A stretch of DNA of 63,723 nt, filler included, from Chrysochromulina tobinii (Eukaryota), in the NCBI GenBank assembly GCA_001275005.1. It is 8 parts of 8 records of this genome, joined end to end, with 100 filler letters (N's around TTAATTAATTAA, not from the genome) between each part and the next. Parts side by side here need not be neighbours in the genome. Positions count along the whole stretch, not along the records: positions 14,242 to 20,776 come from JWZX01000176.1; 7 more parts are not named here. The stretch is one strand, 5' to 3'. Of this stretch, positions 1 through 63,723 are shown piece by piece. Below the pieces are notes generated by a model. It searched no databases, had not been told where the DNA came from, and was given only the letters and a program-made list of their open reading frames with translations. How positions within the stretch are numbered: the first letter of the stretch is position 1; each line of letters opens with the position of its first letter. Made by a program: the position numbers and the translations under genes.

Positions 1-373
1 CCGCCTACTCCCGTCCTCCCCTGCTGGCTACCGGAGCACATTCGATAGGCTTCCGTATGGTTGTCTGTTGTTTATGTATAGACTTGACATGACGCCCACA
101 CAAATGGGGCGTGAATGTGAGTCGTGATTTATCTTGTGAACGATTTCTCGCTCTTCCTGTGAATGCACCCATTTGGGGGTTCACCGCCCACGTCGGCGGG
201 CGCACTCCCTCCCGAGTTCGTATTTGGGTCTCGCCGCACTTTCTTTTTATGGCTGTCTCTCAGCTCTCCATCTGCATGTGTCTCATGTGTGGCCTGCCCT
301 CTTTGTCTTTGTATTGTTTTCACGGTTGTGCTGCTTACGTGTTGTGTGTAGGATTCCTATTCATAATGAATGC

Positions 374-1734
374 ATGGCTGATTCGAAGCCCATGGCTGAT
401 TCGAAGCCTGCCCTGCCCCGCGTCTTCGCTTACCCCGTGCGGTACACGCCACGTTCGACGGACGCAGCGCTTGCCGCGACCACACTGCTGTTACCTCATG
501 GCTTTCTTATCGATGGATCGCCCAGCGGCTTGCAGACCACGATCGCCGAGCGGCTCGCAATGCTGCAGAGGCCGCCAGCCGACACGGCAGATCTCTTCTT
601 CGGTTTCCTGCCGCTGTACGGTCCGCCGATGAGCACTTGGACGGAGGATGACCATCGGCTGATGCACTCCATGGGGCCCGAGCGCGAGGACTACATTCCC
701 ATCTCGCTGCGCGTGCGCGTGCACCGCATGTGCGAGCAGCTGGGCAACTCTACTCTCATGCGCACGCAGCTGCCGCACCTGACGCGACGTACGCTGAAGC
801 GGCACGTGCTGGTGACTCCGTTCGTGCCACATGCGTGCGATCACGAGGCACGGCTCACGGGCCGGCCTTTCCCTCCTCGGCGAGAGTGGCTCAGCCACAT
901 CATCCTCGAGCTCAATGTGGATAATCTCGTGAGCAGGGACGATATCCGCCATCGCAGGATCAGCATGCCGTATCTGTCGAGCGTGCGATGGTCGCGCGCG
1001 TGGCAGGGCGTGCCGCCGTGGCAACGGGCGCCTCCCACTGAGCGCAACGCCGCGCAGAGTCGTTCACACCTCGTGAGCTTCACAGGGTCCCTCCGAGGTC
1101 AACCGATCTCCATGCAGCTCCGTACCAGGCTAGTGGCCTCGTGCCGAGCCCGAGCGGCGCACGTGTGTGCGGCGCACGTATCGGATAACTTTCCGATCCT
1201 CGCGCCTGAGGAGTCGAGTGATGCCGAGCGCATGAGCATGCGGCGTGCGCTGCGGCTCAAGCTGCATTCGACATTTTGCCTCGAACCTCCAGGTGAGATC
1301 GCCACTGTTGGCATGCTGATGGCCCTCCCTCATTGCATGCTGACCTCGAGCATGCATCCTGCCTCGATCCTCCAGGCTTCTCACCCCCACGCAAGTCTTC
1401 ACTCGACTCGATGCTCAGCGGATGCATCCCCGTCTTCTTTTACTCGGACGAGGAGTTTGCGAGCCTCTGGCCCTTCCACATGGGCGGGCTGCACGGCTGG
1501 GGAGCGAATGCGAGCGTGCGAGTGCCTCTGGAGGCCGCGCTGGACGGCAGCGTGGACGTGATCGAATACCTGCAGGCCGTGCCTGAGGCACGCATACGGG
1601 CCATGCAGTCGATGCTCGCCGCGCACGCGCACACCCTTTTGTACGGCATCGGGCCCTACTCTGGCGACGCAATCGAGACGATGCTAGCCGCCTTGCATGC
1701 CGGGCTCTCGCGGCCGGCCCGGGCTCGTCATTGA
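374..1734 (+). CDS. Exostosin-family (GT47) glycosyltransferase; exons 374-1292, 1376-1734
   Basis: Splicing the GT-AG intron 1293-1375 gives STFCLEPPG/FSPPRKSSLDSMLSGCIPVFF, the exostosin C-terminal motif. LVSFTGS precedes it. Start ATG is uncertain and sits in an 18-bp tandem duplication. Confidence 0.8.
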
Positions 1735-1910
1735 CGTATCCGGTTTGCCCAGCGCGGGCGGCGGGCGGGGCGCGCCCCTGCGTTTGGTGGTGATACAGAG
1801 AGGAGACTCGTCCGAGTCTGAGACAGTGATTTTGTAATGCGACTTGCGGGGTTTTGTGCACCCGACGGGTCAATAGGTTCACATGAACGCTCCGGCGACG
1901 AGGCCCGCGC

Positions 1911-2960
1911 ATGAAGATGCCACGATTTCTCTCTTCGATTGCGCTGCGCGGCCCTCTGGCGCGGCTAGCTCGGCCGCTGTGCGTGCGATCGCATCCGTCT
2001 CCCGCTGCGCTCATCCCGGCCGAGCAGATGCCGCACGCCTTGCGGAGGCGCATCGCAGGGATCGAGGCACTGCACGCGGAGTTCGAAGAGCTCGAGGAGG
2101 CGCATCACGAGCAGCTCCGGCTCATCGAGCAGTCGTTCACTGAGAAAAGCAATGCACTCTTTACGCGACGGCAGCGGATCGTCGCGGGCGTCGAGGAGCC
2201 TACCGATGAGGAAGTCGCACGTTCTGCGTATTTTGCCGAGTTCGAGGAGGTGCTCGGGAAAGCGCCGGTGCCGCGGCCTGGGGATGCGCCCGTTGTGGGT
2301 ATCCCTGCCTTCTGGCCCACGGTGCTGCGCCGCTGCACGTCGCTGCAGCCAGATGCCATCGAGGGCTTTGCCATCTCAGAGGCGGACTGGGCCGTGCTCG
2401 AGCACCTGGTCGAGGTGCGCATGGAGCCGTGGCAACCCCAGGAGCAGATGCCGGACGACTTCGACGCCGACGTGGTGCATGACGAGCCCGGCTTCTCATT
2501 CACGTTTGTCTTCGCGCCCAACCCGCTCCTTCGCTCACCCGAGCTCACGATCTTCTGCCTGGGAAGCATGGAGGTTGCCTCGGCGACGACGCCCGAGTGG
2601 ACGGACCCAAAGCACGACCCAACGGTGACGTGGCGGACCAAGAAGGTACGCAAGAAGGGCGCGGCGGAGACCATCAAGAAGCTCTCGGCGCGCCCAGTCG
2701 AGTCCTTCTTCCGCATCTTCGCCGTCGAGTCTGTCGCTGGCGACGAGACGCTCGCCGACGAGGAGGACGAGCGGATGTCGCTGCAAGAGCTGCAGCAGGA
2801 CATCGTGTTCCGGCTGCGCGATGACGTGGTGCCACGCGCGTCGATGTACTACATCAGCCAGCTGCACGGCTTCGACGACGAGGACCTCGATGACGAGGGC
2901 GAGGAGCTCGAGCGCGAGGATTGGGAGCGCAGCCGCCGCGAGGGCAAGGGCCAGCGGTGA
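1911..2960 (+). CDS. Nucleosome assembly protein (NAP/SET) family protein with Arg-rich N-terminal extension
   Basis: Dimerisation helix ending in RRQRIVAG.EPTDEE, GIPAFW, GFSFTFVFAPNP, SFFRIF, VVPRASMYY, and an acidic tail. Confidence 0.8.
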   Translation: MKMPRFLSSIALRGPLARLARPLCVRSHPSPAALIPAEQMPHALRRRIAGIEALHAEFEELEEAHHEQLRLIEQSFTEKSNALFTRRQRIVAGVEEPTDEEVARSAYFAEFEEVLGKAPVPRPGDAPVVGIPAFWPTVLRRCTSLQPDAIEGFAISEADWAVLEHLVEVRMEPWQPQEQMPDDFDADVVHDEPGFSFTFVFAPNPLLRSPELTIFCLGSMEVASATTPEWTDPKHDPTVTWRTKKVRKKGAAETIKKLSARPVESFFRIFAVESVAGDETLADEEDERMSLQELQQDIVFRLRDDVVPRASMYYISQLHGFDDEDLDDEGEELEREDWERSRREGKGQR

Positions 2961-3484
2961 GCGCGCGGTCGGTGGAACGCGCGGGGCCGGTTTTCGCAAG
3001 GCGGTTGCGACGACATCGTATTCGTTGAATTCGGCTTTCGGGTAAAACTGGTGCATACTTCATCACATATAAATAACGTTTAAACTCGACACATTAAGTA
3101 AGAGCGTAATAACAGCGTCCGCAGACGCGTCGCGCCAAAAGTGAAGAGTCGCAGTCGGCCGCGGCGCGCGCGGCCGCGGGGACCGGGGCGACGCGCGGGA
3201 CTTCCGACAAGGGCGTTACCGGCTAGCCGCAGTGGACTGGGCGACAGAGTGTTTCATCGCTGGTCCATCGCCCAGCGGTCCGTGTGCACCTGTGGCTGTG
3301 CGGCTGTGGATCATGCGTGGTCGCTGGTATCACACTGTCCCGGTCCATCTGCCGGTCATCGAACTCCCTAGGCATCCCGCGGACTTCCGATCTGCTGCCC
3401 CCGCGTGTCACGCCGCCTGCCTGGCCGAGCCGCTCACCTGCCGGTGGAGCCCCCCCCTCCCCCTCGCGTGTCCTCATTTCGCGC

Positions 3485-4378
3485 TCATTTTTCAAAGACG
3501 CTGATGAGCGGCAGCCGGAGTGGAGCTGAGGAGCCGTCAACCTTGGGGAGTAGCGGCTCGCGCGGCTCGTTGATCTTCCAGATCGTCCACGTGAGGACCG
3601 ACGCAATCGAGATCCACACCGCTGAAGGCGCGAGCAGCTTGCCAGCGAGCGGAGCCACTTGGAAGTAGGTGTACACGGCGTAATAGACACTGGCAAGCAC
3701 CGCGAGCACTCCACACGCACTCGTTCCCAGGCGACGCTCGACGTTGGTGACGCAGTTCCACGTGTCGCCCACGCACAGATGCAGCACGAGCACGAGCAGC
3801 GCCGGCGTGTAGAGCAGCCGGCCGCTAGCACGCCACACGAGCAGCGACGAGGTCGCACGTAGCCCCGAGATGGTGAGCCAAATAATGGGGAAAGCAATGC
3901 CCGGGGGCGTCCAGCTCCTGCGCGCGCGAGTCTCGGTCAGCAGACCCTGAGCTAGAAGACATCAAGCGGGCAGCAGGCGTGGATCACTGAGCGTAGCTTA
4001 CGGACGCTTCACATCCTTCGGAGTTGCGCTGCCCTCAAAACCACCGCGTGGCGGACGTTTGGCCGGGAGGAGCGCGAATACGCGCGAGCGCAGCGAGAGG
4101 AAGAGAAAGATTGGAGGCACAATGAAGGAAGGCAGCACGCCAACCGTAGTGTCGATGGCCTTGAAGAGGCTTGCAATGACGGCAAACTCACCAGCCGTGG
4201 CGAGAGGATAGACAGCCAGCTGCTTGAAGTCGGTCGGAGGGCTGCTTGCAGCCCTGGGTGCCGAATGACGCGCGGCCGTCTGCGTCGTAAAGGTATTATG
4301 GGCGGGCGCGCAACGCAGTGACGTAACCACTGACACTGTGAGGGCGAGCAGTGTTGAACGCAGGGCGAACGCGCCCAT
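3485..4378 (-). CDS. TspO/MBR tryptophan-rich sensory protein, probably plastid-targeted; exons 4378-4002, 3917-3485
   Basis: Spliced KRP/SWTPPGIAFPIIW motif, plus GDTWN and AGKLLAPSAVWISIASVLTWTIWKIN. N-terminus has a signal peptide followed by a Ser/Thr/Ala/Arg transit-like segment. Confidence 0.85.
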
Positions 4379-4571
4379 CCGACACGGCTGGATATGTTCT
4401 GGTTCGCCCGGAAAATAGAGGACGCGGGGCACGGACGGGGAAACCCGCGTGTATAGCGGACAAAAACGCCGTTACATGAACGGACTCTCCGACGCACGCC
4501 TCGATGAGGAACGAGCGGAATCCTGAGTATTTGTTCTAGATCTTCTAGTCAACTCAAGACATGTCTCAAGA

Positions 4572-4620
4572 CTCAAGTCAAGTCAAGTCAAGTCAAGTCA
4601 AGTCAAGCCCTTGAAGTCAA
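4572..4620. repeat. (TCAAG)n pentanucleotide microsatellite
   Basis: About 7 tandem TCAAG copies read directly. Related TCAAG/CTTGA and TAAG runs occur at 4695-4705 and 16940-17100. Confidence 0.9.
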
Positions 4621-4977
4621 GTGAAGCTCCCCTTTCATGGTTACGATGTAAACTATTATGACATCTTCTTTCGACCAGCTACTATGTGCCCATTGACTTG
4701 ACTTGTCTGGACTTGTCTATGCCTCTTTCGTGTTCTGCCCGTCTCGCCTTGAGATTTTTGTCTCAAACTTTTCCAAAAAGATGGCTGCATCTCCCGCGTG
4801 TTTGTCCTCTCCAAAAGTGCACGAAAAGCGTGGAAGACTCGCAGCGCAGCAGGCCAGGACAAATAATCGCCAGAGACCGACGCGTGCGTTGATAGCGCGC
4901 GTCGTCGGTGGAGCGTGGGAGCCACGACGTCAGCCCGGACGGATTCAACGTCCATAACCGCCGGGACCTCTGCAAGA

Positions 4978-7900
4978 ATGTGGGGGGATAGCAGCTGCCG
5001 TGTTAGTACCGCCCCTGCATCGGGCTCAACAGCTTCCGGAGAGATGATAACCCATGCGCACCTCAGTGCTCTGGAGATGCGCACGCAGAAACGCTTGGGA
5101 GAGATGCACGAGACTCTCAACAAAATCCTGCAGCAGATGCCCGAAATGCTCGGGCCCTCGCGCAAGCCGACCCCCACGTCAGCCCACGGTGCCTCTCTGG
5201 ACTCAGTGATCGAGGAGGCGAAGGAGGATGCAGCCGCGCGGATGCGAAAGCACGGCACGCTGACGGTAAACATCATGAAGGCGAATAACCTGATCAAGGC
5301 GGACCTGTTGGGGCTGTCCGATCCGTACGTGCACATTGGGCTGCCTGGGCTACCTGGGCAGCCCACGATGCGCACCCGGACGATCAGGAGTAACCTCAAT
5401 CCAGAGTGGGATGAAAGGATCGAGTTCGAGGGAGTGCTCGAGCAGTTCGTTTCAAGCACTTGCAGGCTCGACTTGTTTGACCAAGACTTCCGAATGTCGG
5501 ATGCGATGAGGCACGGGAGTTCAAAGCAGGACATTCTCTCCGACGACAAGCTGGGTTGGCTCGAGTTCAGCCTGAGCGAGCTGGGGACGAAAGATTCGAT
5601 CCTCAAGAACGACTGCGTGCTTTCCGGCGTCCCACACGGCACCATCACCTTCGAAGTCTCGTGGTCGCCAGATTCGAACGCCGGCGTCAACACGGTAAGA
5701 GGACCCCCCTGTCGCCCGCGGAGCCGCGTCACGCAGTCACCTGGTCCCTCCCAGCACGCTCCCCTTTCGACCCCTTCGCCCTTGCCCCGTCGACGCAACT
5801 CCTCGGCACCCCCCGCAGATTCGCTCGCTGGTCGAAAAGGACAGAGATGTGAAATTCCAATTGCGCAACTTGCGCCGTGCCATGAACGCCCAAGCCGAGA
5901 AAGATCGCCGAAAGGCTGCGCGTGGGATGCGCCGACAGATGACTCTGAATCGGTCACCTACGCAGTCTATACACGGCTCACCTCCCGGAGGCGGGCTGCA
6001 AAAGCAGTCCACCAAAATGTGCGCTTCGCCCCGGCCGGCGTCGTCGCCCCTTCCCCCCCCCTCTACAGTCCGCGCTCCGTGTGCGTTCACTCCTTGGCTC
6101 ACGTTTTGTTCCACGCGCCTTGGCCCGCGCTGCCAGTTCGATCAGTACGTCCATCTCGGACGAATCCGACATGCGCTGGTCCAACAAGGTGTGCAGGTCC
6201 CTCTGTGGACCCATGATCGACCCGAACTCCCGCTTCCGCACCTCGTGGAACATATGTCTCGCATTCTTCATCATCTACTGCGGCATCGCCGTTCCGTTTG
6301 AGATCGCCTTCGAGGTGGACATGGTCAACGCCATGTGCGGCGTCGGCGAGGAGCGTTTGCTGCGTGAGGACTGCCCCTCGTACCTCCAGTGGTTCTGGCT
6401 CAACTTTCTGGTGGACTTATGGTTCATCTCGGACATCGTCATAAACTTCCGCACTGGCTGTGCGCGTGCACCCCAGAGCCACCCGCTCCCCACCCGCTCG
6501 CCACCTGCTCGCCACCCGCCGCCACCCGCCGCTGCCGCTGCATCGATGCCTCGCCCACTCTTCCTTCCCCTCGCATACAAGCGCTCACTACGGCGCCCCC
6601 CCGCCTCGCCCACTCCTCGCTTACGCCCCACTCTCACGCTTCGATGTGCTCCGCACACCCCACCCTCAGATATGCAAGAAGGGCGCCTGGTGAAGGACGA
6701 TTGGTTGGTCGCGAAGGCGTACTTGCGAAGCAGCAGCTTTTTCATGGATGTCCTTGGCTCGTTCCCGCTCAACATTGTGCTGATGATCGTCACGCCCGAC
6801 AACCCTTACGGCAACGTCGACGTAGCAGCCACAGATGACGCCGCGGGGAGCGCGGCGCGCGCCAATCGATTGCTGCGGCTGTTGCGGCTCACAAAGCTGG
6901 CCAAGCTCGCGCGCATGGCCAAGCTCAGAAAGTACTTGGCAAGCTTTGAGGAGTTCATCAATCCAGGCGTGCTCGCGGTCACGAGCTTGTCTGCAGCGGC
7001 CCTCCTGTGCTGTCACTGGTTCGGATGCCTCTGGTGGCTCGTCTCGGACCTCGAAATCTCTGAACCCGACCTCATGCACCAATGGTACGCTGGCGTGGAA
7101 AATACGTGGCACCCGCCCGTCTGGCTGAAGAACGAGGAGAATCTCGGGGCCAAGTATGCCTTCTCATTCTTTTGGGGCGCCGGGATGGTCACCTCGACGA
7201 TCCCCTTCGACATCTTGCCATTGACTCCCTTCGAGTCGATCGCAACGACCTTCATGATGTTCGTGGGCCTGCTGCTGAACGCGTACGTGATCTCATCGCT
7301 TACATCAGCTCTCGCCTCGATGAACTCGCAGAAGGAGCTCGCGCGCAAGGAATTAGGCACCGTGAAAACCTTTCTCGTCATGAAGGGTGTGCCGACGGAC
7401 CTGCGCTCACGCATCCTCGAGTACTTCGAGTACCGGCTGACCTCGTCTCAGGGCCTCGCCAAATCCATCAACATGGAAGAGATGCCAGCGAACTTGCATT
7501 TGCAGCTCTTGATCGCCATGTGCAAGACGCTCGCTGCCAAGTGCCCGCTCTTCCGAGATCTGTCCGAGCCTTGCGTGGTGACGCTCATGTCGCGCCTGAA
7601 ACCGTGCGTCTTCGTGCCGGGCCAGGTCATCGTCTTCGAGGGCCACGCACTCGAGAATGTGTACTTCATCAACAGGGGACTCGTCGAGCTCCGCGTGAAC
7701 ACTCTGATCGTAGGGACGCGGCGCGACAGCGATAACTTTGGCGTGGATGACTTCCTGACTGCGTACCTATCCAAGGAGGTGCCTCTCGTCATGGCCACGG
7801 CCCGAGGGATGAGTTACTGTGACGTGTACTCCCTTTCGCACGAGGTGCTTCTCGATGCCGTCGAGAACGACAAGCACTACCAAGTGAAGTCCGCCGCCCG

Positions 7901-8096
7901 CGCCAACGGTCTGCCAGGCATGGAAGCCAGAGACTTGCGTGCCGCGACGCGCCGCGGGATCGACACCCTTCGCTCCAAGACGGCGACCTTGTACAGCAAG
8001 GGCTTTGGTGGGCCATCGAGAGGGAGCACCAAAGGAAGTCTTGCGACCGGTAGGTCGTCAGAGGGTGTATCGAGCGATCGGGAGTTGATGGCGTGA
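4978..8096 (+). CDS. C2-domain-fused voltage-gated cation channel with cyclic-nucleotide-binding(-homology) domain; exons ~4978-5694, 5819-6018, 6137-6459, 6670-8096
   Basis: C2 motifs (TLTVNIMKANNL..DLLGLSDPYV..NLNPEWDE..LDLFDQD); S1 start MIDPNSRFRTSWN; NFRTG/Y; S4 RLLRLLRLTKLAKLARMAK; C-linker; CNBD-like PGQVIVFEG..VYFINRG. All three introns are GT-AG and keep frame. Confidence 0.8.
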
Positions 8097-8431
8097 GAGC
8101 ACATTCGCCAGCAGGTACCAGGTTGTTTGAAAGCAATGCCACATATGTCATATATGTGGACGTAAAGCATACAGATACACGACGCGACGTGTGTGTACAC
8201 ATGTATCAGGTAGGTTAGGCTCAGGGCGTAGGCTCTCGGCGCGACGCTCCATAGAAAAGTTTTCTTTTGTCTCACCGGACCGTACCTAACGAGGCGGGCG
8301 ACCATCGGGCGGCTATATAACTCGGCCTTGGCACGGCGGGAGCGGGGCGGGGTGCTTATCGTTCCGCCCGACACAGCGCTTCTTCGACTTTTTTGGTCAT
8401 TCAACGCGGTCCGCGTTCTTGGACGGTGCAT

Positions 8432-10171
8432 ATGTCCGCCGCGGAGCTCGCGAGCGCGCTGCACGCGATGGAGTACAGGTTATCGAAGCAGCTCCTGGAG
8501 ACCAAGCACGGCCTTCATGAAGTCATCGTAGGCGGTTCGGAAAAGAGCTCGCGCGACGGCTCTGGCGGGCCGTCCATCGTCCTGCTCCCCGACGACAGCG
8601 ACGCAGCCTGCGAATCGTGTGGGCGCGAATTCGAAGCGTTCCGTCTCGCCGTTCACGCGCGCGCATGCCAAAGGCTCAGCGCGCGCACACCGCCCGCGGT
8701 AGTCGCTGCGGCGCAGCGTGCCAACAGCATGCGACAGCATGCAATGGCGCTGCTCAAGCAATTGACGAGCCAGCCTGCCCGTCAGCCGCAACAGCAGCTA
8801 TTCTCGCGCTCGGCGACGCCACTCGCACCCGCGGCTGCGGACCGCGACAACCGCACGCAATCGTCGGCGCCATCGAAGCGGCCTCCCGTCGGCGGCGCGC
8901 CCGCTCCCCCAGTCGCTGTGCCGCCAGCTGCGATGCGCTCAGCTCACCCAGAGAGTCGTGGCGCATCGTACCGCCACGACGAGTACGCGTACGCTCAGGA
9001 GTGCGATGACGAAGCGTACGATTGCGACGAGGCGTATGGCGATGAGCACGAGGCTCCCTACGAGGAGGAAGAGCCGCCGCCGCCGCCGAAGCAGCAGGCG
9101 AAGGCACCGCAGCGGCCTCCGCAGCAGCCTAAGAAGCCGCCACCGATGGAGTATGAGGAAGAGGAGCCACCGCCACCGCCGCAGGCGAAGGCACCGCAGC
9201 GGCCTCCGCAGCAGCCTAAGAAGCCGCCACCGATGGAGTATGAGGAAGAGGAGCCACCGCCGCAGGCGAAGGCACCGCAGCGGCCTCCGCAGAAGCAGCC
9301 TAAGAAGCCGCCACCGATGGAGTATGAGGAAGAGGAGCCACCGCCACCGCCGCAGGCGAAGGCGCCGCAGCGGCCGCCTCAGCAGCCTCGCAAGCCGTCG
9401 CCGCCGCCCAAGCAGCCTAGCCCGAGGGCAGATGAGGATGAGTTCCCTCCGCCGCCAGCTCAATACCCGACAGGCGACCTCGGAGAGGATGCCTTCGTGG
9501 ACGAGGAAGAGATGCGACAGCAGCAGGCGCAGTGCGACATCTGCGGGCGCAACTTCAACGCCGACCGGCTCGAGCGCCACCGAGCCATCTGCATCAAGCA
9601 GAGCACGAAGAAGCGAAAGGTCTTCGGAGAGTCAGCCGAGCGCATGAAGCTCCAGGAGAAGCTTGCCGAGGAGCATGCCAAGGAGCTCGAGGCCAAAGCG
9701 GCCAAAAAGGCGCTCTGGAAGCAGCAGTCGGAAAAGTTCCAGAACGCGATGAAGGCCGCGCGTGCCGTCCAGAATGGCGAAGCGCCGCCTGTGCTTGAAC
9801 CCGAGGAAGATTCTCGCGTCCAGTGCCCCCACTGCGGGCGCAAGTTCGAGGCCTTAGTGGCCGAGCGCCACATCCCCAAGTGCGCGCAGACCAAGGCAAA
9901 GCCGAATGCCGTGGGCACGCCGATGAAACGTCAGAGTACGAGCAAGAACCTGCCGGGCATCGGCGGTCCCGCGCCTCCGCCTCCGCCCCCGAAGAAAGAG
10001 AAGGCCGCAGAGGCGACGCCGGAGAAGGTGAAGGAGAAGGAGCCGCAGCTCAACCCTCGCCAGATCCTCGAGGCGAAAAAGGCGGCGGAGAAGGCGGCGG
10101 AGATGGCGTCACCTGCAAAGAAGACGGCCAAGAAGGCGCCGCCGCGTAAAGCCTCGCCGCTCGGCCGCTGA
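8432..10171 (+). CDS. C2HC zinc-finger protein (ZC2HC1/FAM164-like)
   Basis: Three CxxCGRxF..H..C fingers (CESCGREF, CDICGRNFNADRLERHRAIC, CPHCGRKF..AERHIPKC) and WKQQSEKFQNAMKAAR. Confidence 0.8.
   Translation: MSAAELASALHAMEYRLSKQLLETKHGLHEVIVGGSEKSSRDGSGGPSIVLLPDDSDAACESCGREFEAFRLAVHARACQRLSARTPPAVVAAAQRANSMRQHAMALLKQLTSQPARQPQQQLFSRSATPLAPAAADRDNRTQSSAPSKRPPVGGAPAPPVAVPPAAMRSAHPESRGASYRHDEYAYAQECDDEAYDCDEAYGDEHEAPYEEEEPPPPPKQQAKAPQRPPQQPKKPPPMEYEEEEPPPPPQAKAPQRPPQQPKKPPPMEYEEEEPPPQAKAPQRPPQKQPKKPPPMEYEEEEPPPPPQAKAPQRPPQQPRKPSPPPKQPSPRADEDEFPPPPAQYPTGDLGEDAFVDEEEMRQQQAQCDICGRNFNADRLERHRAICIKQSTKKRKVFGESAERMKLQEKLAEEHAKELEAKAAKKALWKQQSEKFQNAMKAARAVQNGEAPPVLEPEEDSRVQCPHCGRKFEALVAERHIPKCAQTKAKPNAVGTPMKRQSTSKNLPGIGGPAPPPPPPKKEKAAEATPEKVKEKEPQLNPRQILEAKKAAEKAAEMASPAKKTAKKAPPRKASPLGR
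9060..9400 (+). repeat. Coding tandem repeat (~78-84 bp unit, ~4 copies) encoding YEEEEPPPPQAKAPQRPPQQPKKPPPM
   Basis: Near-identical units visible in both DNA and protein. Confidence 0.9.
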
Positions 10172-10912
10172 GGCTTTGAGCGCGATGCGATGCTGAGCCG
10201 TGAGCTCCTCGGATGTCAAATGAGCTCGAGATGTGCATGTCTTCATCATTGGAGTAGTTTTTGTGGCGGCGGCGCGCGGGTCGGCGTCGGGTTGCGCCTT
10301 CGTGCCTATGCATGCGTCCTGAAGAGGTCGGCAGTCGCCAGCTGGTCGCATGTATAGCCCTGTGTCGCGCGTGCGTGTGTTTTTTCCGCACGGCGCCCCC
10401 CGCCGGCCCCCGGCCGGCCGCGAGCGTATAGGCGCCGTAAAAGGCGTACGACGGTCCGGGGGCCCGGATTTTTTAATACGTTCAACGTTGACCGGCCCGT
10501 GTGCGCGCGCGGCGGCGACCGGCGTGGGCGCGGTGCAGCGGGGCTTGACGCGGGCGGAGGTGACAGGACACAGGTGTGCGGCCCCGGCCGGTGCGACGTG
10601 CGTGTCCAATAGGCAACGCTCACGATTCGGTAGGATGCGTCGATTGGATGCGGGGGCCGGGGGCGCCCCGCCTGACCTGTCGAGAACGTCACGCGACGTC
10701 GGACGACCAGACCGTTCATCACACACCCTCCGTTTGCCGTTGATGGCCCCGCGGGCAGTCGGCAGTGGTACACCATTGCTTCCCCCACTCTCCTATACAC
10801 GACCCACGTCCGGCCAGCGCCACAAGTCCAGGTGTGTCCGCGCGTCGCGTCGGTCCCATTCCTTTCAGCGCCCATCTGGCAGTGGCAGTGCACACACACT
10901 GCTGGCCCTCAC

Positions 10913-13197
10913 TCATCCATGCGACTGCGACTCGTCCTTCCCAGTCTCGCCCTCATAGGCATTGGACTTGTGCTTGGGTGTGAAGCTGAAGCCCTTGGGC
11001 ACTGGTCCAAGGAGTAGCTCCGTAATCTTCACCCAGTCCGAGCTCTCCCGGGAAGCCATCAGAGTCTCCAAGTCATTACGCCCGCGGAAGGCCGGCGGCC
11101 GGTCTTGAATACGCGCGGGAAGGCGCTCCAAGAGCCCGACAGGCACGTACCGGTAGAGGAACGAGAGCCACTCAAGCAGGAACTTGCGCACGTTCGCCAC
11201 GCCCTTGTCGTCCGTACCCCAGTGTTCGAGGCCGTAGCGTGTGAACGTCTTCAGGATGTCGAGACGCTCAGAGGCTGAGATGTCCCAGTGGCGTCGCTCC
11301 TTAATCTCAGTGAACAGCCATGGCTTGATCAGTGCGCCACGAGCCACCATGACCGCGGAGACCTGCCCGCCGCCATCCTGGCCCTCCCACGCCGACACCG
11401 CGTCCTCGAAGCTGAACACGTCGCCGTTGCCCGTGAACGCGAAAAAGTTAGGCGCTGCGGCCGCGCGGGCGGCCGCCTCGGCCGCGTTTGCCTCGGCATC
11501 CTCCTCGGAGGCGGCTTTGGCCGCCGCGGCCACCTCGGCAGCCGCGTCGGCCGATTGGCTGGCTGACCACTCGGTGACAGCAAGCTGCTTGCGGCAGTCG
11601 GCCGCGATATCGGCGCAGCGGCGGATGAAGCCCCAGTCCGCATTCTTCGTGTAGCGTTGCTGGCGCGTGCGCCCGTGCAACGTCACCGCCGAGGCGCCCC
11701 ATCCAGGGAGACGCGGGATCAGCTTGTGCGCGTTCGGGCAGTCGTTGTCATACCCGATTCGCATCTTGACCGTGAGAGGGCAGTTGAGAATACTCGACAT
11801 GCTGCGCACCACCATCTGGACGCGCCCCGCGCGCTGCGCCAGCGACGCCCCCATCCCCTTGTTACACACGGAGTCGATCGGGCAGCCCATGTTGATGTCC
11901 ACAAAGTCGAGAGTGCAATGCTCGTTGAGGAGCTGCGCCACGCGCCCCATGTGCTGCGCGTGGTTGCCCGCGATCTGCACGCCAAAGAGATCTTCGCACG
12001 GGTGTCTACGAAGGAGTGCCCATTCCGAGGGAGATCCCTGGAGAAGGCTGGTCGCGAGCGCCATCTCGCCGCAAGTGATGTCGACGCCAAAGTCCTTGCA
12101 CACGCGGCGGAAGGGTAGGTTACCCACGGTCGTGAGCGGCGCCAGGTACAGCTTGCCCCCAAAGTCCAGACGCTGTGCGCGTCGAGACGGAGGCGCGTGA
12201 GGGGTGACGCGTCAGAGATGCATCGGAGATTTGTCAGAGTCACCAGTAAGCGGACAAGGGGATGCGGAGAGGGAGGCGACGGGTCGGGCGGGCGAGGATC
12301 CCATCGAGATCGAGATCGAGATCGACGTACCTTGCGCGGCCTGATCGAGACGTCATGAGCTCCATTCGCCAGTCGGTCACGATACGCTGCCATCGCGGCG
12401 TTGGCTGCCGCGGCGCTGCTGCTGCCGCCCGGGTCCCTCTCCGTCTCCTCCACAGCCACATCCTCTGCAGCCATGTCTGCTTCCGCTGCTTCCTCCACAG
12501 CTGGCGCCGCATGCGCGGCTTTCAAGCGTGCGCACCGTTCCTCATCGTCCTGCTCGTCGGCCGCGCCCTTAGTGCCCTGCTGCAGATGCTCATTCTTGCT
12601 GTTCACGTCATCGACGATTGCCGCCGCAATTCGATCGGTGGTCGCAAAGTCGTACTTGTTCTGCCGCAACTGCTTCGTGATCTCGAACGAGACGAAATTC
12701 ATCTCCTCATATGGAGGCGTTTCGACAGGCTTGCGCAGGCTAAGACCGCTCGGGTCCTGCAGATGGGAGCGGCCGAAGCGGCAAGTGACGCCGAACCGGC
12801 AATCGCCACGGAGCGTCCAAATCGGGCACTCCTCACCGAGGTCCTCGGGCCGTTGCGCAAAGTAGGCAGCGATGTCATGGCTGTAGCGGCACGCGTTGCC
12901 GTATCCGCAAGCCGACGTTTGCACGAAGGCAGAGCACATCTTCATACCCTCTTCGGGCTGTTCGTGCTTGAAGGGCTTGCGATGCTTGTTCATGCCACGC
13001 TGCCGTTTGTGTGGATTGCTGTCCTGAGTATCTGCATCAGCGCTCGGCCGCTCGTGTGTCGGCTTCTCGCCACTCGGGGCGGACGATTCGAGTTCGTGGG
13101 AGGTTGCACGCGGTACAAACGGCGCGGCGGCAGCTGGCGGCGGAGCCAAGTACTCGGCCTTGATGGGTGCGACGCCAGAAGCCAGTTGGCTTGTCAT
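10913..13197 (-). CDS. DUS3: tRNA-dihydrouridine(47) synthase; exons 13197-12331, 12172-10913
   Basis: GVAPIKAEYL, two CCCH fingers, spliced RK/RLDFGGKLYLAPLTTVGNLPFRR, DINMGCP, HGRTRQQRY, GNGD, FTPKHKSNAY. Confidence 0.95.
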
Positions 13198-13460
13198 TGC
13201 TCGACCTTTTTGTTCACGATGTGCCACACTACAGGTGCTCCGGCGGCGTCCACGCAGAGGGCGTCGTCGTCGCCTCTCGGGGCTTCATGGATCTCGCCAG
13301 GGCTGCAGACACGCCAACTCTTGGGTCCTCTGTACAAGTTTGGAGTACCGGTACGGGTTCGCTGGGGGCGGCCTCTTCTGAATCGGCCGCGGGGAGCGGT
13401 CGGCTCCGGGCCTGCGGCTCTTGAGTCGGCCGCGGCTTCGGTCGTCGCGCTGACGTGCGG

Positions 13461-13595
13461 GGTGTGTGTTGTTGGTGGGTTTGGATCATTGGATGGTTGT
13501 GAGGTTCGTCTGTGTGGTCCGTGTGCCTTTGTGCGTCCGCGTGTCCCGTGTGTCCCGTGTGTGTCCCGGCTCCCCCCGGTGTCTTTTTACCGGTA
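13461..13595 (-). mobile_element. Copy of a dispersed repeat whose minus strand begins TACCGGTAAAAAGACACCGGGGGGAGCCGGGAC
   Basis: The reverse complement of 13561-13595 matches 50789-50822 on a different contig. Confidence 0.6.
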
Positions 13596-14000
13596 TGGGT
13601 GTTGGTCGGCCCCTTCCCGACCGAGGCTCCGACCGAGACTAAGGTCGCCCTCGCCCTAACAAGGACGCACACAAAGGGTTCAAACGCATAAACGCAAAGC
13701 CAACACAACTTTACTGAGTACTCACTCGCTCGGGCTACTCAAATTCACAACGAGCGACCTTTCCCACTCAGCCCCGACCGACCGACCGACTCGGTAGGGA
13801 TTTTCACCCGCGGCAAACTTGGGTCGGCGGGTGACAGGCAGCGACACAAAAGATAAAAGCAATTTGGAGAAAAGTTGGCTGCAGCGCGGCCAGGACGAAG
13901 GCCAGGAGCTTCTAGGAGCCGCGTGCCACCGTGCCATAACGCGCAAATCCAATTCACATTATATTAGTGAACGTAAGCCGCTTCATCGCTTGAGCCCTGG

Positions 14001-14107
14001 CCTCGACAACTCGACAGGAAACTCGACAGGAACTCGACAGGCTACTCGACAGAATAGCTCTTGATAGCTCGACAGCTACTTGACAGACCTCGACAGACCT
14101 CGACAGA
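14001..14107. repeat. Cluster of ~9 CTCGACAG-like short direct repeats at a contig end
   Basis: ctcgacaa/ctcgacag/cttgacag motifs spaced 9-20 bp apart. Confidence 0.75.
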
Positions 14108-14141
14108 AACCCCCCTGACTACATGTGCCGGCGGCGTCAAG

Positions 14142-14241
14142 NNNNNNNNNNNNNNNNNNNNNNNNNNNNNNNNNNNNNNNNNNNNTTAATTAATTAANNN
14201 NNNNNNNNNNNNNNNNNNNNNNNNNNNNNNNNNNNNNNNNN
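14142..14241. other. Artificial contig linker (N44-TTAATTAATTAA-N44)
   Basis: Identical 100-bp linker with stops in all frames, occurring 7 times in the window. Confidence 0.99.
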
Positions 14242-15236
14242 AACGCTCGACACGAAGCGCGTTCGCGATTGGCGAGGGCCGCCGGGAAATCGACTCAATC
14301 GGACTGCTTTCAGCAGACCAGTGCTGGGACCAGGAGATGCAGAAGGAATCCGAATAGGCAATCACACAGATGCCGGTTCACACTCGAGAACTTCCTCAAA
14401 GACCATCCCACAAGGTGGATGGCAGCGGTCGACTGGCCGCTATATTAAACAGCCCCGTCGAACAGCCCCGCGTGGCAAAACCATAGTCCATACTCCCGCG
14501 TCCACGAGGTTGGCAACGTAATAGTCAACGTTACCCGCCTCCCAATATATACCTTAGGAATAGCTATTCAGACAGTCTAACGCTCACCGTATACCCCGGG
14601 CTCCCTAGCATGTGATATAACTTGAACTGACCACTTATTAAAACACCGAAACATGCTGATGAGATATAACCGTTGACAATGCCTTCTTCTCCGCTCTCCC
14701 CCGGTCCGCCCACTGCTACCTCCGCCCATCTGAAGATGCTCACACATCCGCGATCGCCGATCCGGGTGCGTCCCGGAAAGCAGAAGCAGAATGAAGGCAA
14801 ACACGGACATTCAAACCTCCATCTCACTCATCCTGCCCACCTGCCCTGCGCCGATGTCGTCCTCTGCCCAGCGCACGCATACGCACATGCGGCCCACCTC
14901 GTCGCACGCCTCCGCCTCGAGCCAGTGGAGACGGCGCTGCATCGGGCGCTGCTGGTGTGCCGGCCCGCCGCTACCGCCCGCGCTCGCGCCCGTGGGCTGG
15001 CGCTGTGTTGGGCGCGCCCTTTTGAGTGCCCCGCCCGACACTGCACTGGCGCCGCTCCCAAGGGTCTGCTTGAGCGACGATGGCTGGGATGACAGCCGAT
15101 CCGACGATGATGGCGGGAAGTCATGCAGGTGGAGGCCGAGAGCCCGTACATCGGCGGCGCGCAGTGAGAAGCCAGAGAGAATCGGAGGGTTTCGAAACTT
15201 GCCCTGCACCTTGCCCTGCTCGCACATGTAACTTAC

Positions 15237-16925
15237 ATGCCCCTTGACACTCACGTCGATCCAGAAGCCGTCGACTCCTTTGTGCGCGCCGCGAGCCCTT
15301 CACTTGTGTACGGCAACCTGTTCCACAATGTCAGCGGCCGCGGCAACCCGAAACCATGGTGCCATTCAACGCACGGCAGTGCGTTCCGGCTCCAATTCAG
15401 CTGGTTTACGGGCGGCAGCGGCTTGCTCATCCCGGGCTCCGTGGTCAACATGTTGACAGCCAACGTGAGCAATGCCATCACGTGGGCGTGGGCGAGTGGC
15501 AGCTGCAAGTGTTTTGACGTGCCACTTGCGTGTGCGCTGACCGACCTTGGGGTCGGCTTCAGCCACCAGCCGACGCTCTTCCTCGATTCGTGCCTCTCGT
15601 GTGCCGATTGGCTGCCCACCGCTGAGCGGCGCATCCTCGCGTGCCACGCCGTCTCCGCCTTCCGTTCGTACAATGTACACGCAAAGCGCAAGGCGCGACG
15701 CGATCGCGAGTACGTCAGGGACCATTTCGCCATACGCAGTCCGCGTGGGTACCATTGGCCGTCGAATCTGAGCCATGTCGAGCCGATCGACCGCATGGAC
15801 GAGCTGCGCTCCAACCTGTGCGCACCGCGACCTCCAACGCATGCGAACACCGCCATCATTGCCAAAACGAGCACCCTTGGCCGCAGGCTCCACGCGCAGC
15901 ATACCAGCCGCGTGCAGGCGACAGCTCGCCTAGTCCAGTCCTTGGGCACGCTGCACGCGACGACGCTCAACCCGGACATTCAAGCCGCCTTGGGCGGGCG
16001 CTGTGGGCTCACGACCTGGAGCAGGGACGGCTTTGGGCACCAGCTCGCTGCAGCGCTCAGCTGCGAGGCGTGGGCGATGGCGAATGCAAGCTACATCTAC
16101 GTGCGCAGCAACCACACCGCCCTCGAGCACCACCCCAGCAATGCGAGCACCTTGCTCGGCTGGCTCAATCGGCACACAGGCAGCGCTGCAGAGCAGCACC
16201 AGCCTCTCAGCGTGCCAGAAGCCAGGTACCACAGCAACTGCCCCAAGAAGGTGAGCTCGTCCGGGGACTTGGTCCTGTTCCCAGCCTGCTCACCTGGCAT
16301 CATCACAGTCTGCGATAGTTGCTTTGGCTACGTCGCGCCGGAACGGGCGGAGCAGTTGCAGATACGCCAGAGGCTCGCAGCCAAGCTGCAGCAGAGTGTC
16401 GCCGCGTCCTTTGATCACGGCGAGGCCTGCCAGTCGCGACATTCGCACGTGTGCATCCACCTTCGCGGCCTGGGCGACCCCGGGCCGCGGACGACGAAGG
16501 ACGTCACCTCCATGTTTGCCGAGCGAGATGCGGACCGAAAGCGTCAGAAGCGATTCCCCGCGGCCTGGTGGCATGGGGCGCTCACAGCGGCTGCAGGTGC
16601 AGCTCTACGAAGCGCTGCACGTCGCTCCCCGGAAGCGCTTCTCGTCTCAGTCCACACAAACTCCAAGGCGCTGGCATCCACCATCTTTGGCAACCTTAGC
16701 AGGCTCGCCGACGGCACGCCGATCCAGCTGCGAACCTTCGACGAGAGCTTCCCGCTGCTGCAGCTGCTGCACGAGCTCCTCTTCTGTTGCGACGCACTCG
16801 TGACGAGCGACTCGTCTCTCTCTTGGGTGGCCTCACTCGGCACACGTGCCGTGGTGGTCGCATCGACGCCGAGCGAGAGCCACATTGGGTTCCACCACCA
16901 AGGGATCGTAGTACCTAGAGGCTAG
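15237..16925 (+). CDS. Two-domain glycosyltransferase-like protein: Fringe/GT31-like N-part and GT11/GT23 fucosyltransferase-like C-part (5' end uncertain, may include 14791-15230)
   Basis: N-part: LDTHVD..LVYGN..WFTGGSGLLI..DVPLACAL. C-part: DGFGHQL..VCIHLRGLGD..CDALVTSDSSLSWVASL. Confidence 0.55.
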   Translation: MPLDTHVDPEAVDSFVRAASPSLVYGNLFHNVSGRGNPKPWCHSTHGSAFRLQFSWFTGGSGLLIPGSVVNMLTANVSNAITWAWASGSCKCFDVPLACALTDLGVGFSHQPTLFLDSCLSCADWLPTAERRILACHAVSAFRSYNVHAKRKARRDREYVRDHFAIRSPRGYHWPSNLSHVEPIDRMDELRSNLCAPRPPTHANTAIIAKTSTLGRRLHAQHTSRVQATARLVQSLGTLHATTLNPDIQAALGGRCGLTTWSRDGFGHQLAAALSCEAWAMANASYIYVRSNHTALEHHPSNASTLLGWLNRHTGSAAEQHQPLSVPEARYHSNCPKKVSSSGDLVLFPACSPGIITVCDSCFGYVAPERAEQLQIRQRLAAKLQQSVAASFDHGEACQSRHSHVCIHLRGLGDPGPRTTKDVTSMFAERDADRKRQKRFPAAWWHGALTAAAGAALRSAARRSPEALLVSVHTNSKALASTIFGNLSRLADGTPIQLRTFDESFPLLQLLHELLFCCDALVTSDSSLSWVASLGTRAVVVASTPSESHIGFHHQGIVVPRG

Positions 16926-17301
16926 GAAGCTCGCCCGTATAAGTAAGTAAGTAAGTAAAACACGGGCTTGACCCCCTCTCTGTGCTCTCCGCATTCCCCT
17001 AGGCCCGATGGATACCTTCACGTGAGTTCTCAGTTCACAGCCGCGTAACTTTCTGACTTGACTTGATTTAACTTTGGGCGTCAATTAGTCAAGTTAAGTC
17101 ACTTCTTATACACAAATGACAACCTATTACAGGAAGCCTATCGAATATACTCTCGTGGCGAGTAGTGGAGGTGACTTGGCTTGACTGCACGCTGGCAGTC
17201 ACCATGGGGCACCTTACGACTGTTAGCGTGTTAGGGGCGAAGGGACCTTCCCGAATCTGGGAATCCGAATTAGGAATCCTACCTTTTGCGGCAAGGCAGC
17301 A

Positions 17302-20300
17302 ATGGCGGGGTTGCTTGTGGCCTCTCTCCTCTGCGTGAGCGGCGGGTGGAGTGGTGATCGGCCCGGCCGCTCTCAGCGCTGGCGAGGCACCAGCGGCGGT
17401 GGCGGTGGCGGCGGCAGCAGCAGCAGCAGCAGTCACGGCGACGGCAGCAGCGGCAGCGGCCTCCTGTGGGACCCATCCTCCAACATCTGCCTGCTGACGA
17501 TCATGACGCAAGAGCGGAGGGCATCGTTGCATCGGCTGCTCGCCACATGGGACGGCTACATCTCCATCGCGTTGCTCGTGGACGACTATGACGCTGCTGT
17601 GGCAGAGGGCTTGGGCGTCCTTCGCTACCGTGGCAAGTATCCGCCCGCAACGGAGCGAATCACGCTCTCGATTGTCGAGGATAAAGGCTACCGCGCACCG
17701 CTCAACCGCTTCCCGTACAATGTGCTGCGGAATACCGCCCTGCGCGGGTGCACCGCGGACTACGTGCTCGCCGCCGACGTCGACTTTGTTCCTTTCCCGC
17801 CGAGGCCATCGGCCAACCTGCGCCGTAGCCTGCGCGAGCTCGACGTGCGCGAAGGCGCGAGCAACGTGCTCGTGCTCGCGGCGTTCGAGGCGATGGACCA
17901 CGCGGTGGGCCCCTCCGACGCCCAGGACAGCGCTCTGCACGCCCGAAGGCAAGCCCACGCCACGCTCGGCGCTGCGATGCCCGAGGGCGATCAGTCGCAG
18001 TTGCATGACAAGGGGTTTGTGGGGGCGGGCAGCCGCAGCGGAATAGCAGCGGCGGCGCCGGGACGGCGGCTCAGTGCCCTCGAAAGCAACAGCAGTAGTC
18101 CCAGTGGCCTCGGCCCGAGCGAGGACCCGTATCTCGACAAGGCCAAGCTGCTCTCCAGCGTGCGAGCCAACACTATCGTCGGATTTGCGTCGCGTGAGTA
18201 CGACGCGGGCCACCGGTGCGACCACGTGCACACCTTCCTCCAAGCGACCGCGCCGTACGAGGTGCAGTATGAGTTTGGATGCGAGCCGTACACGGTGGTC
18301 CCCCGGTGAGCACGCTGCCCTCCTGACGACACGCGTCCTGACGAGCGCGCGCCCTCCTGACGAAACGCGTCCTGACGAGCGCGCCCCCCCTTCCCCTGCA
18401 GCGGCATGGCGCATGAGTACGAGGAACGCTTCGTAGGCTATGGAAAGGACCGCGTGAGCTGGAACTACGAGCTCGCGGCGAAGCGGGTGCGCTTCTGGGT
18501 GCCACCCGACGCATTCCTCGTCCACTTCGAGACGCACGATCTCGAGGAGGCCAGCGCAGGTGGCGGTGGCGGCGACGATGCCGCCGCCGCCGGTGGCGGC
18601 GGCGGTAGCAGCGGTAGCGGCGGCACCGGCGGCACTGGCGGCTCCGGCAGCCGTGTTCGCCCGAAGAAGCAGTATGGCCACCACCCTACTGACTGGATGC
18701 TCGGGGAGTCGTGCTGGCCGTCCTTCCGCGATCGTGTGCAGGCGCAGTACAACTTTAGCGTGTACACGTGCCATCAGACGATGATCGACGGGCTGCACCG
18801 CGGTCGCTTCGAGGCATGCGCGTCCGAGACGGAGCGCGTGTGCGTGCGTCCCTTTTGCACGCCGCGGACCACGGTGCTCGCCCACCCGCTGCCCCCAACT
18901 GCCGGGCGCCCTCCTCGTGTCAGCGCCTACCCGGCACGCAACTTGACGTCCTACCCGGATGAGCTCACCACGACGCTCGCTGTCAGTACGCTCGCCGGCG
19001 GCGCTCGAGCCGAGATGACGAAACCCGAGATGACGTACCGGTACCCGGGGCCGCGCCTGGTGATGCTTGGCTGCGAGGGCTGTGGGATCCCGGAACTTTG
19101 GCGGATCCTCGTCGCGGCCCGTGCCCCCGCTGGCAGGCTGCAGGTCGCACTGACGAACCCTGGAGAGCCGTCGTGGCGCGACCGGCAAGTGCACTTTTTC
19201 GACCACGAGAACAGGTTCGCCCTCGGGTCGACTTGGTACATGCAACGATGGCCACGCGCCATGTCCCCTACCGCCGCCGCCGCCGCCGCCGCCGTCTCCT
19301 CCACCGTCTCCTCCACCGTCTCCGCGGCCGCCGCCGAGCGCCCCATGGGGATGGACGGCTCGGGCACGTACATACACTCGCCCGACGCCGCGTTGCGCCT
19401 GCCAGCGACGCTCTCCGCCACCACGACGGCGCTACTGCTCGTCCTGCGCGACCCCACTGCGCGGGCGGTGCGTCGGCTGCGCGAGCTCATGCGCCGAGGC
19501 AAGCAGTCAATGTCCGACGCGGCGGGCGATAGGGTGGACCAACGCGCCGTCGTGGGCGAGGGGGGGCTCGCCGCTAAGCTCCTTTTCGAAACCGATGCGC
19601 TCTCCACGTGCTTTGAGGCTGCGATGGACTCAGCGATGGACGCTAAGCCGCTCCCGTCGCCGCCACCGCCCTCGTCTGTCGACCAGACGCAGCTTGGCCA
19701 GGGGCCGCAGGCTATTCACACTCCCGTTCACAGGCAGCTTGGCCAGGGGCAACAGGCCCCGCGACGGCGGCGTGGACGCGGCGGCACCGGCATGGCGCCG
19801 GCGACGGAGCAGGCGGCGGCGGCGGCAGCGTGGCGACGGCGGCTGAATAGCCCGCAGCAGCAGCCTGTGAACGGGAGTGTGAATGACCAGCAGCAGCAGC
19901 TGCTGCCGCAGGCCTCTCCCGCAAGAGGCCCAGCGGCGCCAACCGGGCGTACACTGACAGCGAAGGCCTGGGCACGCTGCGTGGCGACCGTATGTGGATC
20001 CCGTGCATGCATGAGCGGTACGGGCGTCGATCACCCCTCGTGCATGCAAGGGCTCACCACGACGCCCCTTCCACTTCCCCACAGGTACGGGCGTCTATCA
20101 CCCCCAGCTGGCCGTATGGGCAAGGGAGGCGGGCCACTTCCGCTGGATGGTGCTGCCAGGAGAAGCGCTGCGCACGCACGCGTCCGATGGCCTCGCGCAC
20201 ATCTTCGCCTCGCTCGAGCTGCCGCCGCCCCCCGGGATGCACTGCCTCGCCGCGCAGCTGCAGGCATGGCTCACTGCCAGCCGCGACAAGACCAACGAGA

Positions 20301-20714
20301 GCAGTCGGGTGGCGCCCGAGACGACGCTCGATCCCAATCTGGTCGATCCAGATCTGATCGGGCTGAGCTCGACCGTCTCGCGTCTGCTCAAGGCCTTTTT
20401 CGCGCGGTACAATGCGCTGCTCAAAGGAACCCTTTAGGAACCCTTGGACCTGCCTTGCATGCACGCGCTCACCACGGCGTCCTGTTCCCCACAGGTACAA
20501 TGCGCCGCTTCGCCCGCTCGTGCACGCCCTCGACCCCGCGTCCGACCCCCTCTGGCAGAGCGTCCTCTGGGTCCCGGCGACGAGCGCGGCGATTGGGAAT
20601 GCCGCGGGCGCCGTCGGCCTTGACGAACTCCAGCGGGCGGCCGAAGCGCTGCGAACCGAGCTCGCCAAGGGTGCCGTCGACGGCGTCCGCACCGCCGAGG
20701 GCGAAAACATGGAG

Positions 20715-20761
<47 letters not shown>

Positions 20762-20776
20762 AAGCGGCGGCGGCGG
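17302..20776 (+). CDS. GT49 (LARGE/B4GAT1-type glucuronyltransferase) fused to a sulfotransferase-like domain, 3'-partial; exons 17302-18305, 18402-20017, 20085-20406, 20495->20776
   Basis: GT49 motifs: WDGYISIALL, FPYNVLRNTAL, DVDF, EPYTV, YEERFVGYGKDRVS, AFLVH. Sulfotransferase motifs: VHFFD, WYMQRWP, DGSGTY, LVLRDPTARA, GVYHPQL. N-terminal signal/anchor. Confidence 0.8.
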
Positions 20777-20876
20777 NNNNNNNNNNNNNNNNNNNNNNNN
20801 NNNNNNNNNNNNNNNNNNNNTTAATTAATTAANNNNNNNNNNNNNNNNNNNNNNNNNNNNNNNNNNNNNNNNNNNN
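20777..20876. other. Artificial contig linker
   Basis: N44-TTAATTAATTAA-N44. Confidence 0.99.
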
Positions 20877-21588
20877 GGCGCGCGCGGACTCGGCGGCCGT
20901 GCAAGCGCCGCCGCAGCCGCCGCCGCCGCAGCCGCCGCAGCCGCCGCCGCAGCCGCCGCCGCAGCAGTGGCCGCAGCAGGCGACGGAAGGCGCTTCCATA
21001 CAGCCGCAGCAGTGGCAGTGGGCGGCGCCGTCGCAGCCGCTGTCGCAGCCGCTGTCGCAGCCGCCATCCTCCGGCGCCTCGATGGACCCCAATCAGGAGA
21101 CCGGACAGCTTGGGAGCCTCACATGGCAGTCGCAGCTGCAGCTGACCCCGGCACCAGGTCCAGTTCTCGCTCCGTACCCGCCGCCAGGGGATGGCGGTTG
21201 GTGCGGCTGCACGGGAGGTGCATCGACCGTATCCTGCGCTGGCAGCGTGCAGCCTGATCGCATGCAGCCTGATGGCATGCAGTCCTTGTTGGCAGTTCCA
21301 CAGGAGGATGTCGATGACGAAGCGGCGCCGCCTCGCGCCAAGGCGCCCGCGACGGCGCCAGGAGGGGAGGACTATGAAGAGGACGAGGAGGAAGGCGAGG
21401 TCTACGACGACGAGGACGACGAGGACGACGAGGACGAGGACGACGACGAGGAGGACACGGCCGCGGCAGTGGGGACCAAGCGCGTAGCCAAATTCGAATG
21501 GGACGCTGAGGGCGTCGTGCTGAGCGCGGAGGGCGTCGTCACGGGCGTCGGCCCAGGGCCCGTCCCCAAGCGCCCCGCACTGGCGTGA
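20877..21588 (+). CDS. 3' fragment of a low-complexity Pro/Gln-rich, acidic-tailed protein
   Basis: Open frame from the contig edge to TGA at 21588, ending in a KRPALA NLS-like tail. No recognisable domain. Confidence 0.45.
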
Positions 21589-21986
21589 GGACGTGCCTCC
21601 ACCACGTGCCGGCTACACTGTAGTGGGGTGTTCGTGGTTCTTCGTGGTCGTTGCGTCGCACGTGCCGGTCGGGCCGGAAGTGCGGTAAACTGCCGGACGA
21701 GTCGGATTCGCGCGTGAACAGTCACGGCCTCACGGTGAAAGCGCGACTCTGCTTCGGTCTACTCAAGCGTCAAGTCCAATCCGGGGTGCCCCATCTAACG
21801 GAATTAAGTGTCCCATCTAACGGGATAACAATTGTTACATCTACCCGGTGGTGCATTTGTCCCGTTTCTCTCATTATTAGTCTGTCTGAGGCTCGAGCCT
21901 GCGCTGCGCCCATCCCGGCGTCCGACCCGGGCGACGGCGGAGGCCGATGGAACTTGGGAGATCCGATCTCGGACCTGGGACGAGGC

Positions 21987-22112
21987 TCATGCGAGGGGGC
22001 CGCTGGCGGCCTGCCGCGACGGGCGACGGGGCGACGGCATCGGCGACGGCGTCAACGCGACGCCGTCGGCGACGGCGGTGGCTTCTGCGGCGGGAGTGTT
22101 GCTGGCGGTGGC

Positions 22113-22168
<56 letters not shown>

Positions 22169-23508
22169 GAGTGCTGCTGGCGGCGGGAGTCGCGGAGGCT
22201 TGAATGCGAGAGTTTCCCCCGTCAGTCCGCTGGCGTACGCTTCTCGGCGTTCGATCGGGGCGCACGGGGGAGAAGAGGTCGCTCAATGCCTCGAGGGCCG
22301 ATCGGTTACGCTTCGTTGCGGACGGCGGCAGCGCTGGAGACGCGGCTGGAAGCACGGGAGGCGGCACGGGCGGCGGCACCGGCGTTGAGGTGGGATCGAG
22401 GATGGCAACGACCGCAGCATGGCCCTTTTGCCTTGCTTCGTCAAGCGCCGTCTTGCCGACTTTGCAACGGATCGACCTGTCGGCGCCGGCGTCGAGCAAT
22501 CTCCGCACAATCTCGGGATGATTCATCCGGGCTGCGAGGTGGAGTGCCGTCCTCCCAACGACATTCGTCGCGTCCACAAGCGCCCTGGCCTCGAGGAGAG
22601 TCTCGGCGCATGCAAGGTGCCCTCCGGCGGCCATGAGCGCTGTGTCCTCATACCACTGCGAGCACCCACGCGGCACGCGAGAAGAGATGGCATACCGCCG
22701 TCAGCATCCGCCGTCAGCATCCTAGGGGCTGCATTGCTATATTAGGGTATCGGAGGGGTCGCAGGAGAAGGGCGTGGGGGCGAGGGGGCGGCGAGGGGTC
22801 GTGCCCCTGGTGGCGGCGGGGGCAGGCGCGGCAGGCAGCAGCGAGCGCACGTAAGGATTCTTCCAGTTGACGTCGCCACCATCGGCGATCAGTTTCCGGA
22901 GCTCGTCGTTGTTACCGTCACTTGCGGCGTCCCACACCGCAGGGGCCTCGAGCAACGCGACGACCGCCGCGTGCCGCTTCTCCCGTGCAATGTCGAGAGC
23001 CGACTTGCCTAATTTGTCTCTCGCAGTCCGGTTGGCACCGGAGGCGAGCAGCCGCCTCACGACGTCAGGATGGTTGTTGATCGCTGACCAGTGGAGGGCG
23101 GTGTACCCAACGTTCTGACGAGCGCGACGAGCGTGCAGCGAATGAGGGGGAAGGAAGCGGAGGGAGGGACGCAGCATGAGCAGCGGCAGAGCTCCGGGGT
23201 CTCACGTTCGTAGCATCCACTTGCGCGCGGGAGCCGAGCAGCGTCTCGACGCAGGGCAGGTGGCCGTTGACAGCGGCGGACATGAGCGGCGTCTGCCCGT
23301 AGGACTGCAGTCACCCACACAGCACAAGGAGGATGGCGGCAGACAAGGCGTGGCGTCAGCAGCATAGGCGCACAGAAGGGCGGCGAGGGGGCGCCGGCGG
23401 GCGGCGGCGCACCCCCTTGTGCTCGATGTCACCACCAGCGGCGATCAACCTTATCAGCGCGTCATTGTCCCCGCGCATTGCGGCGAACCATACTTTCGAC
23501 GCCATCAT
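21987..23508 (-). CDS. Ankyrin-repeat protein with two duplicated ankyrin modules, 4 exons
   Basis: MMASKVWFAAMRGDND../GQTPLMSAAVNGH../GYTALHWSAINNHPDVVRRLLASGA..GKSALDIA../TALMAAGGH..GRTALHLAARMNHPEIVRRLLDAGAD, separated by GT-AG introns. Confidence 0.8.
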
Positions 23509-23801
23509 TGAGGCTACACGGCTTCATGTTTTTTTGAATGCAAACAGAGAAGGAAGGACAAATGACCGGAACGGCGCCCTGTTAGGTCGAAGTGTGAGCG
23601 GCTCCTGTTGCCTTCAGATTGCTACCTGATTATTCATACGTCCACATTGCGGACTCAGTGCGGAAAAAATTTAACCGCCACGGAGATCGCCGGTGAACGA
23701 CGTTCGCGGGAGGTGCTGCAGGGTTCTCCTGCAGGCTGCACGCCGGGGCTGATCGCCGCTGACTGTGACCGCGCTTCTCTCCAAGGAGCGCTTCGGCGGC
23801 T

Positions 23802-26800
23802 ATGGGCCCATGGGTCGTGCTCGTACTGCTGCTGCTGCCCACCTTCGCCATGGCGGCCGTCGTCCAGAAAGTCGCTGGTCCTGACCAGTCGGAAGTCTCT
23901 CACGCCTCGTCGGGCGGGGGGGCCCACATCTACTTGTCTGGCGTTGATATTGGCTCCGCGTTCGCGCCGCCAAAAGTATTCATCGGCATCAACGCCGATG
24001 CCGAGTGCAAGGTGCAGCCCTTCACCTCTAGCCGCAACCGGCTGCACTGCATCGTGAGCCCAGAGAACCTGCCAGCGCCCAACCCGGACTACTATCCCAA
24101 CGGGCTCGATCTCAATTTCGGCGGAGGGGGGCATGGGCGCTCCGGGAGAACGCGCGATCCGCTTTTCGTTCGAGAGCCGCTGCGGGTGCTCAAGGAGGGC
24201 CGCCTCGCGCCGTGCTGGCACGTGGGTGGCCTGAACCACAACTGCATGATCGAGTTTGACGTCGCCGCAACGCCGCGCGTCTACCGCATGCTTACTACGT
24301 TGGTCGAGTCCGGTGGCCATGTGCGTGTCGTGGGCCGCGGCATCGATGGCGGTGTGACCGGCGATCCCAAGGTGATGGCAACGCTCTACCGCGGTCACAA
24401 CATGGCCACCGGCTCGTGCGGCCAGAAGGACTGCCAAGCTTCAAACATGGGCATGGAGACAGTGGGCTGCATCACGCGCCTCGGCGGCGAGGAAGGCGAT
24501 AGCGTGCTCGGTCAAAAAACGGCCGTGGCGACCGCGTACTCGAGCGACAACTCCTTTGGCTGCAAGCTTGGTGCGCTCGAACCGGGTCTGACCGCGGGCT
24601 TCTTCAACCTGTCGCTGTACCTCAACGACGCCAAGCACCGCGGGAATGCGTACCTGGGCTTCATGAGCACGGGGGCGATCGACCTCTCAACTGGGTCGCC
24701 CTTTGATGCGGAGCTGTTACCTCGGATCAGCGAGATCGTACCAAGTGAAGGCTCGTTGGCGGGCGGCACGGACCTGACCATCTTTGGAACGGGCTTTGGC
24801 GCCGACACGACCGCGCTCCGCATCCTGGTTGGCAGCGCCTCGTGCGCCGTGACTTCGGTCACGAAAGCGGCAATCCAATGCCGCATGGAGGAGCTCAGCA
24901 ATGGTCTCGACCAGCCGCCCGTGGCTATCGGCTCGGCGAGGTCGAGCCCGGGCGAGCGCGGCGTTCGTTGGCAGTTGGCCGACGGCAAGATCATGCTCCT
25001 CCCCTCCTTTGCCACTGATTTCGGTTGGGTCCCCGGACAGCTGAATTCGCAGGGCAGCGTGATTAGTCCGGACTGGACGGGGGCAAATGCCGCCGGCACC
25101 ACCACGTTCGTCGACGGGTGGTTTGAGGCGCCCGTTGACGGCGACGTGACGTTCATGCTCCGGCAGGACGTGGTGAGCAAGCTTTACTGGAGCGGCAGCG
25201 CGGCGGCGAGCCGCACCACGATGCTTGCAAACGTCGCGAGCGTCATGCAGCCGCCCGTCCTAGTGGAGAGGTGGAACAACGTCTGTGCGCCTGCGTTCCC
25301 CGCATCCCCATGCAGAAGGGACGTGTGGAAAGACGGCCTCGCCCCTGCACATCCCAACGGCCCTCGAATCCTATCGTCCTCGCATCCTAACGGCCTCGCC
25401 CCCAACACAACCTCGTACGCCTGGACGGTCCGTTCAAACTCGAACGCTCAACAGGCAAGGTTTACTTGCCCCGCCACCTGTGACTCGTGTACCCCCGCCT
25501 GGTGTACCTTCGACTACGCCCTGCGCTACACGGGCCAGTTCCAGGCGCCCAAGACAGGCACATACAACTTTAAAGTCCGATGTGGTCCGCATGTACGCGC
25601 GCGCTTCTTCATCAATGGCGTGCTCCTCGTCGAGTGTCTTCAGGTCACCGCCCCCGTGGGCTACCAAGGGGAGAATGCCGAATGCTCGGACGGCGCGTGC
25701 AATGACGGTGCCGCCAATTCGGGCACCACGAGTTGGGCCGATCGTTTCAACGCTGACATCTCTTTGATCGGTGGGCAGTGGTACAATTTCGAGCTGCAAC
25801 ATCAGGCGGCGGTGGCCCTTCCGGCAGGCCCTGCCCATGGAAGGGCAGGAGTTCAGTGGCGGACTCCCGGCGATTGTGTTACGCATTCAGGTGAGCTCCA
25901 CTGTGAGGACGTCCATCTCTTTGCTAATGGGTGGAGGGACTTCTCTCCGACGCCGCGCGTGTGGCCGTCGCTCGAGTCGACAAGCAGCGCTGTCTCGCCG
26001 CGGGTTACGCTCGTGCGCGGGCAGCGCTACTGGCTGGGGCTCGAGTGCAACCACAGTGCGACCACAGTGCAACTCGTGCCGGGCTCAAGTGACCCGAGAG
26101 GTGTACTAACCACGGAGATGCGACCCTGTGCCGTTGGAGCTCGCATACACACAACGCGCCTGCCGGTGGACTCGTCGATCGAACGGCGGCGGCTTGCTTC
26201 GCGCACTCGAGCCAAGACCGTCAATCCTACTAGTTGGCCTTGGCCTATTTTGAGAACTTCCAATGATGCGCAGTGCAACACCATTCTAAACCATGAGCGT
26301 TGCTGCGCCAGCTTCGACCTCTGGGGCGACCCCTGCGTACCAGCCATCGAAACTTTTGGCTACGGCCGTGTCTGCATGAACGCGCAATGGGTCGCCGAGT
26401 TCGAGCCCACGAAGCAAGCCGCCTGTCCGCCACGACGTGATCCCGCCACGAAGCTCGCGCGCGCTCGTGCGAAGCTCGGGCACATGGTTGGCTGCCACAC
26501 CCTCACCGATCGCGTGGCGTGCTCGAGTGCCGTCGATGGCCGCACGCAGGCCACGCACCTCAACCAGCCGTGCATCGCCGCCTCCACCAGGTTTGCCAAC
26601 GGTAACGTGTGCGAGACGGCGTGGTACGTCAAGAATTTAGACCCGACGGGCGCCGCCTCGCTCGTCGAGGCCGTCTCGCCGTACATGCAAGTGGCCTCGG
26701 GGCAAGAGCTCCTGCATCACGAGGTGCAGTCCATCACTCTGACGCAGGCCAACGCCACCAAGATGGAGCAGACCATCACCTTCACGTTCATCGAATGCAC

Positions 26801-29800
26801 GGGCAACTACACGGACAGCAACTGCATCGGCACGCGCGGAGGCTTCGTGCATCTCGCGCTCGGCGATCGCCTCTCGCTGCCCATCCACATCGCTTCGCCA
26901 ATCGACAGTTACGACTTCCGGCCGGCTGCCATGCAGCCCCTGCTCGGCGACACGTATAGCGGAGTGGCCATCAAGTCCGTCGACGTGCAGCACACAAATG
27001 TGACGTGGGTGCTTGAGCTCACGACCTCGTGGGCCTCGTGCACGAACCAGCTAAACCTGCCGCTCCTGTCCACCGTCCGGGAGGCAAAGGCGACAGCGAA
27101 TGTCACCGTCACCCGTACGGCCTCGTGCCTCTCAGGCGGCATCGACCTGGCCTACGGCAACGGCAGTACCACCGCCTTCTTGCCCTGGTCAGCCAATGAG
27201 TCGACAGCCACGGCCATCATCGCCTCACTTCTGCCCAACTCGTTTTCGATCGATCGAACCGACAATGTCGATCTAGTTGAATCCTCGTCGTCGACGCTCG
27301 ATTGGTCGTCGGTGCGATCGGACAGAGTCATGGTGCAACGCAGCGGCGATGGCCACACCTCGGCCTTGTTCACCGTCACCTTCCTCGGCGTCGGCACCAA
27401 GGAGATGCTCAGAGTGTCCTCTGCCGGCGGCCTCCAAAAGAGCACGTTCTCGAGCCTCTCCCCGCCCACTCTCGCGCTCACCTCCAGGGACGTCAGCGTC
27501 GCGGTCACACGCCTGATGCCAGGTGGTGTGGACCTGACTCCACTGCCAGGCCGCTACCTGAGCGCCGCGGCGAACTCCACGGTGGTGAGCGTGCGTATCA
27601 ACCCGCAGACGACTGCCGCGTGCTCGGCCACCAACTGGGAGGTGCAGTACATGGGCTGCTATACCCTACGGCAACTACCTACGGCGGCGTCATCACACTT
27701 TTGGGGGACCGACAGGTCCACGGAACTCGTAGGCGCCCCGCTCCCGACCTGGGAACGCAACAACCGAGGCGTTAGCCCACAACGCTGCTTCCTCAAATGC
27801 CAATCTCAGCACGGAAGCAGTGCCGTCGCTTTTGGCTTGCATAAGCCTTCGATCCGTAACGATATGGGACGCTGCCGCTGCTACACGAGCGAGCCCTCTA
27901 ATGGCACAGTCGCTCCACACAACTGCAAAGATACCTGCAACGACGAAGGCTTCCTTTGCGGCAGGTCTGATGATGAAATCACTGGCAATGGGGTCACTGG
28001 TTCTGGAATCCGACCTGCGAGCACAAGTTTTCCGGCGCCTCTCTGCTCAAATACTTGCAATTGGGCGTCCGACGGCGATTGTGACGATGGCGGCCCCGGC
28101 TCGGAAACTAGTTCCTGCACGTTGGGCGACGATTGCGCCGACTGCGGGCCGGCAACGGATACACTGATCTCAGTCTACCGCATGCCCGCGCCAGCCACCA
28201 GCTGTAGCTTTACGGCCCTTTCCTCGCGCACGGCGACGCTGATCGCTTCGTCTGCGACGGCTCTTGCTGCGAATGCGACGCTCACGCTCACGGGAAACGG
28301 CTTTGGCAAGACCGGTGCGACGGTCACCGTCTGTGGCGGGCGCACATGCGCGGTGGCGTCGCAGACGAACACGCAAATCACGTGCAGGATGCCAGATTGC
28401 CCCGTCGAGACGACGGAGAAGATTTTCGTCCACATCGCGCCCTATGGCTACGCATCGAATGCCAACAGCCTGAGCGTCAAGGGCGTTCTCTCGCTCGCTG
28501 GCGTGGCGCTCCGAGGCGGCACGACCAGCGGTACGCCCTCTGGCAGTGCGGCGGGTGGCGTGCGCCTCATGCTCACGGGCACGGGCTTCAGCTCCGACAT
28601 CACCAAGATGCAGGTGGACATCATGTCCAGCGCCACGGTACTCGCCCCATGCACGGTCACCTACAGCACCATGGGCAGTATCGAGTGCCTCACCTCCGCC
28701 GCGGCCGCGCCGCTGGCCGCCGCGGGCTCCACTCTGGACGTGCGCGTCTCAGCTCTGGGCGCCAGCAATAGCGTGCTCTCGACAAGCATCAAGCCGCAGT
28801 CGTACAGCCTGTACTCGGTCGCCAACTCGGTGGTCATTCAGTCCTTTCCTTACTCGTCGGGCTCGACGCAGGGTGGCCTTGAGCTTTGCATCGTCGCCAC
28901 CAACCTCAACAGCTACTTGGGTGCGCCCACTAGCGCGCTGAATGCGACGCAGCCCGCACCCACTGTCCTTCTTGGCACGGCACGGTGCGTCACCACCAAC
29001 GCATCATGGACCTCCACGCAGCTTTGCTGCACCACTTCCGCCCAACCGTCGGGTCAGGTGCCCATCACCTTCGACGTACCCTCCTTTGGGTATGCGCTGA
29101 GCGCCACCGGGGTGACAACGACGTTCACCTATTCGAGCGCTCCGCACCTATACAGCGTAGCCCCTGCCTTTGGGCGGGCGGGCACGCTCGTCGATGTCGA
29201 GATGAGCGTCGTTCATGACGTGATCCCGCAGGTGTTCCTCGGCAGCGCACCATGTCGCCATCGTGGCAACTACACGACAACATACACGGCGCACGCGAGC
29301 GAAGCCATGCATGTGCTGTGCGAGGCCACGGAATCGCCACCGGGCAACGTGACCGTCTCGGTGCTCGTGCCTGGCGCCGGTCTAGCCAAAGACGTTACGA
29401 ACAACATGACGTTCCTCTATCGGATCAGCATCACTGGAGTGTCGCCTGCCTCGGGCTCAGCGGGCGGTGGCACCCTTTTGACCATCACCGGCACGGGCTT
29501 TGATTACCTGGGCGATCCGCCACAGGCCGTGGGGAACGGCGGCTTCCTTGGAAGCGGCGGTTCGTGCACCACGCCTGGTGCCAACGTGGGCGCCTGTGCG
29601 GGCTCAGATGCGCAGACAGAGGCTTCCGCCATCAACCATCTGATCAGAATTGGTAGCGTGCCGTGCCTCGTCCAATCTCGCAACGCCACCAGGCTCACGT
29701 GCGTCACCGGCCCTGTCGTACCAGCGACAACCGGCTTGCAGGACTGGATCGATTCGTTCTATCCTAGGCCTCCCTCTCCGCCGCCGCCATCGCCTCCTCC

Positions 29801-30034
29801 ATCGCCACCGCCCTCGCCGCCACCATTTCCGCCGCCGCCAAGCCCGCCGCCGCGCGCGCCGCCATCGCCGCCACTGCGGCCCTCGCCGCTGCGTCCGCCG
29901 CCATACCCGTCGCCCTTCCCTCCACCATTCCGTCCGCCGTCTCCCTCCCCTCCGCCGCCCTCTCCCTCCCCGCCGCCGCCAAGCCTGCCGCCTTCGCCGT
30001 TTCAGCCAGAGCCGCCCGAGCCGCCGCCATTTCC
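23802..30034 (+). CDS. Giant secreted/surface protein with IPT/TIG, PA14, WSC-like and Cys-rich modules (fibrocystin-L/PKHD1L1-like), 3'-partial
   Basis: Signal peptide; IPT motifs (PSEGSLAGGTDLTIFGTGF, SPASGSAGGGTLLTITGTGF); PA14 (YTGQFQAPKTGTYNF); WSC-like (YMGCY..CFLKC..CRC); CSNTC..SDGDCDDGGPG..C.LG.DC.DCG; SPPP linker running into the gap. Confidence 0.8.
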
Positions 30035-30134
30035 NNNNNNNNNNNNNNNNNNNNNNNNNNNNNNNNNNNNNNNNNNNNTTAATTAATTAANNNNNNNNNN
30101 NNNNNNNNNNNNNNNNNNNNNNNNNNNNNNNNNN
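30035..30134. other. Artificial contig linker
   Basis: N44-TTAATTAATTAA-N44. Confidence 0.99.
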
Positions 30135-31636
30135 GCAGCAGCGGCGGCGGCGGCGGCCCTCTGACTCGCGAGATGCGAAACTTCATCCGCGGCGCCATCG
30201 GACCCATGCTCAAGGCGGCGATGTCGCAGTTGCTGCTCACACACCCCGCCGACCCGACCGCCTTTCTAGCCGACTGGTTCTGGCAGCATTCGACCGCTTG
30301 CGAGTACGCAAACGAGGGCACGTTCACGACGCGTGACATTGAGCTGCGCCGACGCACGATCGTCCTTCTCAAGGCGGACCTGCGCGCGACGAACCGCGCG
30401 ATCTCGACGAATCTCGCGCCCGAGGAGCAGGTGGTCGACGCGTCGGCGATGCTGCGGAGGGCCCTCGAGAATCTCCCACAGCACGAGATCGTCTTCGAGC
30501 CGTTGGGCGAGCTCGGCGACGCCGAGCCTTCGCGCGCGTGGCGCGTCGTCGCGAGCGAGCGGCCGCACGTTGACGCGTCGTCGCGAGCGGACGCCGGCAA
30601 CGCGCAGCTCCTCGACGCGGTGGCGAAGGTGCTCCGATTATACCCTCGCACCCTGCTCCAGGTGCATGTGGTGCCGCCGCACGCGACACGCCTGCCGCGC
30701 CAGCTCGCCCTGGCCTTGTCTTGCCTTGCCATGCGCCTCCCGCCCGACGAGGGCGTCAGTCCAGGCGAGGGTGTGAACGGCGCTGAGGGTGTGAACGGCG
30801 TTGAGGGTGTGAACGGCGCTGAGGGTGTGAACGGCGCTGAGGGTGTGAACGGCGCTGATGTCATGCAAGAGGGGTTGACGCGCCTTGCACGCCGGAGGGC
30901 CGAGGCGATCGTGAGCGCGCTCATTCTGAGGCGCGTGCCGGCCCAACGGCTCGTGGGCACAGCGCCAAACGCCGACCTCGGCATGCAATCCTCCGGCATG
31001 TTCACAGTGCATCCGCTGCCCGATGCTGTGGTGGTCGACGAACAGGAAGGCACCTATACGTACGAGGGTGGCAGCAGGGATCCGTCGCAGGAGGGGCCGT
31101 GGGAGGTGACGCCCGGCGTGGGGCGCGCGGTGAGCACGCGCACCGACGACGAGGCTCTCATGCTGCTGCGGCAGCGGCGCGAGGCCGCCCGGGACAACGC
31201 GCGGGCCGAGCTCGAGGAGCTCCACGCGTACTCTGGCCGGCTTCCCGCGCTTGCGCTGGCCGGAGGGCCGGTGACCTTCATTGTCTCCGTGCATAACGTG
31301 AGGCTCCACCTGGTGTCGCTGAGCGCGACGACCGGGCTGGCTGCCGAGCCTCTCGTGGCGATCGCCTTCGGCACGGAGCGCGTCGACGAGCGCGTGGCCG
31401 CATTCGAGGCGGGAGATCTCGCCATCGATGAGCTCGATCTCGAGATCTGGGAAGCAAGCCACGCGGTCTCCCCGCCGATGGCCTCACGGCTGGTCGGCGC
31501 GACGACGGTCAGCGTGGCCAAGCTACTCACGGGCGAGCTGCGCGAGATTGCGGCGGTGCTGCCCGTGCTAGATGTGTCCGGCAGCGTCGTGGGCGACGTG
31601 CGCTTCGCCATCCAGACTAGGGGGGTGGCTAGCTGA
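30135..31636 (+). CDS. Probably 5'-partial protein with Dpy-30/RIIa-like docking motif, degenerate OmpA-like domain and C-terminal C2-like domain
   Basis: IGPMLKAAMSQLLLTHPADPTAFLADWF; LLDAVAKVLRLYP..LARRRAEAIVSALILRRVPAQRL; LDLEIWE..LVGATTVSVAKLL..VGDVRFAI. Confidence 0.55.
30767..30859 (+). repeat. 18-bp coding minisatellite x5 (GAGGGTGTGAACGGCGCT; EGVNGA)
   Basis: Five tandem copies read directly. Confidence 0.9.
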
Positions 31637-31782
31637 CCCCTTACATTTCACAGGAGGGAACACGTACAAGTATTCACACTTCTCTGTTTCACTGTTAACA
31701 AGTAAGCCCAGTATTCACACTTTCTGCGGACGTGGGAGCGCGCTCGGGAACTCTCTCTCGCGGGCGTCGGGCCGCGCGCAGC

Positions 31783-32743
31783 ATGAGCGATGATACCAAG
31801 GAGCTGAACAACTTCGTGTTGATGGCCAAAACTACCAAGGGATTAGCTTGCGCCGCCCTCATTAAGCAGGTCCTCGACCACCCCTCGATCTACGTCTTTG
31901 GTGAGCTTCTCGACATGCCTAACGTCGCAGAGGTGCGCGCACACACGCGGGTGCTGAACTCGCGCTCCTGAGCTGCCGCGTTTAGCACCGTGCTCCTGAG
32001 CTGACGCGCGTCACTACCCGCGCCCACTCTTGCAACAGCTTGCGGGCACATCGGCGTCGCCAACATTTGAGCTTCTCCGGCTCTTTGCCTTTGGCACGTG
32101 GAGCGACTACAAGTCCTCTGACGTGCTCAAGGCGCAGCCACTCAGCGAGGCGCAGGCGACGAAGCTAAAGAAGCTCACCATCGTGTCGCTCGCATCGCAG
32201 AGTAAGACGCTCGCGTACGACGTGCTCATGCGTGAGCTTGAGATGAGCTCCGTGCGCGAGGTTGAGGACTTGCTCATCGAGTGCATCTACGGAGGTCTGC
32301 TGCAGGGGCGGCTCGACCAGGCAGCCGGCCAGCTCGACGTCTTTTCGTGCAGCGCGCGCGACGTCAACCCCAAGGAACTCGCATCGATGAGCGAGTCGCT
32401 GCTGCAGGTGCGCCCCGGCAGCGGCTGCCCCGTTTGCGCACCGGACCCTACTCACCGCTGTGTCGCCCCCGCGCCACACTCGCAGTGGCATGGTGGTGCC
32501 GTGCAGCTGATGGCCTCCGTCTCCGAGGAGCTCGGCCGCTTCAAGCAGCATCAGGAGGATGCGCGCACGTGGCAGGAGGACCTCGACGCCAAAGTGTCGG
32601 CCGTCAAGGTGACGCTGCGCTCTTCACAGGATGCTGGCGACGGCACCTTTGGTGCCTCGGAGCTATCGAGCATGGAGTACGATGATGATAAGATGCGTAA
32701 GAGCGGTCGCTTCAAGGCGCGTGGCAAGCAGAGCGCTCGCTGA
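31783..32743 (+). CDS. COPS7: COP9 signalosome subunit 7; exons 31783-31932, 32039-32407, 32486-32743
   Basis: [74 protein letters not shown] (PCI domain). Confidence 0.92.
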
Positions 32744-33925
32744 AGAGTGTTCGTGGACAGCCTAGAGGAACATGTGCGGGCGATACCCGATACGATGGCG
32801 TCCGCGGCGTGCCCACGCACAGCCGAGGACCGGCCCGAGACGTTACCCGTTCCCCTCACAGGCTAGACTACACACTGAGTGTCGAGTATAGAGCGGGTCC
32901 GCGCAGCGCGCGGCGCCAGGATTTCCGACGGAAAAAAATGGCTTCCGGGCTCACGACAATGTCAGACGCACATAACGCGCCTACGCGCGGATCGGGCCGC
33001 GGCCGTTCGCGGCGCGTTCGGGGTCCTCGGCCGCTCGGCCGGGCCGTCGCCGCTGCTCCTCGTCCTCCCGCGCCCGGTTGCGCGCCGCGGGTCCGACACG
33101 ACACCCGCCACGGACCTCGCTTATCGCCATGGGCCGGCCCCCGGCGGCTGGCGGGGGCGGTCCGGCGCGGCCTAGGCGCTCCCTACGTCCCTAGGCGCGG
33201 CCGGGTCCCGGCCGCCGGCGCGCGCCGCGCGCCCCGCCGCCGGGCGGTCACACTGACACTCTCGACGGGTTCGACCACGGACGGGACGCGGCCGCGACCC
33301 ACGACCGCGCTCCGCGGGCACGCGCGGGGCACCCCGACGCGCGACGCGGCTCGCACGGGCCGATCTTTATCCGGGATCTTACAGCGTTACGGCTTACGCC
33401 ACTTTCCGCCTCGTCGCGACGTCGGGTTCCGCGCCCCGATCGTTTGCTTTTCAGAGTAGAATGATCTAGATGCCGGTGACGCCGGTCGATACGTCGATAT
33501 CAAAGCGTTTCGCATATGAATCCCCGCGGCCCGGACGAAGGAAAACCCTAAACCGCCGCCGAGGAAGCGCACTACCACGCGCGCAAGCGCAACGTCCAAC
33601 CGGCCACCGCGACGCGATAACCTATACGGACCTCCGACGTAGCAAGCCTGGAGAGATGGCGCCAATGCAACTCTGTACCTCAGTACCCCCCCCCCCGTCT
33701 GCGAAGACAAGCTCCTCACGCGTCACGGAGTCGCCCACTCGATCATGGGAACATGGCCACACAACATGCATAGAGCTCTAGTTGCATGGCTACAACATGG
33801 CGTGCATCCGCCCGTCGCCCTCGCGCCGCGGTGGGCGCGATAGTCATCGTCGTCCTCCTCCTCCTCGTTGCGAGACGTCCGATCGTCCATGCAGGCACAC
33901 GCCGGCGTCGTCTCGGGCGACGCGC

Positions 33926-35971
33926 TCACGTGATGACCGACGGCTCGGTGCGGCCTGTGAACTCGACCAGCTTCGACACCTGGAGCGCAATCTCGCCGAG
34001 AGGCTTGATGACGTCAAAGGCGTGCAACGACAGGTCGCCCGTCGGGGGGGTGTACTTCTCGAGGTAGAGGCGGATGGTCGCACCCACGACACCAGTGCCC
34101 GAGAGGCGGAAGACGAAGCGCGAGCCGTCGGAGAACATGAAGCGGATGCCCTGGTTCTTGGAGATGGAGCCGTCGACGGAGTCGTTGTACTCGAACATGT
34201 CGGCCGACGAGATAGTCATGCCGTTGATCGTGGTGCCGATGAGCTTCGGCTGCTCCGCCACCATGGCCGCCATCATCTTCTCAGCGGCGGCCTTGTCCAC
34301 TCCATCGTAGTCGTAGCGTGCGTAGTAGTTACGCCCGTATTCGGCCCAGTGCGCCATGACGACGTCGGCGACGCCAACGAGCGGCTTGGACGGGTCGGTG
34401 TTCTTCGCGGCGAGGATCTGCAGCCACGCGAGCACCGCCCACATGCCGTCCTTCTCGCGCACGTGGTCGCCGCCGGTGCCAAACGACTCCTCGCCGCAAA
34501 TGAACGGGATGTACGAGGGCGAGTTGGGGAAGGCGGCCGAGCCCGAGTCCATCAGGTTTCCAAAGAACTTCCAGCCGGTGGGCACCTCGAAGAAGGGGAT
34601 GCCGAGCTTCTTGGCCACAAGGTCCGTCGCCATCGAGGTGGGCATCGAGCGCGCGCACGCCTTGAGCCCGCCCTTATACCACGGGATGCACTGGGCGTTG
34701 GCGACGATGACCGCAAGCGAGTCCGATGGCGAACAAAAGAACTTGGAGCCCATGATCATGTTGCGGTCAGCATCTCCATCGGCGGCGGCGCCGAAGGAGG
34801 GCGGTGGCTTGGGCGTCTCGATGGGGAGGCCCATCTTATTGAGGCCCATCGCCGCAACGAGCTCGACGGCGTGGGTCAGGTTCGGGTCGGCGTGCCCATG
34901 CGAGGGTGAGTCATGGCCGCCAAAGTCCTCCTTCGGCTCGGCGTTAATGCACGAGCCCGGGGCCGCACCGAACTCGCCGTAGAAGATGGCCTTGGCGTAC
35001 GGGCCCTGCACGCCATTCATCGAGTCGTAGATCATCGAGAAGTCCTTGCGCTCGAAGAGCTTCTTGATGGCGCCAAAGTCGAAGACCTTTTTGAGCAGCG
35101 CCACGTGATCCTCGACGCAGGGGAAGACGACGACTTCGAAGCCGTCGGCGAGCTTGTGCTTGGCCGGCGCGTCGAGCGCGACGTCCGGCAAGCCGCTGCA
35201 GATCTTGTACTCGGCGATCGTCGTCGTGTTCTTATAGATCTTGTCGGTGAGCTTCTCGGGCGCGGGGCCGCCATTCTCGCCGTTGTACTTGATTCCAAAG
35301 TCCTCGTCGATACCACCCGGGTTGTGGGACGCGGACAGGATGAAGCCGCCGATAGGTGCTGCGCCGCCGGCAGGGTCACGCGTGCGGATCACCGCCGACA
35401 TGGCCGGGGTCGAGAGCAGACCGCCTGTGCCGCACCAGACGCGCGTGACGCCTGCGGCCGCGGCCATCTTGATGATGATCTGGATGGCCGTCGAGTTGAA
35501 GTACCGACCGTCGCCAGAGACGCAGAGTGTGCCGCCCTTGACGGCCACACCCTCCGACACGAGGGCGTCGAAGACGGACTGCACGAAGTTTTGCAGGTAG
35601 CTCTCGCCCATGAAGGTGCGCGTCTTTTGGCGCAGGCCCGAGGTGCCCGGCTTCTGGCCGGCGATCGGCTTCGTAACAACGGTCGTCACCTCCATGGATA
35701 CCTTGGGGAGGAGGTATTTGCCTGGCAGCAGACGGGCGGATCGGGCCGTGGCGCGTGTGAGCGCGTGGCACATGCAAGCGCGCGAATCAAGTACGGACGG
35801 CATCGACAGGACGGATGCGGCGAGTGCTTCGTATCAAGGCGGCTGGAGATGGGCACCGATGAATTCGAGCGGGTTTGCGGGGCGAGCTTTGAGGGCCGCC
35901 GCCACAGCGTCGGCAATTTTGCGCTCAAGATCGTGCTTGGCGAGGTAGGCAGTCGACGATTCTTGCGACAT
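33926..35971 (-). CDS. PGM: Phosphoglucomutase with an N-terminal dimerisation/docking domain; exons 35971-35857, 35721-33926
   Basis: QKPGTSGLR, SASHNP, DGDADR, GEESFG, FRLSGTG..ATIRLY. The upstream exon MSQESSTAYLAKHDLERKIADAVAAALKARPANPLEFI/GKYLL joins in frame via GT-AG intron 35856-35722. Confidence 0.92.
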
Positions 35972-36438
35972 GTCTCACCTGTCCACACAAAAGGGTGTAT
36001 CCTGTGTGAAGGAGAGCGGCAGCTAGGTTTGAGAGCAGTGTGCGCGTCTGGAGCCAGATGCACCCCAGTCGATCGGGCTGGCACAGGCGTGGCGGACGCG
36101 GCGTGGCGGACGTGGCGTGGAGCACGGCGGTCCGGGCAAGCAAGGGTGACCGCATATGGCGCACCTTGGCTCGTCGCGCGGAGATTCGCTGTGTGAATGA
36201 AAACGAATCCTAATAGGGGCGTTCAGCGAAAAGATTCCTCAACCGCGATTCCATTCCTGCCAGACACTTTCTTGTTCTTTTTTTCATGACAACATAAGTA
36301 AAATCATGACAGTTCACTGTAAGCGTACGAGTACAATAGTAGTGTTCCGTGGGCTGTGGCGATCGTGGGACTCGGACTGGGTCCGCAGCATTGCAGATGC
36401 GACCGGGGGGGGCACATAACTGCCTCTCGCGATGCCTC

Positions 36439-37047
36439 TCATCCGACCATGCCACTCTTGAGGCCCTCGAGCTCAAGTTGATCGAGCGCGTCGAGCTCGT
36501 GCGGCTCATGGAAGGACGCATGCGGCAGTGCGATGAGAGTGGAGAGGATGACGACGTACACGAGCGAGTTGATCATGCCGGACAGCGTGACAACGAGGAT
36601 GCTGAAGGGAACGAGGACGAGGAGCTTCTCCCTCCGCCGGAGCTCGAAGCCCCCAATCGCAAGCGCCTCGTCCTGGTTGGTCAGCACGAAGCAGTACATC
36701 CAGGCAGCAGCAAGGACAAGGAGGCCTATGAGTAGCAGCGGCGAGCTCAGAATAGTCCAGCCCAAGACGAACACATAGATTATGCCGTAGAGGTAGCGAA
36801 AGTGGCTCAGGTTGGAGCGCACACGACGCAGGCATTCGGCCTGGTCGGCGGGCTTCGAGAACTGCGTGGGCGAGACGAAGGCCCGTGCAAGGATGGCAAG
36901 TTTGCCAAGTGCCATGCGTGTCTCCTCGGTGTTGCCGAGGAAGCCCCTGGCGCGTGCGACGATCGAGGACAGCCGACCCGCTCCTGAGGACATGGCGCCT
37001 TCCATCGCTAGTGACGCGAGCCCTGGATGCATGTGGCCCGCCGCCAT
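36439..37047 (-). CDS. PRA1 family (prenylated Rab acceptor) protein
   Basis: FSKP..RVRSNLSHFRYLY, paired hydrophobic segments, and a HASF motif near the C-terminus. Confidence 0.85.
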   Translation of the reverse strand: MAAGHMHPGLASLAMEGAMSSGAGRLSSIVARARGFLGNTEETRMALGKLAILARAFVSPTQFSKPADQAECLRRVRSNLSHFRYLYGIIYVFVLGWTILSSPLLLIGLLVLAAAWMYCFVLTNQDEALAIGGFELRRREKLLVLVPFSILVVTLSGMINSLVYVVILSTLIALPHASFHEPHELDALDQLELEGLKSGMVG

Positions 37048-37277
37048 GTTCCACAGACTTGCCGCGAGAAGGATCGACCGTGTTGGTTACGTTTTGGGTT
37101 TCGTGTATCTTTCCGCCGAAGTTCTTCTCCCCTACCACCCATCGCAGAAGAAATCATAAAAGTTGTCGTTTACATAGGCACTCAAAGCGTGCCGCGGCGG
37201 CGCGACGACCGCGGGTTCTTCGCGCGGATGGCGGGTTCTCGGCACGCGGACTGGCCTTTTTCCGTCGGACGTGCAGC

Positions 37278-40037
37278 ATGGTGAAGATCTCCTCAGGGCA
37301 CCAGGACGATGTCCCCGCGACGCCTGCGACGCGCATATCCAGTGCGAAGCTACTGCGACCTGAACTGCGACCGCCGCGGCCAATGTCTGCTACACCGTCT
37401 GCATACGAGGCAACAGTCATGATAAACACAACTGAGTTTATGAGCAAGCATGCCTCGTCTCCATCGACGCTTGTTATCGGGCGTCCACGCACGCCATCGC
37501 AGATGAGCGCGTCGCCAATCAGCTGCTCAGCTTCGACGCTCCCTTTGCGACCAGCTTCAGCATTTGGTCCATCTCATGGTGCATCGTGGCCATCGTCTGA
37601 GAGTCAGACGCAGCAGCGCCAGGCAAACACGTCGCCTGCAGTGCGCCGCTTCCAGGATCCATTTGCAGACCGTCTTCGCCTTCTGCCGCTTCGGCTACAG
37701 ATCGACCACCTCGAAAAGGAGCTGCGTTCTCGCAATGAGTCATCCCCTGAGCCTCGTCCTAGCAGCCCGGGCAGCAGGGCGAGTGGCGGCCGTCGCAGTC
37801 CTGGCAGCCCGAGCAGCCCGAGCAGCAGGCCGGGCATCGGCCGTCGCAGCCCTCGCAGCCCTCGCAGCCCTCGCAGCCCTCGCAGCCCTCGCAGTTCATG
37901 CAGCCCTGGCGGTCCTGCTCGACAAGGCTTCGTCGGCGGTCCACTTGCTGCAGGCGAGCAGGACGCTGCGCTCGCGCCAGAGGAGACAGCCTTCTCTCCT
38001 GAACGGCAACCCATGTCCATCGTGGTTGGAGTGCCGCCGCCCCTCGATCTACCACCCCCACTGGCCTCACTCTCACCGGCGCCAGTGGACGCTACCAAGG
38101 CGGCCGAGGGACCGATCTTCACTCTTTCAGCTGCTGCGCAAGTCCCAATGGTGCCGTCCACAGCCAAACCATTGATCCAGGTGCGAAAGCCTACCTCGGG
38201 CGCTGAAATCCTCAGGAAGGCCCGCGAACTCTCGCGCCCATACGGCGAGGCGCTCCCTGCGACGTGGGATGACATCTCGCGCGAGCAGAGACGGCTAGAG
38301 ACGCTCATGAAGCTCAGCCTCAAGCAAAAGATTGTGCGCACGAAGCCAGGGTGGTGGAAGCCCTCGCTGAGCTGCTCGGTCATCGATGACGCCCGGCGCT
38401 TTGACCACCAGCACGACAAGCACGTGCACGAAGCAGTCAGTGCTCTTCGCGGCGCGCAAGCAACACCCGCCGACGTCCCCATTACCAAGGAATTTGCAAC
38501 GGCGCTATTGGCCGTGCAACGCGAGCGACTGGTGGGGCAGAGACAAGGGCTAGGGGGAGACTTTGGGACCAAGGCCATCAAGAAGGACGATGGTGGCCGA
38601 AAGAGGTGGCGCAGTGCCGTCGTAGCCGTTACGGCGGAGAAGCCCAAGGCCGAAGAGTCCAGCATCTGGCAGCCGCGTGCAAAGCAAAGCGACTCGAAGA
38701 GCATTTTCGACTCGCAGGAATGTATGGAGCGCGCGTTCAACTGCGACTGGGAGAGGGCGCTCCACTATGGGATCGGGGAGTATGTACGCAAAAACCACGA
38801 CGATAACGACGCAGGTGAGGTAGAGAAGGTCCGTCGGTGCCTGCTCTCCAACGTGTGGCTGGTGTACTCGGCCTTCGACTACCTTGCCTCGCTGGGGTCC
38901 GGTGGCATCAACGCGATCAACTCGAACGCCTTTCTGTCGTTCATCAAAGAAGCCAAGCTTGTCGACCCGGCCTCCACAAATTGCAAGGCTGCACATCTCG
39001 ATCAGCTGTTCGTGCTGATCAATTCGCTCGAGCCGCCGTCGGAGAGGCGGTCAAGGCGTGCCTCTCCGACGCTTGCAGGCGATGGGGCAAAGAGGCCTGC
39101 GACGCCGATTGCAAGTGCCCCAACCACAGCGGCGCCCCCGGCTGCCGCCCCGGCTGCCGCCCCACCGCTGGCTCCTATGCTCTGGGGCAAGGCGCGGGCT
39201 GTCACGAAAGTTGTCGGGCTTCACTCGAGCGTGCGCACGTTCGAGCGCCACGAGTGGCTGCAAGCTCTCGTGCGGATTGCCATCATGAGGTACGTTCTTA
39301 AAGGCACGCGCTCCACGCCCAGAATTGCGGGCGTCTCAGAAGCAGTGCAAGTGCTCCTCACGAAGGACGTGGTGCCCAACCTGCCGCCGGAGCTGACGCA
39401 GACGTCGAACGATTATCGACGCGCTTACTGCTACACGGACGAGGTGGAACAGGTGCTGCGAGCGGAGAAGCCGTCGCTGCTCGCGATTTTCTCTGCCTTC
39501 ACGAGCGAGGAGCGTAAGGACCCCGGAAAATGGCCATGGGGGCAGCGCGTGTGTATGGATGATTGGCTGGACTTTGTTAGCGCCATGCAGTTGATTGATC
39601 AGGATCTCTCAGAGCGTGCTGTTGTCTTGGCATTCGTCTGGGCACGGATGCGCGTCGTTGACGAGTACGACGCATCGTGCATCAAGAAACTGGCGAGTTT
39701 AAGCTTTGAGGACTGGCTCGAATGCCTGTGCAGAATTGCGTTGCAGAAGGCGTGGCCGGACGAGAGCACGATGAAAGCCGCCGGCCATGACGACGCGCTC
39801 GAGTACCTGGTGTGGGCTCGCGCAAACAACGCGAACGCGCTCACTGTCCTCATAAAAGAGCGCGCCGTGCCCTGGCACCAGCCGCCGGCGATTCCGCCGT
39901 GCGAGTGCGTACGCCACCTCGTCAAAGGCCTGATCCGCCGTTGCGAGAAGGGCGCCGAGGTCGAGCCGAACGGCAAGGTCACCCTCCAGGAGGCGCGAAA
40001 ATTTAGGAAGACTGTCCTCGGGATCAAGCGCGGCTAG
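37278..40037 (+). CDS. Uncharacterised protein with Ser/Pro/Arg-rich N-terminus and conserved algal helical/EF-hand-like region (possible flagellar protein)
   Basis: Long intronless ORF with LVYSAFDYLA, HLDQLFVLIN, RHEWLQALVRIA, LAFVWARMRVVDE and LSFEDWLECLCRIA. Function is inferred only. Confidence 0.6.
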   Translation: MVKISSGHQDDVPATPATRISSAKLLRPELRPPRPMSATPSAYEATVMINTTEFMSKHASSPSTLVIGRPRTPSQMSASPISCSASTLPLRPASAFGPSHGASWPSSESQTQQRQANTSPAVRRFQDPFADRLRLLPLRLQIDHLEKELRSRNESSPEPRPSSPGSRASGGRRSPGSPSSPSSRPGIGRRSPRSPRSPRSPRSPRSSCSPGGPARQGFVGGPLAAGEQDAALAPEETAFSPERQPMSIVVGVPPPLDLPPPLASLSPAPVDATKAAEGPIFTLSAAAQVPMVPSTAKPLIQVRKPTSGAEILRKARELSRPYGEALPATWDDISREQRRLETLMKLSLKQKIVRTKPGWWKPSLSCSVIDDARRFDHQHDKHVHEAVSALRGAQATPADVPITKEFATALLAVQRERLVGQRQGLGGDFGTKAIKKDDGGRKRWRSAVVAVTAEKPKAEESSIWQPRAKQSDSKSIFDSQECMERAFNCDWERALHYGIGEYVRKNHDDNDAGEVEKVRRCLLSNVWLVYSAFDYLASLGSGGINAINSNAFLSFIKEAKLVDPASTNCKAAHLDQLFVLINSLEPPSERRSRRASPTLAGDGAKRPATPIASAPTTAAPPAAAPAAAPPLAPMLWGKARAVTKVVGLHSSVRTFERHEWLQALVRIAIMRYVLKGTRSTPRIAGVSEAVQVLLTKDVVPNLPPELTQTSNDYRRAYCYTDEVEQVLRAEKPSLLAIFSAFTSEERKDPGKWPWGQRVCMDDWLDFVSAMQLIDQDLSERAVVLAFVWARMRVVDEYDASCIKKLASLSFEDWLECLCRIALQKAWPDESTMKAAGHDDALEYLVWARANNANALTVLIKERAVPWHQPPAIPPCECVRHLVKGLIRRCEKGAEVEPNGKVTLQEARKFRKTVLGIKRG

Positions 40038-40505
40038 GAGCCCTGCTCCCCTGATGAGATAAACTCCAATCTCCATGCATGTTCTGAGGTACTTATAATA
40101 TGAGCACGATGTGTCCAAACAATTGTATAACAGTAAGCAACTTTTGCAGGGCATTCTCTGGGGCCCTCTCGTCTCCTCCGTGGGCGTCAGTCTGCGCTCC
40201 GGGTCCTACAGCTTCGAGCTTGGTCCTTGGAGTCGTGGACTTCTCTGGTAAGTGGTATGCGCCGGTGCCTGCTGCCTGGTGCCGGTCCGGTCTGCAGCGT
40301 CCCTCGCTCCCTCCTCCTTACTGGGCCCGGGGATCCTCATGGGGGACCTCGACTCATAATATGCACGCCCGCCCGGAATCCTTGTCGACTCTAAACTTTG
40401 ACCTGTGAACGGACTGGCCTGTGAAGATACGATGAAGGCGCGCGAATTCGTCCCGCGTGACATGCACGCGATGTCCATCCGCGCGCTTGAAAGAGAATTT
40501 TCAGC

Positions 40506-42085
40506 ATGTCCAACGACTTGTTGCAGTACTCTGAGTGCCACTCGCAGAGCGGTGGCCACGTGCGCTTCTCTCCAGACGGCCGCCTCATCGCGACCGCCGC
40601 GGGCTACCGCCTCGTGATCCGCGACGTGGACACGCTGCAAATCGTGCAGCTCTATGGGTGCGTAGATGCCATTGAGGATGTGGAGTGGAGCTTCGACTCC
40701 GAGTACGTGCTGTGCAGCATACCCAAACGGGGTGTCGCGCAGGTCTGGAGCGTGAGCAACAAAGAGTGGCACTGCAAGATCGATGAGGGACCTGTGGGCC
40801 TCGCACACGCACGCTTCAGCCCAGACGGCCGGCACGTGCTCGCCACGGCCGACTTCCGACTGCGCATCACCATTTGGTCGCTGTGCGATCGCTCCGTCTA
40901 CTACATCCGATTCCCGAAGCACGTGGGAGCCGGCATCGACTTCACACGCGACGGCACGGTGATGGCGCTCGCGGAGCGCACGGATGCACGCGACTCCGTG
41001 GGCCTCTTCCTGACCGATGGCTGGAAGCCGCTGCGCACGTTCCCGGTGGCGTCGACCGACCTGGAGGACCTCAAGTGGGCGCCGGGCGGCGAAGTGCTCT
41101 GCATCGTAGACACAATTCTCCAGTACCAGGTGCTTCTCTACTCCGCCGAGGGGCAGCTGCTGCAGACGTATAGGCCGTATGAGCACGCGCTTGGCGTAAA
41201 GACGTTTGAATGGCACCCCCTCGGGCACCTACTCGCAATTGGCTCGTACGACGAGCGCGTGCGTGTGCTCAACTCGCTCACGTGGCAGCGGCTCGCTGAG
41301 TGCTCTCACCCCACACAGGTGCATCCCTCCTTCTCGGAGGACGTAACCCTTGCCCGATCCCTGACCCTAACCCTAACCCTGACCCTGGTTCCCTAAACCG
41401 AACCTGAATCCGAACCCTGACCCGAAACCCGACCCCGACCCTGACGCTGGCCCACCCTACGCAGGTGCACCACTCCTTCTCTGAGGACGGTGTTGCGTGG
41501 GTCGAACCCGAGGCGGAAGGAGGGGGGTACGCGGCGCGCCGGTTGCCGTTGAGCGTGCCTGCGCTGCGCCCCAACCCAGACAAGGCCAAACCGATGATGG
41601 GCGTAGGCCTGCTCAAGTGGTCTGCCGGCGGCCGCTTCCTCTTCACGCGTAACGACAACATGCCGCGTGCCCTCTGGGTATGGGACGGCGCCACGCTGCT
41701 GCTCCACTCGGTGCTGCTGCAGCAAGGGCACGTGCGCGCAGCCGCGTGGCATCCGAAGCTCCAGTTGCTGGCGCTGTGCACTGGCGCGTCCAAGGTGTAC
41801 ATGTGGTCGCCGCGTGGCTGCCGCACGGCTCCGCTGCCCGCTGCGCACGAGCTGAGCATCACTCAGATCGAGTGGAATGCAAACGGCGACGCACTGATCC
41901 TTCTCGACGCGGACCGCTTCTGCGTGTGCTTCGTCTCAATCCCAGCCGAGCCGGACGAAGACGCCACCGACGCCGACGAAACTCCGCCGCCGCTCACTGC
42001 GGACGAGCTGGAGATGCTGAGAAAGATAGCGGCGGCCGAGCCGAAGACGCCTGCAAGGGGCGCCGAGGCCATCGAGATCGCGTGA
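40506..42085 (+). CDS. WRAP73: WD-repeat protein WRAP73/WDR8; exons 40506-41318, 41465-42085
   Basis: YRLVIRDVDTLQIVQL, EWHCKIDEGPVGL, ADFRLRITIWSL, YEHALGVK, IGSYDERVRVLN, TRNDNMPRALWVWD. Confidence 0.9.
41344..41445. repeat. Degenerate telomere-like (CCCTAA/CCCTGA/CCCGAA)n tract inside the WRAP73 intron
   Basis: ccctgaccctaaccctaaccctgaccc followed by ccgaa/cctga variants. Confidence 0.85.
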
Positions 42086-42448
42086 GATCGCGTGACACTA
42101 TACGAGTAACTGAGAGCCGAGAGCGGACGATGCGTGTGTCAGTAGCCAGCGCTGTGTGGTAGTTGCACGGTGCGCGCCGTGCGTGCACACCTGGGTACAT
42201 CTCAACGTCGTCTGCGACCCCGACGTGGGACGGCGCATGGACGGGCGTGAGACTCAGAACCAGGCACCTGGAGTGGCGTACCGCGAAGTAGATTGACGAA
42301 ACGTGTTAATTCACCTCATCGAACTGTGGGGTAGGAGAAGTCTCGGCAGCGCCGAACGTGAACGTGAACGTGAGTCTCGGCAGCCAGCGCCGACGGCCTG
42401 CACCAATCCCTGCACCGACGGCCGACGGCCACAGAAAGTTGTAGTGCG

Positions 42449-43858
42449 ATGAGAGTCCTGAACGCCCTCCTGCTGCCACTACTAGTGCATGGACGTGACA
42501 CGGCCAACTGCACGCAGCGCACAAAAATGTGCAACGGCGTGATGTGCGATGACCTTTGCAATATCGGCACTGTCCCGACCGATCCTTGGGTTGATGGCGG
42601 AATGGCCTTCATCCGTGAGCTGCAACGTAACGAGCCTCTGGTGCGCACGACGATGATCGGCACCCACAACAGTGCGATCACGCAGGCATACGGATTTGGC
42701 ATCGAGCAGGATTACATCAGCACGCTGCTGCCGCACTACCCCGTGTACACCTCTGACAACCTTGGCGAGGGCGTGTGCAATACATTCTCACTGCTCGACC
42801 AGCTGCGTATGGGCCTGCGGCACCTCGAGATTGACATCAACTCGGGCTACTTCAACGTGCCGTTCAAGGGACCCGCCGAGCTCGACAAGATTTACGTCTG
42901 CCACTCGCCCATTCCGCTCGACCCGGTGCTCATCGTCCAGGCCGACGCAGCGGCCAAAGAGAAGGGCATCGACCTCGGCTGGAACGCGACGAAGCTCTCG
43001 TGCATAGGAACGAACGTGCCGTACAAGAAAATGCTGCTCGAAATCAAGGGGTGGATGGACGCCAATCCCGAGGAGATTGTCATCCTCTACCTCGACGCCA
43101 AGCCAGAGAGTGTCTCTCTCAAGTCGCAGTGCAAGTCGGCCTACGACGACATGGAAGCCGTCTTCGGCAACATGATCTGGGCGGTCGAAGAGGGCGACCC
43201 GAGAGGCTACTCGCGCGAGCAGATGCTCCGGATGGGCAAGCGCGTCATCTTCGAGGATCACGACAACGGCTTCAAGGCAGACAGCAGGGATCTCGTCTTC
43301 GTGCCAGCGCTGTGGAATCATCAGATGGGCTCAGTGGCCCAATTCCCGGATTGCACGATCGAGGGCGAGGCTTTCGATTCGTGGTACGCGCCGGTCACGT
43401 ACAACGCGTCCTCGAAGATCAAAAAGAGCCTCGTGCGTGGCCTCGGCTGGGGGCGCAAGGGCGACGTAGGGACCAGGAGCATCGCCAATGCGATGGACTG
43501 CGCTGTGAACATCCTCTCACCCAACTACGTCCAGCCTGAGGACATTGAGAGTTATGTCTGGGCAGTCGACCGGGCCGCCTGGAGGCCGGGACTCACGAGC
43601 GGCTGCATGGGCGTGCTCCCGTCGGGCAAGATGGGCATCGTCGACACTGGGCCGCCCACATCCGAGTGCACGGCGCGCACGCCCATGGCGTGCCGCAAGG
43701 TCGAGGACGACACCCAGTGGGTCGTGGAGAATGCAAAGTGCCCTGCAGGGTACGTGAAGGCGGTGCCGACGACGGGCTATGCGCTCAAGAAGCTCGCGCT
43801 CGCCGCCAACGGGCAGACGGTCTACGTCGATGTGGCGCCCGACGGACGGTTGCTTTGA
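42449..43858 (+). CDS. Secreted PI-PLC-like phosphodiesterase (PLC X-domain fold)
   Basis: Signal peptide; GTHNS, SLLDQLRMGLRHLEID, YVCH, EIKGWMDANPEEIVILYLD. Confidence 0.8.
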   Translation: MRVLNALLLPLLVHGRDTANCTQRTKMCNGVMCDDLCNIGTVPTDPWVDGGMAFIRELQRNEPLVRTTMIGTHNSAITQAYGFGIEQDYISTLLPHYPVYTSDNLGEGVCNTFSLLDQLRMGLRHLEIDINSGYFNVPFKGPAELDKIYVCHSPIPLDPVLIVQADAAAKEKGIDLGWNATKLSCIGTNVPYKKMLLEIKGWMDANPEEIVILYLDAKPESVSLKSQCKSAYDDMEAVFGNMIWAVEEGDPRGYSREQMLRMGKRVIFEDHDNGFKADSRDLVFVPALWNHQMGSVAQFPDCTIEGEAFDSWYAPVTYNASSKIKKSLVRGLGWGRKGDVGTRSIANAMDCAVNILSPNYVQPEDIESYVWAVDRAAWRPGLTSGCMGVLPSGKMGIVDTGPPTSECTARTPMACRKVEDDTQWVVENAKCPAGYVKAVPTTGYALKKLALAANGQTVYVDVAPDGRLL

Positions 43859-44208
43859 ACGGAGGTTGCGTGGACCCGTGAGCGCTGCGGACGAATCGGA
43901 GTCGTCGTGAGCCCGCGCACAGGTCACAGGCACGGCACCACGTTTTTAAGGGTACGCGTTCCGGGCGTTGGGTACGCGTGATCATGTAGGGACGCGGTTA
44001 TGATCGGATAATAGCAAGAAGGCAAAGCACACAATACTCAAACATCGTGGAGACGCACATCCGATCAGTCTCCATGTGTGCACTCAGTCGTCAGTCCGTC
44101 TTCAGACTTCACTCAAAGCGGAACCGCAACCGGGCACCCGGCACGCCGGGCACGGGCACTCGGCACTCGACTGGTTTGGGAGTCGGCCGTAGCTGAAGAA
44201 ATCATGAA

Positions 44209-44292
44209 AACAGGCTGCGCATGCAATTCGGGTCTTGTTGTCAAGGCTGGAACAGGCTGCGCATGCAATTCGGGTCTTGTTGTCAAGGCTGG
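44209..44292. repeat. Perfect 42-bp tandem duplication upstream of the KpsS-like gene
   Basis: aacaggctgcgcatgcaattcgggtcttgttgtcaaggctgg x2. Confidence 0.9.
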
Positions 44293-44345
44293 AATTTGAC
44301 GAATCTCGATTGCGTGCACGTTCAGACCTGTGGTTCCAACCCACC

Positions 44346-45485
44346 ATGCCTCCTGCCACAATCCTGATGATCTTCATGAACAACCCCAAGTCTATCACTC
44401 AGTGCAAGGCTGGCGGATGCGACGCTCAGCATGGCGATCCTCGCTTTGTTGCCCTCAAAGCCACCGCGCTCGAGCTGCAGCGCCGCGGGCATCGAGTGCT
44501 CATCGATGTTGCCGGCGGACTGAGCATCAGGCCGGATCAAGCACGGGAGCAGCTGCTTGGATTTGAGTGGATTGATGACCGATCGGTGTCCAAGTATGGC
44601 AAACCTGCCATTGCGATCGCCTGGTTCGCGTATTTTGCTGACAAGGGGACGAAGCGCAGCCCCATCGTTCAGAAGCTTCTGAATGATGCGACGGTGCCGA
44701 GGCTGTGGTACGAGAACGGCATGACAAAGGCCTCCGTGACCGTTGATCCCAAGGGCTTCCTGGGCGACTCGTACTATGTCTCATCACTCAACTCGCGCGT
44801 GCAGCGGCCACCGTTCGATGAGGCGAAGTGCGAGGCACACATCCGCGAGCATCTGGAAAGCGACTCGAGCAAGCGGCCGCAGTCGCGCGTGGTTGACATC
44901 CCGGCTTCCATCGTGCGTCGCTACATCTTCATCCCGACGCAAAAGTTTGATGACCTGTCCGTGCGCCAGTACAGCGCGATCAGCTATCCCCAGCTGCTTG
45001 ATCGAGCGGTCGACTTTTGCCGCGCGCAGAACCTGTCGCTGGTCATCAAGGTCCATCCGCATCTACGCGGCGAGGCGCGCTCAGAGCAACTGCGGCGCAT
45101 CCGGCGGCTCCGCGCGAGCTACACGAGGGTCTATGAGTCGCGTGCCTCGATCAACTTCCTGACCGCCTCTGCGCTCTTCACAGTCACGCTCAATGGAGGC
45201 ACCATCATGGATAACTTTTACACCCAGTCTCCCGTCCTAACGCTCGCGAAGGGCTTCTTTTCAGAGACGGACGCAGTCGTGAGTGATGTGGACGTGCTGC
45301 GTGGCATGTCGCGCATGCTCGCGCACGAGCTGCCGTGGTCCGCCGAGCGCAAGCGCCGCCAGCGGCAGGTGGTCTGCTGGTATGACCGCATGTGCTTGAA
45401 GGCGACCAACACGGGCGAGCAGAACGTGAAGGTTGTGCAGGCGCATGTAGACGCTCTCGGACTCGATCGGATCATTGAATTATGA
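44346..45485 (+). CDS. Capsule-polysaccharide-synthesis (KpsS/KpsC, GT107-like) glycosyltransferase
   Basis: WYENGM..VTVDPKGFLGDS, YIFIPTQKFDDLSVRQYS, LVIKVHPH, TVTLNGGTIMDNFYTQSPVLTLAKGFF resemble the Capsule_synth motifs (Q..D, KxHP, VTxNS..G). Intronless. Confidence 0.65.
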   Translation: MPPATILMIFMNNPKSITQCKAGGCDAQHGDPRFVALKATALELQRRGHRVLIDVAGGLSIRPDQAREQLLGFEWIDDRSVSKYGKPAIAIAWFAYFADKGTKRSPIVQKLLNDATVPRLWYENGMTKASVTVDPKGFLGDSYYVSSLNSRVQRPPFDEAKCEAHIREHLESDSSKRPQSRVVDIPASIVRRYIFIPTQKFDDLSVRQYSAISYPQLLDRAVDFCRAQNLSLVIKVHPHLRGEARSEQLRRIRRLRASYTRVYESRASINFLTASALFTVTLNGGTIMDNFYTQSPVLTLAKGFFSETDAVVSDVDVLRGMSRMLAHELPWSAERKRRQRQVVCWYDRMCLKATNTGEQNVKVVQAHVDALGLDRIIEL

Positions 45486-45724
45486 ATACACGTTGTTTGA
45501 GCTCCCTCGCAGAATCATGCAGGCAGTCAGAAGCCCTGGGGACGCGAACTATGATTAGACTATGTCCTACATGTAGTATTGTAGTTCGGGTTCTTTGGGT
45601 CCCTTGGGGCGCGCTCTGTGAAGGTTTCACACGCGTGACCGGCACCGGCTTCGTCGCCGCGCACAATGGGCAGTACGCCGACGCCCTCTCCAAAGGTGTC
45701 GGCGTCTCCCTACTCGTCGCCGAG

Positions 45725-45824
45725 NNNNNNNNNNNNNNNNNNNNNNNNNNNNNNNNNNNNNNNNNNNNTTAATTAATTAANNNNNNNNNNNNNNNNNNNN
45801 NNNNNNNNNNNNNNNNNNNNNNNN
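45725..45824. other. Artificial contig linker
   Basis: N44-TTAATTAATTAA-N44. Confidence 0.99.
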
Positions 45825-46305
45825 GTGGTGAGGGCGGCGGTGGCGAGGGCGGCGGTGGCAAGGGTGAAAGCGGCGGTGGTGATGGCGGAGGTGGCAAGGG
45901 CGGCGGTGGTGAGGGCGGTGGTGATGGCGATGGTGGCGAGGGCCATGGCGGTGGTGGTCATGGCGGCGGTGGCGATGGCGGTGGTGGTGATGGCGGCTGT
46001 GGCGAGGGCGTTGGTGGTCATAGCAGCGGTGGTGATGGCAGTGGTGGTCATGGCGGTGGTGGTGATGGCGGTGGTGGTGATGGCGGTGGTGGTGATGGCG
46101 GTGGTGGTGATGGCGGCGGTGGAGAGGGCGGTGGTGGTGATGGCGATGGTAGTGGCGGTGATGGCGGTGGTGGAAAGGGAGGCGGTGGCGAGGGCGGCGG
46201 TGGCGAGGGCGGCGGCGGCGAGGGCGGAGGTGGCGAGGGCGGTGGCGGTGGCGGTGGTGGCGGTGGTGGTGATGGCGGCTGTGGCGAGGGAGGCGGTGGT
46301 GAGGG
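45825..46305. repeat. Degenerate 15-bp minisatellite (GGTGGTGATGGCGGT-type)
   Basis: About 30 imperfect units. The minus strand reads SPPPP (with in-frame TGA stops), ITTTA/LATAA or HHHHR depending on frame. Confidence 0.85.
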
Positions 46306-46513
46306 CGCCACGGCTTTTCGCATTTGGGCGGTTTATGCGACTTCCAAGTAAGGTTCGAACGAAACATCTGATATAAGAAACGCACCAAACTAAGGCAATG
46401 GATCGCGCTGACGACGAAACACTCCTTGCCTTACATCGGCTTCGTTCGAGCCAACAACCCTTAAATGGATGAGGCTGTAAGTTCTCCCTTTTGCATTTGG
46501 CCTTCCGAAAGCG

Positions 46514-48639
46514 ATGACGATCTGCCCACATTGCCGACACTCCTTTAGCGCCCTCGGCAAGCACCTGGCGCAATCGCTGCCGTGCCGCCTCTCCCAGTAC
46601 CCTCCACCGCCGCCTCCGGAAGTCGACCACGAGGAAGTTGACAACTCTGAGAACGACATCACGGTGACCGTCGCCTACGGCCTCGCGAGGCTTCTCGTGC
46701 GCCACGGCTGCCACCATACGGCCGTGCAGGAGATGATCGCCATCACGAACAACGTGTTGGCGTTCGCGCAGTCCAACATCTTGTCGGACATGCGGCGGCT
46801 CCCTGGCTCCTCCTCGATCGCGGCGAGGATTGAAACCATCCTCGCTGAGCGCCTGAAGCTGTACGAGGGCCTCGACACGCCGCACAAGCAGATGAAGTTC
46901 ATCAAGAAGATGTTCGGCCCGAAGTACGTGGAGCCGACCCTTCTCTTTCTCGGCGAGCGCACGTACACGTTCGAGGACGAGGAGGGAACCATCCACACGT
47001 ACAAGGAGCAGGAGGCGCACGCGGTCACGTTCGACCTCGTAGCTGAGTCGATGCGTGTGATGGAGGCCTCGGACATCGCGTACCAGCACGTCGTCGACAC
47101 ATCGAGCCGCTGGCGCGTCGGGACGCGGAATCTTCCAAAGCCCACCGCCCTCGCCGACATTACCGACGGCACCAACTTCCTGGAGCATCCGCTCCTCGTC
47201 GACCCGGAGGACGACGACGTGCTCATCATCGCACTCATGCTCTCTGCCGACGCGGTGGAGACATGCAACCCGGTTGGGGTCGCACGCGGCAAGCACAAGA
47301 TCGTCGGCGTGCTCTTCTCGCTGCTCAACCTGCCGAGCGGCATGCGCACGCGCAAGGAATACATCGGCACCGCCATGCTCGCGCTGAATGACGACATGAA
47401 GTTCTACGGCGCCACACACCTGCTCGGCGGCTGCGACAGCGACCTCGAGCCGATTGCGGGCATGGAGGCGTCCGTGGGCGCACAGCTCCGACGCTACTCC
47501 ACGCCCGTCCCCGTCACCGTCCGTGGCAAGCAGTGGCGGCTGAAGATCGTCCCGGTGCTGCTCACCGCGGACTTCGAGGCGCAAGGCCTCTTCGGCTTCG
47601 AGAGTGAGAGCGCTAATGCTCACTTCCTCTGCCGCCTCTGCCTCTTCAACAAGTCGGTGGAGGGTGCCTACACCAAGCCGACCGACTACATCTCGAAGCC
47701 GGGGCGTGGGCGTGGGCGCAAGCGCCCGTGGCCAGAGCGCACAGCGCCCGAGGTGGAGGCGCTCATGGCCGAGTTGCGCGAGCTGCGCGAGCAAAACGAT
47801 GCTAAAGGAGCTGAGGAGTTCTCCACCAAGCACGGCATCTTTTCGTCCGAGTCGCCCTTTCACTCGAAGGTCACGCCGGGCTTCAACATCGTGGACTTTA
47901 GGCCACAGGACACCATGCACCTGATCGGCTGTGGCCTCGGCCTGCGCGACGCGTCAGAGCTGGTCCATTGGGGTGTGAAGAGGGTGAAGGCCTTCGACGT
48001 GCCAAAGCTCAACGGACGGCTCGCAAGGTGCGCGCCGCCCTAGCCGCCGGTACCCACGCATGCACTGATCTCGCTCGCTCCCTTTGCCCTCACAGCATGA
48101 AGGAGGACAGCGCCGACGCAATCGACCTGCCGGCCTTCCACCCCTGCATCGTCGAGTCCGACGAGTTGGGCATGGCGAAGAACAAGTTGAGGCTAAAGGC
48201 GGCGCAGGTGCACACCTTCATGCGCATTAGCGAGGAGCTCATCAGCCCGCTGCTCGGCGACCATGTGGACGACCCAGTCTGGCAGGCGTGGCTGAAGCAC
48301 GTTGAGCTGGTCAACTTGATGATGGCGCCCAACTTCACTCTCTCGTCGGTGAATAATCTGGACAAGATGATCCATGAGCACCAGGCACTCTATGCCGACC
48401 TGCATAAGGCCCACTTCCTCCCCAAGCACCATTTCATGCGCCACGTGCCCAAGGACATCCTGCGCTGTGGCCCTCCGCGCTACTACTGGTGCTTCCCATT
48501 CGAGGCTTACAACCGCCGCGTGAAGCACTGGGCGGAGCACTCTAACCGAAAGGCCGAGCTGCTGCACGTGGCTATGATGCTGTCGCTGCAGACGGCATTG
48601 GAGCTGATGGAGATGCGTGAAGCTGCTGATGATGAATGA
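46514..48639 (+). CDS. CACTA/CMC-superfamily (EnSpm/Mirage/Plavaka-like) DDE transposase; exons 46514-48027, 48096-48639
   Basis: N-terminal CPHC..HL; DITDG; LMLSADAVETCNP..KHKI..SLLNLP..R; TADFEA; CRLC; QDTMH; PKHHFMRH..GPPRYYWCFPFEAYN. In-frame GT-AG intron 48028-48095. Confidence 0.8.
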
Positions 48640-48989
48640 TTCTCTTGTGTGCTGACGATCTGCATACATCTGAGTGTATGCGTATACATGTACATAGATC
48701 CGATCGGTCAGCAGGGTCTAGCAGTTCCACAGTGACACGTTCGCCGGGTTCCCGGCGAGTTCGGAGTGTTGGTACCGGACGAGAGCGCCGCCTGAGTGTG
48801 ACCGCAGTCGCGCGCGGTGTGCGCGCGTGAGACTGTGTGGTTACGAGGTCTTGTACAATATACATGCCTTAGTAACGAGGACCCTCGTGAGTTCGGCCTT
48901 TCCAACGAGCCTGGTAACGAGACTCGTAATTAAGCTACGAGCCCAACCCTAGTAACAACCCTCGTTATCAGCCTGATTTTTTTGCAGTG
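46514..48989 (+). mobile_element. CACTA-type DNA transposon; right terminus at 48989, left end not located
   Basis: Ends ...TTTTTTTGCAGTG (CACTGCAAAAAAA on the minus strand). Preceded by ~8 direct/inverted (T/C)AACGAG/CTCGTTA subterminal repeats at 48841-48968. Confidence 0.75.
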
Positions 48990-49687
48990 CAGACGCGCCG
49001 ACCGACACTTGGGTTCAGATTCTAAAATCCCCGCCGCAACGCGCGTGGTGGCGGCCTCTTCGCTCCTTCTCACTGAAATCACACGACATAATCTTCCGGG
49101 CGTCGCGTGCGGACGAATAAGTGGCGTGGAGAGTCGAATCGTCAGCGCGAGTCACACATCAAGTCGGCGTGATCATGATATTGAGATATCTGAGACACAG
49201 GGACTTTCTCACACGACAGTTGCTTTCTCATCAGACTTCTCTGAGATGTGTCAAGTGAGGACTGAGGTTGGCCAGCACGTCAAACCAGCACGGACTGGGG
49301 AGCAGCTTCGAATATTTTATTTAAATCCCTAATCAGAGCTAGAAGAGCAAACGGTGTGGGACTCTCGACTCGACCGCGGCGTTACGTCTTACGACTACTT
49401 GCGATAGCGGATAGGCCACTGAGGTCAATAGCTGCAGCGCCCCGCCAGTGGACGGAAATGGACGGATTCGGCAGTGCCAGGCCAATATGACGTTAGAGAC
49501 TTACCTTCAGGGCAGGAAAAACGGGCGGTTCGCCGAGTACCGCGCGGTATTGTAGTATTTACCGGGTATTACGGATCTGAATGCACGTGTTTTCTGAACG
49601 TACGCTCTAGTGACTAGTCTCTACCCGACCACGAGTGGCTGTCTGGCTGAGTAAAAAGCGCACGCGCGCCGCGCATAATATCGTCTC

Positions 49688-50692
49688 TCAGCTCCGCCCA
49701 CACATGGGTAGCCCGTATGGATAGCTGGGCAGCACCGCCCATGGCTTCTGTCCGAACGTCACGTTCCGCACGTACGAGTATGACGCGTTCGAGTGACAGT
49801 GCTCAACGCACTGGAACTCGAACACTGGCGCGTTCGCCGCGCGGACATCCACAAGCACGCGAGCCTCCGCCTCGGTAATGTTGCGGAGCCTCGCTGCGTC
49901 GGGATGGTGGCCCCGAAGAATTTCACCGAGACTCTCTTCTTTGGTGCACCCGGCAACGTGCACCCTGTCAAGGTGGAGCCCACATCCCAGGCGGCACTCA
50001 TCAAATCCCAAGGTGAGGCACCTCTGATGGGAGTCTAATCGGGAGGGCCACGTCTCAAAGTAGCCATGTGCAGCGCTCCGCGTCAGCAACGCCCAGATGC
50101 CACCCTTATTGCAACGCCACCCCTTTAACCCGAAGCCGCCCTTCTGACCTAGCAATTCAGAAGTAAAGAGCTGCTTGACTTTCCGGTCTTCCAACCACGT
50201 GGGCCAGAGCTCGTAGCCCGGCATGCGCATTTTGAGCAGCACATCGGGCCGCACGCGCATCAGCCACTTGTAGCGGAAACCGCGATGTCCTTCATGGGCG
50301 AGCACCTGATTCAAGCACGAGCTCAGAGTCATAGTCTCGTTGTCGCTGTCAGCAAAGGAGTGCTCATTGAGCACAGGGCGCAGCGGCTCGATCCACTTGC
50401 GTGCCTCCGCCTCGGTCCACTTGCCAAACACCTGTTCGACGTCCTCCTTCAACTTTTTCTTTTTGTACCTGTCGCGCGCAACGTAATACTCCAGAGTGCC
50501 TGCGCCCCTGCGCAGGTCCATTGCCATAAAGACGTCCGTCTGCCGCTCGATGGGCTCAATAATCAACTTATAAGTATTGTAAGCCGTGAGGCCGATTGTG
50601 CGCGCGACACCTGCGATGCATACGGCCACCTGCTTGGCATGACTCGGCTGCGATGGCACCGCAGGTTTCGGCTCTCCCTCGGCGCAGGCCAT
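49688..50692 (-). CDS. Putative glycosyltransferase-like protein of the algal/giant-virus 'VAVCxxGxxR ... YxxxxRxRPD' type
   Basis: QVAVCIAGVART..DVFMAMD..CLNQVLAHEGHRGFRYKWLMRVRPDVLL. Confidence 0.55.
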   Translation of the reverse strand: MACAEGEPKPAVPSQPSHAKQVAVCIAGVARTIGLTAYNTYKLIIEPIERQTDVFMAMDLRRGAGTLEYYVARDRYKKKKLKEDVEQVFGKWTEAEARKWIEPLRPVLNEHSFADSDNETMTLSSCLNQVLAHEGHRGFRYKWLMRVRPDVLLKMRMPGYELWPTWLEDRKVKQLFTSELLGQKGGFGLKGWRCNKGGIWALLTRSAAHGYFETWPSRLDSHQRCLTLGFDECRLGCGLHLDRVHVAGCTKEESLGEILRGHHPDAARLRNITEAEARVLVDVRAANAPVFEFQCVEHCHSNASYSYVRNVTFGQKPWAVLPSYPYGLPMCGRS

Positions 50693-50788
50693 TGCGCGTT
50701 TCACATTTTGAAAAGTTGCAGAGGAAAGCAAGGGGCTGGGAGCCCCTTGAGAGAAGAAAGGATGTAGCTAAACGGAGAGAGAGAGTAT

Positions 50789-51251
50789 TACCGGTAAAAA
50801 AGACACCGGGGGAGCCGGGACTCACGCGGGACACACGTGGCCGTGGTAAAGTCAAGACCCTGAAGAGAAGTGTGGACCCCGGCTCCCCCCCTCAAGCTCC
50901 CCCCCCGGTCGTTTGGTTCAAAAACAAGGGGTTTGGTTCGCCGGCTCCGCCCCTTGTTTTTGAATCAAAACACCGGAGGGAGTCGGGACACACACACGAG
51001 ACAGACACACCAATCACGAACCTCAAGATTCACGAACCATGGAACCAACTAAAAAACAACCTCTCAAGAACCTCTACCTGTACCGTACCCTACAAGTAAA
51101 CAAGCGCTATCAAACTACTGTACTGAAGTAACGGTACCGGTACCGTAATGACGAGGTTCTCGAGTCCGGGACGTTTCCTTTTACCCGGTACCGGTACGAG
51201 GTTCGCGACGGGACCATATGTGTGTCGCTGTGTCCCGTCATTTTACCGGTA
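50789..51251. mobile_element. Non-autonomous element or repeat composite bounded by TACCGGTAAAA inverted termini
   Basis: Left end taccggtaaaa, right end ttttaccggta. Internal 15-bp-stem hairpin at 50917-50964. Left end is homologous to 13561-13595. Confidence 0.55.
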
Positions 51252-51270
51252 GCCCATACAGGACCGGTTG

Positions 51271-52602
51271 ATGCGGGACTCATCGATTCCTCATGCCGGG
51301 ATGTGCCGAGCCTCATCGACGGGCCAGCGGGCATTGCGGTGCGGCGTCTCGCCTGCATCGACACCACTGCTCGTTTCTGGACACGTCGCCAGCACTCTCG
51401 GTGAGAGCCTGAACAGCCTTCTCATCCTCATGGCGCTGGCCATGCGCCTTAATGCATCATTCAGCCTGCCATGGCTTCCTCAGCACCAATACTTCGTCCC
51501 GAGCGGTCTCTGCCACTGGTACTACGACGTCGCCCAAGATGGCATCGACTTGCGCGAAGTCATCAATATGACGCGCCTCGGATCTGTCCTGCCAGTGGAC
51601 TTCAACAACGATGAACGCTGTCTGGCAAACAACAGTGGCTCACGCGTGGCCATCCAAATCCACCGTCATGGCGCGCATTGGATTCGCCCTGACTATTTTG
51701 CTCCGTCGGGCACGATCGCACAGAATACAACGCCGCAATCTCTTCACCTTCCCAAGTTGGACAGCATGGGTGGCTTCGATTCAGCCATCCAAGCAATCCA
51801 CACTCTCAGGCGACGCTACCGTGGAGACCTTCCGGTGACGATCCTTGTGCGTATGGACGGTTATCCGGAGCTGAGCTGTGGATTGTGGGGTCTAGCTCAA
51901 GAAGTGCTACGACTGATGCCGCACATTGAGCTCGTGCGCCCGCCTGCGCCAAGTACAACACTGGAGTCCGTGGTCGATGAGGAGCTTTCTCTGAGCGGGC
52001 AGTGCGGTTACGTATTCTTCCGCGGCTCTGCAACTATGAGACTTAGTCCAACAGTAGCATCATCTCAGACAATTCGAGTGTCGTCAGTCTCTCCAGAGGT
52101 CGCCACTTATCAGTCGTACGCGCACTTGCAAACAGGTGCGGTTGACATAGATAAGGCGGCCAGATCGCTTTCAATAGCATTGAAAGCTGCTGGGTGCACA
52201 TGCGCTTACCTTGACTTCGTGGTTGATGCCGAGAGAGAAAAAAAGTACGGGAAATTTCCGTTGGTTGGGGCTCTCGGTCGACATGGCGTGCGCGTATTCG
52301 ATTGGCGAGTCCCGGCTGCCTACAAGCTCGTGCCGAGCCCACGATGGTTGAGACCTCCGATGACAGAGAACTTGCTCAAGCTCTTCTATGCACGCCACTC
52401 AAGATTGTTCATAGCGGAGCGCGGTTCGTGTTGGCCTGATCTTGTGACGATGATTAGGAGTGAATACAAGCAACCCAGCATGACGATGCGCGCCGGAAAG
52501 AACGCCAGCTTGCTGTTGGATACAGTCCCTCGCTGTGTGCGCGTGCGGGGAACATGCACAGACCCGACAGCGCCTTTCCCGTACCGCGAGGGCGCATGTT
52601 GA
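51271..52602 (+). CDS. O-fucosyltransferase-like (GT65/GT68-type) protein
   Basis: LGESLNSLLILMALAMRLNASFSLPW..DLREVINMTRL..YAHLQ..YARHSRLFIAERGSCWPDLVTMIR..QPS follows the O-FucT pattern, but the catalytic motifs are divergent. Confidence 0.55.
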   Translation: MRDSSIPHAGMCRASSTGQRALRCGVSPASTPLLVSGHVASTLGESLNSLLILMALAMRLNASFSLPWLPQHQYFVPSGLCHWYYDVAQDGIDLREVINMTRLGSVLPVDFNNDERCLANNSGSRVAIQIHRHGAHWIRPDYFAPSGTIAQNTTPQSLHLPKLDSMGGFDSAIQAIHTLRRRYRGDLPVTILVRMDGYPELSCGLWGLAQEVLRLMPHIELVRPPAPSTTLESVVDEELSLSGQCGYVFFRGSATMRLSPTVASSQTIRVSSVSPEVATYQSYAHLQTGAVDIDKAARSLSIALKAAGCTCAYLDFVVDAEREKKYGKFPLVGALGRHGVRVFDWRVPAAYKLVPSPRWLRPPMTENLLKLFYARHSRLFIAERGSCWPDLVTMIRSEYKQPSMTMRAGKNASLLLDTVPRCVRVRGTCTDPTAPFPYREGAC

Positions 52603-53347
52603 TAAAGCTAGGTGTCGTCGAGTATATTCAGAGCGCGTCATCTTCCGATTTTTCGCGTCACGCATTTATTGTAATCATACATGTCCGCCCCTCCCGGCGT
52701 TCTCGCGTCATGGTCGCGCCCTCTCGTTCCCGGCTTATACAATCGTGACGTGACCCCGACCGCGACCCGCGCTGACAAGTGAGCCCTCTGACATCTGCTG
52801 ACCAGACTGCTCGGCTCGCGCAGCCCCACCCAATGTGCCGCAGACCTATCTGAGATTCCCGCTGCCGAAGCGAGTACCGGCATGGGTACAGGTATCGGTT
52901 GGCGCCGATTCCGTTGCCGATCCCACACACGCTCGCATAGACACAGGGACTCGAAAATGCACATGCCACGACGGTCGCCATGCTCATTCGCACAGTTGCG
53001 CAGAGGCTCCCTCACTCGCACGTCATGGTACACACACACACAGGCATCTATTGGCTGCCGCTGTTCTGTCACTGCTGTCGATCTTGGCGCAATGCCACGG
53101 CGACCACACTCCCACTTGCCATGCCCTTTGCGTGGCCATGCGACCAACCCTGTGGTGCTAGAGGCCACCGCAGCGACGACGAGCCTCGGCATGCGAGAGG
53201 CTACCGCCACAGGTACACCACCGCAGGATGAATCACTCGGAGCTGGAGGCGCCTCAGACAGGGCCGCCGCCTCAATAGCGAGCGAGGAGCATGACAGGTG
53301 GAACAGCCCTGCCGCTGTGCGACAGGCGGCAAGGGCGGGCCAGGAAC

Positions 53348-53631
53348 TCAGTGCGCATGGATACCAAGCCACTGCATGAACATCGTACGGAAAGAGCCAG
53401 AGGTGACGGACGCGTTGGTGCCGAAGCCGAACTCGCCCTGCTCCATCACCGTGAGCTCGATCGTGTCCATACCGCCGCTCTTGAGGCGCATGGGCGTGTA
53501 CGCGCCCGGCCCGATGAGGCCAGTCTGGCTGTCCTCAGCGCCGCCGTCAATTTCGTCGCTAGTGTACCTGCTCGCGCGGCCCACCTTGGACATCATGTTG
53601 CCCTGCTGCGGCTCGATGGAAGCAGCGGGTT
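53348..53631 (-). CDS. 3' fragment of an unknown protein containing a GPGAY motif
   Basis: Open frame from the contig edge to the stop at 53348 with coding-like codon usage. Confidence 0.35.
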
Positions 53632-53731
53632 NNNNNNNNNNNNNNNNNNNNNNNNNNNNNNNNNNNNNNNNNNNNTTAATTAATTAANNNNNNNNNNNNN
53701 NNNNNNNNNNNNNNNNNNNNNNNNNNNNNNN
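53632..53731. other. Artificial contig linker
   Basis: N44-TTAATTAATTAA-N44. Confidence 0.99.
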
Positions 53732-54830
53732 AGGCGGGGGTGGAGGCGGGGGTGGAGTGCCGTCAGTGGGCGGCATGCCGAGCGGCATGCCGAGCGTGCC
53801 TGTGGCCGATGGGATGGACGTACTGGTGCCGGTCCCAGTACCAGTACCGGTGGCGGAGCCCCCCGAGCCCCCAATGGCCACAGCCACCCAACATGAGTCG
53901 TGTACGTGCCTCCATGTGACTTGATACTTGCGTGTCATCTCCTCGTGGGCGCGCAGCTCGCCGCCCTTGTCGGCCTTGACGACCTCGACGTCGTCATAAT
54001 AGACCTAATGAGGGAGGCCATCAGAGGTGCATCAGAGGTCATCAGAGGTCCATCAGAGGTCCATCAGAGGCCATCAAGAAGCGCACTCAGAGGCCATCAG
54101 AGGTCCATCAGAGGTCCATCAGGGGCCATCATAGGTCCATCAGAGGCCATCAGCAGCGCACCACTGTCCCTGGCACGATGATGCCCTGCGCAAAGCACCA
54201 GTCGAGGCACTGCACGGCGGAGAGGTACAGGTCGACGTCGATGTCGATAAGCAGCGCCGGCTGCATGCGCCGCTCGTTGACGAGACTCTGTGTGAGGACA
54301 TCCAAGAAGAAGCCCTTGACCAGCCGCGTCTTCGCTGCATGCGACGGTCCGAGGAAGTCCTCAATCCGGCGGCGGACCTCGCCAAAGGTGTAGACGCCAA
54401 ACTGGTCGGCAGCGGAGAAGCCCCCTGGCTTCCACTCGTCGCCTTCGAGAGCCACGCCGGGTGCCTCCTCTGGAAGCCCCTCGAAGCTGTCGAAGCCCCA
54501 CATCTGGCCTGTCGCAACCTTGAGCGATGCGAACCGATCGAGCCAAAATTTGATGGACGCGCCAGTGTACACACCAAAGGTGTACAGGTCGCGGCCCGTG
54601 CAGTCCGTTTGGTCCTTCAGGTCCGCCATGAGGACCTGCAGGGCGCGCCGGCGATTACGAGACGCCTCTCCCTCCATCGGCATGAACGTGCGACGGAACG
54701 CCATGCCTCGGCCCTTGCCGATCCCGTAGCTGGCGCGATCGGTCGCCCACGTCCCTTGGCGCAGCTGATCCTCATCCTCGGTGGCGTCCCGGGACTCAGG
54801 CTCAGGCGGCGGCCGCGGTCCCGCCGCCAT
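53732..54830 (-). CDS. TylF/MycF-like SAM-dependent sugar O-methyltransferase, 3'-partial; exons 54830-54162, 54004-<53732
   Basis: TFGVYTGAS, WGFDSFEGLP, LVKGFF, IDIDVDLYLS, and spliced PGTV/VYYDD. Confidence 0.8.
54017..54152. repeat. 10-11-bp tandem repeat (CCATCAGAGG(T)) filling the TylF-gene intron
   Basis: About 11 imperfect copies read directly. Confidence 0.9.
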
Positions 54831-54968
54831 GTGGCGGCAAACACAAGAGCGCTCTACTGGGCGCGGATCGAAGTTGATGGCGAATTTGTCTTCGTCACAT
54901 GTAGTTCGCCTTCCTATTTGAGGTAGAGAAGTTTGTGTACCTTTTTCGGCACGAATCATCGTAAGAAG

Positions 54969-57900
54969 ATGTCGAGTGGGCTCGTGGAGTGGTTAAACCT
55001 CGTCGCTGCGGACCAGGGCGATGCCGCGGAGCATTGCGCACTTGGATACATGCACCGTGACGGACGTGGTGTGGCCCAAGATGATAAGCAGGCTGCGGCG
55101 CTGTTCAAGCTCGCTGCGGAACAGGGCGATGCCGCGGCGCAGTGCGCACTTGGAGCCATGCACCTTGAGGGACGCGGTGTGGCCCAAGATGATAAGCGGG
55201 CGGCAGAGCTGTTCAAGCTCGCTGCGGACCAGGGCGATGCCATGGCGCAGTGCGCACTTGGACGCATGCACCATTACGGACGCGGTGTGGCCCAAGATGA
55301 TAAGCGGGCTGCCGTGCTGTACAAGCTCGCTGCGGACCAGGGCGATGCTCCGGCGCAGGGCGCGCTTGGAGCCATGCACCTTGAGGGACGCGGTGTGGCC
55401 CAAGATGATAAGCGGGCTGCAGAGCTGTTGAAGCTCGCTGCAGACCAGGGCGATGCCGCAGCGCAGTGCTCACTTGGAGTCCTGCACCGTGAGGGACGCG
55501 GTGTGGCCCAAGATGATAAGCGGGCTGCAGAGCTGTACAAGCTCGCTGCGGATCAGGGCCATGCCGCGGCGCAGTGCTCACTTGGAGCCATGTACCGTGC
55601 CGGACGCGGTGTGGCCCAAGATGATAAGCGGGCGGCAGAGCTGTTCAAGCTAGCTGCGGACCAGGGCTATGCCGTGGCGCAGTACTCACTTGGACGCATG
55701 CACCTTGAGGGACGCGGTGTGGCCCAAGACGATAAGCGGGCCGCTGAGCTGTACAAGCTCGCTTCGGACCAGGGCGTTGCCGCAGCGCAGTGCTCACTTG
55801 GAGACATGCACCTTGAGGGACGCGGTGTGGCCCAAGATGATAAGCGGGCGGCAGAGCTGTTCAAGCTCGCTGCGGACCAGGGCCATGCCGCGGCGCAGTG
55901 CGGACTTGGAGCCATGCACCGTGAGGGACTCGGTGTGGCCCAAGACGATAAGCGGGCGGCAGAGCTGTACAAGCTCGCTGCGGACCAGGGCGTTGCCGCA
56001 GCGCAGTGCTCACTTGGAGACATGCACCGTGAGGGACGCGGTGTGGCCCAAGATGATAAGCGGGCGGCAGAGCTGTTCAAGCTTGCTGCGGACCAGGGCT
56101 ATGCCGTGGCGCAGTGCTCACTTGGAGACATGCACCGTGAGGGACGCGGTGTGGCCCAAGATGATAAGCGGGCCGCGGCGCTGTTCAAGCTCGCTGCGGA
56201 CCAGGGCGATGCTCCGGCGCAGTGCTTACTTGGACACATGCACCATGACGGACGCGGTGTGGCCCAAGATGATAAGCGGGCCACAGAGCTGTTCAAGCTC
56301 GCTGCGGACCAGGGCCATGCCGCGGCGCAGTGCGGACTTGGAGCCATGCACCATGACGGACGCGGTGTGGCCCAAGATGATAAGCGGGCGGCAGAGCTGT
56401 TCAAGCTTGCTGCGGACCAGGGCTATGCCGTGGCGCAGTGCTCACTTGGACACATGCACCATGACGGACGCGGTGTGGCCCAAGATGATAAGCGGGCTGC
56501 GGCGCTTTACAAGCTTGCTGCGGACCAGGGCGATGCCGCGGCTCAGTGCTCACTTGGAGACATGCACCTTGAGGGACGCGGTGTGGCCCAAGATGACAAG
56601 CGGGCGGCCGTGTTGTACAAGCTCGCTGCGGACCAAGGCGATGCCGCGGCGCAGTGCTCACTTGGACACATGCACCATGACGGACGCGGTGTGGCCCAAG
56701 ATGATAAGCGGGCTGCGGCGCTTTACAAGCTCGCTGCGGACCAGGGCCAAGCCGCGGCGCAGTGCTTACTTGGACACATGCACCGTGAGGGACGCGGTGT
56801 GGCCCAAGATGATAAGCGGGCGGCTGTGCTGTACAAGCTCGCTGCGGACCAGGGCGATGCCGCGGCGCAGTGCTCACTTGGACACATGCACCGTGAGGGA
56901 CGCGGTGTGGCCCAAGATGATAAGCGGGCCGCAGAGCTTTACAAGCTCGCTGCGGACCAGGGCGATGCCTTGGCGCAGTGCTCACTTGGACACATGCACC
57001 GTGAGGGACGCGGTGTGGCCCAAGATGATAAGCAGGCTGCAGAGCTGTACAAGCTTGCTGCGGACCAGGGCGATGCCGCGGCGCAGTGCTCACTTGGAGA
57101 CATGCACCTTGAGGGACGCAGTGTGGCCCAAGATGATAAGCGGGCGGCAGAGCTGTTCAAGCTTGCTGCCGACCAGGGCGATGCCGTGGCGCAGCGCCAG
57201 CTTGGACTCACTACGACCCAGCACATCTCCTCATCATGCGCGGCAGCAGCGCCCAGTGCAGGTGTCCTGTCCGTCGTGGCTTGCGGCGCTCGAGGCGGCC
57301 TCTCGCGCGAGGACGAGCAGGCACGCGCCGACGCGATGATGGCACTCCTGATCGCTGAAGAGGAAGCGAGAGCCGAAGCGGTGGCCGTAAAGGCGTCCAA
57401 GAAGGCGAAGAAGAAGGCGAAGAAGGGTAGAGCGGCGACCACAGCCGCAGGCGAGGCGGGCACCGGCTTGTCGGCGTCGCAAATAGAGCCGACGGAAGCG
57501 GAGTTGGTGGCAGAAGAGAAGATCGAGGAGCCTGCGGCAGAGGAAGTGGCGATGGCGGCAACAGCACCAGCATCGGAGGCCGTTGAGGCTGAGGAGGTCG
57601 TGGAGGCGACAGCTGCGGCAGAGGCGGCCGTAGCGGAGGCAGCAGACGCGGAGATGGCGGCGGCTGCGGCTGCTGAGCAGGCGGCAAAGGAGGCCGAGAA
57701 GGCGTCGGCACGGGCAGCAGCGCACGAGGCCGCCATGGCGGAGGCCGCGCGGGCAGCCAGGACGCAGGCGGAGAGGGCGGAGGCGGAGAGGGCGGAGGCG
57801 GAGAGGGCGGCGGCGGAAAGGGCGGAGGCGGAGAGGGCGGCGGCCCTGGCCGTGGCAGAGAGCGCTGGCCGCGGCGGGCGAGGGGGGCGAGGGGGGCGTG

Positions 57901-58235
57901 GAGGGCTTGGAGGGCGTGGTCCGACTACCGTGCATTCATTGCCCCCTGCCCCTGCGCCACCATCGGCCCCAGCACCGGCTGAAGGCTTGATGGCAGCGCT
58001 TAGGCCTCTGACGCTCGCCGACGTGGGTAACTTCACCGGCCGTGTGCACGACGAGGCGCCCGAGTCGACCATCGGTGGCCAGACCACGTGCATCGTGTGC
58101 ATGGTGGGGCCCAAGTCGCACCTTGCGGTGCCGTGCGGCCATCAGCTCGCGTGCGAGCGCTGCACGGCCAACATGAAGCTTTGCCCGTACTGTCGCACGC
58201 CCGTCCAGCTTTGGGTGATGCAACGGTTGGTGTAG
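54969..58235 (+). CDS. Sel1-repeat (20 x 36 aa) protein with coiled/Ala-Glu linker, RGG box and C-terminal C3HC4 RING finger
   Basis: 20 copies of LAADQGxAxAQCxLGxMHxxGRGVAQDDKRAAxLxK, then CIVCMVGPKSHLAVPCGHQLACERCTANMKLCPYCR. Intronless. Confidence 0.9.
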   Translation: MSSGLVEWLNLVAADQGDAAEHCALGYMHRDGRGVAQDDKQAAALFKLAAEQGDAAAQCALGAMHLEGRGVAQDDKRAAELFKLAADQGDAMAQCALGRMHHYGRGVAQDDKRAAVLYKLAADQGDAPAQGALGAMHLEGRGVAQDDKRAAELLKLAADQGDAAAQCSLGVLHREGRGVAQDDKRAAELYKLAADQGHAAAQCSLGAMYRAGRGVAQDDKRAAELFKLAADQGYAVAQYSLGRMHLEGRGVAQDDKRAAELYKLASDQGVAAAQCSLGDMHLEGRGVAQDDKRAAELFKLAADQGHAAAQCGLGAMHREGLGVAQDDKRAAELYKLAADQGVAAAQCSLGDMHREGRGVAQDDKRAAELFKLAADQGYAVAQCSLGDMHREGRGVAQDDKRAAALFKLAADQGDAPAQCLLGHMHHDGRGVAQDDKRATELFKLAADQGHAAAQCGLGAMHHDGRGVAQDDKRAAELFKLAADQGYAVAQCSLGHMHHDGRGVAQDDKRAAALYKLAADQGDAAAQCSLGDMHLEGRGVAQDDKRAAVLYKLAADQGDAAAQCSLGHMHHDGRGVAQDDKRAAALYKLAADQGQAAAQCLLGHMHREGRGVAQDDKRAAVLYKLAADQGDAAAQCSLGHMHREGRGVAQDDKRAAELYKLAADQGDALAQCSLGHMHREGRGVAQDDKQAAELYKLAADQGDAAAQCSLGDMHLEGRSVAQDDKRAAELFKLAADQGDAVAQRQLGLTTTQHISSSCAAAAPSAGVLSVVACGARGGLSREDEQARADAMMALLIAEEEARAEAVAVKASKKAKKKAKKGRAATTAAGEAGTGLSASQIEPTEAELVAEEKIEEPAAEEVAMAATAPASEAVEAEEVVEATAAAEAAVAEAADAEMAAAAAAEQAAKEAEKASARAAAHEAAMAEAARAARTQAERAEAERAEAERAAAERAEAERAAALAVAESAGRGGRGGRGGRGGLGGRGPTTVHSLPPAPAPPSAPAPAEGLMAALRPLTLADVGNFTGRVHDEAPESTIGGQTTCIVCMVGPKSHLAVPCGHQLACERCTANMKLCPYCRTPVQLWVMQRLV
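55002..57207 (+). repeat. 108-bp coding tandem array, ~20 units
   Basis: Near-invariant ggacgcggtgtggcccaagatgataagcggg core every 108 bp. Confidence 0.95.
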
Positions 58236-58461
58236 GTGATCTTGTACGACGTCATGTACGACGTGTATCGTCGAGATTTACAATGGATCCTCGAAACGAA
58301 ATGCTTTGTACACATCTGACAACGCAAAACGAAAAAGCGACCCATACAGCATACTCGTGGTCAATGCGCGCATGTACACCTGTTCGCTTCGGTACATGCG
58401 CAAAAGCTTGATATTCATACACAAGAAGCTGCACATTTCGTTTTATCACTCCGCTCCTCGC

Positions 58462-58897
58462 TCAGTAGACGCCTTGAAGCCTCCTGCCGCCGGCTCCGCC
58501 GACGCCCCACGGGGCGAAGCGCCCCCCCGTTTTGGGCATGAGGAGCCACTCACGCGCCTGCTGGTCCGAGCGGCCGTCGCGCCACAGATCGGAGTTCTCC
58601 TGCACGTGGCGCTCTCCCACGTGCTGGTAGGTCTTGCAGGAGTGGTCGCCGCAGAAGTAGGCGCCGTCGTTGAGCTCGCACGTGCCGAATTGGTAGTAGT
58701 CGACCTCGATGGAGAAGAGTGAGGCCGATTGGAAGTGGGCGCTCTCGGCGTGGTAGCACTTCCAAAAATGGTAACCGTACAGAGGCGGCGGTGGGTGCGG
58801 TGGCGGTGGCGGCGCGTCCGGGGGGTGGGCCGGGGGGGAGTGGAGGGGGGCGGAGGGCCGGGGCGGGGGCGAGGGGGGAGGGGGCGACGGTGGTGGC
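58462..58897 (-). CDS. 3' fragment of a Pro-rich, Cys-containing probable extracellular protein
   Basis: A frame not in the ORF track reads ..PPPLYGYHFWKCYHAESAHFQSASLFSIEVDYYQFGTCELNDGAYFCGDHSCKTY..GGRRLQGVY* with TGA at 58464-58462. Confidence 0.5.
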
Positions 58898-58997
58898 NNN
58901 NNNNNNNNNNNNNNNNNNNNNNNNNNNNNNNNNNNNNNNNNTTAATTAATTAANNNNNNNNNNNNNNNNNNNNNNNNNNNNNNNNNNNNNNNNNNNN
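58898..58997. other. Artificial contig linker
   Basis: N44-TTAATTAATTAA-N44. Confidence 0.99.
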
Positions 58998-61452
58998 GCT
59001 CGCGCGTGCAGCTGGGCGGCGCGCGTGCGGCGTCGGGTCCCCATGCCGGGCGCGTGGCTCCTCTCTCTTGTCGGCGTGACGCTTGGCGTGTGGGTTGGAT
59101 GCTGTGCACGCCGCAGACAATAACATCGGCGACGACGGCGCGAGAGCTCTGGCGGCGTCGCTCGAGAAGAACACGACGCTCGAGACGCTCGACCTCGCAT
59201 GTGCGCGGCTCTGTGCTCGCGGTGGCTGGGTCGAAGGGGATGTGGCGCGTTCCCACGGCCGTTTACCGCGCGCGGGCGCACGATGCAGAGCGAGCTCGCG
59301 CGTGCAGTTGGGCGGCGCGCGTGCGGCGTCGGGTCCCCTTGCCGGTCGCGTGGCTCCTCTCTCTTGTCGGCGTGACGCTTGCCGTTTGGGTTGGGTGCTG
59401 TGCACGCCGCAGCCAATCAGATCGGCGACGACGTGTTTGAAGCGCTGGAAGCCTCGCTCATTCCGTCGTTCGACAAGCAGCAGGCCAAGGCGGCGGCTGG
59501 CGACAGGTTTGATGAAGCTGCCTTTGACGCCGCCGTGGTCGATGGCAGGGTCCCGCGTGCGGTGCTCATGGAAATCTCGTCATGGCTACAGGCACTCCGA
59601 GATGGGGCCACAGAGCTCGACCTCACAGGTCCGACACTGCTGGGTGGCTGGGTCGGCGCGGGGACGTGGAACCATGCTGTTATGCGCGCGCTCGGCGGCG
59701 CGTCGGGACCTATTGCCACGGTCGCGCGGTCATTTTTAGTTGTGACGCTGCAGTTTGAGTTTTGACGATTCTCGTTTGGGTTGGGTGCTGCACGCCGCAG
59801 GAAAGAAGATCGGCGATGTCGGCGCGAGAGCTCTGGCGACCTTGCTCGAGAGGAACACGACGCTCAAGAAGCTCAATTTGCAAAGTGCGCGGCTCTGTGC
59901 TCGGTGGCGGAGGTTTGGGTGGCGATCGCGTTTCCTTGTGTTGGGCCGTGCACCTCAAGGCGTCGGGTCCCCTTGCCGGGCGCGTGGCTCCTCTTCTAGT
60001 CGGCGTGACGCTTGCCGTGTGGGTTGGGTTCTGTGCACGCCGCAGGCAATAAGATCGGCGACGACGGCGCGAGAGCTCTGGCAACTTCGCTCGAGAAGAA
60101 CACGACGCTCGAGAAGCTCAACCTCTCAAGTGCGCGGCTCTGTGCTCGCGGTGGCTGGGAAAGGGGGGATGTGTGACGCGTTCCCACGGGCGGCGGCCGC
60201 GCGCGGGCGCACGATGCAGAGCGAGCTCGCGCGTGCAGCTGGGCGGCGCGCGTGCGGCGTCGGGTCCCCATGCCGGGCGCGTGGCTCCTCCTCTTGTCGG
60301 GGTGACGCTTGCCGTGTGGGTTGGGTGCTGTGCGCGCCGCAGGCAATAAGATCGGCGACGACGGCGCGAGAGCTCTGGCGGCCTCGCTCGAGAAGAACAC
60401 GACGCTCGAGACGCTCGGCCTCGCATGTGCGCGGCTCTGTGCTCGCGGTGGCTGGGGAGGGGGGATGTGGCGCTGTCCCACGGCCGGCGGCCGCGAACGG
60501 GCGCACGATGCAGAGCGAGCTCGCGCGTGCAGTTGGGCGGCGCGCGTGCGGCGTCGGGTCCCCATGCCGGGCGCGTGGCTCCTCCTCTTGTCGACGTGAC
60601 GCTTGCCGTTTGGGTTGGGTGCTGTGCACGCCGCAGTGAATGGCATCGGCGCCGACGGCGCGAGAGCTCTGGCGGCGTCGCTCGAGAAGAACACGACGCT
60701 CGAGACGCTCCACCTCGGAAGTGCGCGGCTCTGTGCTCGCGGTGGCTGGGGAAGGGGGGATGTGTGACGCGGTCCCACGGCCGGCGGCCGCGCGCGGCAA
60801 GCACGATGCAGAGCGAGCTCGCGCGTGCAGCTGGGCGGCGCGCGTGCGGCGTCGGGTCCCCATGCCGGGCGCGTGGCTCCTCCTCTTGTCGGCGTGACGC
60901 TTGCCGTGTGGGTTGCGTGCTGTGCACGCCGCAGGCAATCTTATCGGCGCCGACGGCGCGAGAGCTCTGGCAACTTCGCTCGAGAAGAACACGACGCTCG
61001 AGACGCTCGACCTCGCATGTGCGCGGCTCTGTGCTCGCGGTGGCTGGGAGAGGGGGGATGTGTGGCGCGGTCCCACGGCCGTCGGCCGCGCGCGGCAAGC
61101 ACGATGCAGAGCGAGCTCGCGCGTGCAGCTGGGCGGCGCGCGTGCGGCGTCGGGTCCCCTTGCCGGGCGCGTGGCTCCTCTCTCTTGTCGGCGTGACGTT
61201 TGCCGTGTGGGTTGGGTGCTGTGCACGCCGCAGGGAATGGCATCGGCGACGACGGCGCGAGAGCTCTGGCGACCTCGCTCGAGAAGAACACGACGCTCAA
61301 GACGCTCAACGTCGGAAGTGCGCGGCTCTGTGCTCGCGGTGGCTGGGAAAGGGGGGATGTGTGGCGCGGTCCCACGGCCGGCGGCCGCGCGCGGGCGCAC
61401 GATGCAGAGCGAGCTCGCGCGTGCAGCTGGGCGGCGCGCGTGCGGCGTCGGG
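58998..61452 (+). repeat. ~295-bp exon+intron tandem repeat array
   Basis: Introns of ~210-215 bp are near-identical to each other; one is shortened and one is unrelated. Confidence 0.92.
59117..61317 (+). CDS. Internal fragment of an NLRC3/RI-type LRR gene, one 28-aa LRR per exon; exons 59117-59200, 59413-59628, 59801-59884, 60046-60129, 60343-60426, 60637-60720, 60935-61018, 61234-61317
   Basis: Every exon follows a cgccgcag acceptor. The seven 84-nt exons end at a gtgcgcgg donor and encode xNxIGDDGARALAxSLEKNTTLxxLxL. All introns are phase 1 and the spliced frame is open. Confidence 0.9.
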
Positions 61453-61552
61453 NNNNNNNNNNNNNNNNNNNNNNNNNNNNNNNNNNNNNNNNNNNNTTAA
61501 TTAATTAANNNNNNNNNNNNNNNNNNNNNNNNNNNNNNNNNNNNNNNNNNNN
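61453..61552. other. Artificial contig linker
   Basis: N44-TTAATTAATTAA-N44. Confidence 0.99.
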
Positions 61553-61945
61553 CAGTGGCCGGTGGCCGGATCGCACAGCCCGTGACCCCAGCACTTGTGC
61601 CAACATAGGCTGTCCAAAGAGAGTTGCGGCTGCTCCCGCAAGGCGACGGCGAGGGTAGCTTCGAAGATAAGGCTCAGCATCGAAACCCTATCATTCACAC
61701 TTGCTGTCGAACGAATGATTGTGGCTCGCGCGAGCGATCCATCGAACCCAACTGACCTGCCCGCATCCTTGACAAGGATGTTCACTAATTTGACAAAATT
61801 CACACCTCGAACTTCGCGGCACCCCAAATGCCGCGAGTTTGGGCGGACGACCGCGTGCGCCAACACGGCCCCGCCTCGCTGCTCACACCAAGCGACTCAT
61901 CAAGCCGCCGCGGCTTCGAAAGGGTTTGGTGACAACCGCATTGCC

Positions 61946-63723
61946 ATGGCACCGAAGAAAGACACGGGCAAGAAGGACATGGGCAAACTGCCAGCATCAG
62001 GTAGTGACTCGCATCGCGGCGGGACCCCGAGCCATCGCGGCAGCGCCCCAAGCCATCGCGGCAACAGTCCGAGCAAGAAGGAAAAATCCAGCCGCGGCAA
62101 AGTCAAGAAAAAGGAGAAGTCTGCGTTGAACGCTGTCTCAGAGGGAGCCTTGGAAGACGACGGGGACGACACCAACCTCGACGACATCGATGACGACGAG
62201 CACGCTGTGCGGCCAGCCGTGACTAAAACCGTGGCCATGGGCGCACGGTCCGAGCTGAGTTCTCCGGACGCCTGTACACCGCTGCCGCCAAAGCTGCATC
62301 GGGCGCTCACAGAGCTCGACGAGATCGTCATACGAGTCCTCTTGTGTGGAGCGATTCGGTTGCTATGCGTGGAGTGGCTCCTGATGCAGCCGGACAACTT
62401 CAAGATGCCCAATCGGCAGGCGCTCGAGGCATTGGAAAAGAGCGGGGCCTCGCCATCGCCGCTGCTGAGCCGTGAAGCGGCCGCAGCGCTCGTTCGTCGT
62501 GGAGATCGGAGCATCGGCGCGCTTACCTATGGCTGGCTCAGTCCAGGCGATCCAGATCCGGCCGGCTCGCGCATCCGCGTGCTTCGACGCGCTCTGATGA
62601 GGCTGGCAATCAAAGCCTTGTTCTGGGATTTTGGATCATTGTATCAGGCCCCCAGGACACCGGAGCAGAAGGATTTCTTTGAGATCGCACTCAAGGGGGG
62701 GGCGATGAATCAGCTGTATGCGTCAATCCTTGCAACGACCGTGCTCCAGATTGAGGAGATCCCGCCCCGGCCAGATGAGTTTGATGGGGTTGTCTGCTTG
62801 TTCGAGCTGAGCTCAAACGCAGACGAGAGCGTGGTACGCGCGGCGCTCATCAGGTTCGGAACCATCGAGAGCTGCGACCTCAGCCGCAGCCCCGCCATCG
62901 TGCGCTTTGCTTTGCACGAGTCGGCTGTCGCGGCCAAGGACGCGGGTGCACCGCCTGGCCTCTGCGTGGGTCTCGACACGCTTTACAACGAGACGCCGTA
63001 CTTTAAACGTGGATGGTGAGCGCTGCCCACAGCATCCTATTATTTGCACCGATGTGATGGGATCCCCTCTCCTCATCCCTTGCACGCGACTGTGCCCCAC
63101 ACTGTCCCACACACGCAGGTGCTGCTGCGAGGACTCGTTGAGTCGGGAGCTGATCAAGAGGTTGACGGCCTACCCCGCGCTACGGGTGCACCTCGATAAG
63201 CTGCAGCCCAAGGTCTTCGCGCTGAGCAGCAAAGCAGACGCGACACGCGTTGAGGTAAAGGCGATCGAGCTGGATCCCGCTGCCGACATTGAGCGGATCA
63301 ACCAGTCCAAGTTCACGAGCAAGGGCGACAAGCCCAAGGTCATCAGCCTATACAAGGAGTACGTGCACAGCACCGTCGGCGCGCTGGAGAAGACGCTTGG
63401 GTCGCTTCAGCTGGACTCGACTGAGGGTACGCGGGTGGCGCTGCCGCCGATGCCCGTCGACACCGGATTCGCGTCGATGCGCGCGTGGCACCTCGACTGT
63501 CTGCGCGCGCAGCACGCGTCCATCCCCGACGCCCTCTCCGGCCAGCAGCTCAGCACGCTCACGGAGTGCGTGCCCATCGGCGTGGAGGGGCACGATGCCG
63601 ACGGCGGCAAGCCGCTCGCCGTGCGCGACGCACGTTCGCTGTGTGCGTGGCTGCACGACCTCCGCTCCAGCGCACGCACGTGCGCGCTGCTCACCGCCGG
63701 CCCGGCGGCGGGCAAGACGTGGC
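61946..63723 (+). CDS. HET-like domain with inserted RRM, followed by the start of a P-loop NTPase (NACHT-like), 3'-partial; exons 61946-63015, 63119->63723
   Basis: ALTYGWLSPGDPDP, LFWDFGSLYQ, MNQLYAS..TTVL, spliced YFKRGW/CCCE, FTSKGDKPKVISLY. RRM-like VCLFELSSNADESVVRAALIRFGTIESC..AIVRF..HESAVAA. The window ends in CALLTAGPAAGKTW (Walker A). Confidence 0.75.

Follow-up and report, generated by a model that had tools for sequence, protein, structure and literature searches.

The freshwater haptophyte Chrysochromulina tobinii carries a dispersed family of introner-like introns that are flanked by long duplications of variable length and occupy sites polymorphic for intron presence, a combination that points to a new form of intron gain. 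We consider it somewhat probable that these introns form when a staggered cut of 10-50 bases is filled in by copying the 3′ half of an intron already present elsewhere. Several observations lie behind this proposal: the introns share a 23-nt core that leads into a pyrimidine tail and CAG, their duplications are long and their ends ragged, they are present in some gene copies and absent from others, and the flank of one site has been copied into another intron. Two members of the family lie in one gene of the window, the whole 63,723-nt stretch of DNA that was analyzed. Proteins of the window share 90% clusters with a C. tobinii phosphoglucomutase and a C. parva protein, which places the lineage in the tobinii/parva group of haptophytes.

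The features of the two introns are collected in Table 1. A sequence-only reading of the window had reported a duplication at each of them, and both are as it described: the copies agree at 20 of 21 positions at intron 1 and at 15 of 16 at intron 2, and reading frame and homology support both segments as GT-AG introns. In each case the 5′ copy begins one base upstream of the GT. The frame supported by homologues is kept only when both segments are removed; retention of intron 2 introduces a stop and retention of intron 1 shifts the frame. Comparison with the homologues places the duplication mismatch in the intron copy at both introns, with the exon copies encoding Y and APL, as the homologues do, and the intron copies encoding D and ALL. 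The core pattern TGCATGCANGNGCTCACCACG has two exact matches in the window plus one with three mismatches at 6572, where 0.06 matches are expected, and three or more matches occur in none of 100 shuffles. The lone mismatch in the intron 1 copy also completes an 8-bp inverted repeat with the end of the core (20022-20029 and 20060-20067). No conserved fold is found in intron 1 (z -2.64, a value due to pairing of its duplication with the core end), in intron 2 (z 0.57) or in the cores alone (z -0.45 and -0.30).

Table 1. Coordinates of the two family introns, their host gene and related sites in the window
Feature	Position	Strand	Remarks
Host gene, up to the assembly gap	17302-20776	+	glycosyltransferase 49 (PF13896) domain in 5′ part
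Intron 1	20018-20084	+	67 nt, GT..CCCCACAG, phase 1; supported by frame, continuous homologues and one RNA-contig skip
Intron 1, 5′ duplication copy	20017-20037	+	21 nt, 1 mismatch; provides GT donor
Intron 1, family core	20042-20064	+	23 nt, with CTCAC branch-point-like motif (putative branch role)
Intron 1, pyrimidine tail	20065-20084	+	CCCCACAG acceptor at end
Intron 1, 3′ duplication copy	20084-20104	+	final intron base plus exon start
Exon separating introns 1 and 2	20085-20406	+	supported by frame and homologues
Intron 2	20407-20494	+	88 nt, GT-AG, phase 2; supported by frame and homology; in-frame stop if retained
Intron 2, 5′ duplication copy	20406-20421	+	16 nt, 1 mismatch; provides GT donor
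Intron 2, 5′ linker	20422-20456	+	internal 10-nt repeat; ends in GACCTGCCTT extension
Intron 2, family core	20457-20479	+	23 nt
Intron 2, pyrimidine tail	20480-20494	+	CCCCACAG acceptor at end
Intron 2, 3′ duplication copy	20494-20509	+	final intron base plus exon start
Degenerate third core copy	6572-6592	+	
Predicted intron, same geometry, telomere-like cargo	41319-41464	+	25-nt duplication, 3 mismatches; after ORF at 40506

A HMMER search finds 11 homologues, among which P0196 looks unrelated; a separate homologue search with the middle exon returned no matches. The spliced product aligns with the homologues with no gap at the junctions: P0120, P0194 and P0201 are continuous across both junctions, and P0195 and P0197-P0199 span junction 1 alone. 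The cluster of P0120 comprises contigs of up to 7.8 kb and one transcriptome-derived member. Introns at the same positions in distant orthologues had been named by the sequence-only reading as evidence against insertion. The three continuous proteins agree with insertion, whereas the distant homologue P0200, as judged from its protein only, appears to have an unrelated intron of 73 nt where intron 2 lies, which counts against a simple gain there. In the close relative P0191, the 3′ part of the middle exon is followed by the intron 1 core and then by the exon start again, an arrangement that represents either a long duplication or an assembly artefact.

RNA evidence for splicing extends to intron 1, where a 306-nt contig of run X18 skips exactly the 67 nt of the intron with GT..AG ends, having 97 nt on its short side and one other letter. 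The X18 RNA is environmental, so an intron-free allele would look identical to splicing, and the skip in this single contig could also stem from such an allele or from template switching at the repeat. Intron 2 is bridged in none of the six RNA runs, and X15, X16, X17, X19 and X20 bridge neither intron. The segment 19689-19733 (45 nt in frame, with a 17-nt repeat and GC..AG ends) was considered as a further intron and rejected, as an X15 contig crosses it without a skip.

Neither of the other two refuting outcomes named by the sequence-only reading is borne out: intron 1 shows a skip, and the core is not confined to the host gene. Searching with a pattern that ignored the duplication and required the whole core, which biases the 5′ boundary, returns 148 loci from 3 of the 64 parts of a metagenome collection, for an estimate of about 3,600 metagenome stretches with the core in a C. 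tobinii/parva-like alga. Viral contigs contribute one match, L149, a core copy at a contig end that is possibly host DNA. Together these 149 loci provide 193 distinct contexts. The summed contig depth over the core bin in DNA run X1 is about 480 times the single-copy depth (21,325 versus 44.7), a rough hint of several hundred copies. Many similar copies at unrelated gene positions are a trait of introners in the broad sense, and the family has it. A Pfam scan of 75 exon pairs, derived from 135 frame pairs at 78 sites, finds seven pairs that match one family on both sides, four of which abut in the profile (in ornithine decarboxylase, ferrochelatase and UBA1); the rest are uninformative.

Long duplications accompany most of these copies. 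A flanking repeat score of at least 15 is reached by 120 of the 187 copies with enough flank, versus 6 of 399 cross-pairs. The pyrimidine tail and acceptor are present in 139 copies (102 of them ending in CCCCACAG), and 101 of these have a repeat anchored at the exon start, compared with 0 of 150 in the null set. Setting aside nine redundant or non-final sites leaves 130 distinct acceptor copies, of which 116 are followed by an exon that starts with GT (108) or GC (8). A non-tandem duplication of the downstream exon start is found in 90 of the 130, with a median of 28 nt and a range of 10-51 nt, and the remaining 40 have no scored duplication. This bears out the earlier claim that introns are generated by a family of insertions, each bringing the acceptor and drawing the donor from a long duplication; the duplications are longer and more variable than the 16-21 nt then proposed. 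Intron length itself falls between 67 and 94 nt (5-95%), and duplication length anticorrelates with insert length (rho -0.61). The two copies are identical in 24 of the 90 pairs, and mean divergence is 5.8%.

It is hardly credible that the family reflects an assembly artefact or merely the species' ordinary branch-point and acceptor consensus. The CTCAC motif in the core does resemble a branch point, but an intron predicted at about 18306-18401 of the same host gene lacks the core; the copies of the repeat have diverged, and DNA runs X1 and X4 span the locus with no skip and no differences.

Copies with no acceptor suggest which properties of the family may arise by selection. Duplications, with a median of 24 nt, flank 29 of the 42 such copies; the tails are of uneven length, leaving 0-47 nt from core to repeat. 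Just 2 of these 29 duplications start with GT, which argues that the donor is selected rather than targeted. Long duplications thus look intrinsic to the process; GT, AG, strand and length seem instead to result from selection. Adjacent copies lie on the same strand in 116 pairs and on opposite strands in 14, several of which look like chance short matches, and some antisense copies retain the duplication.

A MITE-type DNA transposon, as in described algal introners, would share the splice logic of the Symbiodinium and Polarella classes, carrying the 3′ splice site and co-opting the 5′ one. Such an origin is nonetheless very unlikely. Duplications of 10-51 nt in place of a fixed 3-8 nt largely refute it, no terminal inverted repeats were seen by eye in the 193 aligned contexts, and both ends of the element are ragged instead of fixed. 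The same observations uphold the view of the sequence-only reading that the duplications speak against DDE transposition.

Presence/absence differences are clearest in ornithine decarboxylase (ODC). Among 47 close ODC ORF calls, which are database entries and not independent samples, the element occupies one site in 13, 19 are continuous there and 15 do not cover it. Over 340 aa, the element-bearing P0107 shows no difference from C. tobinii P0070, in which the element is absent, and the outgroups P0007-P0010 (70-75% identity) are continuous at the site. The contigs that bear the continuous ODC ORFs measure 7-29 kb, more than a message would; some of these ORFs may be transcript assemblies or paralogues. 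The ODC homologues L075 and L099 have one element intron in common, and L075 has two further duplication-flanked introns that L099 lacks; in the one that belongs to the second family, the copy carries L075's own exon states. Sequence comparison indicates recent gain at the ODC element site and at the sites that distinguish L075 from L099. Further ODC sites differ in intron presence when P0005, P0105, P0075, P0080, P0099 and P0108 are compared with L099 and L075. Elsewhere, one whole tandem intron unit distinguishes L043 from L090, and within the stretch aligned the differences between L084 and L148 are confined to the element.

These comparisons also bear on the possibility that older introns have been rewritten, with the 5′ part taken from the downstream exon (e.g. 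by abortive cDNA-templated repair) and the 3′ ends homogenized by conversion, so that no new positions arise. Rewriting would accommodate the intron that P0200 seems to have at the intron 2 site, and it would fit one ODC site at which two different cargo sequences are found (L099 versus P0005 and P0105), a pattern that may equally point to parallel gain or replacement. It would also suit the ODC site common to L075 and L099, where each 5′ copy matches its own exon, and the duplications found at 46 of 596 other YAG-GT sites. We nevertheless regard rewriting as quite unlikely: old introns have no need of the GT or GC that follows 116 of the 130 acceptor copies, the ODC outgroups and near-identical gene copies lack the intron, and acceptor-less copies bear the same duplications.

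Similarity along the whole intron, another introner trait, is absent: copies are similar over about 40-55 nt only, and roughly a third of each intron, in its 5′ part, is locus-specific, so that whole-intron similarity searches are likely to miss the family; this suggests that the class with long duplications is undercounted elsewhere. The 5′ linkers, of 16-53 nt, recur between unrelated genes as several subfamilies, and the GACCTGCCTT extension of the intron 2 linker is common to copies in unrelated genes. Partial, nested and head-to-tail cores are common, and many units include host flank. One intron of L077 includes about 24 nt of exon sequence belonging to the L076 site, which lies at a distance of 1.9 kb, and this shows that another intron was copied together with its host flank. 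At L026, the 5′ copy of one element matches the exon that follows a second element 1.2 kb downstream, which suggests a later insertion or a duplication between elements.

Core variants give some indication of local copying. Minor variants are in common in 14 of 79 same-contig pairs versus 676 of 11,464 cross-contig pairs (permutation p 0.0003), in a comparison whose pairs are not independent and include strain structure. The core variant differs in 65 of 89 same-contig pairs, and a test of all variants is not significant (p 0.21).

Other cargo sequences show the geometry of the core family. A second cargo, which ends in CTCATCAG, is flanked by duplications (median 27 nt) at 10 of its 34 sites, against 1 of 480 in the comparison. 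This cargo consists of 10-nt tandem repeats (in L075, L034, L065, L011 and others), which are also found as 5′ linkers in introns of the main family; the window has related repeats on its minus strand at about 54000-54150. The predicted intron at 41319-41464 suggests that telomeric sequence may have been patched in with the same geometry. A long ORF made of repeats of about 108 nt occupies 54969-58232 of the window.

Long variable duplications and 5′ truncation are hallmarks of non-LTR elements. A SINE-like or Penelope-type short retroelement, spread from a few master copies by a LINE or Penelope endonuclease and reverse transcriptase and happening to end in an acceptor, is accordingly a possible source, if a rather improbable one. 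Both hallmarks are found here, the truncation by a pattern biased to whole-core copies, and the 5′ extensions fall into subfamilies, with L133 and L142 having in common a 53-nt head-to-tail unit. One core variant is dominant (71 of 168), and 5′ truncation and partial tandems are described for Penelope-like elements (PMC8557442). Against a retroelement, the 3′ ends of acceptor-less copies are ragged, even though 102 of 139 acceptor copies end in CCCCACAG, no poly(A) or fixed tail is apparent, and the masked all-versus-all matches listed contain no long common body. Seven of the 149 loci, chosen mostly for long extensions, have no Rfam match over the element (E<=10), which gives no sign of a tRNA-, 7SL- or 5S-derived head; a resemblance of the element to antisense tRNA finds no Rfam support in these seven loci and was set aside. 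Host exon sequence has moreover travelled with the core, and other cargo shows the same geometry.

Patching of staggered cuts from existing introns would proceed as follows. Its target-insert-target geometry would call for cuts spaced by 10-50 nt, or for slippage to the same effect. The two strands would be cut at this distance, and a freed 3′ end would use a short match of a few bases to prime on another copy. The primed end would copy about 40-55 nt and rejoin, giving target, insert and target in order. To persist within coding sequence, an insertion would need to be in sense orientation, to reach an AG, to have a duplicated target that starts with GT or GC and to make up a total of at least about 65 nt; splicing would then restore the message exactly. 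Any copy could probably act as a template, with nearby copies preferred, and the family would thereby grow without a master transposon. The repeats would also permit exact loss, and tandem gain of whole introns by slippage.

Target-primed reverse transcription typically leaves long duplications of variable length. Since the cargo families correspond to the 3′ ends of introns and the duplications are of that kind, we lean slightly toward a template of excised intron RNA, with a reverse transcriptase acting in trans, over DNA-templated end joining. DNA end joining would account just as well for the ragged ends and the template jumps. Polymerase-theta-type templated insertion would show microhomology junctions, local templates and template jumps; a local bias and nested partial cores are observed, and microhomology at the junctions is inseparable from splice-site preference. 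The constancy of the core across many copies is explained more easily by a master element than by spread from copy to copy. A chain reaction independent of transposons, in which the 3′ halves of ordinary excised introns are reverse-transcribed into staggered breaks, the long target duplication provides the donor and the new introns become templates in turn, is possible but doubtful. If it were true, intron families would amplify and segregate within one species.

The origin of new spliceosomal introns has long been in question. Most introners described so far are short DNA transposons that leave small footprints of fixed size, and the repair-derived gains of Daphnia mostly have no known source; the C. 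tobinii system joins the two, with recognizable source families and the long footprint of a staggered cut. Each intron has its own clock in the comparison of intron copy with exon copy, and the introns segregate among near-identical gene copies in a culturable alga, which makes gain, loss, template choice and splicing directly measurable. We found no description of the C. tobinii core family in the literature searched, which was mostly open-access and included parts of the 2022 and 2025 survey supplements. In the portions available, the 2025 introner survey lists C. tobinii with 0 introner families (Gozashti et al., PMC12130899), the C. tobin genome paper mentions introns once (PMC4580454) and an introner review speaks only of short duplications (PMC11282704).

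Introner classes 4/5 and 6/8/10 of Symbiodinium and Polarella glacialis have fixed duplications of 3-8 nt and defined ends (bioRxiv 10.1101/2020.10.14.339549). Like the C. tobinii family, they carry the 3′ splice site, take the 5′ one from the duplicated target and leave message length unchanged; unlike them, this family has duplications of 10-51 nt, ragged ends and a locus-specific third. The introner figured for a marine Chrysochromulina by Gozashti et al. 2022 has 4-bp duplications, carries the 5′ splice site and co-opts the 3′ one (bioRxiv 10.1101/2022.06.06.494994; PMC9860276). Short repeated introns are thus found in the same genus, but the figured family has the opposite polarity. Among introners classed as non-LTR, several co-opt the 5′ site and carry the 3′ one, and the 14 non-LTR rows of the dataset have duplications of 2-11 nt or none (PMC12130899); in contrast to these and to Penelope-like elements, no retroelement homology was found here. 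In Daphnia pulex, neointrons at staggered breaks have junction repeats of 4-12 bp, and most of the inserts have no known source (PMC4202315). Both systems have new introns that are polymorphic and bounded by junction repeats, with parallel gains at a single site and secondary insertions within new introns, but the repeats are about three times longer in C. tobinii and the inserts come from recognizable families. For the sister introns of Hypoxylon, propagation from excised intron RNA at DNA breaks has been proposed (PMC8469720). An existing intron serves as the repair filler in that proposal as in ours; whereas Hypoxylon would involve blunt breaks and whole, symmetric introns, in C. tobinii only the 3′ half would be copied and the donor supplied by the long duplication.

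Follow-up and report, generated by a model that had tools for sequence, protein, structure and literature searches.

An array of one-repeat LRR exons in Chrysochromulina tobinii and a family of candidate membrane-anchored sensors

The exon array and its transcripts

The window, which is the whole stretch of 63,723 nucleotides analysed here from the Chrysochromulina tobinii assembly GCA_001275005.1, consists of 8 contigs separated by seven 100-nt artificial joins with a six-frame stop linker (at 14142, 20777, 30035, 45725, 53632, 58898 and 61453). The array is alone on the 2455-nt contig at 58998-61452 (JWZX01000187.1), both ends of which fall inside introns; since this contig is bounded by 100-nt joins, both gene ends lie outside the window, and the genes on neighbouring contigs have no proven linkage to it. 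Seven exons of 84 nt, each bordered by AG and GT, start at 59117, 59801, 60046, 60343, 60637, 60935 and 61234. Each gives a stop-free frame of 27 whole LRR codons and one split codon, all introns of the array are in phase 1, and the split codons read, in genomic order, TCC, GGA, AGC, AGC, TTG, AGC and TGG. When both strands of the entire window were scanned for the motif, only these seven LRR exons were returned, and further copies of the exon-intron unit, looked for in the rest of the window, were not found. An earlier sequence-only reading of this DNA had proposed just such seven one-LRR exons with phase-1 introns, and these cassettes are confirmed by the exon calls and by the scan, although an eighth, frame-preserving exon of 216 nt at 59413-59628 had been overlooked. 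We label the exons along the contig W1 to W8, where W2 is the 216-nt exon and the other seven are the 84-nt LRR exons:

58898..58997, no strand: artificial contig join of 100 nt, an N run with a 12-nt stop linker, outside the gene
58998..59116, +: 3' part of a long-class intron, contig start inside it; 95-97% alike to the full long introns
59117..59200, +: LRR exon W1, 84 nt, final full repeat of an upstream module; Pfam LRR_6, E=1.2e-5
59201..59412, +: long-class intron, 212 nt, phase 1; a W1/W7-type end is linked to 59413 in RNA contigs
59413..59628, +: fusion exon W2, 216 nt, frame-preserving, not an LRR cassette; transcribed in X11, X12 and X13
59629..59800, +: divergent intron of first-intron type, 172 nt; an X12 contig lacks it from GT to AG, and contigs of X12 and X13 bridge it
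59801..59884, +: LRR exon W3, 84 nt, first-repeat type; 75-83% to the other LRR exons, in L001 and L002 this type also comes after the first exon
59885..60045, +: divergent intron, 161 nt, from sequence comparison
60046..60129, +: LRR exon W4, 84 nt; RNA joint 60129 to 60343
60130..60342, +: long-class intron, 213 nt, from sequence comparison
60343..60426, +: LRR exon W5, 84 nt, from the exon scan
60427..60636, +: long-class intron, 210 nt, from sequence comparison
60637..60720, +: LRR exon W6, 84 nt, from the exon scan
60721..60934, +: long-class intron, 214 nt, from sequence comparison
60935..61018, +: LRR exon W7, 84 nt; 3' half is that of W1, while in the 5' half 8 of 42 sites are unlike W1
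61019..61233, +: long-class intron, 215 nt; RNA joint of a W1/W7-type end to 61234 in X11
61234..61317, +: LRR exon W8, 84 nt; LRR_6, E=3.8e-5; start type in about 5-6 copies in the DNA runs
61318..61452, +: 5' part of a long-class intron, contig end inside it, 3' end of the gene missing; from sequence comparison

The introns, thought earlier to be about as similar to each other as the exons are, proved to be homogenised but unevenly so: similarity among the five full long ones (210-215 nt) is 90-96%, gaps counted, and exceeds that among the LRR exons (75-95%), while the two divergent ones, 59629-59800 and 59885-60045, are 58-75% alike to the long introns. A codon table of eight exon ends by eight exon starts agrees with the suggestion that T+GA is the sole junction that would make a stop.

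Sixteen public runs contain part of the array, six of them recorded as RNA; we analysed five, all as assembled contigs, namely the DNA runs X1 and X4 and the RNA runs X11, X12 and X13. In the RNA contigs exons are covered and introns mostly are not, one X12 contig excises 59629-59800 at GT..AG, and two contigs of 371 and 377 nt (X12 and X13) pass from an LRR exon to W2, then to W3 and to the next exon, so that the splicing presumed before is real. Five of the seven expected junctions are fitted by an RNA contig; those between W5 and W6 and between W6 and W7 are absent, such contig gaps not being evidence against them, and the same applies to the start-codon region of the relative locus L001, for which there is no RNA contig. 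The RNA depth is low (3-15). One X11 contig runs on into an intron, which indicates some unspliced RNA or DNA in the sample, and certain RNA exon ends occur in neither the contig nor L001, which means that the assembly is without some exons.

Read depth points in the same direction. Distinctive parts of the array have a depth of about 105 in X1 and about 30 in X4, where unique L001 DNA in X1 has 99-110, and the fusion exon W2 lies on single DNA contigs at this single-copy depth (108.9 in X1, 27.6 in X4). With the joined exons of the RNA contigs, this speaks against the array being a collapsed artefact, a possibility that had been raised as a refutation. Intron pieces reach depths of 1050 and 479 in the two DNA runs, 10-16 times single copy, which gives an estimate of about 10-16 or more long-intron units for the organism; five full and two partial ones are on the contig. 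The start type of W8 (499 vs about 105, 184.5 vs about 30) is present in about 5-6 copies and the intron type that follows W8 in 4-6. These data suggest that the LRR-exon family is small and partly missing from the assembly.

Family architecture

Relatives were taken from database proteins (P-numbers) and from a metagenome collection, of which 10 of 64 parts were scanned, so the relatives are undersampled; 601 stretches were retrieved, 6 were confirmed, and these represent five loci (L001-L005). L005 has the N-terminal module alone in common with the array and was excluded from exon comparisons. The acceptor-plus-exon pattern was also searched in viral contigs, with none found. A protein search with W2 gave 27 longer proteins among 1127 candidates, and the best named relative, a Chrysochromulina parva protein 87% identical to W2, bears out the haptophyte origin.

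According to the related proteins and to L001-L004, most of W2 corresponds to the first coding exon of the family, which usually has an MGxxxS start, a short helical module and the first LRR strand at its end. MGxxxS is a myristoylation consensus (Gly2 and Ser6 after the start Met). The motif is present in the relatives and lost from the fusion exon W2; judging by it, the relatives may be N-myristoylated and are likely membrane-anchored. The N-terminal module itself gave no usable match in the Atlas and a sub-threshold one in Pfam. Tandem duplication of the MGxxxS start segment, two- or threefold, is seen in several paralogs (L002 2080-2260, 4148-4260 and 8743-8900; L003; L004), and the two L002 genes have an isolated copy of it between them. 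The MGxxxS-helical module is also found at the N-terminus of unrelated proteins, namely TPR proteins and an enzyme-like ORF (L005 163-900; P0027, P0165), which makes it a portable N-terminal module and not one specific for the LRR family.

W2 is a hybrid: its nucleotides 14-48 are 83% identical to the terminal exon of L002 and nucleotides 58-216 are 96% identical to the first exon of L001. In W2 a terminal-type exon is thus fused with another copy's first exon, whereby whole modules are chained. The simplest history would be a deletion between tandem gene copies that joined two modules in frame, head-to-tail; L002 does hold two paralogs in tandem. LRR-exon/first-exon fusions occur with three junction types, one common to the window and P0001 and the others in P0002 and P0174, so that module fusion is likely to be recurrent.

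The sequence-only reading had looked to a HET, NACHT or ROC N-terminal domain for the parent genes, and this was not supported. In L001, L002, L003, P0003 and P0146 the first exon, a short MGxxxS-helical module, joins the LRR exons directly, with no NACHT or NB-ARC between them (the 5' end of the window gene is outside the contig), and TIR or TIR-like domains, where present, are C-terminal. One relative, L002 8743-10336, is a complete gene, in which three 84-nt exons stand between a first exon and a terminal one that has an Ala/Lys tail; no NTPase was found in it, and ROC-COR is absent from it and from L003, the 3' end of the window gene again being outside the contig. Repeat number varies between paralogs (1, 3 and at least 7). 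Both ends of the window gene being missing, the relatives are the basis for its presumed anchor and effector.

C-terminal domains, behind a common linker, occur in two paralogs that have one degenerate LRR. The domain of L003 is a TIR by Pfam (TIR_2, E=1.4e-8), and the segment before this TIR-type domain, SAM-like by eye, had no support in Pfam or PDB. The domain of the upstream L002 paralog is a haptophyte one with a confidently predicted model (pLDDT 93), for which a wide structure search ranks TIR folds first (Z 7.6, rmsd 2.8, 97 aligned). The model points to a TIR-like effector, the structural match being a middling one; the domain had no Pfam match, HET included, no PDB sequence match and no Foldseek match at E<=0.001, and the label "HET-like", which it also bears, we regard as a motif label. 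In P0190 an L002-type effector is encoded on a terminal exon that begins with the acceptor and the LRR start of the family, and domains of this type recur in other proteins beside TIR, GBP, Roc-COR and ankyrin domains. The only complete multi-LRR relative (L002 8743-10336) ends in a short tail, not in a TIR.

Among Chrysochromulina-like proteins the TIR-like effector (L002 3160-3678; P0182-P0195) was met, 89-100% identical, on many unrelated N-termini with armadillo, TIR, helicase/EF-hand and membrane proteins among them, which suggests a recently mobile domain. On the next contig of the window, at 61946-63723 (+) and separated from the array by an artificial join, we also found a gene start with a domain distantly like this effector (29% over 77 aa, pairwise E=1e-6). 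That gene, an NLR-like candidate, has a weak RRM match and, at the window end, what we take to be a P-loop-like motif.

Diversity of the binding face and its explanation

The face set comprised codons 2, 23, 25 and 27 and the split codon (15 nt) in the six inner 84-nt exons, W3 being excluded as of first-repeat type; it was based on the LRR consensus and on model strands at codons 23-25, but fixed after the alignment had been seen. Of the 15 face columns 11 vary; the remainder of the exon has 6 variable columns out of 69 and the five long introns have 27 out of 210, with pi of 0.413, 0.045 and 0.064, respectively (Fisher p=7e-7 for both contrasts). The face is thus about six times as diverse as the long introns (0.41 vs 0.064), and the excess change at concave-face codons, anticipated earlier, is there; adding W3 gave the same picture. 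At the four whole face codons pN is 0.46, compared with a pS of 0.08 over all codons, and just 4 of 17550 four-codon sets match that pN. The test is a simple counting one on six exons, with non-independent pairs and few synonymous sites, and makes diversifying selection on the face codons likely. An AlphaFold model of P0146 places strands at codons 23-25, with the NOD2 LRR as best Foldseek match. Codon 25 does not vary among ten distinct units taken from related database proteins, and codon 22 takes four states there; which codons are variable is therefore not constant.

Evidence of exchange comes from the same units. In the complete L002 gene the two long introns are identical at all ungapped columns, while 11 of 84 sites differ between the exons that precede them; similarity is 95-98% among three window introns and the L001 intron, and 89-92% between these and the introns of L002. 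The introns are thus more alike within a lineage than between lineages, which indicates concerted evolution and bears out the homogenised introns seen at the outset. Incompatible informative site pairs make up 155 of 325, and the two halves of W7 have different nearest neighbours, the 3' half being common to W1 and the 5' half not, so that the units are mosaic. Compatibility is not higher between adjacent sites than after permutation (0.60 vs 0.52, p=0.27), therefore there is no clean tract signal and recurrent mutation could make part of the mosaic. From these alignments, exchange seems to affect both introns and the exon scaffold.

A homogenised and yet variable pattern also occurs without introns in the window: at 54927-58235 (+) an intronless ORF of 1102 aa has 20 full 108-nt repeats, 90% alike, with highly variable codons 6, 8, 12, 15 and 18 (pN 0.3-0.5). 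We take these repeats to be Sel1-like and the C-terminus to be a RING-like finger.

From this we consider it probable that the array is the middle of an expressed gene and belongs to a small family of Chrysochromulina LRR sensors that are likely to be anchored to the membrane, a family shaped by exchange of units and by selection on the face. Exon-plus-intron units would be copied or exchanged by unequal crossover or gene conversion, which homogenises them, and selection would keep the five binding-face codons different. As the variable patch straddles an intron, a crossover in the intron would re-pair its two halves. Such proteins may sense a ligand of a virus, parasite or prey and signal via a TIR-fold domain, either in cis or in a partner, and their diversity would be mainly heritable DNA change in populations and not a programmed or splicing switch.

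A combinatorial system within a clone, in which exon skipping, as proposed from the sequence, or frequent somatic rearrangement gives many isoforms with new junction residues, we regard as unlikely, although all exons preserve the frame and use one acceptor type, and LRR-exon skipping is reported for NLRP3 (PMC6642158) and for brown-algal ROCOs (PMC11378527) in the parts of these papers available to us. Three different exon starts follow a W8-type exon end in RNA contigs, but the copy numbers of the W8-type start and of the intron type after it make three partners possible without skipping. Alternative splicing was looked for in the RNA contigs, where the exons are multi-copy and skip joints hence ambiguous. 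W1 and W7 share 43 terminal nucleotides and W4 and W5 share 37 initial ones, and these identities account for the other apparent skips; the joints 59200-61234, 59884-60343 and 61018-59413 were accordingly rejected as proof of skipping or back-splicing. RNA exon ends from outside the contig and L001 belong to exons missing from the assembly, and every apparent skip joint is thus explained by identical ends or by unassembled exon copies. The small size of the family also weighs against such a system. Neither can repeat counts in 13 near-identical database proteins (0, 2, 2, 3, 4 in eight of them, and 5) be taken for skipping, as several joins fall mid-repeat, the proteins look intronless and the shorter ones are possible assembly collapses. 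Forms with 4 and with 5 repeats are not made up of the same units and are thus suggestive of real alleles. An intronless-looking member (P0013, P0017, P0019, P0028, P0063, P0145-P0153), a continuous ORF with 0-5 repeats on contigs of up to 11.5 kb, is possibly a processed retrocopy.

A young tandem expansion that is neutral or nearly so, with the scaffold under purifying selection, surface changes tolerated and a structural or housekeeping role, for instance a cytoskeletal or flagellar one, would accord with the 28-aa RI-type LRRs of tropomodulin and axonemal proteins, which ranked next to NOD2 in the structure search, and with the intronless Sel1 array on another contig, likewise homogenised with a few variable codons, so that repeat turnover is common in this genome. 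Yet tolerance alone cannot lift the face sites to six times the intron level, the paralogs carry TIR or TIR-like domains and their repeat numbers differ, so we hold this to be improbable. That the array or its fusion exon is an assembly chimera of several paralogs we think very improbable: the contig is short with repeats at both ends, no listed piece covers the full array and the introns are at 10-16 times depth, but W2 is found at single-copy depth on single DNA contigs, and single RNA contigs run through it from an LRR exon to W3 and beyond. The order of W4-W8 is less secure than the W2 region.

A bolder version of the sensor reading, on which we would not put much weight, has an NTPase-free anchored LRR kit combining intron re-pairing, module chaining and swaps of TIR exons, by mitotic recombination or exon skipping, into a repertoire within one clonal bloom; if true, a single-celled organism would have its own equivalent of variable LRR immunity, directed against giant viruses and fast enough to act within that bloom. 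In the heritable form that we prefer, the family would still offer candidate sensors few enough to be counted, in an alga that can be cultured; their variable patch is defined, and they have TIR-fold partners. How haptophyte algae detect viruses or parasites is little understood. In Gephyrocapsa huxleyi TIR and LRR genes are reported to rise in virus-resistant cells, and its TIR genes are described as having no LRR or NBS partners, according to the part of PMC12489294 available to us.

Comparison with known systems

An Ectocarpus precedent had been cited for exon shuffling with conserved introns; the shuffling is described there, but homogenised introns are not stated in the accessible text of PMC3341825. 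For the latter feature the group III LRR genes of Tetrahymena with 90-bp exons are, as far as the accessible text of PMC6564038 goes, a closer precedent. They, too, have tandem exon-plus-intron units similar at the DNA level with one repeat per exon, a split junction codon and an exon number that varies among paralogs, and unequal crossover was proposed for them; arrays of at least three exact-length one-LRR exons, with exon and intron alike at the DNA level, are likewise found here. They differ in exon length and phase (90 bp and phase 2, against 84 nt and phase 1), in number (thousands of genes, with a link to the REP retrotransposon, against about 10-16 or more units) and in LRR class and termini.

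Brown-algal ROCO genes, from the available portions of PMC3341825 and PMC11378527, share one LRR per exon, diversifying selection on exposed residues, which our counting test on six exons finds here as well, and recombination within the LRR region. In these genes coding runs from nucleotide 3 to 71 of the exon, a 2+1 split like that found here, although the paper names it phase 2. They carry a ROC-COR GTPase, and alternative splicing is reported for them. They differ by 72-bp, 24-aa repeats instead of 84-nt exons and by non-coding or reversed spare exons in introns; a motif scan of both strands of the window and of L001-L005 found no spare or reversed LRR exons. Vertebrate NOD/NLRC genes (PMC6642158, the accessible part) have one 28-aa LRR per exon and an exon border at a fixed place of the beta-strand, and our exons also hold one 28-aa RI-type LRR each, with the border in or just after the strand. 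Unlike them, the complete relative lacks a NACHT, and the units here are recently homogenised and chained via fusion exons.

With respect to the way it works, the Chrysochromulina family could be modelled, by analogy, on the HNWD family of Podospora (het-d/het-e). The architecture of the latter is a NACHT with an N-terminal HET; its repeats are WD40 and not LRR exons, whereas in Chrysochromulina the TIR-fold domain is C-terminal, and WD40 repeats and an NTPase core, looked for in our LRR family, were not found. The likeness lies in concerted evolution of repeats, within and between about ten loci in HNWD and found here also, and in diversifying selection on a few interaction-face codons (PMC1805685, as far as its available text goes). 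For haptophytes we found no description of a one-LRR-per-exon family in the mostly open literature covered (PMC12489294 and PMC2939053 in their accessible parts). The one-LRR-per-exon design as such is already known from ciliates, brown algae and animals; new are the haptophyte lineage, which adds one more independent origin with an intron inside the variable patch, and the architecture, notable for being NTPase-free and probably anchored, with likely recurrent module fusion and swappable TIR-type ends.

What the first reader, a model, noticed from the sequence alone, without database searches (positions are those of the whole stretch)
61946..63723. HET-like effector + P-loop NTPase: NLR-like gene in an alga
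Seen: the spliced product carries the HET-domain motif series (AL.Y.W, FWD..SL.Q, M..LY, Y..RGW..E). About 190 aa later, in a frame missing from the ORF track, comes LLTAGPAAGKT at the very end of the window. Established: HET (PF06985) is the cell-death effector of fungal HET-NACHT-WD40 NLRs and is related to TIR-type domains. Inference: an effector-NACHT-sensor NLR acting in allorecognition or antiviral programmed death in this lineage.
Basis: partly seen in the sequence, partly recalled or inferred. Interest (0 to 1): 0.82.

Follow-up and report, generated by a model that had tools for sequence, protein, structure and literature searches.

The report
Algal immune receptor with swappable parts
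This is the front end of a gene from a single-celled alga that belongs to a large, recombining family built like the intracellular immune receptors of fungi, plants and animals, and it likely senses invaders with variable repeats and would then switch on a predicted cell-killing domain that carries an unexpected inserted RNA-binding-type fold.

Summary
Observation confirmed. The window's closest named relatives are Chrysochromulina (haptophyte) proteins. The 103-nt GT..AG intron 63016-63118 is skipped in RNA contigs of 4 of 4 RNA runs laid. Near-identical loci extend the gene through Walker B and the other NACHT motifs into ankyrin repeats, ending in SPRY in complete copies. The N-terminal domain is a remote HET relative, not a Pfam HET member: the profile-profile match is 50.7%, score 37 against at most 19 for 60 shuffles, with all four motifs in order. 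Its TIR-like fold is only weakly supported (best Z 5.2). The Glu after RGW is kept in 96 of 96 relatives. A degenerate RRM fold is inserted inside the effector just before that Glu (Z 10.8). Two effector types about 50% alike each occur on three NACHT-sensor chassis (ANK, WD40, LRR) that stay 90-98% identical across types. An immune role and NAD+ cleavage are inferred, not shown; allorecognition has no support. New variant of a known kind.

The parts
61946..63015 (+). Exon 1 coding sequence (aa 1-357): variable low-complexity N-terminus, then most of the HET-like domain with its RRM insert
   Evidence: 100% identical to L001 over 1462 nt including upstream DNA
62285..63407 (+). HET-related effector domain (about aa 114-453, split by the intron); alpha/beta core with motifs ALTYGW (62519), FWDFGSLYQ (62621), MNQLY (62705), RGW-CCCE
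   Evidence: model of the 88%-identical paralog P0004, pLDDT 96; profile match to 21 Pfam-confirmed HET domains; weak TIR/deoxyribosyltransferase fold matches for an insert-free relative
62768..62986 (+). RRM-fold domain inserted inside the effector (about aa 275-347), between the third core strand and the helix bearing the conserved Glu; RNP aromatic residues mostly missing
   Evidence: VIA Z 10.8, rmsd 2.2 over 72 residues; profile hits to RRM structures; absent in 4 of 71 aligned relatives; aromatic counts
63016..63118 (+). 103-nt GT..AG intron that splits the Trp codon of RGW
63129..63131 (+). Glu361, invariant; predicted catalytic residue
   Evidence: 96 of 96 relatives that span the site and have RGW-type motifs; aligns with the invariant QE Glu of HET
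63119..63723 (+). Exon 2, open at the window end: end of the effector, short linker, start of the NACHT module
   Evidence: 93.9-96.5% identical to L001, L002, L004-L006, L008, L009
63687..63719 (+). Walker A / P-loop LLTAGPAAGKT of the NACHT domain; the rest of the NACHT, the ANK repeats and SPRY lie beyond the window and are read from related loci

Best explanation
This gene encodes a HET-related domain followed by the start of a NACHT ATPase, and likely ankyrin repeats beyond the window, and it most likely works as an intracellular immune receptor whose variable repeats would bind an invader's molecule, whose ATPase would then oligomerise, and whose clustered HET-related domains are predicted to use an invariant glutamate to cleave NAD+ or a related nucleotide and so kill or alarm the cell. 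Shown: the spliced reading frame, the motifs, the architecture in near-identical copies, remote HET homology, the RRM insert, family expansion, effector/chassis recombination and variable repeat positions. Inferred: that this copy ends in ANK(-SPRY) (about 85%), an immune role (about 70%), catalysis by Glu361 (about 50%), and a trigger from giant viruses or ingested microbes (not tested). The RRM is likely a protein-binding lid or decoy rather than a canonical RNA binder.
For: (1) L001 is 100% identical over upstream DNA, exon 1 and the intron and continues through LLLLDGLDE, TSRPAG, NPLMLSM and HLSFQEYY into ANK repeats; L004-L006 end in ANK-SPRY and a stop. (2) HET link: hhalign 50.7%, E 1.6e-4, 111 columns, four motifs colinear, score 37.0; controls were 60 column shuffles (max 19.2), reversed profile 16.6, HET vs NACHT profile 15.7. 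(3) The insert-free model's best structural match is the SpbK TIR domain, and 13 of 50 rows are TIR/SEFIR and 7 are nucleoside deoxyribosyltransferases; the Glu sits on the helix after the third core strand, where TIR enzymes carry theirs (recalled). (4) Glu kept in 96 of 96. (5) Expansion: 122 clusters at 90% identity and 1302 representatives at 50%. (6) Two effector types by three chassis, all six combinations seen; NACHT 90-98% identical within a chassis across effector types that are 48-54% alike. (7) 38 ANK units from 4 loci are 74-82% identical in DNA within a gene, while positions 1, 5, 10 and 13 have entropy 2.6-3.0 bits, like the concave-face variation in fungal NLR ankyrins (PMC4986451, passages). 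(8) Precedents: HET is sufficient for death in fungi (PMC10197012, passages); TIR-like NADases sit on NACHT proteins (bioRxiv 10.64898/2026.09.21.753143, abstract); TIR, LRR and NACHT genes are up in virus-resistant Gephyrocapsa huxleyi (PMC12489294, passages).
Against: No functional or infection data. No Pfam HET or TIR hit in any family member scanned, and single-sequence HMM searches between HET and this family were not significant (best E 0.11). With the RRM left in, the HET match falls to 2.8% or 40%. The structural match is weak: Z 5.2, rmsd 3.4 over 101 residues, below the tool's mark of 8, with glycosyltransferases close behind; Foldseek gave no E under 0.001. No enzyme activity is known for any HET domain (PMC10890737 and PMC12881547, passages). 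The NACHT scores 21.3 bits against a Pfam cut-off of 26.7, and a family profile did not hit the NACHT part of any solved NLR. The window ends 4 nt after Walker A, so its own tail is unseen. pN/pS at the variable ANK sites (1.3-1.8) is a crude count on non-independent pairs.
Confidence: 0.6

Rival explanations
1. Same receptor, but the HET-related domain is a non-catalytic adaptor that recruits partner proteins carrying the same domain (the MORN, kinase or stand-alone forms), as Dyrka et al. proposed for fungal HET.
For: Many relatives carry the domain with MORN repeats or a kinase and no NACHT hit. Many of the TIR matches are to scaffold TIRs such as MyD88, MAL and TRIF. A 70-residue insert sits next to the predicted active site.
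Against: The invariant Glu (96 of 96) and a cluster of near-invariant polar residues (Q121, R124, S147, D115, D91 in model numbering) fit a pocket better than an interface.
Confidence: 0.2
2. A STAND signalling protein for non-immune cues (metabolic, developmental or stress), whose family grew by repeat-driven duplication.
For: No infection or death data. STAND ATPases with repeats also have non-immune roles (recalled). ANK, LRR, WD40 and MORN repeats are generic.
Against: Recent effector/chassis swapping, very large copy number and variation concentrated at a few repeat positions are the pattern described for fungal NLRs (PMC4986451, section 13 and passages).
Confidence: 0.1
3. An allorecognition gene like Podospora het-e, killing cells after fusion with a non-self strain.
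For: HET homology and internally conserved repeats resemble the HNWD genes.
Against: Only 4 of 132 HET genes of Podospora act in incompatibility (PMC10890737, passages). I know of no vegetative fusion in these unicells (recalled). Nothing in the loci points to a partner het gene.
Confidence: 0.05
4. This particular copy is an assembly mosaic or a truncated pseudogene of the family.
For: The gene follows a scaffold gap (61454-61553) and is cut by the window end. Exon 2 matches L002/L009 100% in its first 200 nt, then L006 100% in the next 100. No whole genome is held.
Against: 558 codons are open with all motifs intact, and the first 1565 nt are identical to L001. Mosaicism is also what gene conversion gives, and a swap is seen between two named C. 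tobinii proteins (P0006 vs P0297: effector 52%, NACHT 92%).
Confidence: 0.05

Closest known systems
Fungal HET-NACHT-WD40/ANK NLRs (Podospora HET-E, HET-D, HET-R; Dyrka et al. 2014, PMC4986451)
   Same: HET-type motif series before a NACHT domain, internally conserved repeats with a few variable positions, combinatorial joining of effector, NOD and repeats.
   Different: The effector is outside PF06985, about 270 aa, and carries an RRM insert. The family uses LRR as well as ANK and WD40, whereas that paper found no LRR in fungal NLRs. The host is a unicellular haptophyte. ANK units are about 68-74% identical in protein, under that paper's 85% mark for high internal conservation.
TIR-type NADase STAND receptors: plant TIR-NB-LRR and animal TeTIR-NACHT-WD40/TPR (bioRxiv 10.64898/2026.09.21.753143)
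   Same: A TIR-like alpha/beta effector with a conserved Glu placed directly before a STAND ATPase and repeats.
   Different: No sequence match to TIR families, only a weak fold match (Z 5.2), and NADase activity is untested. The TeTIR paper's text names neither haptophytes nor algae.
HET, TIR and NACHT genes already reported in haptophytes (Emiliania HET in Fig. 6 of PMC4986451; G. huxleyi resistance genes in PMC12489294)
   Same: Same lineage and the same domain classes.
   Different: Those are Pfam-detectable domains reported separately. The passages seen describe no joined HET-like-NACHT-repeat family, RRM insert or effector swapping.
Brown-algal ROCO-LRR and NB-ARC-TPR candidate receptors with exon shuffling (PMC3341825, search listing only)
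   Same: Fast-evolving repeat receptors in an alga; the LRR gene just upstream in the window has one repeat per exon.
   Different: A different NTPase class; in the ANK-type copies here the repeats lie in one long exon.

Membership tests
HET domain (PF06985) | Match to the Pfam model at its cut-off | tested here: not met
   No PF06985 row for 58 family proteins with full listings (E limits 10 to 0.001; P0302's list was cut and is not counted); 21 of 21 control HET domains hit
HET domain (PF06985) | Colinear motif blocks (ALSY.W, W.D..C..Q, M..IY, R.W..QE) by profile-profile alignment | tested here: met
   hhalign 50.7%, E 1.6e-4 for one pair, score 37.0 vs at most 19.2 in 60 shuffles; weaker with other alignments: 18%, 40%, 2.8%. 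Supports remote homology only.
HET domain (PF06985) | Sufficient to cause cell death | not testable with these tools
   needs expression
TIR superfamily | Flavodoxin-like TIR fold | tested here: inconclusive
   Best VIA hit SpbK TIR, Z 5.2, rmsd 3.4, 101 aligned; 13 of 50 rows TIR/SEFIR; under the tool's mark of 8; Foldseek not significant
TIR superfamily | Catalytic Glu on the helix after the third strand | tested here: inconclusive
   Invariant Glu at that place in the secondary-structure order; no residue-level superposition was available
TIR superfamily | NAD+ cleavage | not testable with these tools
   needs assay
NACHT STAND ATPase / NLR-like receptor | Walker A | tested here: met
   AGPAAGKT in the window; Ala, not Gly, in the first position
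NACHT STAND ATPase / NLR-like receptor | Walker B and downstream NACHT motifs | tested here: met
   In near-identical loci, not in the window: LLLLDGLDE, TSRPAG, NPLMLSM, HLSFQE; motif names recalled
NACHT STAND ATPase / NLR-like receptor | Pfam NACHT (PF05729) at cut-off | tested here: inconclusive
   L001 21.3 bits, E 2.7e-4, cut-off 26.7; four relatives pass: P0226 33.2, P0299 32.8, P0303 28.8, P0314 28.0
NACHT STAND ATPase / NLR-like receptor | C-terminal repeat sensor | tested here: met
   ANK in L001, L004-L006, L009-L011; WD40 in L016, L018; LRR in P0006, L014, L015; unseen for the window's own copy
NACHT STAND ATPase / NLR-like receptor | Ligand-induced oligomerisation and immune output | not testable with these tools
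   needs experiment
RRM | RRM fold | tested here: met
   Z 10.8, rmsd 2.2, 72 aligned; the listed rows (Z 8.9-10.8) centre on the insert, model residues about 160-235
RRM | RNP1/RNP2 RNA-stacking aromatics | tested here: not met
   Aromatic at RNP1 positions 3 and 5 in 0 of 67 and RNP2 position 2 in 4 of 67; RNP2 position 4 in 36 of 67; positions assigned by eye from the recalled consensus

The most novel reading that the evidence does not exclude
Haptophytes run a large combinatorial NLR repertoire against giant viruses in which the inserted RRM is an integrated sensor or substrate clamp: it gates, or feeds nucleic acid to, a HET/TIR-like active site, giving a two-input receptor (variable repeats plus RRM) and a direct way to test what HET domains catalyse.
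Probability: 0.15. Interest if true: 0.9.

Novelty: new variant of a known kind. Interest (0 to 1): 0.66.

Why it matters
How bloom-forming algae resist giant viruses is largely unknown at the molecular level, and what HET domains do biochemically is still open (PMC10890737, PMC12881547). This family offers named candidates for both questions. It has a compact, confidently modelled effector with one invariant Glu, natural variants with and without an inserted RRM, and natural swaps of effector and sensor that work as built-in controls. It also shows fungal-style combinatorial receptor evolution, here including LRR sensors, in a single-celled lineage far from fungi, plants and animals. Standard annotation misses it because Pfam sees neither the effector nor, at cut-off, the NACHT of most copies.

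Tried and rejected
No whole genome is held, so copy number per genome could not be counted. Pfam, NCBIfam and PADLOC gave no family for the effector. ESM Atlas gave only unnamed haptophyte clusters at 0.87, a lead only, and nothing for the insert-free relative. Foldseek against PDB and BFVD gave no E under 0.001. Sequence-profile searches of PDB were filled by RRM, MORN and LRR hits. A two-copy complex prediction with NAD gave no verdict (score 0.00, alignment not used). Two-pattern scans found no relative in prokaryote genomes or viral contigs, a weak test. RNA contigs covered the NACHT and ANK parts of L001 only patchily, which shows nothing. Earlier scan findings: none by sequence or by words. 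The window's upstream LRR exons are not treated as part of this gene: they lie before a scaffold gap, and L001, L002 and L019 have a SPRY tail there instead. The first tree run lost 17 of 27 rows to a faulty pattern and was redone with 23 of 24 rows, P0313 dropped. Literature searches that found no description of this family: haptophyte+NACHT+NLR, Chrysochromulina+NACHT (43), RRM/TIR/NLR/algae (85), Emiliania+NLR+NACHT+ankyrin (104), Haptophyta/NACHT/immune receptors/protists (109), Chrysochromulina tobin+heterokaryon (111). The library lacks most subscription papers, and I read no supplements; tables S7-S9 of PMC12489294 may list relatives.

Full report
Source and observation. The best named hits of the N-terminal domain are Chrysochromulina parva and C. 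tobinii proteins at 76-88% identity, so the window is most likely from this haptophyte genus; no whole genome is held. The coding sequence starts at 61946. Removing 63016-63118 (103 nt, GT..AG) gives 558 codons with no stop to the window end, with ALTYGW at aa 192, FWDFGSLYQ at 226, MNQLY at 254, YFKRGWCCCE at 352-361 and LLTAGPAAGKT at 547-557. RNA contigs skip this intron in X1, X2 and X10 and in X3 and X10 at 95% likeness, that is 4 of the 4 RNA runs laid; the two runs of unrecorded type do not show the joint. The spliced contigs differ slightly from the window and X1 also has an unspliced contig, so splicing is shown for the family and is very likely for this copy.

What lies beyond the window. 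A metagenome scan returned 20 loci. L001 is identical to the window over 1462 nt of upstream DNA and exon 1 and over the intron, and 94.5% identical in exon 2. Its exon 2 is one open frame of 1281 codons with Walker B (LLLLDGLDE), TSRPAG, NPLMLSM and HLSFQEYY, then ankyrin repeats; L004-L006 run on to a SPRY domain and a stop. Seven loci are 93.9-96.5% identical to the window's exon 2. Five of them (L001, L004-L006, L009) are long enough to show a sensor, and all five show ANK. The window's copy is therefore very likely effector-NACHT-ANK(-SPRY). Pfam NACHT scores 21.3 bits here, under its cut-off of 26.7, while four relatives pass. A family profile did not reach the NACHT of any solved NLR.

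Is the effector HET? Pfam HET did not hit any of 58 family proteins with full listings. To test it directly I collected HET domains with a degenerate motif scan of genome and viral contigs (51 loci), kept the 21 that read furthest through the motifs (one duplicate dropped), and confirmed 21 of 21 by Pfam. With the insert columns removed, the family profile aligns to the HET profile over 111 columns with all four motifs in order: probability 50.7%, E 1.6e-4 for the single pair, score 37.0. Controls scored at most 19.2 (60 column shuffles), 16.6 (reversed) and 15.7 (HET vs this family's NACHT profile). Other pairings were weaker: 18% and 40% and 2.8% with the insert left in. Single-sequence HMM searches were not significant. 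It is a remote HET relative, not a member of PF06985.

Fold. AlphaFold2 models of the domain from paralog P0004 and from an insert-free relative, P0224, are confident (pLDDT 96.0 and 96.5). For the insert-free model the best match among 48,161 chains is the TIR domain of SpbK (Z 5.2, rmsd 3.4, 101 aligned). Of the 50 rows, 13 are TIR/SEFIR and 7 are nucleoside deoxyribosyltransferases; many others are glycosyltransferase-like. These scores are under the tool's mark for more than a common arrangement, and Foldseek found nothing significant, so the TIR-like fold is plausible but unproven. The Glu after RGW lies on the helix that follows the third core strand, where TIR enzymes carry their catalytic Glu (recalled). 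It is kept in 96 of 96 relatives that span the site and have the motif; 2 further rows lacked the motif, and many rows are close kin. It aligns with the invariant Glu of the HET controls.

An inserted RRM. Model residues 162-234 (about 62768-62986) match RRM domains (Z 10.8, rmsd 2.2 over 72 residues), as do the sequence profile and a weak Pfam hit. Four of 71 aligned relatives have only 7-9 residues in its place, so it is a clean insertion between the third strand and the Glu helix. The query carried the insert, so that ratio is biased towards insert-bearing forms. The RNA-stacking aromatics are missing: 0 of 67 at RNP1 positions 3 and 5, and 4 of 67 at RNP2 position 2 (positions assigned from the recalled consensus). 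A protein-binding lid or decoy is more likely than canonical RNA binding.

A recombining repertoire. The domain has 122 hits clustered at 90% identity and 1302 representatives at 50% identity. Among 23 receptors with both domains, a six-member type A group (RGWCCCE, split by the intron in the loci read) and a 15-member type B group (RGWCVFE) are 48-54% alike; two rows fall outside both. Each type occurs with ANK, WD40 and LRR chassis. The NACHT tree groups by sensor, not by effector type: NACHT is 92-98% identical between L001 and type B ANK proteins, 94-98% between L016 and type B WD40 proteins, and 91-92% between P0006 and three type B LRR proteins, but 52-75% between chassis. Metagenome chimeras could add false combinations, but two named C. 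tobinii proteins already show a swap (P0006 vs P0297: effector 52%, NACHT 92%). Further relatives join the domain to MORN repeats, kinases, PUB or EF-hands. In 38 ANK units from L001, L006, L009 and L010 (irregular units were left out by the pattern), DNA identity within a gene is 74-82%, the scaffold is near-invariant, and positions 1, 5, 10 and 13 vary most. L001, L002 and L019 carry the SPRY tail of another copy just upstream, so some copies lie in tandem.

Mechanism. By analogy with NACHT receptors (established knowledge), the repeats would hold the ATPase closed until they bind a ligand; nucleotide exchange would then drive oligomerisation and cluster the effectors. I commit to Glu-dependent cleavage of NAD+ or a related nucleotide as the output, at about even odds against an adaptor role, and to defence against viruses or ingested microbes as the purpose (about 70% for immunity of some kind). 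None of this was tested. Allorecognition has no specific support.

Comparison with the literature. PMC4986451 (passages and section 13) describes fungal HET-NACHT-repeat receptors, combinatorial assortment, variable concave ANK sites, no LRRs, and HET homologues in Haptophyceae. PMC10197012, PMC10890737 and PMC12881547 (passages) state that HET kills cells by an unknown mechanism. PMC12489294 (passages) reports TIR, LRR and NACHT genes up in virus-resistant G. huxleyi. bioRxiv 10.64898/2026.09.21.753143 (abstract and passages) shows NADase activity for another TIR-like effector on NACHT proteins. PMC7539657 (passages) scored NACHT/NB-ARC presence in protists, including Haptophyta. PMC3341825 and PMC7145615 were seen as search listings only. 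Six searches found no description of this family; no supplements were read.

Verdict. A real NLR-like gene, a new variant of a known kind. The architecture class is known, and algal NLR-like genes are not new. The HET-related effector with an inserted RRM and the two-by-three swapping of effectors and ANK, WD40 and LRR chassis in a unicellular alga were not found in print. Interest 0.66.

Noticed in passing
window 59117-61317 (+): LRR gene with one 28-residue repeat per 84-nt exon (six such exons found). The four introns between the last five exons are 210-215 nt with 199-207 identical bases per pair, and variation falls at a few exon positions: an exon-shuffling-ready array like brown-algal ROCO/LRR genes. 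It is bounded by scaffold gaps.
   Followed up: partly
window 54927-58235 (+): Single-frame 1102-aa protein with about 20 near-identical Sel1 repeats, an Ala/Glu-rich linker and a C-terminal RING finger. It lies next to the LRR gene and this receptor, so the three may form a small cluster of variable-repeat genes.
   Followed up: no
L001:1-660, also L002 and L019: SPRY-encoding tail of another family member (92% to L006) about 1.1 kb upstream of the ATG: head-to-tail tandem copies.
   Followed up: partly
window 63119-63723: Exon 2 is a patchwork: 100% to L002/L009 in the first 200 nt, 100% to L006 in the next 100, and 94% at best in 63519-63618; gene conversion or assembly mosaic.
   Followed up: partly
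window 62156-62198: A short segment encoding DDGDDTNLDDIDDD is shared by many transcripts with unlike flanks on both sides (loose ends); it may be a recombination junction where different N-termini join the effector.
   Followed up: no
window 45773-48639: Open frames that look like a transposase-derived gene (Plavaka/CACTA-like by recalled motifs), not tested.
   Followed up: no
window 23769-30086 (+): 2105-aa frame resembling a fibrocystin-L-like surface protein with repeated IPT/TIG-type domains (by eye).
   Followed up: no
L021-L061 (record NYXK01, 21 of 45 genome loci): One bacterial MAG labelled Deltaproteobacteria CPC1 holds many fungal-type HET genes, some apparently with introns, and probably contains fungal contigs.
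   Followed up: no
P0317: A Noctiluca scintillans protein matches the effector profile weakly (E 2e-7) with RGWCIFE, hinting that the domain reaches dinoflagellates.
   Followed up: no
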